Source: a virus (taxonomy: Duplodnaviria; Caudoviricetes). Taken from it: a stretch of DNA of 33,874 bases. The translations under genes were made by a program, and so were the position numbers. Below the pieces are notes generated by a model. That model did no database searches, was not told the DNA's origin, and saw only the letters and a list, made by a program, of their open reading frames with translations. Shown in pieces: positions 1-33,874 of this stretch (position 1 is the first letter of the stretch; each line of letters begins with the position of its first letter). The DNA lies in the IMG/VR virus record IMGVR_UViG_3300010964_000013, positions 1-33,874 of that record; one strand, written 5' to 3'.

Positions 1-312
1 TCAGAACGTCCCCTCGGCGGTGGCGATGCGGTCGAGATCGGCAGCCTCGTCGACATCGGGCCGGTGCAGCAGCCCCGGCATGTGGACGCCGAGGAACACC
101 CGGGCGCGGCGCCACAGCGCGCGCGTCGTCGCGTCGAGCGTGGCGGCGCGGTCGGGGCCGCCGGGGTGGCGACGGCGCAGTGCGCTGTCGAGATCGCCGA
201 GGATCAGGCAGGCGTCGGCCAGCGCCTCGGGCAGCGCGACAGGCGAGGCCATGCAGCGGCCCGCCGTCATGGCGGCCTGGAGGATCGAATTCGGGGTGCT
301 GTGGTCGGTCAT
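1..312 (-). CDS. Hypothetical phage protein of the leftward early operon (103 aa, MTDHSTPNSIL...)
   Basis: ATG at 312 is preceded by a GGAGA RBS on the minus strand; stop at 1-3; protein-like composition. Confidence 0.6.
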   Translation of the reverse strand: MTDHSTPNSILQAAMTAGRCMASPVALPEALADACLILGDLDSALRRRHPGGPDRAATLDATTRALWRRARVFLGVHMPGLLHRPDVDEAADLDRIATAEGTF

Positions 313-384
313 GCGGCATCTCCGGGCTGTGGACGCGGGGAGGGGGAGGGGTGGCGCGCGCACCCGTGCGGCGCGAGATTGGGT

Positions 385-413
385 GCCCGGCTCGACTGCG
401 ATTCGAGCCGGGC
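385..413. other. Perfect 11-bp stem-loop GCCCGGCTCGA-CTGCGAT-TCGAGCCGGGC
   Basis: Inverted repeat at 385-395 / 403-413, just upstream of the + strand cassette; no U-tract. Confidence 0.55.
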
Positions 414-450
414 CGCGAACCTCCCACGCACCAACCGCAGGAGATCCACG

Positions 451-594
451 ATGCCGTCAGGAGAAACCAAATGGTCGACAGGATCGCTGCCGCCGAAAGC
501 GGACGACGGGGGCAGGAAGAACGGCTGGCCGCCGCCGGCGCCGACGCCCCCGAAGGCACCGCCGCCGAGCCCGCCCCCGCCGAAGCCGAAGTGA
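451..594 (+). CDS. Small proline-rich peptide (47 aa, MPSGETKW...PPPSPPPPKPK)
   Basis: AGGAGA RBS at 439-444, ATG at 451; its TGA (592-594) overlaps the GTG (591) of the next ORF; 17 of 47 residues are Pro. Confidence 0.5.
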   Translation: MPSGETKWSTGSLPPKADDGGRKNGWPPPAPTPPKAPPPSPPPPKPK

Positions 595-1094
595 CGGAGC
601 GCGACGATCTGCTGTTCGGCGCCACCCTCGGGGCGATCTATCATCGCAGCCGCGAAGCCGCCTGCGACGCCATGCACCGGGCGGGGCTGGCGCTCACCAT
701 CTTCCTGAGCACCGGCGCGGTCGCCGCACTGGCGACGCGCAGCGGTCTCGCGACGGGCATCAGCATCGCGGTGGCGCTGGTGAGCGCCGCCAATCTCGCC
801 TTCGATTTCGCCGGCGCGGCGCGCCGGCACCGCGATCTGCGGCGGCCCTATCACGACATCGCGGCCGAGATCGCCACCACGCCCGACGCGGGCCTGCCGG
901 GGTTGCGGGCGCGGCTGATCCGCGCCGCCGCCGAGGCGCCGCCGCCGATGTGCGGCGCTCAGGCACTCGCGTTCAACGCGGCGGCCCGCTCCCTCGGCCG
1001 CGACGAGCGGGCCGGCTTCGCGCTCACGCTCCGCCAGCGGCTGCTGGCTCACGTCCTGCCGATGACCGGAGCGACGTTCGCCCGCCGCGGGTGA
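591..1094 (+). CDS. SLATT-like two-transmembrane protein (alternative start ATG 471)
   Basis: Pattern YH..RE....MHR, then two hydrophobic helices (AGLALTIFLSTGAVAAL; GISIAVALVSAANLAF), then F...ARRH..L...Y..I, as in SLATT 2TM effectors. ATG 471 also has an AGGAGA RBS. Confidence 0.6.
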   Translation: MTERDDLLFGATLGAIYHRSREAACDAMHRAGLALTIFLSTGAVAALATRSGLATGISIAVALVSAANLAFDFAGAARRHRDLRRPYHDIAAEIATTPDAGLPGLRARLIRAAAEAPPPMCGAQALAFNAAARSLGRDERAGFALTLRQRLLAHVLPMTGATFARRG

Positions 1095-1157
1095 GGCGGG
1101 CGCATCATCGGCGCTCTCTGAACCACCCTGCCGCATGGTTGCTCTCTCCAGCAGGAA

Positions 1158-1175
1158 GAGGGGCTTTCGCCCCTC
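1158..1175 (-). promoter_or_regulatory. GNRA-tetraloop hairpin GAGGGGC-GAAA-GCCCCTC in the PL transcript
   Basis: Perfect 7-bp stem with a GAAA loop on the minus strand, directly after the 35-aa ORF stop. Confidence 0.55.
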
Positions 1176-1177
1176 CC

Positions 1178-1285
1178 TTATTTTTTCGGCTGCTGGAGAT
1201 CGCGGATGAGCTGGGCCAGGGCCTGCTGAATGGTGAGCGGCTGGCTCGTGTAGCTCGGGGTCGGCTTGGTCTGGGTGGTGGTCAT
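1178..1285 (-). CDS. Small 35-aa ORF, first gene of the PL transcript (MTTTQTKPTPSYTSQPLTIQQALAQLIRDLQQPKK)
   Basis: Translated by hand (below the ORF-track cutoff); GAGGGG RBS just upstream of ATG 1285; TAA at 1178-1180; about 25 nt downstream of the PL -10. Confidence 0.65.
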   Translation of the reverse strand: MTTTQTKPTPSYTSQPLTIQQALAQLIRDLQQPKK

Positions 1286-1312
1286 CGGTGTCCCCTCGGT
1301 TTCGATGAGGAG

Positions 1313-1341
1313 ACGATAGAACAGTAAATTTACCGCGTCAA
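1313..1341 (-). promoter_or_regulatory. Leftward early promoter PL (TTGACG-17 bp-TATCGT)
   Basis: -35 at 1341-1336, -10 at 1318-1313, exact 17-bp spacer containing an operator. Confidence 0.75.
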
Positions 1342-1362
1342 TCTAAATGGGTAAAATTACTT
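1322..1362. promoter_or_regulatory. OL operators: CAGTAAATTTACCG (1322-1335) and GGGTAAAATTACTT (1349-1362)
   Basis: GTAA-N2-TTAC palindromes matching three sites between cI and cro. Confidence 0.75.
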
Positions 1363-1818
1363 CTTTTTGGCGCCCGCCGGGCGCTCCAGGTCCTCCTTGA
1401 TCCGGTCAAGGAGACTCTGCACGGCGACGGAATCGTGGCCGCCATCTACGTCCGTGCGACGTTCGAAAGCGGAGCCAGGATTGGTGATCACGGCCATATC
1501 GGCGAAGATCTTGGTCCCTCCGTCCACCGGCGCGAACGAGTAGGAAACCCGTGCGTTCGGCTGCGAGTCGTATTTGCTGCCAAGCAGCACTTGCACAGCC
1601 ATGTTTTCAACCGGCTTGTCGAAGGACAGTTCATAAGGAGTGTCTTTGGTGATCCTGTATTTCTGGGTCACCATCCAATTTACAACTTCAGGCTTTATTC
1701 TATCCGGTGCGGCGCCTTTCACGAAAACGGATGGGCGTGCATTGGAAACTGCCGTCTGGGATGGCGTTCCGCATCCTGCCAAGCCTACCCCGAGAACGAT
1801 GAGGACCCAGGCTCGCAT
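1357..1818 (-). CDS. Lipoprotein downstream of cI (candidate superinfection-exclusion / lysogenic conversion protein)
   Basis: MRAWVLIVLGVGLAGC signal peptide with LAGC lipobox; more A/T-ending codons than its neighbours; starts 14 nt after the cI stop. Confidence 0.75.
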   Translation of the reverse strand: MRAWVLIVLGVGLAGCGTPSQTAVSNARPSVFVKGAAPDRIKPEVVNWMVTQKYRITKDTPYELSFDKPVENMAVQVLLGSKYDSQPNARVSYSFAPVDGGTKIFADMAVITNPGSAFERRTDVDGGHDSVAVQSLLDRIKEDLERPAGAKKK

Positions 1819-1832
1819 TTTACACCTCTGAA

Positions 1833-2483
1833 TTACTTTGGCGTCATAAGTCGTACTTTGGCGGCCCACTCGACTTTCACATTCTTGATCGTATCGTCGT
1901 CACGGTTCGACTCAAGGTCGAAAAGCCCGTTCCTTCCTCGCCGAATGCGCTTCACGAGAATTCGGTCGTCGGCAAGGCCGACCACACACAGTTTTCCGAT
2001 CAGGTCGTCGGTGACGGGGCGACGGACGTCGTCGTAGAAGATCAGCCACCTGTCGAACAGCGATCCCAAGCTCTCTCCGCGAATTTCGACCGCGACTGTG
2101 TCCGGCGTGCTCCCGTCGGGAGCCTCGACCTCATCGAGATCGCCCTGCGCGACAGCGTAATAGTGGGTCTCCGCGCCCGCCCCGACGTAACCCTTGATCG
2201 GCACAAGGAGGCGGTCGGGCGGCGCCGGCAATTCGCTCTCACCGATCGTCTCGGGGCCGTCGCCGGTCATCAGCCACTGAGGTGTCGTCTCAAGGACGCG
2301 GGCGAGAGCCACGAAGGTTGCCGCTGTGGCGCCTTTGACGGTGATCTTGCCCGCCGCGCCACGCCGGAGATTGTAGATCGCGCTGTCGCTGAGCCCGGCT
2401 CGTCGGGAGGCCGTTGCGGCCTTCAGACCGACTGAGGCGAGTCGACGATTGATGCGCTCGACTATGTCCGTGATGTCGTCCAT
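1833..2483 (-). CDS. cI: CI-like repressor (HTH + S24 autopeptidase)
   Basis: N-terminal HTH (ATASRRAGLSDSAIYNLRRG...LARVLETTPQWLMTG), Ala-Gly cleavage site (VGAG), catalytic Ser (IRGESL) and Lys (LVKRI); divergent from cro. Confidence 0.93.
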   Translation of the reverse strand: MDDITDIVERINRRLASVGLKAATASRRAGLSDSAIYNLRRGAAGKITVKGATAATFVALARVLETTPQWLMTGDGPETIGESELPAPPDRLLVPIKGYVGAGAETHYYAVAQGDLDEVEAPDGSTPDTVAVEIRGESLGSLFDRWLIFYDDVRRPVTDDLIGKLCVVGLADDRILVKRIRRGRNGLFDLESNRDDDTIKNVKVEWAAKVRLMTPK

Positions 2484-2487
2484 GCCC

Positions 2488-2559
2488 CGGTAAGGTGACC
2501 GGCCGCGAGCAACAGGGGAAACAGTAAGATAACTGTTGACCGGAAAAGTAAACTTACCG
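2488..2559. promoter_or_regulatory. OR operators: CGGTAAGGTGACCG (2488-2501), CAGTAAGATAACTG (2522-2535), AAGTAAACTTACCG (2546-2559)
   Basis: Three 14-bp imperfect palindromes sharing the OL consensus, in the cI-cro intergenic region. Confidence 0.75.
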
Positions 2560-2564
2560 ATCGT
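2536..2564 (+). promoter_or_regulatory. Rightward early promoter PR (TTGACC-17 bp-GATCGT)
   Basis: -35 at 2536-2541, -10 at 2559-2564; same architecture as PL with an operator in the spacer. Confidence 0.7.
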
Positions 2565-2592
2565 GGTGCGCGTTTCCGATTCGGACGTGATC

Positions 2593-2856
2593 ATGAGCGG
2601 TATCGATCAACTGCTGTTGCTCGCCAGGACCTACGGGGCAGCGCACGGCATCGAGCTGTCGACCGTGAGCTGGCGAGTTTTCGGCGACACGAAGAAGCTC
2701 GGCGCTATCGCGGCCGGCGGTGACATCCAGGTCCGGCGCTTCGAGCGGGCTCTTCGCTGGTTCGCGGCTCACTGGCCGGCCGAAACCGCGTGGCCCCCCG
2801 ACGTCCCCCACCCTCCCGCCGATCTCCCCGCCACCAGCACGGAGGCTGCGCCATGA
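2593..2856 (+). CDS. cro: Cro-like small regulator
   Basis: 87 aa, divergent from cI; HTH-like LSTVSWRVFGDTKKL...DIQVRRFERALRWF..HWP, a pattern typical of alphaproteobacterial prophage Cro-position proteins. Confidence 0.75.
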   Translation: MSGIDQLLLLARTYGAAHGIELSTVSWRVFGDTKKLGAIAAGGDIQVRRFERALRWFAAHWPAETAWPPDVPHPPADLPATSTEAAP

Positions 2857-3287
2857 GCGGCACCCGAAAACCATCGCGCGGGCAGCCGAAAACGTCAAAG
2901 CGGCGCACCGAAGAGGGATTCGGTACCGGCACCGAAGAGCGATTCGGTAATCACCCCACGGCGATTCGGCAGGCGGACGAGATCCTGTTGACGGCGCGGC
3001 GGATTTGGCCGGCGAAGACCGCCGACCATCTGGCCGCCGTGTGCGGCGTGAGCAAGCGGTGCGCCGAGCTGTGGCTGTCCGGCGCCACCCAAATGTCGCT
3101 GCCCTCCTATCTGGCGCTGCTGTGGAGCGAGCACGGCCACGCCTTCCTCGGCGCCGCCATGGCCGAGGCCCCGGCGCCGCCGAAGTGGTGGGCGGCGCTG
3201 CGCCGTGAGCAGCGCATCGCGCTCGCTCGGCAAGCGGAGATCGAGGCGAAGCAGCGGCTGCGCCGCCTGGAGGAGGGCGAGGAATGA
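2853..3287 (+). CDS. CII-position HTH transcriptional regulator
   Basis: ATGA overlap with cro; HTH-like KTADHLAAVCGVSKRCAELWLSG; C-terminal coiled coil. Confidence 0.65.
   Translation: MSGTRKPSRGQPKTSKRRTEEGFGTGTEERFGNHPTAIRQADEILLTARRIWPAKTADHLAAVCGVSKRCAELWLSGATQMSLPSYLALLWSEHGHAFLGAAMAEAPAPPKWWAALRREQRIALARQAEIEAKQRLRRLEEGEE
2905..2949. repeat. Two 21-bp direct repeats GCACCGAAGAG(G/C)GATTCGGTA, each an ACCGAA-N6-TTCGGT palindrome
   Basis: Copies at 2905-2925 and 2929-2949, 24-bp period, one mismatch. Confidence 0.85.
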
Positions 3288-3850
3288 TCGTGCCGTCCCT
3301 GCACCTGATGATCGACATCGAGACCCTGGGCACCGCGCCGGACGCCGCGATCCTGTCGGTCGGCGCCTGCTACTTCGTGCCGTTCGCGGTCGCGGACGAG
3401 TCGATCATCGGCTCGGCCTACTACGCCGCGGTCGCCCCGGCCAGCGCCATCGCCGAGGGGTCGATCGATTCCGACACGTTGCGATGGTGGCTGACACAGC
3501 CGGAGGAGCAGCGTGCCGAGGCATTCGGCGGGACGACGCCGCTCCGGCTGGCGCTCGCGGGCCTGGTCGATTTCGTGCGCCGGTGCGCGCCCGATTGGGT
3601 GTGGGCCAACGCGCCGCAGTTCGACCTCGTGATCCTGGAGAGCGCCATGCGGCGCCTCGCGATCGAGGTGCCGTGGTCGTATCGGGCGCCGCGATGCGTC
3701 CGCACCCTCAAGGCGCTCGCCGGCGATCTGGTGGCGCCCCTGCCGCGCACCACGCCGGCCCACGATGCGCTCGCCGATGCCCGGCATCAGGCGATGGAGG
3801 TCGCCATCCTGTTGCGGGCGCTGCACGCCCGGACGGGAGGCGTGTCGTGA
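3284..3850 (+). CDS. DEDDh 3'-5' exonuclease (Rv2179c/DUF5051-like)
   Basis: HLMIDIETLG..PDAAILSVGA, VWANAPQFD, RCVRT and HDALADARHQA motifs. Confidence 0.88.
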   Translation: MIVPSLHLMIDIETLGTAPDAAILSVGACYFVPFAVADESIIGSAYYAAVAPASAIAEGSIDSDTLRWWLTQPEEQRAEAFGGTTPLRLALAGLVDFVRRCAPDWVWANAPQFDLVILESAMRRLAIEVPWSYRAPRCVRTLKALAGDLVAPLPRTTPAHDALADARHQAMEVAILLRALHARTGGVS

Positions 3851-4278
3851 TCCCCCTGCCGCCCGATGTCACATCGATCGTCGACGGCATGTATGGGCTC
3901 GGCGCGGTGGTGATCGAGCGCGAGCGCGGCCGCCGCACCTGGTCGGTGCGCGTCATGAATCGCGGCTGGGTGATGGCGCACGCCGTGGGCTCGCTCGCCG
4001 AGACCATCGGTCTCGCCCGGCGGCTGTCGCCGCTCGTCGCGCGGCACGGCGCCGACCGGCCGCTCGGCCCGCGCTTCTGGCGCGAGGTCGAGCGCATCGT
4101 CGCGGCGCATCATCGATTCCAATCCCGAGCGAAACCGCGCGAGATCATCGCGGCCAACGGACCATCGGCCGCGGAAGGTGTGAGACCGCGCGGGAGTAGG
4201 CTCGCCGGCGGGCGGACGCCGGCCGCCCCGGGGCTCCGGCCCCGGGGCACGAAATCGACCGGGAGGGCGCGCCGATGA
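3847..4278 (+). CDS. Hypothetical phage protein
   Basis: GTG start overlapping the upstream TGA (GTGA) with a GGAGG RBS; stop overlaps the next ATG. Confidence 0.6.
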   Translation: MIPLPPDVTSIVDGMYGLGAVVIERERGRRTWSVRVMNRGWVMAHAVGSLAETIGLARRLSPLVARHGADRPLGPRFWREVERIVAAHHRFQSRAKPREIIAANGPSAAEGVRPRGSRLAGGRTPAAPGLRPRGTKSTGRARR

Positions 4279-4541
4279 GCCCGTACGGCCGCGTCGTCCT
4301 GATCACGTCCGCGATGGTCGCGCTCGCCGCGGCCTACACGCTGATCCGCATCCGCCTGGCCGACCGCGCCTGCGTGACGGCGCCAGGTGGCGATCGCCCC
4401 GAGACGGCGCTGTCGGCGCCGCAGGGGTGGAGGGGGCCGGCCATTCCGATCCGGTCGGCCCCGCAGGGGCGGGGCGCCCAGTGCCGTGTCGTGGCGCCCC
4501 GCTCCGACGACGCTCTCGTCCGGCACGTCTCCGGAGTCTGA
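4275..4541 (+). CDS. Small hypothetical protein with an N-terminal hydrophobic helix
   Basis: GGGAGG RBS, ATGA overlap; VVLITSAMVALAAAYTLI segment. Confidence 0.55.
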   Translation: MSPYGRVVLITSAMVALAAAYTLIRIRLADRACVTAPGGDRPETALSAPQGWRGPAIPIRSAPQGRGAQCRVVAPRSDDALVRHVSGV

Positions 4542-4545
4542 TCAC

Positions 4546-4833
4546 ATGCGCGAGCGCGACACCTTCGATTTCATGCGCGAGCGCGAGGCGCCGCGCGGCC
4601 GCCACGGCGACGAGCCTGTGCGCGGCAACGATTCGGTGCGGGCCGATCTGGTCGATCTCGCACTCGTGCTGCGCATGGACAAGCCGCTCGCCATCGCGGT
4701 GACCGACCCGGCGGCGCCCGGCCGCGGCTGGGTGTGGCTGCCGAAATCGGCGATCGAGTACGAGCACCGCGGCGCCGGCGCCGTGGTGGTGACGATGCCG
4801 CGACGCCTCGCGGTGGAGAAGGGCTTGGTGTGA
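4546..4833 (+). CDS. Conserved small phage protein (WLPKS.IE...VTMP..LA.EKGL type)
   Basis: GGAG RBS; motif WVWLPKSAIEYE...VVTMPRRLAVEKGLV recalled from phage hypothetical proteins. Confidence 0.75.
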   Translation: MRERDTFDFMREREAPRGRHGDEPVRGNDSVRADLVDLALVLRMDKPLAIAVTDPAAPGRGWVWLPKSAIEYEHRGAGAVVVTMPRRLAVEKGLV

Positions 4834-4873
4834 GGAGATCGCGCGCCCACGCGCGCCAGCGGGAGGAAGCATC

Positions 4874-5539
4874 ATGAATCAGGTGGGTCGGAACACGCTC
4901 GCGGGCGAGACGCTGCGCAATTTCGTGGAGCGGATCGAGAACGAGGAGGCGCAGAAGAAGCAGCACAGCGACAACATCGCGGCGATCTGCGCGGAGGCGA
5001 AGGCGCAGGGGTTCGTGCCGTCGGCGGTGCGCTACGTGGTCAAGCAGCGCAAGCTCAAGCCGTCTGAGCGGCAGGAGAGCGAGACCCTGCGCGACCTGTA
5101 CATGCACGCCATGGGCATGGCGAGCGAGCCGCCGCTGTTCCGCGCGGTCGGTCTGATGAGCGTGGACATCGCCGTCAAGGAAGCGGTGATCGAGGCCGCG
5201 AAGGCGCTGGTGCCGGCGAACGGATCGATCACGATCGAGGCCGGCGGCTCGCCGGTCCGCCTGAGCCGCGACAAGGACGGCAACGTCGCGGTCACCGAGG
5301 TCGTGGAGAAGCCGGTCGAGCCGGTCGCCGCCGACGGGCGAAAGAAGCCGACGGCGCCGAAAGAGTCCGTCCCGGTGGTGAGCGCGGACGAGGCCGAGTC
5401 GCTCGGGCGGATCGCTCGCCGCGCGGACGTGCCGATCATCCAGAATCCGTTCCCCTACGGCCACCCGAACCGCCCTCACTGGGATCGCGGCTGGCGTGTC
5501 GAGGACGGCGGCGACGGCATGGGTCCGAGCGAGGACTGA
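4874..5539 (+). CDS. GapR-like (DUF2312) DNA-binding protein with a C-terminal extension containing an RMF-like motif
   Basis: LRNFVERIENEEAQKK...ICAEAKAQGF...VVKQRK...ERQESETLRDLYMHAMGM matches the GapR pattern; C-terminal G..A..A.....NPFP.....R..W..GW; GGAGG RBS. Confidence 0.82.
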   Translation: MNQVGRNTLAGETLRNFVERIENEEAQKKQHSDNIAAICAEAKAQGFVPSAVRYVVKQRKLKPSERQESETLRDLYMHAMGMASEPPLFRAVGLMSVDIAVKEAVIEAAKALVPANGSITIEAGGSPVRLSRDKDGNVAVTEVVEKPVEPVAADGRKKPTAPKESVPVVSADEAESLGRIARRADVPIIQNPFPYGHPNRPHWDRGWRVEDGGDGMGPSED

Positions 5540-5542
5540 TCC

Positions 5543-6475
5543 ATGGCCCGTGCGTTCGCCGAGATCGTGCAGCCGGACGAGGCCATCGAGCCGATCCTGG
5601 CGCGCCCCGTTCGCCAGGCGCTGCTCGAATGGCTGGAGGAGATTTGGACTGAGCCGGAGCTGATGGCGGTCGGCGTCAAGCCCCGGCGGCGTGCGCTGTT
5701 CGCCGGTGGCGCCGGCACCGGCAAGACCACGCTGGCGCACCATCTCGCGGCGCGGCTCGGCCTGCCGATGGCGATCGTGCGGCCTGACGACGTGTACGGT
5801 CGCTATCTCGGCACCGGCACCAGCAACATCAAGTATGTGTTCGATCAGGCCGAGGCGATCGAGACGCCCGTGCTGCTGTTCTTCGACGAGTTCGACACGG
5901 TGGCGCAGAAGCGGATGCGGTCCGGCGTCAACGAGGCGGCCGAGCACGACCACAATGCGATGATCAACACGCTCCTGGCGCGGCTCGATGCCTATCCGTC
6001 GTTCATCATCGCGGCGACCAACAGCGCGCAGTCGATCGACGAATCCGTGTGGCGGCGGTTCGACATTCAGATCGCGATCGAGCTGCCGGGCCAGTTCGAG
6101 CGCGAACGCATCCTGGCGCGCTACCTCGCGCCATTCGGTCTCGGCCGTGAGGGGCTGCGGCATCTCGCGGAGGCGTTCGCGACGGCGACGCCCGCGCTGA
6201 TCAGATCGTGGTGCGAGAATCTGAAACGGCAGATCGTGGTCGGCCCACGGTGCGGCTGGGACATGACCAAGCACGCCGTCGTCGAGCGGCTGATCGCCGC
6301 CGTGCAACCTCACCCCGATGCCGGCAAGCCACGGCTGTGGTCGCTCGGCGCCAAGGACCATGCGGTCGGCATGATGCCATGGCCCCTCCCGCGTTCGTGC
6401 GATGTCCCGGACGACGCGCCGGCCGGCGACCGCGACGACGGCGGGAACGTCGTCCGGCTCGGGAGCACACGCTGA
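5543..6475 (+). CDS. AAA+ ATPase
   Basis: Walker A GGAGTGKT, Walker B LLFFDEFD, sensor-1 IIAATN, SRH IDESVWRRFD. Confidence 0.92.
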   Translation: MARAFAEIVQPDEAIEPILARPVRQALLEWLEEIWTEPELMAVGVKPRRRALFAGGAGTGKTTLAHHLAARLGLPMAIVRPDDVYGRYLGTGTSNIKYVFDQAEAIETPVLLFFDEFDTVAQKRMRSGVNEAAEHDHNAMINTLLARLDAYPSFIIAATNSAQSIDESVWRRFDIQIAIELPGQFERERILARYLAPFGLGREGLRHLAEAFATATPALIRSWCENLKRQIVVGPRCGWDMTKHAVVERLIAAVQPHPDAGKPRLWSLGAKDHAVGMMPWPLPRSCDVPDDAPAGDRDDGGNVVRLGSTR

Positions 6476-6506
6476 TGCCCGTGGAATGGCAAGTCGGGAG
6501 AGAGCA

Positions 6507-7424
6507 ATGAACGTGGTGCAGATCATCAGCTCGCCGTCTTTCGATCAGGTTCTGGTGTCCGGCGCGTCGCTTCGGATCGATCAGGACCTGGCGGCGCGGT
6601 TGCTCGCGGAATGCCCCTACGACGGGCAGCGCGCCCTGAACGACGACCGTGCCCTGCTTCTCGCCGCGGCGATGGAGCACGGCACCTTCATGCAGAACAC
6701 GCAGATTGCGTTCGCCCGTTGCGATGGCCGCTATTTCTTGGTCAACGGCCAGCACCGGCTCAACGCCATCACGCTGGCGCAGCAGGCGCAGGCGTTCCGC
6801 ATCGAAGTGTACGACTGTCGGTCGCGGGACGAGGTCGATGCCTGTTACTGCCGGTTCGATCAGCCGGGCGGCCAGCGCTCGTTGACACAGGTCAGCCGGT
6901 CGCTCGGGCTGCACGACAGCGCGGAAGGCGGCCTTCGGCCGGCGACGGCCGCGCTTCTGCTCCGGTCCGTTCCGATGCTGATGATCGGGCGGCGGCGCAT
7001 CGCGCCGTCGCAGCGCCCGCGCGACACCCGCGATCTCGACGTGAAGCGCGATTTCGCGATGCGCTGGAAGCCGTGGGCGATCGACTATCAGTCCTGCCTC
7101 GATCAGGGCATCGGTCAGCGCACCGGACGGTACCGGGCTGGCGGCGTGTTCGCCGTCGCGCTCGTCACGCTGCGCTATCAGAATGCCAAGGCCCGCGAGT
7201 TCTGGGGGCCGTCGATCCGCAACAACGGGCTCCTGGTCGGCGATCCGCGGGGCGCGCTGCACTCGCACTTTCTCTCGGCGAAGCGGGCGACCAGCGAATA
7301 CGACCTCGCCGAGGCGGCCGTGCATGCCTGGAACGCCTGGTTCGGCGGCCGGCAGCTCACCATGTGCAAGGTGCTCGGTGCCAGCCTGGCGCCGCGCGGC
7401 ACGCCTTTCACCGGAGAGGCGTGA
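6507..7424 (+). CDS. ParB/Srx-superfamily (DGQHR-like) protein
   Basis: NQR-like GQRAL, LVNGQHRLNAI, FDQPGGQRS motifs; GGAGAG RBS before ATG 6507. Confidence 0.78.
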   Translation: MNVVQIISSPSFDQVLVSGASLRIDQDLAARLLAECPYDGQRALNDDRALLLAAAMEHGTFMQNTQIAFARCDGRYFLVNGQHRLNAITLAQQAQAFRIEVYDCRSRDEVDACYCRFDQPGGQRSLTQVSRSLGLHDSAEGGLRPATAALLLRSVPMLMIGRRRIAPSQRPRDTRDLDVKRDFAMRWKPWAIDYQSCLDQGIGQRTGRYRAGGVFAVALVTLRYQNAKAREFWGPSIRNNGLLVGDPRGALHSHFLSAKRATSEYDLAEAAVHAWNAWFGGRQLTMCKVLGASLAPRGTPFTGEA

Positions 7425-8953
7425 TGCCGGAGATCGACCTTCATCTCTGCTATCCCAGTCTGGCGGCGCGGCCGGTAGACTCGGCCTCGGTGGATGTGCT
7501 GGCGGCCAGCATCGCCGAGAACGGCCTGATGCAGCCGATCACCGTGCGGCCCGCCAAACGCTCGCGCGCCGGCCAGACCTGCGACGCCTATGAGGTGATC
7601 GCCGGGATGCATCGCGTGAAGGCGTTTCGCAAGCTCGGGCGCACGACGATTCCGGCTGTCGTGGTCGAGGTCGACGATCTGCGCGCCGAGCTGATGCTGA
7701 TCGACGAGAACCTTGCACGTAACGACCTCTCGGCCGCCGAGCGGGCGTCGTACAACACCCGCCGCAAGGCGATCTGGCAGGAGCTGCACCCGGAGACGAA
7801 GCGGCACGCAGCCGGGAACGGTCGCACCAAGGCAGAGTTGGTTGCTCAAGTTGAGCAACCAACTTCCGAACCGGCTGCTCGCTACGACGAAGTTGCGGCC
7901 TCGGCGACGGGTCAAGCCTCGTCGACTATCCGAAGGGACTGCACCCGGGGGGAAGCCCTGGGCGGGGCCGCGCTCGCCAAGGTGGCGCGGACCTCGCTCG
8001 ACAAAGGGGAAGAGCTGGACGCCTTGGCGAAGCTGCGGAAGACGGACGCGGCCCGCGCCGCGGAGCTGATCGATAGGGCTGCGGCGGGCGAGAAGGTTTC
8101 GGCCAAGATCGAGCTGAAGAAGGCCGCGCGCGCCGCCCGTGAGGCCGATCTCGGCGCACGGCAATGCGCGCTGCCGCAGCGTCGTTACGGCGTGATTCTC
8201 GCCGATCCGGAGTGGCGGTTTGCCGTGCGATCGCGCGAAACTGGGCTCGATCGGGCCGCCGACAACCATTACCCGACCAGCTCGACCGACGAGATCGCGG
8301 CGCGCGACGTGGGCGCCATCGCGGCCGACGACTGCGCTCTGTTCCTGTGGGCGACTGTGCCGATGCTTCCCGACGCGCTGCGCGTGATGGCGGCATGGGG
8401 CTTCCGCTACGTGAGTCATTTCGTCTGGGCCAAGGATCGCGTCGGCACCGGCTACTGGAACCGCAACAGGCACGAGCTGCTGCTGGTCGGCACCCGCGGC
8501 GCCCCGCCGGCACCGGCTCCGGGCACGCAGTGGGACAGCCTGATCGAAGCGCCGGTCGGTGCGCATTCGGCCAAGCCCGAACAGTTTCTGGCGCTGGTCG
8601 AGGCTTATTACCCGAGCCTCGCCAAGATCGAGCTGAACCGCCGCGGGCCGCCGCGCCCGGGGTGGGATGCGTGGGGCAACGAGGCCGAGCCGCCGGCGCA
8701 AGATGCCGACATCGACACCGGCGAGATCGCCGGCACCGAAACCGCCTACCCGGCCGGGGCGGACGACCAGTCGGCCGGATCACCCACCGTGGAGTCCTCG
8801 CATGAGGTGAGCCAGAGCGACGTGAGTCGCATGCCTCGGGAGGGGCCGGCCGTGTCGCAGCGGTCGGCCCGGCATGCGGAGCCCGAGGACGATGGGCTCG
8901 ATATTCCCGCCTTCCTGCGGCGACCGGCGCCGTCCGAAACCACGGAGACGTGA
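7424..8953 (+). CDS. ParB-N + HTH + MT-A70-family adenine methyltransferase fusion (509 aa)
   Basis: ParB: LAASIAENGLMQPITVR, IAGMHRVKA, ENLARNDL. HTH: AASATGQASSTIRRD. MT-A70: VILADPEW, NHYPT, ALFLWAT, WGFRY, FVWAK, GTGYWNRNRHELLLVGTRG, HSAKPE, KIELNRR, GWDAWGNE. TGATG overlap with the upstream gene. Confidence 0.9.
   Translation: MPEIDLHLCYPSLAARPVDSASVDVLAASIAENGLMQPITVRPAKRSRAGQTCDAYEVIAGMHRVKAFRKLGRTTIPAVVVEVDDLRAELMLIDENLARNDLSAAERASYNTRRKAIWQELHPETKRHAAGNGRTKAELVAQVEQPTSEPAARYDEVAASATGQASSTIRRDCTRGEALGGAALAKVARTSLDKGEELDALAKLRKTDAARAAELIDRAAAGEKVSAKIELKKAARAAREADLGARQCALPQRRYGVILADPEWRFAVRSRETGLDRAADNHYPTSSTDEIAARDVGAIAADDCALFLWATVPMLPDALRVMAAWGFRYVSHFVWAKDRVGTGYWNRNRHELLLVGTRGAPPAPAPGTQWDSLIEAPVGAHSAKPEQFLALVEAYYPSLAKIELNRRGPPRPGWDAWGNEAEPPAQDADIDTGEIAGTETAYPAGADDQSAGSPTVESSHEVSQSDVSRMPREGPAVSQRSARHAEPEDDGLDIPAFLRRPAPSETTET
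7836..7864. repeat. Perfect 29-bp palindrome AGTTGGTTGCTCAA-G-TTGAGCAACCAACT (candidate parS-like site)
   Basis: 14-bp arms at 7836-7849 and 7851-7864 with a 1-nt centre, inside the ParB-HTH linker. Confidence 0.85.
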
Positions 8954-8954
8954 G

Positions 8955-9974
8955 ATGGCGAGCAAGATCGAGTGGACCGGCCGCAGCGACTGGAATCCGA
9001 TCCGCGGATGCACGCGCGTCTCGGAAGGTTGCCGCAACTGCTATGCCGAGCGGATGGCCGGGAGATTCAGCGAGCCCGGCATGTGGGGCCACGGCATCGC
9101 GGAGCGCACGCCAGCCGGCGCTCGATGGACCGGCCGTGTCGCGGTGCAGTGGGATCGGCTCGACCTGCCGATGCGGTGGCGCAAGCCAGCGCTGATCTTC
9201 GCGTCCAGCACCGCCGACTGGTTCCATGCAGCACTGACGCTCGATGAGATCGCGACGCTGTACGCAATGGCAGTGTCCGCGACGGTAGAGCATGGCCACA
9301 CGATCCAGATCCTCACCAAGCGTGCGGCCAGGATGCGTGAGCTGTTGAACAGCGATGAGTTCTGGCGTGTCGTCGCCCGCCGTCGCTGCGATTGGGCATG
9401 GAGTGCGTTCCACTACGATGCGGCCTCGCCGCCGACGCGCATCTGGCTCGGCATTTCCGCCGAGGATCAGCGGTGCGCCGACGAGCGTATCCCGCATCTG
9501 CTGGCGACGCCGGCGGCCGTGCGTTTTGTGTCGTGCGAACCGTTGCTCGGGCCGATCAATTTGCGGTCTGTCGGCGGTCTCAATGCCATCGCCGATCGTG
9601 ACGATCGGCTCGACCACGCGATCGGACGGAGTCCATCAACCGACGGGGCGCCCGTGAGCGGGTCCGGTCTCGACTGGGTCATCGTCGGCGGCGAAAGCGG
9701 CCCGCAAGCGCGGCCGATGCATCCCGATTGGGCGCGCGACCTTCGTGATCAGTGTGCGGCTGCGGGTGTCCCGTTTTTCTTCAAGCAGTGGGGCGAGTGG
9801 ATGTCCTCTGTAGCAGGCACGCCGCTCTTACCAGACGGAACATCACCCGATCCGTCGCGGTGGAACGCTGCCGACGCCCCCGGCCTCGAATGGATGGTCC
9901 GTGTCGGCAAGGCGCGCGCCGGCCGGCGGCTCGACGGCCGCGAGCACAACGAGATGCCGGAGGTGATGAGGTGA
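8955..9974 (+). CDS. DUF5131 / phage Gp37-Gp68 family protein (radical-SAM-like three-Cys motif)
   Basis: SKIEWT..DWNPIRGCTRVSEGCRNCYAE, QILTKR, IWLGISAEDQ, RFVSCEPLLGP, DWVIVGGESG, VPFFFKQWG. Confidence 0.92.
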   Translation: MASKIEWTGRSDWNPIRGCTRVSEGCRNCYAERMAGRFSEPGMWGHGIAERTPAGARWTGRVAVQWDRLDLPMRWRKPALIFASSTADWFHAALTLDEIATLYAMAVSATVEHGHTIQILTKRAARMRELLNSDEFWRVVARRRCDWAWSAFHYDAASPPTRIWLGISAEDQRCADERIPHLLATPAAVRFVSCEPLLGPINLRSVGGLNAIADRDDRLDHAIGRSPSTDGAPVSGSGLDWVIVGGESGPQARPMHPDWARDLRDQCAAAGVPFFFKQWGEWMSSVAGTPLLPDGTSPDPSRWNAADAPGLEWMVRVGKARAGRRLDGREHNEMPEVMR

Positions 9975-10681
9975 TGAAAGACCCGTGGCATATCGCGCCG
10001 CTCGATGCGTTCCGCGCCATCGTCAGCATGTTCGGCCATGGCGCACAGAAGCACGACGGTCCGGGCGGCGACGACTGGCGACGCGGTCGCGCTTGGTCGG
10101 ACGACTGGTCGGCGCTGCAGCGCCACCTCGCGGCGTGGTGGCTGCGTGACGGCGTCGACGCGGCGTCCGGTCGGTCGCATCTCTGGCACGCGGGGGCGCG
10201 GCTCGCGATCCTGATCGCGGCCGAGCTGCGCGGCCTCGGCACGGACGATCGGCCCGGCGCCGCCTCGCCCATTCCCGCCGCGGCCGCGCGAACCGCGCCG
10301 GGGCTGATCTATCTGGCGACGCCCTACACGCACTATCCGCACGGCATCGAGCGTGCATTCGAGGATGCGAGCGCGCTCGCGGCCCGGCTGATCCAGCAGG
10401 GGCTGCGGGTCTATTCGCCGATCGCGCACACGCATCCGATCGCCGTGCATGGCGGCATCAGCCCGGTGGATCACGAGATCTGGCTGCCGTTCGACGAGAC
10501 CATGATGGCGGCGGCCGACACGCTGTATGTGGCGGAGATGGCGGGCTGGCACCGCTCGCGCGGCATCGCCCACGAGATTCGCGTGTTCCGGCGCGCCGAC
10601 AAGCCGGTCTACACGATTGACCCGGTCACGCTCGTGATCACGCCGTGGGTTCGTGGGACGTCGGCGGGCGATCAAGCATGA
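9974..10681 (+). CDS. Fusion of a DUF5664 (dATP/dGTP diphosphohydrolase-like) domain and a DUF1937 (nucleoside deoxyribosyltransferase-like) domain
   Basis: N-terminal KDPWHIAP..A...FGHGAQK...W..G..WS...AL.RHL..W...D..SG..HL.HA; C-terminal IYLATPYT...VYSPIAHTHP...WL..D...GW..SRGI..EI......KPV. Confidence 0.75.
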   Translation: MKDPWHIAPLDAFRAIVSMFGHGAQKHDGPGGDDWRRGRAWSDDWSALQRHLAAWWLRDGVDAASGRSHLWHAGARLAILIAAELRGLGTDDRPGAASPIPAAAARTAPGLIYLATPYTHYPHGIERAFEDASALAARLIQQGLRVYSPIAHTHPIAVHGGISPVDHEIWLPFDETMMAAADTLYVAEMAGWHRSRGIAHEIRVFRRADKPVYTIDPVTLVITPWVRGTSAGDQA

Positions 10682-10911
10682 CACGGCTTCGGCACACCTG
10701 GTCCGACCCCTACCGCACCGAGTACGCGACGGAGCGGGCGTGCTGGGCCTGCGGGCTCGTCAGAGTGACGCGACACGAGCCGGGCGTGCGGCCATGGGTG
10801 GAGTTCCGCCGCGGCGGCCGCGGTGGTGTGCGTGCCGATGACGGCTCCGGCCGCACGCCACCGTGCGAGGGCGAAGCCCCGCAGGCGGCGGGTGAGGTGG
10901 TGACGCCGTGA
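10678..10911 (+). CDS. Small Cys/His-containing hypothetical protein
   Basis: ATGA and GTGA overlaps at both ends; RHTW...CWACG...PPC possible Zn ribbon. Confidence 0.65.
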   Translation: MTRLRHTWSDPYRTEYATERACWACGLVRVTRHEPGVRPWVEFRRGGRGGVRADDGSGRTPPCEGEAPQAAGEVVTP

Positions 10912-12236
10912 GCATCGTCGCGATGAACTGGGCCATGCAGCAGCGGCCCGACGGGCCGTCGGCGCAAGTCGTGCTGCTGGTGATCGCCGACCGCGCGAAC
11001 GAGCGCGGCATTTGCCGCCACGCCGATCCGGACGACATCGCCGAAATCTCGCGGCAGTCGCGCGCCACCGTGTTCCGCCGGCTGGACGAGCTGGAGCGGG
11101 TGGGCCTGCTCACCCGGTTCCTGCGCCACGGCGAGCGGGGCGAGCGGGAGTACGAAATCCGGCTCAATCTCGATGCCAGGGTGGAATACGAGCTGGTGCA
11201 GGACCGGGAGACCGGCCGGCGCGTGATCAGGCTGCGTGATGCAGCGGGCGAGAACGAGCGCGAGATCGTGTTGCGCGGCGGCGCCGACGAGCGGTCCACC
11301 GAGGCGGACGAGGGTGCCGCACAGCCCGAGTCTCAATTTGAGACTGTGGTCGAGTCTCAAATTGAGACTGAGCGAGTCTCACCCGTGAGACTCGGTGAGT
11401 CTCACTCGTGCGACTCTCATAAGAGTCCGTCCAAGAATCCATCTCCTACCCCCAAAGCCCCCTCCCTCGCGGCGATGCCGCAGGGTGGGCGAGAGGAACC
11501 AGATCGCGAGGCTGTGCCAGACACCAGCGGCCTTGAAGAGTTTCGACGGGTCTATCCGGAGAGCAGCAATCGCCCGGCGCTGGTCGAGGCGCTGTGGAGT
11601 GGCTTGAGCGCCGCCGAGCGGGCGCAGGCGCTGCGTGGCGCGCGCGGCCTCGCCGAACAGCGCCGCCGCAACGCGAAGCGATCCGTGCTCGATCCCGCGC
11701 GGTTCTTGCGCGACCCCAGGCTGTTCGCCGAACACGCCCGGTTCGCGCCTGCCGACGAGCCGGCGCCGCAATGGGTGGCGCTCGACTCGGCGCAGTGGCG
11801 GGGCCGCGCCGTGCTCGCGGAGATCCGTCGTGGCGCAATGCCGCGCGCCGGCCGGCGGCCGGACGGCGAGGGCGAGGGCGCCTTCATGCGGCCACTCCCG
11901 GACGATCGCGTGCTCGCGCTCGCCCGCTTCGCCGACGAGCTCGTCTCGTCGTGGCCGATCGTCGATGAGCGCTCGGCGCGGTTCCATCGCTGGTCCGAGT
12001 GGCTGGCGCCGCTCGGCGTGCGGCTGGTGCCGCAGCGTGAGCGGGTGCCCGGCGAGACCGTGGTGCTCAACACGCCGCGCGGTCCGATCGAGGGGCCGAA
12101 GTGGATCGTCGGGGCGCGCGTGCCGAGCGAGTGGCCGCCGGCCCGCTCGCCGCCGACCGGCCCGCTCGATGCGGTGGACGACGGCGGCGAGGCCGTGGCG
12201 GCGAAGGCGGAGGCGAGCGATGTTGGCGGCGAGTGA
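10908..12236 (+). CDS. Phage replication initiator with an N-terminal winged HTH (lambda O analogue)
   Basis: MSIVAMNWA...AQVVLLVIADRAN..G.C...IAEIS.QSRATVFRRLDELERVGLL; contains an iteron array; C-terminal F...YP domain. Confidence 0.82.
   Translation: MSIVAMNWAMQQRPDGPSAQVVLLVIADRANERGICRHADPDDIAEISRQSRATVFRRLDELERVGLLTRFLRHGERGEREYEIRLNLDARVEYELVQDRETGRRVIRLRDAAGENEREIVLRGGADERSTEADEGAAQPESQFETVVESQIETERVSPVRLGESHSCDSHKSPSKNPSPTPKAPSLAAMPQGGREEPDREAVPDTSGLEEFRRVYPESSNRPALVEALWSGLSAAERAQALRGARGLAEQRRRNAKRSVLDPARFLRDPRLFAEHARFAPADEPAPQWVALDSAQWRGRAVLAEIRRGAMPRAGRRPDGEGEGAFMRPLPDDRVLALARFADELVSSWPIVDERSARFHRWSEWLAPLGVRLVPQRERVPGETVVLNTPRGPIEGPKWIVGARVPSEWPPARSPPTGPLDAVDDGGEAVAAKAEASDVGGE
11329..11415. 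repeat. Four palindromic iterons AGTCTCA-N3/4-TG(A/C)GACT: probable phage replication origin
   Basis: Starts at 11329, 11353, 11375 and 11398 (22-24 bp period), inside the initiator gene as in lambda ori/O. Confidence 0.85.
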
Positions 12237-12891
12237 CGGATGGCGGATCGGCGAGCGGGTGGAGCCCGTGGTGCGGCCGTGGGATGCCGTGATGGCCGCG
12301 GCGCTCCGGCGCATCGGCAGCGGGCTCGGCCGGCAGTGGTATTTCGTGCGCTCCGTCGGCCGCAGCGATCGGCAGGTGCGTGAGTGGCTGGAACTCCGGG
12401 GCATCGAGCACTACTATCCGTCGATACGCGAGCTGCGCCCGCTGCCGCGGAAGAAGCTGAGCCAGGCACAGCGGCGCTCGGGTATCGAGATTCTGCGGCC
12501 ACAGATCGCGCCGCTGTGGCCGCGGTACTTCCTCGTGCATGTCGAGCTGAGCGACGGTTGGCACGACATCTTCCGTCTCGGCGGGCTCACCGGCATGCTG
12601 TGTCGTGACAACCTGCCGGTCATGATCAGCGATGCGGAGATCGCCCGCCTCAAGGGATGTGAGGTCGACGGCGCCGTGCCTGGTCACATGCCGGCGCGCA
12701 TGGTCTTCTCTCCCGGAGAGACCGTGCGTGTGACGTCCGGTAGCTTGACCGGGCATGACGTGACGGTGGAAAGGGGGCTCGACTTGCCGATTGAGCAGAT
12801 TGACGGTGACGAGAGAATCACTGTTGCTGTTGCCCTGCTTGGCAGGACTATCCCGATCGACCTGCCGATCGCACAGGTCGCCAAGCTCTGA
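12220..12891 (+). CDS. NusG/RfaH-family late antiterminator
   Basis: NGN domain (WYFVRS...LELRGIEHYYP...PLWPRYFLV) and KOW (FSPGETVRVTSGSLTG...VALLGRTIPI); GGAGG RBS; sits at the lambda Q position. Confidence 0.85.
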   Translation: MLAASDGWRIGERVEPVVRPWDAVMAAALRRIGSGLGRQWYFVRSVGRSDRQVREWLELRGIEHYYPSIRELRPLPRKKLSQAQRRSGIEILRPQIAPLWPRYFLVHVELSDGWHDIFRLGGLTGMLCRDNLPVMISDAEIARLKGCEVDGAVPGHMPARMVFSPGETVRVTSGSLTGHDVTVERGLDLPIEQIDGDERITVAVALLGRTIPIDLPIAQVAKL

Positions 12892-12988
12892 TCGGCCAGC
12901 CACCCCAACAGCCACCCGGTAGCCACCCGGAGTGCTGAGCCTGCGTGAATAGACGAGACTCACAAGCCGCTGATGGCAAAGTGAAGTA

Positions 12989-13023
12989 GACAGCCCCGAC
13001 GCAGCGATGCGGCCGGGGCTGTC
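12989..13023 (+). terminator. Long GC hairpin before the late operon (tR'-like)
   Basis: GACAGCCCCG...CGGGGCTGTC 10-bp outer stem with an inner GCA-GCGA-TGC; U-tract weak. Confidence 0.5.
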
Positions 13024-13039
13024 GCGTCTATAGGGCAGG

Positions 13040-13450
13040 ATGCCCAGCAAGCCGCCACTCTATCGCCCACGCTCGGCGCGATCGCCGTCAGACCAGCGCA
13101 AGATCCATGACGCCCGCCGCGGCAGCGCGCGCGAGCGTGGATACTCAGCGAGGTGGGATGCAGCGAGCGGAGCGTACAGGCGAGCGCACCCGCTCTGCCT
13201 CGGCTGCAGCGCGGTGGGTCGGGTCGAGCCGGCGACCGTGACTGATCACGTCGTCCCGCACGGTGGTGATCAGTCGCTCATGTGGGATCGAGACAACTGG
13301 CAGCCGGCTTGCCGGTGGCACCACGACGTCGTCAAGCAACAGCTCGAGGTGAGGTGGCGCGCCGGCTCGCTGCCGGCATCGGCCCTCCGGCTCGACAGCC
13401 GCGAGGCGGCCGCGCTGACGCGAGACCTGGACCCGACCCTCGGGGGGTAG
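13040..13450 (+). CDS. HNH endonuclease (terminase-associated, HK97 gp74-like)
   Basis: RGYSARW, HPLCLGC, ATVTDHVVPHGGD, WDRDNWQPACRWHH; directly before terS. Confidence 0.9.
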   Translation: MPSKPPLYRPRSARSPSDQRKIHDARRGSARERGYSARWDAASGAYRRAHPLCLGCSAVGRVEPATVTDHVVPHGGDQSLMWDRDNWQPACRWHHDVVKQQLEVRWRAGSLPASALRLDSREAAALTRDLDPTLGG

Positions 13451-13545
13451 GGGGGGTCGAAAGTCCACGCGCCTCGGTCCCGGACCGGCTGGGTAACTCC
13501 GCGCGGAAATGCTGAGAAATCGGGAATCTTTTTTTTGGACAGGCA
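13451..13545. other. Probable cos packaging region
   Basis: Non-coding gap between HNH and terS with a G-run at the start and a T-run at the end; the position matches HK97-like cos phages. The exact cosN was not identified. Confidence 0.45.
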
Positions 13546-13551
13546 CATCGG

Positions 13552-14142
13552 ATGCGTGGTCGACGACCAGAGCCGGCGGGCGTGAAGCAGCAGAAGCAGG
13601 CGGTGCGCAGCGCGCGCAAGCCGCGTGCACCATCGTCGACGGCTGCGATCGTCGCGCCGACGGGAATGCCGGCTGCACCGGCATGGCTCAAGGAGGACGG
13701 GCGGAAGATCTGGGCGCGGCTCGCGCCGGCGCTCTACGCCGCGAAGCTGCTCACAGCCGCCGACGCGATGACGTTCGCGCGGTACTGCGCCAACTTCGCG
13801 AAGTGGCTCAAGATGCAGCGCATGCTCGCCAAGGACGGCGAGGTCTATTGGACGGAGTCGCAGCATGGGAAGCTGCGGCGCGCGCATCCGGCATTCGGCA
13901 TCGCCGATCGCGTGGAGCGGCAGCTTCTCGCCGCCGAGGATCGGTTCGGCCTGAACCCCGCCGAGCGGCAGCGCATCTTCGCGGCGCGCGCGCAGACGGG
14001 CGTCAGCGGCGATCTGTTCGATGCGATGGCCAAGCTAGGCACTCCGTCGGGCGAGCGGCGGCCCGACGATCCGGCCGCGTCTCCCACGCCTCCGGCGCAG
14101 CCGGCCGCTCCGATCGGCTTTTTGCGCCGCGACCTGAACTGA
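13552..14142 (+). CDS. terS: Terminase small subunit (P27 family)
   Basis: MRGRRPEP, PAWL...G..IW..LAP.L, YC, HPA, FGLNPAERQRI. Confidence 0.9.
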   Translation: MRGRRPEPAGVKQQKQAVRSARKPRAPSSTAAIVAPTGMPAAPAWLKEDGRKIWARLAPALYAAKLLTAADAMTFARYCANFAKWLKMQRMLAKDGEVYWTESQHGKLRRAHPAFGIADRVERQLLAAEDRFGLNPAERQRIFAARAQTGVSGDLFDAMAKLGTPSGERRPDDPAASPTPPAQPAAPIGFLRRDLN

Positions 14143-14146
14143 TCAC

Positions 14147-15880
14147 ATGGCGGTGCGCACGAGAGCGGAGCCACCGCGCCCCGCTGCTCTGGCGCGGTGG
14201 CCGAAAGCGACGTGGGACGGCGCGGTTTGGCGCGACGGCCCGTACTGGTACGACGAGGCGGCGGCCGATGCGGCCGCCCGGTTCTTCCCTGATCACCTCG
14301 TGTTCACCGAGGGCGAATGGGCCGGCCGGCCCTTCGTCCTGGAGCCGTGGGAAGAACATGACATCGTGCGCCCGGCATTCGGCTGGAAGCGCGCCGACGG
14401 CACGCGACGATTTCGCCGCGTGTTCATCTGGATCGCGCGCAAGAACGGCAAGACGGAACTCGCGGCAGGGATCGCGTTGCTGATGCTGCTCGGTGACGGC
14501 GAGATGGGAGGTCAGGTGTTCTCGATCGCGAGCGAGAAGGATCAGGCCGCGATCGTGTTCCGCAAGGCGTCGACCATGGTCGAGCGCGCGCATGCGCTGA
14601 CGGCCGCGCCTCCTGACGGTGCCGGCCTGATCTGTCTCAAGGAGTCGATCTATTGCCCGCCGCTCAACGCCTCGTTCCGGCCGCTCTCCGGCAAGCCGCA
14701 GGGCAAGCACGGCCTCAACATGAGCGGGCTCGTCGGTGACGAGATCCACGAGTGGCCGGGCGGTGATCTCTACACCTTCGTGCACGACTCGGCCGCGGCG
14801 CGCCGTCAGCCGCTCGAATTCCTGATCAGCACGGCCGGCCAGAAAGGCACCCACGGCGAAGAGGTGTGGCAGGAGTGCCAGGCGATCTTGTCCGGCGACG
14901 TCGACGATCCGGAGACCATGGTGGTGGTCTACGCGCCCGGCGAGGACGACGATTGGACGCGCGAGGAGACGTGGCGCAAGGCCAACCCGAACTGGGGCAA
15001 GAGCGTCAAGATCGAGACGTTCATGGCCGACTTCAATCGCGCGCGTCAGCTCCCGCGTCTGGAGAACGATTTCAAACGCTACCGCCTCAACATGTGGACC
15101 GATCAGTCCGTGAAGTGGCTGCCGGACGACGCGGTGGACGACGACGGAAATCGCTTCGGCTGGGCGCACTGCGTCGGACCGACGCCGTGGCAGAATCTGC
15201 CCGAGATGCTGGTCGGCAAACGCTGCTTCGGCGGCCTCGATCTCTCCGCCGTCAACGATCTGTCTGGCCTCGTGTGGTGGTTTCCGGCGCAGCCAGGTCT
15301 TGAGGCGCCGGTCGTGTTGCCGCGCTTCTGGAAGCCGCAACAGCTCGTCAAGGCGCACGCGCGGCGTGATCGCCTGCCCTACGATCGATGGGTGCAGGAC
15401 GGCGCGCTGCTCACCACGCCCGGCAACGTCGTGGATTACGAGTTCATCCGCCGCCAGATCCTGGAGGACGCCGAGCGGTACAAGATCGCCTTCACCGGCG
15501 CGGCCAATCGCGAGCCGCACCAGGGCGGACTCGCAATCGACCGCTGGAACGCGGTCGAGACGAGCGTCAAGCTCACGCAAGAGGGCTTGCCCGTCGTGCT
15601 GTTCGGCCAGGGCTTCGCCTCCATGTCGGCACCCGCGAAGGTGCTGGAGCAACTGGTGCTGAAGAACGGCTTCCATCACGGCGGCCATCCCGTGCTGTGG
15701 CGTCACGCCAAGGCGGCGGCGGTCGCCACCGACGCGGCCGACAACATCAAGCCGGACAAGGACGCCTCGTCGATCCGCATCGACGGCATCGTGGCGCTCG
15801 TGATGGCGCTCGGCCTCGCGGCACACGATGTGCCGGAAGTCGATCTGGACGACTTCCTCCGCAACGCGGTGATGGCATGA
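14147..15880 (+). CDS. terL: Terminase large subunit
   Basis: IARKNGKT (Walker A), VGDEIHEW (Walker B), ISTAG, WRKANP, GGLDLS, RIDGIVALVMA. Confidence 0.97.
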   Translation: MAVRTRAEPPRPAALARWPKATWDGAVWRDGPYWYDEAAADAAARFFPDHLVFTEGEWAGRPFVLEPWEEHDIVRPAFGWKRADGTRRFRRVFIWIARKNGKTELAAGIALLMLLGDGEMGGQVFSIASEKDQAAIVFRKASTMVERAHALTAAPPDGAGLICLKESIYCPPLNASFRPLSGKPQGKHGLNMSGLVGDEIHEWPGGDLYTFVHDSAAARRQPLEFLISTAGQKGTHGEEVWQECQAILSGDVDDPETMVVVYAPGEDDDWTREETWRKANPNWGKSVKIETFMADFNRARQLPRLENDFKRYRLNMWTDQSVKWLPDDAVDDDGNRFGWAHCVGPTPWQNLPEMLVGKRCFGGLDLSAVNDLSGLVWWFPAQPGLEAPVVLPRFWKPQQLVKAHARRDRLPYDRWVQDGALLTTPGNVVDYEFIRRQILEDAERYKIAFTGAANREPHQGGLAIDRWNAVETSVKLTQEGLPVVLFGQGFASMSAPAKVLEQLVLKNGFHHGGHPVLWRHAKAAAVATDAADNIKPDKDASSIRIDGIVALVMALGLAAHDVPEVDLDDFLRNAVMA

Positions 15881-17139
15881 GCTGGGGGTTGATGCAGTGG
15901 TGGCGCCGACCTGCGCTCAAGGTGCAGGACCCGGACAACGGCCGTCGCGGTAAGTCCGACACCTGGGCGGGCCGCGACGTGGGGCCGGACGGCGCCATGC
16001 AGCTCGCGGCCTGGTGGGCCTGCGTCCGGCTGATCGCCGAGACGGTCGCGACGCTGCCGCTCGCCGTGTACCGGCGCAACGCGGACGGCAGCAAGGCGCC
16101 GGACAGCGATCACGCCCTGTACGCGCTGATCCACGACAGTCCGAACGCAGATCAGACCGCGGCGGAATTTTGGGAGGGCGTGGTCCTTTCGCTCTGCACG
16201 TTCGGTAACGCATTCGCGCTCAAGGAGTTCGCGGGCGGGAGGCTGGTCGCGTTGACGCCGCTCTCGGCCGCGCCCGGCGACATGGACGTTCGGGTCGATC
16301 GGGATGGTGCGATCCGCTATCGCTTCGCCTATCGGGGCCGACGCTACGATCTGACCGAGGATGCGGTCTTCCACGTCCGCGGCTTTGGGGCCGGTGGCCC
16401 ACTCGGCCTGTCGCCGGTCGCCTGCGCGCGCCAGTCGCTCGGCATCGCCGAGGGCGTGGCGGCGTCGGCCGGAACGTTGTTCCGGCAAGGCATGAAGTCC
16501 TCGGTATTCTTCACCTCGCCGGGCGGGGTCATCCTCAAGCCCGATCAGCGCAGCGATTTCCGGAAGACCTTCATCGATCCGTATCTCGGCGCCGAAGGAG
16601 CCGCGGCTGGCATCCTGGAGGGCGGGTTCGACGTCAAGGCCGTGTCGTTGCCGCCGCGAGATGCCGAGATGCTGATGAGCTGGAAATTTTCCGTGGAAGA
16701 GATCTGCCGCTGGCACCGGGTGCCGCCGATCCTGATCGGCCACGCCGCCGAGGGCCAGACGATGTGGGGCAGCGGGATCGAGCAGATCATGCTCGGCTGG
16801 CTCACGCTCGGCCTGCGCCCCTACCTTACGAGGATCGAGCAGGCGATCAAGAAGCGCCTGATCGCGGCGGGCGAACGGCGGACCGTGTTTGCCGAGTTCA
16901 ACGTCGAGGGTCTGCTGCGGGCCGACAGCACGGGGCGCGCTGCGCTTCTCTCGTCGCTGGCGCAGAACGGTTATCTCACCCGCAACGAGGGGCGCTCCCT
17001 CGATAACCGCCCGCCGATGCCCGGCGGCGACGTCCTCACCGTCCAGTCCAATCTTGTCCCGCTCGACATGCTCGGCAAGGTCCCGGCAGCCCGGGTGCAG
17101 CCGGCGCCGGGCGACCCGATTCTGGAGCCCGCGCCATGA
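15877..17139 (+). CDS. Portal protein, HK97 family
   Basis: ACVRLIAETVATLPL, GNAF, VFHVRGF, GLSPV, EEICRWHRVPP, TRNEGR; ATGA overlaps at both ends. Confidence 0.95.
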   Translation: MSWGLMQWWRRPALKVQDPDNGRRGKSDTWAGRDVGPDGAMQLAAWWACVRLIAETVATLPLAVYRRNADGSKAPDSDHALYALIHDSPNADQTAAEFWEGVVLSLCTFGNAFALKEFAGGRLVALTPLSAAPGDMDVRVDRDGAIRYRFAYRGRRYDLTEDAVFHVRGFGAGGPLGLSPVACARQSLGIAEGVAASAGTLFRQGMKSSVFFTSPGGVILKPDQRSDFRKTFIDPYLGAEGAAAGILEGGFDVKAVSLPPRDAEMLMSWKFSVEEICRWHRVPPILIGHAAEGQTMWGSGIEQIMLGWLTLGLRPYLTRIEQAIKKRLIAAGERRTVFAEFNVEGLLRADSTGRAALLSSLAQNGYLTRNEGRSLDNRPPMPGGDVLTVQSNLVPLDMLGKVPAARVQPAPGDPILEPAP

Positions 17140-17804
17140 GCAGCATGAAGACCAAGGACTTCGCTCTCCAGGTGAAGGCGGTCGACGAGATCGCTGGCAC
17201 GTTCGAGGGATATGCCAGCGTCTACGGCGTGCGCGACAGCTACAACGAGGTCGTGCTGCCCGGTGCTTTCGTCGAAAGCCTGGCGCGCCACAGGCGCGAA
17301 GGCACCAAGCCGCTCATGCTGTGGCAGCACAATCCCGACGAGCCGGTCGGAGTATGGGACGATCTCGCCGAGGACTCGAAGGGCTTGTGGGGTCGTGGCG
17401 TGCTTCTCAAGGGCGTGCGCCGCGCCGACGAGGCGGCCATCATGCTCAAGGCTGGCGCAGTTCAGGGGCTGTCGATCGGCTATCGCGAGATCGACACCGA
17501 GCCGGCGCAGAACGGCGAGCCGCGCAAGCTCGTCAAGCTGGACCTGCTGGAAGTGTCGATCGTGTCGTTCCCGGCGAACCGCCGTGCGCGGATCGATGCC
17601 GTGAAGCAGGCCCTTGTCGACGGCACCTTGCCGTCGCTTCCAGAGTTCGAGCGTTTCCTGCGCGAGGCAGGATTCTCGAAGACGCAGGCCGCGGCGATCG
17701 CCAATCGCGGCCTGTCGCATCTGCTCCGGAGCGAGTCCGAGGGCGCGGCGAGCGAGACCTTGGCCCGGCTTCGTGCCGCGGCGAAGGCGTTTTCCACCAC
17801 CTGA
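17136..17804 (+). CDS. Prohead maturation protease, HK97 family
   Basis: FEGYASVYG, PGAF, MLWQH, GLSIGY, LLEVSIVSFPAN. Confidence 0.95.
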   Translation: MSSMKTKDFALQVKAVDEIAGTFEGYASVYGVRDSYNEVVLPGAFVESLARHRREGTKPLMLWQHNPDEPVGVWDDLAEDSKGLWGRGVLLKGVRRADEAAIMLKAGAVQGLSIGYREIDTEPAQNGEPRKLVKLDLLEVSIVSFPANRRARIDAVKQALVDGTLPSLPEFERFLREAGFSKTQAAAIANRGLSHLLRSESEGAASETLARLRAAAKAFSTT

Positions 17805-17817
17805 GGACATCATCATC

Positions 17818-19038
17818 ATGGCTGATCCGGACAACGATCTGAAGCAGATCGAGAACCTGGCGCGCGAGCTCAAGGCCGCGGCCGACGACGTGAAGAAGCA
17901 GGCCGAGGCCACCCAGGCCGAGATCAAGAACCTCGGCAAGGTCACGGACGAGACCAAGAAGGCGGCCGACGATGCGCTGATCAAGTACAACGAGATCAGC
18001 GCGCGTCTCACCGAGATCGAACAGAAGATGGCCCGGCGCGGTGCGCACGATGACGATCGCCCGATGACGCTCGGCCAGCGCGCCACGCAGGGGCGGGAGG
18101 ACGAGATCAAGTCGCTCATCTCGCGGCGTGGCAAGGTCAACATCGCGGTCAAGGCGATCATCTCGTCGCTCACCACCGATGCCGATGGGTCCGCCGGCGA
18201 CCTCATCGTCCCGCAGCGGCAGGCGGCGATTCTCGGCCTGCCGCAGCGGCGCATGACGATCCGCGATCTGATCACGCCCGGCCGCACCAGCTCGAACGCG
18301 ATCCAGTACGTGAAGGAGACCGGGTTCACGAATGCCGCTGCCACGGTGTCGGAGACGAGCGCGCCGACGAAGCCGCAGTCCGAGATCAAGTTCGACATCG
18401 CCACCACGGCGGTCACCACCATCGCGCATTGGGTTCTGGCGACCCGGCAGATCCTCGACGACGTGCCCCAGCTCCAGAGCTACATCGACGGGCGGCTGCG
18501 CTACGGCCTGATGTATGTCGAGGAGAACCAGCTTCTCAATGGTGGCGGCACCGGGACGGACCTGAACGGCATCTACACGCAGGCGACCGCCTACGCCGCC
18601 CCGATCGTCCCGACCGCGGCCGGCAATCTCACCAAGATCGACGTGATCCGTCTCGCGATGCTCCAGGCCATGTTGTCCGAGTATCCGGCCAGCGGCATCG
18701 TGATGCACCCGTCCGATTGGGCGGACATCGAGCTGACCAAGACGGACGAGGGCGCCTATCTGTTCGCGAATCCGCAAGGCGGCGTCGAGCCGCGGCTGTG
18801 GCGGCTGCCGGTGGTCGAGACGCAGGCGATGACGCTCGATCGTTTCCTGGTCGGCGCCTTCCAGCTCGGCGCCCAGATCTTCGACCGTGCCGACGCCACG
18901 GTCGAGATCAGCACCGAGGACTCGGACAACTTCCGCAAGAACCTCGTGACGATCCTGGCTGAACAACGGCTCGCTCTCGCGGTGTATCGGCCCGAAGCCT
19001 TCATCAAGGGCACGTTCGCGACCGCCCTGGCGGCGTGA
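17818..19038 (+). CDS. Major capsid protein, HK97 fold with a delta domain
   Basis: N-terminal coiled coil, then IRDLI, E...KP.S, QLLNGGGTG..L.GI, RLWRLPVV, DNFRKNLVTILAEQRLALAVYRPEAF. Confidence 0.96.
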   Translation: MADPDNDLKQIENLARELKAAADDVKKQAEATQAEIKNLGKVTDETKKAADDALIKYNEISARLTEIEQKMARRGAHDDDRPMTLGQRATQGREDEIKSLISRRGKVNIAVKAIISSLTTDADGSAGDLIVPQRQAAILGLPQRRMTIRDLITPGRTSSNAIQYVKETGFTNAAATVSETSAPTKPQSEIKFDIATTAVTTIAHWVLATRQILDDVPQLQSYIDGRLRYGLMYVEENQLLNGGGTGTDLNGIYTQATAYAAPIVPTAAGNLTKIDVIRLAMLQAMLSEYPASGIVMHPSDWADIELTKTDEGAYLFANPQGGVEPRLWRLPVVETQAMTLDRFLVGAFQLGAQIFDRADATVEISTEDSDNFRKNLVTILAEQRLALAVYRPEAFIKGTFATALAA

Positions 19039-19052
19039 CGGCGTCCGCATCA

Positions 19053-19076
19053 GGGCCGCCCGCACGCGGGCGGCCC
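19053..19076 (+). terminator. GC hairpin after the capsid gene (GGGCCGCCCG-CACG-CGGGCGGCCC)
   Basis: Perfect 10-bp stem just after the capsid stop; no U-tract, so it may be a stabiliser or attenuator. Confidence 0.5.
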
Positions 19077-19094
19077 GCCACCAGGGAGAGAACG

Positions 19095-19379
19095 ATGAAG
19101 ATGCGAGCCGTGGATCAGCTCCACATCAGTGCCGTCCGGCCTGACGTCATCGCGGCCGGGGAGGAATTCGAGATCGAAGACGGCGAGGGCGCTAAGCTCG
19201 CGTCGCGCGGCCTCGCGAGGGTGATCGAGGTCGCCGAGAAGGCGGCGCCGGCGCCGAGCAACAAGTCCGAGCCCCCGCCTGCCAACAAGTCCGAGGCCGC
19301 TGGCGCCGCCAGCGCGGAGCACACCCAGACCCAGCAGGCCGACCAACCCACGCGCGGGAAGCGCGGCAATAAGCACTGA
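19095..19379 (+). CDS. Small post-capsid protein
   Basis: GGGAGAG RBS; GEEFEI....A..L...GLA and P.NK repeats typical of this gene position. Confidence 0.75.
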   Translation: MKMRAVDQLHISAVRPDVIAAGEEFEIEDGEGAKLASRGLARVIEVAEKAAPAPSNKSEPPPANKSEAAGAASAEHTQTQQADQPTRGKRGNKH

Positions 19380-19409
19380 GCGTGCTGACCATGCTCTGAG
19401 GAGATCACC

Positions 19410-19775
19410 ATGCGACGATACAAGGTCACCGTCACCACCGCGGCCGATGGCTCCGCCACGGCCTACTCGCCGCGGATCGCCGGCAGGATCGAGCAGATCG
19501 AGTACGTCAAGGGCGACTTCGCCGATGGCGTGGACTTCGCCATCACGGGCGAGGCGACCGGCGTCGGCCTGTGGAGCGAGAGCAACGTGAATGCGTCGGC
19601 GGTCCGCGCACCGCGGCAGCCGACTCATTCGCAGGTGGGGGCGGCGCTGCTCTATGCCGCCGGCGGCGCCGCGGTGGCGGACAAGATCGCGCTCGCCAGC
19701 GATCGTGTGAAGATCGTGATCGCCCAGGGCGGCAATGCCAAGACGGGCACGTTCCACATCCTGGTCGACGACTGA
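19410..19775 (+). CDS. Hypothetical beta-rich virion protein (possible capsid decoration)
   Basis: GAGGAG RBS; strongly GC3-biased codons; lies between the capsid and connector genes. Confidence 0.7.
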   Translation: MRRYKVTVTTAADGSATAYSPRIAGRIEQIEYVKGDFADGVDFAITGEATGVGLWSESNVNASAVRAPRQPTHSQVGAALLYAAGGAAVADKIALASDRVKIVIAQGGNAKTGTFHILVDD

Positions 19776-19777
19776 TC

Positions 19778-20371
19778 ATGACCCCGGTACTCATCACGGC
19801 GCCGACGGTGCCGCTCGTCTCTCTCGACGACGCGAAGCGGCACCTGCGCGTCGACCACAGCGACGACGACGTGCTGATCACCGGCTTAGTGGCGGCTGTC
19901 GCGACCAAGCTCGATCCGGCGCTCGGCGGCGTGCTCGGCCGCGCGTTGCGGCCCGCCACATGGGAGCTACGGTTTCCGCACTTTCCGTGCGGCAAGATCG
20001 AGCTACCGTATCCGCCATGCACGGCGATTGCCTCGATCGAGTACGACGGATTCGATGGGATCACCCGTACGCTGGCCGAGTTCGTCCACTACCGGGTGTT
20101 CCTCCGGCCGGCCGATAGAAGCTTCGTCACACCTATCTACGGCGGATCGTGGCCCTCCGCGCGCGGCGACTACGAGTCGGTGCGGATCAGGTACACTGCC
20201 GGTTATGCGATTGCCGGAGGCGAAGACAGCCTACCAGCCGCGATCAAGGAGTGGGTGCTGCTCCAGCTCGGCACGCTGTACGAGCACCGGGAGACGGTGG
20301 TGACCGCGCCGGCTGCGGTGCTGCCGGCCGATGTCGACACCTTGATCCTGCCCTTCCGCGTCTTCGGCTGA
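19778..20371 (+). CDS. Head-tail connector (HK97 gp6 / phiE125 gp8-like)
   Basis: VSLDDAKRHLRVD..DDD.LI, LGRAL...TW, VRIRYTAGY, P.AIK..VL...G.LYEHRE. Confidence 0.92.
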   Translation: MTPVLITAPTVPLVSLDDAKRHLRVDHSDDDVLITGLVAAVATKLDPALGGVLGRALRPATWELRFPHFPCGKIELPYPPCTAIASIEYDGFDGITRTLAEFVHYRVFLRPADRSFVTPIYGGSWPSARGDYESVRIRYTAGYAIAGGEDSLPAAIKEWVLLQLGTLYEHRETVVTAPAAVLPADVDTLILPFRVFG

Positions 20372-20383
20372 CGAGGTGATGAG

Positions 20384-20740
20384 ATGCCGATCAGCCGCAC
20401 GGGTGCCGGCTCGCTCGACAGACGAATCGCTTTCGATCGTCGCATGGAGACGAGCGACGAGTATGGGGGCGTCGAGGCCGAATGGGTCGAAGGCTTCGTC
20501 GTCGCCGCCTCCGTCACCCCGCGGCTCGGCGGCGAAACCGTGATGGCGGCGCGGCTCGCCGGGACCGCCCCCGTCACCATCATGGTCCGGCGCTCGGTTC
20601 AGACCGCCGCCGTGACATCCGCCTGGCGAGCGCGGGATGTCCGGAGTGGCGAGACATACAACATCCGGTCGATCGCCGCGGTGGGCGGTGCCCGTGGTCG
20701 CTACATCGAGATGCTGGCGGAATCCGGAGTCCCCGCATGA
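20384..20740 (+). CDS. Head closure / head-tail adaptor (SPP1 gp16-like)
   Basis: AGSLDRRIAF, DEYGG...W, GGE, YNIRSI. Confidence 0.88.
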   Translation: MPISRTGAGSLDRRIAFDRRMETSDEYGGVEAEWVEGFVVAASVTPRLGGETVMAARLAGTAPVTIMVRRSVQTAAVTSAWRARDVRSGETYNIRSIAAVGGARGRYIEMLAESGVPA

Positions 20741-21144
20741 CGGCCGACGCCACGTTGCCGCTTCAGGCCGCGATCATCGCTGCGCTCAAGGGAGATGCCG
20801 CCGTGGCTGCGATCGTCTCCGGCCGCATCTACGATCGGCCGCCTCCCGAGGCGGTCAAGCCCTATGTCTCGTTCGGCGTTGTGCAGGCGCTGCCGGAGAC
20901 CGCCGACGAGTACGACGGCGCCGAAATCACCGTGCAGCTCGACGTCTGGTCGGCGAAGCCGACGACCGTCGAAGCCAAGCGGATCGGAGCCGCGATCCGC
21001 GCGGCGCTCCACGGCGCCGATCTCGCCATCACCGGCCATCGTCTCGTCTCGATCGAGATCGAACAGGCCCGTTACATCACCGAGCCGGACGGCCTCACGC
21101 AGCATGCCGTTCTCATCTTCACGGCTCGCACCGAGCCGGTCTAG
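20737..21144 (+). CDS. Tail terminator, DUF3168 family
   Basis: LQAAIIAALKGD..V..IV.GRIYD.PP, PYVSFG, LDVWS, EAKRI..AIRAAL. Confidence 0.9.
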   Translation: MTADATLPLQAAIIAALKGDAAVAAIVSGRIYDRPPPEAVKPYVSFGVVQALPETADEYDGAEITVQLDVWSAKPTTVEAKRIGAAIRAALHGADLAITGHRLVSIEIEQARYITEPDGLTQHAVLIFTARTEPV

Positions 21145-21156
21145 GAGGAGTGTCAC

Positions 21157-21603
21157 ATGGCGAAGCCGACCACGCAGCGGTGGACCAAGCTCTCGATCTG
21201 GCCGGGCGACGGCGCGTCGCCGGAGGATTTCACGTCGAAGGTCTGCGGCCTCACCAGCAAGGGCATCAGCTTCTCGGCGAGCACGTCGGACAGCAACGTC
21301 CCCGACTGTGACAATCCCGACGCGCCGTCGTGGACGGAGCGGGTCGCGCAAGCGCTGTCGTCGACGGTCTCGGGCTCCGGAGTGATGGCCGAAGAGACGT
21401 TCGCGTTCTGGCGTGACTGGTTCCTCTCGGGCGCGCCGAAGAACGTGCGCATCGTCCTCGGCCTCACCGCGCCCGGATACTTCGCCGGGTCCTATCTGCT
21501 GACCTCGTTCGAGCTGACCGGCAACCAGGGCGACGGCAAGGTGCAGGTCTCGCTCCAGCTCCAGAGCGACGGGCCGGTCTCCTGGACGACGGGAGCGCCG
21601 TGA
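21157..21603 (+). CDS. Major tail (tube) protein, GTA-like
   Basis: AGGAGG RBS; GDGASPEDF...CGLTSK, PDCDNPD.P.W, SGSGV, SDGPVSW. Confidence 0.9.
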   Translation: MAKPTTQRWTKLSIWPGDGASPEDFTSKVCGLTSKGISFSASTSDSNVPDCDNPDAPSWTERVAQALSSTVSGSGVMAEETFAFWRDWFLSGAPKNVRIVLGLTAPGYFAGSYLLTSFELTGNQGDGKVQVSLQLQSDGPVSWTTGAP

Positions 21604-21986
21604 TGCCGGCCGACGACGAGCTGCGGCGCTACTTCCGCGATCTGCCGTTCGCCGTGAAGCGCAAGGTGGCCCAGGCGATCAAGGATCAGGCCGACGGCTT
21701 GGCATCCGAGATCAAGGAGGCCGCTCCGGTGAAGACCGGGCGATTGCGCGATTCGGTGCAGGTGCGCCGCGGTCGCAACACCCTGGAGCTGGTGGTCACG
21801 GCCGGCGGTGAAGCGACCACCGGGGAGGTTCGTGGCGGCTCCGGTGTTGCGTACGATTATGCGCTGGGCACCGAGTTCGGCAACGCGCACGTCGCCGCGC
21901 AGCCGTTCTTCTTCCCGACGTATCGGGAGAAGAAGGACGAGATCGATGCGGCGATCCGAGCGGCGGTCGGGGAGGCGCTGAGCTGA
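21603..21986 (+). CDS. HK97 gp10-like tail completion protein
   Basis: APVKTGRLRDS, YA...EFG...VAAQPFFFP; TGATG overlaps. Confidence 0.88.
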   Translation: MPADDELRRYFRDLPFAVKRKVAQAIKDQADGLASEIKEAAPVKTGRLRDSVQVRRGRNTLELVVTAGGEATTGEVRGGSGVAYDYALGTEFGNAHVAAQPFFFPTYREKKDEIDAAIRAAVGEALS

Positions 21987-22432
21987 TGCCGCACGGAACC
22001 GTTACCATCGTCTGGTCTCACGGCGAGGATCAATTCTGCCTCGCTCAGGTCAAGCACATCCTGTCCCTGGAGGATGCCTGCGGCGTCGGCATTGCGGCTG
22101 TCTTCGGGCGGCTGCTCGCCGGCACCTGGTGCCTGCACGACGTCCGAGAGCCGATCCGGCTCGGCCTGATCGGCGGCGGCATGACCCCCGAGCGCGCGAT
22201 GCAGGTGGTCAAGCGGCATGTCGACGGGAGTCCGCTCGCCGAAAGTGTCGCGGTCGCCCGGGCCGTCATCGAGGCGGTCCTGATCGGCGTGCCGGATGAT
22301 CAGCCGGGAAAACCGGCGGCGGCGGAGGCCGTGGACCCGACATTCACCACGATGACGGACGCCTCCGCCGCTCCGGACTCTACGGGCTCGGCGCCGCTCT
22401 CGGCTTCCCGCCCCGCGCCGTCGACGATATGA
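21986..22432 (+). CDS. Tail assembly chaperone G (GTA gp10-like)
   Basis: LEDACGVG...VF.RL..G.W...DVRE.IRLGLIGGGM.P..A; slippery site at the PGK codons. Confidence 0.85.
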   Translation: MPHGTVTIVWSHGEDQFCLAQVKHILSLEDACGVGIAAVFGRLLAGTWCLHDVREPIRLGLIGGGMTPERAMQVVKRHVDGSPLAESVAVARAVIEAVLIGVPDDQPGKPAAAEAVDPTFTTMTDASAAPDSTGSAPLSASRPAPSTI

Positions 22433-22584
22433 CACTGATCGAGCTGGCGTGGTGTCTGTCCGGCTACAACGCAGCGCACGGCGGCGAAGCAACGCCGCCG
22501 CCACCGACCGCCGACGAGTTCGACGAGATGGCGTCGGAACATCTCGCGCTCGTCTCTCAACTCTCTCCGTCCTGTGATGGCTGA
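22306..22584 (+). CDS. -1 frameshifted extension (G-T product) of the tail chaperone; slippery heptamer G GGA AAA at 22306-22312
   Basis: The -1 frame reads ...LYGLGAALGFPPRAVDDMTLIELAWCLSGYNAAH... to TGA 22582-22584, 2 nt before the tape measure ATG. Confidence 0.8.
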   Translation, partial: GKTGGGGGRGPDIHHDDGRLRRSGLYGLGAALGFPPRAVDDMTLIELAWCLSGYNAAHGGEATPPPPTADEFDEMASEHLALVSQLSPSCDG

Positions 22585-22586
22585 CC

Positions 22587-24746
22587 ATGGGTGTTCCGGC
22601 GCTGCGCATCCCGCTCTCGCTCTCCATGGAGGAGTTCGAGCGCAACACCAAGCAGGCGCAAGAGCGTGTCTCCGACACGCTCCAGACGATCGGGCGGAAG
22701 TTCGCGGACGCCAACTCGCACCTGATGGCGGCCGGGGAAGATGCGGCCAGCAGCGTCGCATTGTCGTGGTCACGAGCTTCGGCCCGCATGCTGCTCAAGA
22801 CGGCGGGTGCCGTCGCCGGCATGGTGGTGGCGTTCGAGCTGGTCGGATCTGTCGTCGGCGCGGTGCGGCGACAGATTGCCGACATGATCGAGGTGGCGGA
22901 GCGGGCGTCGTCGCTCGGCGTGGCTCCGACCTTTCTCCAGCAGTGGCGGTCAGAGGCGCAGGGACTGCGCGTCGACGTCGACGATCTGGACGACGCGCTC
23001 AATACGGCCTTCCGCGCAACTCGCGAGAAGTCTCCGATCGACGTCGCCGAGTGGGAGACCGCGGGCGAGCGCATCACCGATGTCGAGAAGGCGCTGCGGG
23101 TCTACAACGAGGCGATCGCCAAGTCGGCCGGAACGCGGCTCGAAGGGCTGGTGCTGTTCCGTGATGCCCAGTCGCAGGACGAGAAGGTCCGCGCCGTGCT
23201 GGTCGCCATGGAGGAGCTGAACCGTCTCGGCCAGCAGGCGGCGGCGCTCGATCTCGGCGAGCGCATGTTCGGCACGAAGTTCGTCGACAACATCCGCCTC
23301 GGCAAGACATCGGCCGAGGCGATGCTGCGCAATCTCGACGACATGTCCAAGATCGAGTTCTCCGACGCGCTGGTGCGTCGCGCCAAGGAGGTCGACGAGA
23401 ACTTGCAGCGGGCGTATCAGCGTCTCGACAAGGAGCTGAAGCCGTCATGGGACGGCCTCGCCGAGAAGGCGTTGGCCATCCGCGACCTGTGGGCCGACAT
23501 CGTCCGTTGGATCGGCGAGGCGGTGGCCGTCGCCAACAAGTTCGGCGTCACGCCGCAGTCGAAAATCGATGCCAAGAAGGCACAGCTCGCCAACGTGCAG
23601 ACGTTGCTCGACAGCGGTCCGGCGTTCTTCGGGTTCGAGCAGCGCAGCCGCGAAGCGTTGCGCGACAAGCTCAAGGCCGAGATCGCGGCGCTGGAGAAGC
23701 AGGCGGCAGAACATGCGCCGCGTGACTCGTTCGCGGCGCGGTTCGGCACATGGGGCTCTCGCGGCGAGGGCGCTGCACCCACCCGCAAGGCGTCAGACCA
23801 GACCACGGCACCGGCGCGTGACGCCCTCGACCGCGCCCTCGACCAGACCGAGAAGCGCATCGCCGCCATGGAGGCCGAGGCGGGCGCCATCGATCTCACC
23901 ACGGCGGCGCGCGAACGGGCCAAGCTGGTGGCCGAGCTGGAGACAATCGCCAAGCAGGCCAACACGGCGGCCGGCCGTGAGAGCGCCGAGGTGACGGCGG
24001 AGCAGCGCGCCAAGATCGAGGCGATGGCCGATGCCTATGGCCGCGTGGCGCAGCGGATCGAGGAGGCGCGCTCGCCGCTCGCCACGTTCGCCCGCGAGAG
24101 CGCCAATGTGGCGGACGCCCTCAACCGCTTTGCGGCCTCCGGACTCGGCACTGTCACGGACGAGCTGGCCGCGATGGCGCTCGGCACCCGCAGTGCCGCC
24201 GACGCTTTCCGGATCATGACGCAGTCGATCTTGAGCGACTTGTTGAAGATCGCCATCCGATCGAGTGTGACAGGCCCGCTCGCCGATGTGTTCAAGGGGC
24301 TCTTTGCGTCGTCCGGGGTATTCGGGCTGACGGGAAAGGCGTCCGGCGGCTGGGTCGACGGGCCTGGCACGTCGACGTCCGACTCGATCCCGGCGCGTCT
24401 CTCGCGCGGCGAGTATGTGGTGCGCGCCGCGTCGGCCCGGCGCTTCGGGCCGCTGCTGGAGGCGATCAACAGCGGCGGCGTCGCCCGCTTCGCGGCCGGC
24501 GGGCCGGTCGGCGGCATGCCGGCGTTCCAGCTCCCGGCCGTGGCGGGCGCGCACCCGCGCCCGCAGTACAACGTCACCGTCAACAACAGCGCGCCGGGCG
24601 CCCAGGTTTCGGCCTCTCCCGGCCGCGACGGTGGTCTCACGATCGACATCGAGGCGATGGTGGACCGCGCGTTGGCATCGCGGATCTCCTCGGGGCGCAG
24701 CGCCACCGGCCGCGCGGCGGGCCTGCGGCCGAGCCTGATCGGCTAG
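22587..24746 (+). CDS. Tail tape measure protein (719 aa)
   Basis: Ala-rich helical protein after the chaperones; C-terminal ASGG.V.GPGTSTSDSIPARLS.GEYVV motif. Confidence 0.92.
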   Translation: MGVPALRIPLSLSMEEFERNTKQAQERVSDTLQTIGRKFADANSHLMAAGEDAASSVALSWSRASARMLLKTAGAVAGMVVAFELVGSVVGAVRRQIADMIEVAERASSLGVAPTFLQQWRSEAQGLRVDVDDLDDALNTAFRATREKSPIDVAEWETAGERITDVEKALRVYNEAIAKSAGTRLEGLVLFRDAQSQDEKVRAVLVAMEELNRLGQQAAALDLGERMFGTKFVDNIRLGKTSAEAMLRNLDDMSKIEFSDALVRRAKEVDENLQRAYQRLDKELKPSWDGLAEKALAIRDLWADIVRWIGEAVAVANKFGVTPQSKIDAKKAQLANVQTLLDSGPAFFGFEQRSREALRDKLKAEIAALEKQAAEHAPRDSFAARFGTWGSRGEGAAPTRKASDQTTAPARDALDRALDQTEKRIAAMEAEAGAIDLTTAARERAKLVAELETIAKQANTAAGRESAEVTAEQRAKIEAMADAYGRVAQRIEEARSPLATFARESANVADALNRFAASGLGTVTDELAAMALGTRSAADAFRIMTQSILSDLLKIAIRSSVTGPLADVFKGLFASSGVFGLTGKASGGWVDGPGTSTSDSIPARLSRGEYVVRAASARRFGPLLEAINSGGVARFAAGGPVGGMPAFQLPAVAGAHPRPQYNVTVNNSAPGAQVSASPGRDGGLTIDIEAMVDRALASRISSGRSATGRAAGLRPSLIG

Positions 24747-24755
24747 GGGGACGGC

Positions 24756-25127
24756 ATGGCAATTCCCGATTGGCCGGCCGGGCTGCCGGTCAAGGCGCGC
24801 ATGCGGCCGAGGCGGTGGCCGGAGAGTCACCAGCCGCCGGCCGTCACCGAGGTCGAGGACGGCCCGGACGTCATGCGGGCGCGCGCCGCCACCGTGGTGG
24901 CGACCATCGACTACGCCATCGTGATGACGGATGCCCAGGTCGGGGTCTTCCGCGCCTTCGCGGTCGGCACGCTGGGGCGCAGCACGGGTCATTTCCGCAT
25001 GCAGGTCCCGGTACCGGGCGTCGGCTATCGGTGGCGGCGCTGCTGGATCAAGGGCGGGCGTTGGACGGTCGACGAGATCGGCTCGGACTATCTCGTGTCG
25101 TTCACGCTCTGTGTGCTGGGAGGCTGA
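24756..25127 (+). CDS. Distal tail (Dit-like) protein
   Basis: Position after the TMP; WPAGLP, TEVEDGP..MR, F..F...TL......F.M pattern. Confidence 0.7.
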   Translation: MAIPDWPAGLPVKARMRPRRWPESHQPPAVTEVEDGPDVMRARAATVVATIDYAIVMTDAQVGVFRAFAVGTLGRSTGHFRMQVPVPGVGYRWRRCWIKGGRWTVDEIGSDYLVSFTLCVLGG

Positions 25128-25129
25128 TC

Positions 25130-25633
25130 GTGTCTGTCACCGAGGCGATGCGCGAGGCATGGGCCGCCAATCCGGCCGGAGAGACGATCATCGAGACGAT
25201 CGAGCTGGATCACGTCACGTTCGATCAGCCGGTACGCATTGCCTGCAACGTGTCGGATGACGTCGATCTTCCGCCCGCGGCGGGCGCCGATCCTGTAACC
25301 TGGACGGCGATCGCCGTGTCGGTGGTGCCGCCCGGCGTCGACGACGGTGGGCCGAGCCCGATGCGGCTGGGGATCGATCTGCTGTCGCAGCACCTGTTGC
25401 CGTATCTGGAGGCGGCCACGGCCGCGACGTCGCCGATCTCCGTGACCTATCGGTCCTACACGACGGCGGATCTCAGCCGGCCCGGCGAGCTGATCACCGG
25501 ACTGGAGCTGCGCGTCGCCTCGCTCACCGCCACGGAGGCGCAGGTCACGGTGGCGTGGCCGCAGACGGCCACCCGGGCGTTCCCGCGCGCCACGTACGAC
25601 TCCATCTTCTATCCGGCGCTCCAGAATGAGTAA
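25130..25633 (+). CDS. DUF1833-family tail tip protein
   Basis: GTG start with a GGAGG RBS; AMREAWA......IETIELDH..F..PVR, PISVTYRSY...DLS.P, AFPR..Y...FYPAL. Confidence 0.8.
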   Translation: MSVTEAMREAWAANPAGETIIETIELDHVTFDQPVRIACNVSDDVDLPPAAGADPVTWTAIAVSVVPPGVDDGGPSPMRLGIDLLSQHLLPYLEAATAATSPISVTYRSYTTADLSRPGELITGLELRVASLTATEAQVTVAWPQTATRAFPRATYDSIFYPALQNE

Positions 25634-25734
25634 CATACCAATGTGCGAAGTAGAGCTTGCGGTTGAATGTGCGTATTCCAAAGTAAGTGTAAATATTGAA
25701 GTTACAGAAGTTGTCGTCGATCGCGTGTTCTACG

Positions 25735-26040
25735 CTAGTTTTGTGGAAGTCCTATACGCCTACGAACATCAGCCTCAAATCCAGATAGTATCAACTGTTC
25801 GCGTTCCCTGATGTCAGAGATTGCAGACGCCGCATCACCTTTTGTGGTTTTTACGGTTATCCGGAAGTCGTCAATAGTCTTCTGCACAATTGCGATTGTC
25901 TGTCGGAGGGCGGTCTCCTGATCTCCGCCAATCATGGCGATGTGAGCGACGGCAAGTTCGACGAGTGCTGTCGCGGTCATGAGCCCGAGCGCCTTTCCAA
26001 CGAGCACCTGCTGTTCCAACTGCTCCAGTTTGTTGGTCAT
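25735..26040 (-). CDS. Antisense lower-GC hypothetical protein (moron) in the tail operon
   Basis: 101 aa (MTNKLEQLEQQV...), A/T-rich codons, helical with one hydrophobic stretch; fills the gap between two tail genes. Confidence 0.65.
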   Translation of the reverse strand: MTNKLEQLEQQVLVGKALGLMTATALVELAVAHIAMIGGDQETALRQTIAIVQKTIDDFRITVKTTKGDAASAISDIREREQLILSGFEADVRRRIGLPQN

Positions 26041-26055
26041 TGGTGGATGTCCAAT

Positions 26056-26481
26056 ATGCATGAGCCAGCCATCGCAGCTTACGTCTCAGGGCTGATCAAT
26101 CAACCCTGGGCTCGCGACGGTCGCCACTGCTGGCGACTGGTGTGCGACGTGCAGCGCGATCTGTTCGGCCGCGTGCTGCCGGCTGTCGTCGACGTGGCGC
26201 CACCACCGGGGGCAGAGGGGCGCCAGGCGCGCGCCAGGCTGTTCGCCGAGCACGACGAGCGGCGCCGGTGGCGCCCGGCGGCGACGCCCGTGCACGGCGC
26301 CGTGGCGCTGATGCGCCGCGCCGCCGCACCGCGCGACATGCTGATCCATGCCGGGGTGTGGCTCGACCTCGATGGCGGCGGCTGCCTCCATAGCGCCGAC
26401 CCTCACGGCGTCGTCCTCGACACGCTGCCCCAGCTCGCGGCGCGCGGCTGGGTGCCGACCTGGTTCGTCCCGATCGACTGA
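26056..26481 (+). CDS. NlpC/P60-like tail-associated peptidase
   Basis: PW..DG.HCW.LV..V, HAGVW..DGGG.LH (Cys-His-His); position before the J-like protein. Confidence 0.85.
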   Translation: MHEPAIAAYVSGLINQPWARDGRHCWRLVCDVQRDLFGRVLPAVVDVAPPPGAEGRQARARLFAEHDERRRWRPAATPVHGAVALMRRAAAPRDMLIHAGVWLDLDGGGCLHSADPHGVVLDTLPQLAARGWVPTWFVPID

Positions 26482-26487
26482 GACATC

Positions 26488-29400
26488 ATGACCACACCTG
26501 AGCAGCCCACCCGCGCCCGCAAGGCGCGGCGCCCTGGCGCGACCGTGATCGCCCGCACCGTGATGGGCACCCCCGTCGGCGAGCCGATCCGGCTCTCGCG
26601 CCGCCGGCGCACCCTCGCGGCCGTGATGGCCCGCTGCGCCGATCCCCGCCGGCCCCACATGGTGTCGGTGCATCGGCCCGGCGAGCCGGTCGCGCCGGAG
26701 GATCACACCGTGGTGTTGCGGGCGGCGTGGGCGACCACGCTGGTCCGGCCCGACGAGATCGTCTTGATCACCTATATTCCCCTCGGCGGTGGCGGAGCCG
26801 GAGGGCAGAGCACGGCGAAGCAGATCGGCTCGGCCGTCGCGATGTTGGCGCTCGCCGCGATTGCTCCGTACGCCGCGCCCGCTCTCCTTGCCGGCGCATC
26901 ATCGGCGACAGGGCTCCTGCTGTCCGGGAACGCATTTCTCGCTGCCAACTACATGCTACAGGCCGGACTTGTCGTTGGCGGCGCCTACGCGATCTCGCTC
27001 GCCACCAGGGCCAAGGCCAACAGCCAGGACAGCGACACGCGGCCGGTCTACGGCGTCTCGGGTGGTGGCAACCTGCCGCGGCAGGGAGACCGCATCCCGG
27101 TTGGGTACGGCCGCTTCTGGTCGCAGCCCGATCTCACACAGCCCGATTACACGCAGTTCGACGGCGAGGATCAGATCCTCTACAAGAAGATGACGCTCGG
27201 CGTCGGCCGTTACGACGTGGAGGAAATCCACGTCGGAAAGTCGGTCCTGTGGACCAAGGCCGGCGGCGTGCAGCCGCCGTTCAACACCGTGCCGGGCGGT
27301 GGCGGCGGTGGCGGGCGTGGCGACAGCCTCGGATTCGTCTCTGGAGAGGGCGGCACCAATGTGGGGCTGACGGCGGTCGAGATCATTCCGCCGGGCGGCA
27401 CGTCGACGCTGGTGCCGGGCTCGGTCTACAGCCACCCCAGCGTCGTCGGCATCGAGCTCCCGCGGCCCGGAGAGAATCCGTCATGGTCCGGCCCGTTCGC
27501 GTCGTGCGAGCCGGGCCGCACGACGAGCAAGATTCAGCTCGATTACGAACTGCCCATGGGGGTAGCCAATACCGGAACCAGCGAGCCGAACTACCCGGGC
27601 AATTGGAGCGTGGTGTTTCAGATCGCGCCGTGTGATCAGGACGACGTCCCGACCGGCCCGTGGGCGACGCTGCACGTCAATGGCGGCACGCATTACTGGA
27701 GCCGAGCCCAGAGGTTCACGCGCTCATTCGATGTCGCTCCTGGCCGTTATCTGGTGCGCGCGCAAAATGCGCAGCCATACAGGGATATCCTGGTCAACAC
27801 GGTCGTCTGGTCCGGGCTGCGATCTCACTTTCCAGAGACGATCGTCCGTCCCCACGTCACCGAGATCGCGCTGCGCATCCGCTCCGGAAAGGCGCTCGGC
27901 GTCACCGCGTTCGCCGACGTCTGGGTCAAGGCGACGCGCATCCTGCGGGTCTGGGACAGCGACACAGAGACGTGGACGGAGCAGCCGACCCGCAAGGCGG
28001 TGTGGGCCTATCTGGACGTGATGACGGCAGACTATGGAGAGGGTCTACCGGACTATCGCGTCGACGTCACCACCATCGCGGCGCGCGCCGCTTCGCTCGT
28101 CGAGGACGACACGTTCGACGGTGTGATCCGCGGTCCGGTACCCGTGCAGGAAGTGGCCAGCGTGGTGCTCGGCCCGCTGCGTGCCGAGCCTGTCGTCATC
28201 GCGTCCATCTGGTCGCTGGTCCGTGACGAGCCCAAGGTGGTGCGCAAACACGTCTTTACGCGACGGCAGATCAAGCGCGGCACCTCGATGGCCGAGTTTC
28301 AGATTGCGCGGGACGATGGACCGGCCGATGTCATCGTCGAGTATCATCCGGATGCCGACCCGCGCCGTCGTCGCGAGGTGCGACGGACGATCGGCGCCGC
28401 GACCCAGACGCCCCAGCGCATCAAGGCGGAGGGCATCGCATCGTGGAGCCATGCCGCCCGCTACGCGACCTATCGGGCGGCCGCAGCCTTCTACCGCCGG
28501 CAGAGCCGCACGTTCACCACCGATCGGCAAGGACGTCTCGTCGGCCGCGGCGATCCGATCGTCGCGGACGTCTGGTTCCTGGAGAGCGCTCGCACCGGCG
28601 GCGTGATGGCCCGCGACGGGCTCGATCTCGCGCTCGATACCGCCATGGAGGTCGGCGCCGACACCTACGCCTATCTGCGGGACCGGCGCGGACGCGATTG
28701 GGGGCCGGTCAAGGTCACGCAGCCCGATCCGGAGGCGCCGAACGTCATCGCGCTCGATGCCGCCGACGTCGCGGCGGTCGAGGCATTCCACGGCCAGTCG
28801 TTCAGTGATGTGCTGGCCCACGACAACGAGGACATGACGACGGTCCGGGTCGGGCCGCTCGCCGTGCTCCAGCGGTCCTATCTGGTGCGCTCGGTGCGGC
28901 CGAGCGGTCTGGACGCGATCGAGATCGAGTGCCGCCACGACGCGCCGGAGGTGTGGACCGCGCTCGCCGAGCCGCTGCCGCCGGAGCCCGTGGTGCCGTC
29001 GATCGGCGACGCCGCCGATCCCGCCTATCCGACCGTGCCATGGGTGCGGGCGCGGTGCATCGCGAAGGCGGCCAACCTCGCAATGGAGTGGGCTTGCGGC
29101 ACGGCGCGCGGCGCGGCGAGCTATGTCGTCATGCTCTCCTATGACGACGGCGCGACCTGGGAGGAGGTGTCGGACGGGCTCGTCACGTCGGGGAGCTACC
29201 AGATCCGCCACGAGCCTGGCGCACAGGTCAAGGTGCTGGCCTACGCGATCGGCACCGCTGGATCGCCCGGGCCGACCGTGTTCACGATGTTCACGACATT
29301 CGCCGCGACGGTCGCGCCGGAGAACATGGAGGAGGGGCTGCGGCGCTACGTGACCGAGCGGGTCGGCGCGTCGCAACGGGCCATCGAGACGCTGATCCAG

Positions 29401-30390
29401 CGTGTCGCGGCGCTGGCGGCCGAGGTCGACGCGGCGACGTGGCGTGATCGCCAGCAGATCAAGAGCGATCTGCAATCGCAGTCGGAACAGGCGTGGGCCG
29501 GCATCTCGACAGTGCAGACCGTGGCGACGAGCAACACTGCGGCGCTGGCCTCGCTGAGCACGACGGTGACGGCGCGCTTCGGCACTCTGGAGGCGTCGGT
29601 CCAGCAGGTGCAGGCCGCGGTGGCCGACGTCGATGGCAAGCTCGGCGCGATCTGGGGCGTCAAGGTCGACGCCGGCCGGCGCGTTCAGTCGCTCTACCTG
29701 TTCGACGACGGCACCACGGCCGGCGTCGCGTTCACGGTCGACACCTTCACCATCGCGCTCGGCAGCAATGGCCCCGAGGCGGCGGTGCCGGCCTTCGTCG
29801 CCGTGGTCGAGGACGGTGTCCCGACCTTCGCTTTCAACGGGACGCTCAAGGCCGGATCAGTCAAGGCCGGGCACATCGCGGCCGGATCCATCACCGCCGA
29901 GAAGGTCGGGGCGAACGAGATCATCACGCAGAGCGCCAACATCAAGGCGCTTACGGTTGATACGATCAATATCAAGGGCGGCGCGGTAGGAGTATACAGA
30001 GCTATTGAGTCTCCAGGTATTGGTGGTGGCGGTATAGCAATTAACCCAAACTGGACTACGGCGATTAGTGTGCAAATTCAAGTGTCCGCGCCGGCTGGAG
30101 AGATTATACCGATCTTTTGGGCCGCGTCGTATAGGTTCGGAAATGTTAATACAAATACAATAGCAATATCTGTCAGGCTATGGATAGCTGGCACCCTCGT
30201 CAATGCGTCGGGCGGGATCGCCGTTGCTCCTGGAACTTGGGGCCCGCGCTACACGATTGACTCGACCTACCATCACACCGCGTCCGGCGGCACTGACACA
30301 ATACAGATCACCCTGCAATTTCAGGCTGGTGATTGGGGTGGGCTGACCGAAACGCCGAACACAGTGTCGCTCGCAGCGTTCAAACGGTGA
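26488..30390 (+). CDS. Central tail tip / host-specificity protein (TipJ-like, 1300 aa)
   Basis: GDRIPVGYGR...PDL, FDGVIR, fibronectin-like region, coiled coil, C-terminal GSITAEK..A..I repeats. Confidence 0.9.
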   Translation: MTTPEQPTRARKARRPGATVIARTVMGTPVGEPIRLSRRRRTLAAVMARCADPRRPHMVSVHRPGEPVAPEDHTVVLRAAWATTLVRPDEIVLITYIPLGGGGAGGQSTAKQIGSAVAMLALAAIAPYAAPALLAGASSATGLLLSGNAFLAANYMLQAGLVVGGAYAISLATRAKANSQDSDTRPVYGVSGGGNLPRQGDRIPVGYGRFWSQPDLTQPDYTQFDGEDQILYKKMTLGVGRYDVEEIHVGKSVLWTKAGGVQPPFNTVPGGGGGGGRGDSLGFVSGEGGTNVGLTAVEIIPPGGTSTLVPGSVYSHPSVVGIELPRPGENPSWSGPFASCEPGRTTSKIQLDYELPMGVANTGTSEPNYPGNWSVVFQIAPCDQDDVPTGPWATLHVNGGTHYWSRAQRFTRSFDVAPGRYLVRAQNAQPYRDILVNTVVWSGLRSHFPETIVRPHVTEIALRIRSGKALGVTAFADVWVKATRILRVWDSDTETWTEQPTRKAVWAYLDVMTADYGEGLPDYRVDVTTIAARAASLVEDDTFDGVIRGPVPVQEVASVVLGPLRAEPVVIASIWSLVRDEPKVVRKHVFTRRQIKRGTSMAEFQIARDDGPADVIVEYHPDADPRRRREVRRTIGAATQTPQRIKAEGIASWSHAARYATYRAAAAFYRRQSRTFTTDRQGRLVGRGDPIVADVWFLESARTGGVMARDGLDLALDTAMEVGADTYAYLRDRRGRDWGPVKVTQPDPEAPNVIALDAADVAAVEAFHGQSFSDVLAHDNEDMTTVRVGPLAVLQRSYLVRSVRPSGLDAIEIECRHDAPEVWTALAEPLPPEPVVPSIGDAADPAYPTVPWVRARCIAKAANLAMEWACGTARGAASYVVMLSYDDGATWEEVSDGLVTSGSYQIRHEPGAQVKVLAYAIGTAGSPGPTVFTMFTTFAATVAPENMEEGLRRYVTERVGASQRAIETLIQRVAALAAEVDAATWRDRQQIKSDLQSQSEQAWAGISTVQTVATSNTAALASLSTTVTARFGTLEASVQQVQAAVADVDGKLGAIWGVKVDAGRRVQSLYLFDDGTTAGVAFTVDTFTIALGSNGPEAAVPAFVAVVEDGVPTFAFNGTLKAGSVKAGHIAAGSITAEKVGANEIITQSANIKALTVDTINIKGGAVGVYRAIESPGIGGGGIAINPNWTTAISVQIQVSAPAGEIIPIFWAASYRFGNVNTNTIAISVRLWIAGTLVNASGGIAVAPGTWGPRYTIDSTYHHTASGGTDTIQITLQFQAGDWGGLTETPNTVSLAAFKR

Positions 30391-30392
30391 CG

Positions 30393-30842
30393 ATGATGCG
30401 GTATATTCATTTCAATCCGTTAGATGGGGTAATCATCCAGGTAATTGATGGCGGCGCCGCCCAGGCGCTGGACGGCGCCGCCGTCGCGGCATTGGGCCCC
30501 GGCGATGAGTGGATCGGGATGCGTGTCGTCGCGCTATCGGCCGAGTCGGTCGCGATCGGCCCGCCGCGCATCCCGGTGGCTGTGCTGGAGCCGTCGCCCG
30601 ATCCGCAGGCCGGGCTGCGACGGCTGATGTACGTCAGGACGGCGCGCAACGCCGAACTGGATGCGACCGACGTGATGGTCGTGCCTGATCGCCCCATGGC
30701 TGAGGACACACGCTCGGCATGGCTAACATACCGCGCGGCGCTGCGTGATCTCGGTCGTCACCAGACGGCCGGCGAGATGATCGCGGCGTGGCCCGCGCGC
30801 CCGGATGGCGCCACCCGCACGATCGACCAATCGGAGACCTGA
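30393..30842 (+). CDS. Tail fibre assembly chaperone
   Basis: VR..RN..L.ATD....PD.P......AW..YR.ALRDL...WP.RP motif. Confidence 0.85.
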   Translation: MMRYIHFNPLDGVIIQVIDGGAAQALDGAAVAALGPGDEWIGMRVVALSAESVAIGPPRIPVAVLEPSPDPQAGLRRLMYVRTARNAELDATDVMVVPDRPMAEDTRSAWLTYRAALRDLGRHQTAGEMIAAWPARPDGATRTIDQSET

Positions 30843-30845
30843 CAC

Positions 30846-32111
30846 ATGGCGCTCGGCGAGCCCTACACCACCGGCACGATTTCGGTCACGGCGGGGAGCG
30901 ACACCGTCACGGGCCTCGGCACGCTGTGGGCGTCGACGATCGAGGTCGGCGACATGGTCAGCCTCGATGGGCTCCTCGGCGCGGTCGAGGAGGTGTTGTC
31001 GCATACGTCGTTGCGTCTCTATCTGCCGTGGGCAGGGCAAAGCCGGAGCGGCGTGGCATACGCGATCCTGCCGACCAGCCCGATCCGTTATGAGGCGGCG
31101 GAGACGCAGGAGCTGCAACGCGCGATCCTGTCGCGGATCGACGCTGGTCTGTTGCCGTCCGGCGCGTCGCGGCCACAGAGTGTCGCGGCGGGCGCGCTGT
31201 GGCGCAAGATCGTCTCTGCGACGGCGCATCAGATCAACTATCACGACGGTGCCGACGACATCCCGTGGTTGACGATCGACCCCGTTGCCAACACGGCCAA
31301 GCTGCCCGCCGCCGCCGCGCCGCGCGAGCTGCTAACGTCGACTCGCACCTACTATGTCAGGACCGACGGGAGCGACACCAACACGGGGCTCACCAACACG
31401 ACCGGCGGCGCGTTCCGGACGATCCAGAAAGCTGTTGATACCGCAGCCATGCTCGATTGCGCGGGTCAGGCAGTGATCATCCAAGTGACAGGCTCGCACA
31501 CGGAGTCGGTCAATCTCAAGAGCATCCTCGGCGCTTCATCGGTGACGATCATCGGGGATGAGACGACACCGGCCAATGTGACGATCACGGGATCGACTGC
31601 GTGGTGCTTCCGCGCCGACTCGGTGGTCGGCGCCTGGTTCCTGCGTGGAATGAAGCTTCTCTGTCCCGTGGCCGGCGCCGGATCGATCACCGCCATCGGG
31701 GCCATGACTACGGTGTCGTTCCACAAGCTCGACTTTGGCGCGAGCGCCGGTCATCACATCGGTGCGCAGTTCGGTGCGCGGGTGCAAGGTACGGCAGGGC
31801 AGCCATACTCGATCTCAGGAGGCGCGCTCTACCACGCCGTCGCAGATGGCGGGTTGATATACCTCGGCGACCGCACGATCACGCTCACCGGCACTCCAAG
31901 CTTCCTTGGTTGCTTTGCGCTTGCGCAAAAGGGAACCGGGATCATCGATGCCGGCGTGATCACGTTTTTTGGTGGGGCGACGGGCGTGCGCTACGTGGCT
32001 CAATTTGGTGGCCAGATTTCGACCATTGGCGGTGGCGCCAATTACTTCCCCGGCGATGCTGCCGGCAGTGGCACCAATTTCGGCGTCTCTCCATATGGAC
32101 AGTACTCATGA
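30846..32111 (+). CDS. Tail fibre / tailspike with a beta-helix-like C-terminus
   Basis: N-terminal Y.TGTISVTAGS.TVTG.GT.W anchor; TYYVRTDGSDTNTGL....AFRTIQKAVD, then Gly-rich beta repeats. Confidence 0.85.
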   Translation: MALGEPYTTGTISVTAGSDTVTGLGTLWASTIEVGDMVSLDGLLGAVEEVLSHTSLRLYLPWAGQSRSGVAYAILPTSPIRYEAAETQELQRAILSRIDAGLLPSGASRPQSVAAGALWRKIVSATAHQINYHDGADDIPWLTIDPVANTAKLPAAAAPRELLTSTRTYYVRTDGSDTNTGLTNTTGGAFRTIQKAVDTAAMLDCAGQAVIIQVTGSHTESVNLKSILGASSVTIIGDETTPANVTITGSTAWCFRADSVVGAWFLRGMKLLCPVAGAGSITAIGAMTTVSFHKLDFGASAGHHIGAQFGARVQGTAGQPYSISGGALYHAVADGGLIYLGDRTITLTGTPSFLGCFALAQKGTGIIDAGVITFFGGATGVRYVAQFGGQISTIGGGANYFPGDAAGSGTNFGVSPYGQYS

Positions 32112-32659
32112 TCTGGACCCCGCAGGACCACTACTGGATCGTCGCCGGTGACGAGACGCGCGTGTGGTCGAGCGCCCGCGGCGCCTACGTGCCGACGAAT
32201 GACGCTGACTATGCGGCTTGGCGCGATGCCGGCGGCGTAGCCACGCGGATCGCGACAGAGCAGGATCTGAGCGACGTGCTGGTCGTCTACGGGCTGCGGG
32301 GGCCGCATGTCGACCTCGCCGCCTACGCGGCCGACGCACGATGGCGGCGCGAGACGGGTGGGACGACGTGGAGCGGCTGGCCGATCCACACCGACGCGAC
32401 CAGCCAGACCAAGTATCTGGCCGAGTTGCAGGCAATCTCACTCGGGGTCCGCGACGACGGCGACGGCTGGAAGTTCGCCGATGGCGCATTCCGTGCGGTC
32501 AGCAATGCGGACTTCTCTGCGCTCGCGACGGCGGCGCGCGCACATGTGCGCGCCTGCTACGCGGCTGAGGCTGCGGTGCTCGCAGGCATCGCGGCCGGCT
32601 CGATCACGACCGCGGCCGAGATCGACGCCGCCTTCGCGGCGGTCGGCGCAGCGGAGTAG
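32108..32659 (+). CDS. DUF4376-like tail fibre-associated protein
   Basis: ATGA overlap; L.AYAAD.RW.RETGG, I.TD..SQ, WK.ADG.F, HV.ACYAAE...I.AG.ITT.AEID. Confidence 0.8.
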   Translation: MIWTPQDHYWIVAGDETRVWSSARGAYVPTNDADYAAWRDAGGVATRIATEQDLSDVLVVYGLRGPHVDLAAYAADARWRRETGGTTWSGWPIHTDATSQTKYLAELQAISLGVRDDGDGWKFADGAFRAVSNADFSALATAARAHVRACYAAEAAVLAGIAAGSITTAAEIDAAFAAVGAAE

Positions 32660-32731
32660 GGCGCTGCAACCAACCCCGCACAATCTGATCAGGACCACAG
32701 CCGGCCGCGCGCCGGGACATGGAGCACGAGC

Positions 32732-33874
32732 ATGGCCGACAAGATCCCGGATTGGCTCGCCGCGATGCGAGCCCTGGACGGCACCCGTGAGGTTCCGGGC
32801 GGCGCCGACAACCCGGTGATCGTCGGTTGGTCGGCCGAAATCGCCCGGAGGTTCCCGGAGCTGTCCAGCTACTCCAGGACCTACACTCACGACTCCATCG
32901 CGTGGTGCGGCCAGACCGTCGCCTACGTCATGGCGCTAGCCGGCCACCGCCCGCCGGACGGCTATCTCTGGGCGCGCAACTGGGCGGCATGGGGGCGCAA
33001 GACAGAACCGCGGCTCGGTTGCGTCATGGTGTTCACGCGCGGCGAAGGGGGCCACGTCGCGCTCTACGAGAGCGAGACGAAGACACACTATCTCGTCCGC
33101 GGCGGCAATCAGGACGACGCGATCAACCTCACCAAGATCGCCAAGAGCCGGTTCCTGGCGGCGCGGTGGCCGAGCGACGAGCCGAGCGCGGTCGGGATTC
33201 CGGCCGCTCCTGTCGGCGCGCTGTCCGACGTCGGCCGCTCCACCGACCCGTCCACTGCGACGCTGCATCGGGACGTGCCGGCCGACGGACGCCCGGCATC
33301 GATCCGCTACTGCAACCCCGGCGCTCAGTACCCGAGTCGCGAAGCAGCGCGCTTCGGCCAGCTCGGCTACGGCCTGATCGGCGGCGGGCACCAGATCGCT
33401 CATTTTCCGTCGCCGGTGAACGGCGCGGCGGCGAACTTCGACCTGCTCGCCCGCAGATATGTCGGCATGACGATCGGCGCTGCCGGCACCAAGTGGACCG
33501 GCGCCAACGGCTTCGGTGTGCCGGGCTACGATCCGGATGCGATCCTCACGCGCGAGATGGTCGACGATCCCGATCAGGCGATCCCACTGCTCAAGGCGAT
33601 CGCCCGGCGCGAGGCGGGCAGGGGGGGCCAGTTGACCGACGAGCAATGGCGGGCGGCGCACGAGATGTTCCGCGCCGGGTCGGCCGACGCCTGGCTGTTC
33701 CGCACGCCTGAGGCTGGGCGCCGGATAGCCCCTGCCGGGCCGGCAAAGCCCGCTGGTGCGATGCGGACGGCCGGCCCCGCCGTCACCACCGTCCCCACGC
33801 CGATCGCCCTGCCGGACCGGCCGGGCCTGTGGCGGACGCTGCTCGGCGCGCTGGTCGGTCGGGACCCGCCGGTG
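32732..33874 (+). CDS. Endolysin (TIGR02594/CHAP-like peptidase plus a second lysozyme-like domain); truncated at the window end
   Basis: Translated by hand (absent from the ORF track because it has no stop): MADKIPDWL...EVPG.ADNPVI...DSIAWCG...GGHVALY...RGGNQDD, then PASIRYCNPGA...IAHFPSPVNGAAA.F.LL; GGAG RBS. Confidence 0.85.
   Translation, partial: MADKIPDWLAAMRALDGTREVPGGADNPVIVGWSAEIARRFPELSSYSRTYTHDSIAWCGQTVAYVMALAGHRPPDGYLWARNWAAWGRKTEPRLGCVMVFTRGEGGHVALYESETKTHYLVRGGNQDDAINLTKIAKSRFLAARWPSDEPSAVGIPAAPVGALSDVGRSTDPSTATLHRDVPADGRPASIRYCNPGAQYPSREAARFGQLGYGLIGGGHQIAHFPSPVNGAAANFDLLARRYVGMTIGAAGTKWTGANGFGVPGYDPDAILTREMVDDPDQAIPLLKAIARREAGRGGQLTDEQWRAAHEMFRAGSADAWLFRTPEAGRRIAPAGPAKPAGAMRTAGPAVTTVPTPIALPDRPGLWRTLLGALVGRDPPV

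Follow-up and report, generated by a model that had tools for sequence, protein, structure and literature searches.

A phage gene for a ParB-HTH-MT-A70 fusion protein contains a palindrome predicted to be the binding site of its own product

A phage protein that joins a ParB domain, a helix-turn-helix (HTH) and an adenine methyltransferase domain raises the question to which DNA the enzyme is addressed. The locus described here offers a candidate address inside the gene itself, a long perfect palindrome in the coding sequence. The analysed stretch of DNA (the window; 33,874 nucleotides, positions 1 to 33,874 of the IMG/VR record IMGVR_UViG_3300010964_000013) belongs to an HK97-like temperate phage with a repressor at 1833-2594 on the minus strand, a rightward early operon, a replication initiator, a NusG-like gene, the terminase and structural genes. 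The ATG of the fusion gene overlaps the stop codon of the upstream open reading frame. The same protein is also recorded on a 402-kb contig, thus in the prophage state any spreading along DNA would reach the host flanks too. The features of the gene, in window positions, are:

7424..8953, plus strand: ParB-N / HTH / MT-A70 fusion gene, 509 aa, in the early rightward operon
7424..7723, plus strand: NTP-binding N-terminal domain of ParB type (residues 1-100); carries the motifs Box I, GxHR and ENxxR; Pfam and fold match
7790..7882, plus strand: variable linker with a Gly/Arg-rich arm, partly encoded by the palindrome, residues 123-153
7802..7933, plus strand: exchangeable specificity cassette (arm, site and HTH to residue 170), from the X3 contig and the P0002 patch
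7836..7864, no strand: perfect palindrome, predicted binding and loading site; centre 7850, core 7844-7856, always-symmetric pair 7839/7861
7883..7960, plus strand: helix-turn-helix, helices 154-162 and 166-179; specificity residues 166, 167, 170 and 171 at 7919-7936
7964..8167, plus strand: remaining ParB-type helical domain and long connecting helix 227-248
8171..8704, plus strand: adenine methyltransferase domain of MT-A70 type (beta-class); DPEW (8204-8215) and ELN replace DPPW and ELF
8888..8923, plus strand: FtsZ-tail-like peptide that closes the disordered acidic tail, residues 489-500; TIGR03483, E 8e-4

The union of ParB, HTH and MT-A70 in one polypeptide, as read by the initial annotation, was borne out by Pfam, by its motifs and by an AlphaFold2 model. 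ParB_N was placed at residues 18-97 (E 3e-12) and MT-A70 at residues 255-420 (E 2e-19; PF05063, 71 bits against a cut-off of 23.9); the motifs GMHRVKA, ENLARNDL and DPEW occupy residues 61-67, 95-102 and 261-264. The alignment-based model of the 509-aa protein had a mean pLDDT of 86, while a single-sequence fold of residues 1-248 was poor (pLDDT 47) and was left unused. Foldseek returned MT-A70 matches only, the other domains were matched by a wider structure search. Residues 1-100 of the model aligned with KorB and PadC (Z 13), for KorB 8qa8 with Z 13.1 and an rmsd of 1.9 over 92 aligned residues, and residues 18-232 aligned with Spo0J (1vz0; Z 11.1, rmsd 4.2, 167 aligned). A weak match to the DNA-binding domains of SopB (Z 5.6) and KorB (Z 5.3) was obtained for residues 89-240, and residues 245-428 aligned with MTA1/METTL3 (Z 17-18.6, rmsd about 2.6 over about 160 residues). 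The ParB-type HTH model PF17762 matched 3 of 51 relatives scanned. Models for parB, RepB and Noc stayed below their curated cut-offs, TIGR00180 with 57.2 vs 58.45, TIGR03454 and TIGR04285 far below. The peptide at residues 489-500 matches the model for the C-terminus of FtsZ, through which FtsZ docks to its partners; 27 of 120 close homologues have such a peptide, compared to 0.01 in shuffled tails.

The palindrome has 14-bp arms around a 1-nt spacer and a GC content of 45 % inside a window of 68 % GC. When the whole window was dinucleotide-shuffled 200 times and loops of at most 3 nt were allowed, no arm exceeded 13 bp, a length obtained twice. A second copy was absent from the window at up to 8 mismatches in 29 positions. 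The shuffles and the mismatch search thus upheld the earlier description of a perfect, relatively AT-rich, single-copy 29-bp palindrome. At the protein level, the palindrome encodes residues 138-147, in the linker that joins the ParB domain to the HTH and is modelled with low confidence. A pair of iterons within the replication gene (11329-11369) forms the longest inverted repeat of the window; it has an 11-bp core in common with the palindrome and deviates from it six positions away from the centre. As a second target the iterons were rejected, due to the mismatch at ±6 on both arms. The Rep protein of the window had no match in 144 loci, which confines this comparison to the window.

Relatives of the gene are frequent: 4787 hits were obtained among 7998 candidates scored, many of them via the MT-A70 domain. 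From viral and genome collections 169 loci were fetched, two of the sets being the best 80 of 198 and the best 80 of 315. Together with the window they yielded 145 non-redundant genes, including misses and one probable non-member. A perfect arm of at least 7 bp was present in the ParB-HTH linker of 83 of the 145 genes, but in only 3 and 6 of 145 flanking windows of equal length. A symmetry score was defined as the number of symmetric pairs at 2-13 from the central base, with a threshold of 10 of 12; 111 of 145 linkers reached it versus one of 145 control windows. Homologues hence carry different palindromes in the same linker, as the initial annotation had expected. The centre of the palindrome lies in all three reading frames (25/4/25 of 54) and its distance to the HTH varies among relatives, which argues that DNA rather than peptide is conserved. 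On this comparative evidence, the linker site is under selection as DNA. Arms of at least 7 bp occurred in 36 of 73 relatives without MT-A70 and in 47 of 72 with MT-A70; since the site is equally common without the methylase domain, it is a property of the ParB-HTH module, the putative clamp. The proposed tie between site and methylase therefore stands in part: the site lies in the gene, but it belongs to the ParB-HTH module and is carried by MT-A70-free relatives. All eight cultured Mu-like phages fetched have the site, in a methylase-free homologue encoded directly upstream of transposase A. In the family, the median site position is about 370 nt into the gene. The search of a plasmid collection gave one record, and when viral contigs were scanned for the HTH alone, nearly all loci obtained were already known.

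The bases of the palindrome follow the recognition helix. Sites with a perfect core were called in 109 cases; eight without A at -2 were dropped and 101 were analysed, 54 of them from sequences below 70 % identity. The 101 sites comprise at least 18 core types. Among about 165 protein columns, the best for the bases -6, -5, -4 and -3 were residues 170, 167, 167 and 171, with association z values of 22, 14, 13 and 10 (54 sequences). In this set, residue 170 pairs with the base at ±6 (R with G in 13/13, Q with C in 21/22, E with C in 5/5, A with T in 6/6, N with G in 5/6). Arginine at 167 goes with G at -5 in 39 of 39 sequences and with a base other than T at ±4, serine or alanine with T at -4 in 9 of 10. 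Arginine at 171 goes with C at ±3 (43/44), other residues with A (9/10). Residue 166 tracks the base at ±7 (z 10), and neighbouring helix residues show no comparable association. In the model, residues 167, 170 and 171 are positions i, i+3 and i+4 of one helix. A FastTree tree was built without linker and helix columns for independent-pair tests: the three rules agreed in 9 of 9 (p 0.004), 9.5 of 11 (p 0.002) and 7.5 of 8 pairs (p 0.016), while a rule for position 165 was not significant (3.5 of 6, p 0.125). In sample, 111 of 142 linkers contained a core that fits the code on both arms; after shuffling of the helices the mean was 26. In the other 31 of 142 linkers the code-predicted site was missing, several of them hold palindromes outside the simple code, and the search for relocated sites in these 31 loci found one, resembling a terminator hairpin. 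None of 293 close pairs was discordant: the class of the helix and the core of the site differed jointly in 123 and were both retained in 170. The out-of-sample set consisted of 10 new metagenome loci and 8 cultured phages. Fifteen of the 18 fitted in 8 of 8 positions, one of them with a residue at 170 new to the table and one with a tied-best site; two further loci fitted in 6 of 8, and one was missed, yet had a fitting asymmetric site by another scorer. The window protein, with S167, R170 and R171, fits its own core. The co-variation of palindrome and recognition helix, anticipated from the window, thus holds base by base in the close pairs and the new loci. Judged from this co-variation, the protein very probably binds the palindrome in its own gene.

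Natural variants reveal how reader and site change. Two loci, L174 and L178, have almost identical N-terminal halves and a single R/Q difference within helix positions 165-172, at residue 170, which accompanies a G/C difference on both arms of the palindrome. P0002, a relative that shares 93 % identity with the window protein, has its differences concentrated in residues 127-171. A contig of run X3 matches 7300-7801 with 14 differences and 7934-8400 with 2 differences; in this otherwise 97-99.6 % identical contig, 141 other bases, known by extent and length alone, replace 7802-7933. P0002 and the X3 contig are possibly the same DNA and were taken as one line of evidence. Together with the L174/L178 pair, the block swap indicates that specificity shifts through single substitutions as well as through exchange of the cassette; the swap and the P0002 patch agree with the initial annotation that site and reader are inherited as one unit. 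The site occupies the one part of the gene where any peptide is tolerated, 60-100 bp away from the codons of the helix; site and reader therefore move and change together as a single cassette, and a given prophage would load no clamp but its own.

Outside the core, the symmetry of the sites at 7-13 from the centre is 0.77, 0.79, 0.86, 0.93, 1.00, 0.68 and 0.66, with background values from 14; family-wide it extends to 13 bp from the centre and ends sharply. The ±11 pair, variable in its base and unused in site calling, is symmetric in 101 of 101 sites (111 of 111 in another set). No aligned column explains it well, the best being residue 109 (z 6). A linker arm GGxR accompanies C at ±11 in 23 of 24 cases and in three frames (independent pairs 6.1 of 8, p 0.03), GxGR accompanies A in 21 of 29 (p 0.07). 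The link of the arm to the outer base is weaker than the helix code. One helical turn away from the centre, the next minor groove could be within reach of the arm; the exact A-versus-T symmetry at ±11 is stricter than usual minor-groove reading and partly unexplained.

The site is single in its surroundings. Within 8 kb, 5 extra exact cores were found at the 101 loci, with 5.7 expected, and none in the window; extra cores with one mismatch (122 vs 150 GC-matched) showed no excess. Nine whole genomes contained 13 core matches, 7 in family genes (9-12 of 12 pairs symmetric) and 6 elsewhere (6-8 of 12); one of them, G004, holds two family genes with the same core. The NTP-pocket motifs GxxR and ENxxR are intact in 143 of 143 proteins, with GxHR instead of GxRR in 139. 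A ParA-type Walker motif occurs within 4 kb in 2 of 115 loci, and ParA is not annotated in the window. Pfam found the HTH together with a ParB domain in 113 of 120 proteins; the other seven look truncated or show ParB motifs. The single site, the near absence of ParA, the retained NTP motifs and the HTH tied to ParB favour a ParA-less clamp over a plain operator or centromere. A KorB-type multi-operator regulator was rejected, as several operators were not seen in the 101 loci and nine whole genomes. A ParABS partition system was rejected as well: linked ParA is nearly always absent and the parB model cut-offs were missed. Traits of a ParB/Spo0J-type NTP clamp are present in the modelled N-terminal fold, the motifs and the central HTH, with a cognate site suggested by co-variation. 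The intact NTP-pocket motifs, the fold and the analogy to known clamps make it probable that the protein loads and slides. Of the CTP pocket in the initial annotation, the GxHR and ENxxR motifs were confirmed; the nucleotide itself need not be CTP. In PMC12704722, ATP binding was found for a SAM-methyltransferase fusion, NTP binding was absent for 17 of 28 purified ParB-fold proteins, and the choice of nucleotide is described as not predictable from sequence. A phage ParB that activates a T-dioxygenase works without its NTP residues (PMC13229309).

In the methylase domain, D261, W264, E351, S382-K384-P385 and E403 are kept in 114-120 of 120 homologues. The pair DPEW and ELN is present in 89 of 120, unlike the usual DPPW and ELF, with D and W kept; DPPW is retained in 44 of 72 more distant members. 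The best PADLOC match was a Type II DNA methyltransferase (E 3e-45). MT-A70 is lacking from the gene in 78 of 170 loci, of which only 3 have MT-A70 elsewhere in the locus, thus the basic job of the module needs no methylase. Of the 73 MT-A70-free proteins 51 were scanned, and 4 of them carry a methylase of another family, PF01555, joined to the module. GANTC and GATC show no bias in the window (0.95 and 1.10), and motif bias in the window revealed nothing useful about the methylation target. Adenine methylation concentrated in cis is tentatively predicted, at slightly less than even odds, from the fusion, the PF01555 fusions, the catalytic residues and the proposal in PMC6536676.

The most likely single mechanism, as a prediction, is a sliding methylase. 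The 27-29-bp palindrome in the gene would be the binding site of the gene's own product. A dimer would read the inner core by two HTHs and the outer block at ±9-13 by the Gly/Arg arm. NTP binding would close the clamp, and loading would take place at the own site, independent of ParA. The MT-A70 pair may stand in for the usual C-terminal dimerisation domain. The closed clamp would then slide into the adjoining phage DNA and carry MT-A70 along, with adenine methylation perhaps concentrated in cis. For this explanation as a whole, comprising self-site, NTP-closed sliding clamp and cis-concentrated methylation, we estimate a probability of about 0.5.

A self-binding regulator could also account for a single site inside the gene: the protein would limit its own or early-operon expression, as a roadblock or a KorB-like silencer, and the methylase would act in trans. 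The methylase-free members in the Mu-like early operon, directly upstream of transposase A, fit this function, private site/helix pairs suit a separate control of co-resident prophages, the two family genes of G004 share a core, and stand-alone phage MT-A70 enzymes act without a loader (PMC7556043). However, a static repressor has no need for NTP motifs kept in every protein, the site is far downstream of the start codon, with no promoter-like match in 6300-9200, and two methylase families are fused to the module; we consider the regulator doubtful, but the foremost of the alternatives. A clamp may load and yet carry an MT-A70 domain that is inactive or acts on RNA, in a dimerisation or scaffold role, with other cargo such as the FtsZ-tail-like peptide. 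Both DPEW and ELN depart from the usual motifs, the MT-A70 family includes inactive and RNA-directed members (PMC4738411), the peptide exceeds its frequency in shuffled tails, and the window lacks a GANTC or GATC bias. The near invariance of the catalytic aspartate and the SAM-pocket residues, the DPPW of distant members and the PADLOC match render an inactive or RNA-acting domain improbable, and the peptide is missing from most members.

Segregation of an extrachromosomal prophage, with the palindrome as parS, would agree with the ParB fold and NTP motifs and has a parallel in parS-359 of B. subtilis, which is assigned to the parB gene (PMC8494293). The rarity of ParA-type Walker motifs near the gene and the occurrence of members in transposable phages and integrated prophages make it very improbable. 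Least probable of all is a palindrome that acts as RNA or single-stranded DNA hairpin or arose as by-product of template switching, and that tracks the helix by linkage only. The palindrome folds well as RNA (z -3.9), arm lengths are bimodal, the site is close to the helix codons, and the strict ±11 pairing has no protein column that fully explains it. But mismatches at 7-13 from the centre show no excess of G.U over A.C (16 vs 26), the symmetry drops at ±7-8 and stops sharply at ±13, and linkage does not agree with bases each tied to one specific residue in many combinations next to untied neighbouring residues.

Among known clamps, KorB serves a job besides segregation. KorB of RK2 has many OB operators, a ParA partner and no enzyme domain, and we know of no self-site cassette for KorB. 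The likeness of the window protein to KorB/OB (8qa8, 1r71) lies in the closest N-terminal fold and a weak HTH match (Z 13.1 and 5.3). BisD of ICEclc is similarly a ParB-type protein of a mobile element with a C-terminal effector domain, and its bisS is an odd-centred 11+1+11 palindrome in coding genes, the same layout as the ±11 symmetry observed here; bisS stimulates CTP hydrolysis by BisD, which spreads over at least 50 kb (PMC12409273). The bisS sites, however, are in other genes (inrR, ssb) and in two copies, and the cargo is a transcription activator, whereas the window system has one site in its own linker codons, a variable code and a methylase domain. ParB/Spo0J-parS and Noc-NBS share domain order and fold (1vz0, Z 11.1), and an R/Q switch in the recognition helix of ParB/Noc alters one base (PMC7383237, PMC8494293). 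Their sites are 16 bp long, even-centred and multi-copy, with ParA and a nearly fixed specificity, according to the same papers; here, the diverse cores are single-copy and without ParA. Phage ParB-methyltransferase fusions have been described and are common (PMC6536676, PMC12704722, PMC4738411), and phage ParB domains were proposed to steer DNA modification to phage-genome sites (PMC6536676). The described fusions cluster at the terminase locus, while the window fusion is in the early operon before the replication gene. The available texts name no target site for them, and none palindromic or intragenic is in the main text of PMC12704722. In the MT-A70 family (METTL3, MTA1; phage BZS1_p32, PMC7556043) the fold is alike, with DPEW and ELN as the differences here. 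An mRNA structure has been reported in Caulobacter parB (PMC13371061), and HerB acts without an inverted-repeat site (PMC13370423). In the literature covered, phage proteins of this kind have not been described with a site in their own gene and a variable helix code. A real self-site system among the ParA-less ParB clamps is strongly supported.

With this system, each protein of the family gains a predicted site that is legible from its own gene, for a steering role that previously lacked a named target. The natural swaps serve as controls, and cultured phages, e.g., RcapMu, as test systems. Many orthogonal site/helix pairs on one fold represent a compact natural protein-DNA code, far more varied than that of ParB/Noc. 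If the sliding is true, the enzyme would tell self from host DNA by topology, not by sequence. In a still more tentative extension, the fusion would be a self-addressed epigenetic writer, ring-loaded only on the DNA that encodes it, marking this phage genome from one internal site and re-addressed by a three-residue code and a 130-bp cassette. Temperate and transposable phages may generally use such a self-loading clamp for delivery, be it of the two methylase families, of the FtsZ-tail-like peptide or of trans partners, and the clamp could be reprogrammed to methylate chosen loci.

In and around the fusion gene for the ParB-N/HTH/MT-A70 protein, the window has the following features:

4874-6475, gene of a GapR-like nucleoid protein, followed by that of an AAA ATPase
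6495-7424, upstream gene with a second ParB-like motif, NGQHRL, and matches to phrog_5931 and DUF6551
8204-8215 and 8630-8638, motifs DPEW and ELN of the MT-A70 domain
8888-8923, FtsZ-tail-like peptide at the terminus of the disordered tail of the fusion protein
8955-10681, a DUF5131 gene and a gene for a dATP/dGTP diphosphohydrolase-N/DUF1937 fusion, immediately 3' of the ParB/MT-A70 gene
11329-11417, iteron-like palindromes within the gene of the replication initiator

GapR-like matches were present in 19 loci and DUF5131 matches in 12, and in every one of these the family gene carried the MT-A70 fusion. The AAA ATPase resembles the anti-phage IteA/IetA, with a score under the curated cut-off. 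For the gene with the second ParB-like motif, the match to phrog_5931 (E 1e-12) was accompanied by a weak one to DUF6551 (E 0.012); tblastn matches to its product were obtained in 30 of 144 loci, counting presence anywhere in the locus. The FtsZ-tail-like peptide occurred in 27 of 120 close homologues; in all 73 loci that lack MT-A70 it was absent from the last 60 residues. In the methylase domain, DPEW is paired with ELN, and DPPW with ELF, ELH or ELY. This pairing suggests that DPEW and ELN may form a SAM-pocket pair compensating each other.

The palindromes in the replication initiator gene comprise two odd-centred ones of 17 bp and shorter even-centred ones. Compared with the site in the ParB gene, they have an 11-bp core in common, with a mismatch at position 6 from the centre.

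Among the relatives, a single central base is the rule for the site, whereas in the loci L106 and L158 the centre is even or the spacer is 2 nt long. A degraded family gene of Rhodoplanes serenus (L093) is flanked, about 1.8 kb to each side, by two more long palindromes with arms of 15 and 12, their core being a family core type. In Magnetococcales genomes (L108, L121, L126, L129, L140, L145, L148, L150, L151, L162, L163), several members of the family that lack a methylase occur; a strong site is present in some of these genes and missing from others.

Two cultured phages encode nearly identical family proteins:

L188:4384-5235, family gene of RcapMu
L195:1396-2235, family gene of RcWaterboi

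The differences reside in the linker and the recognition helix. By sequence comparison, this appears to be a further exchange of the cassette of arm, site and HTH, here in a cultured host.
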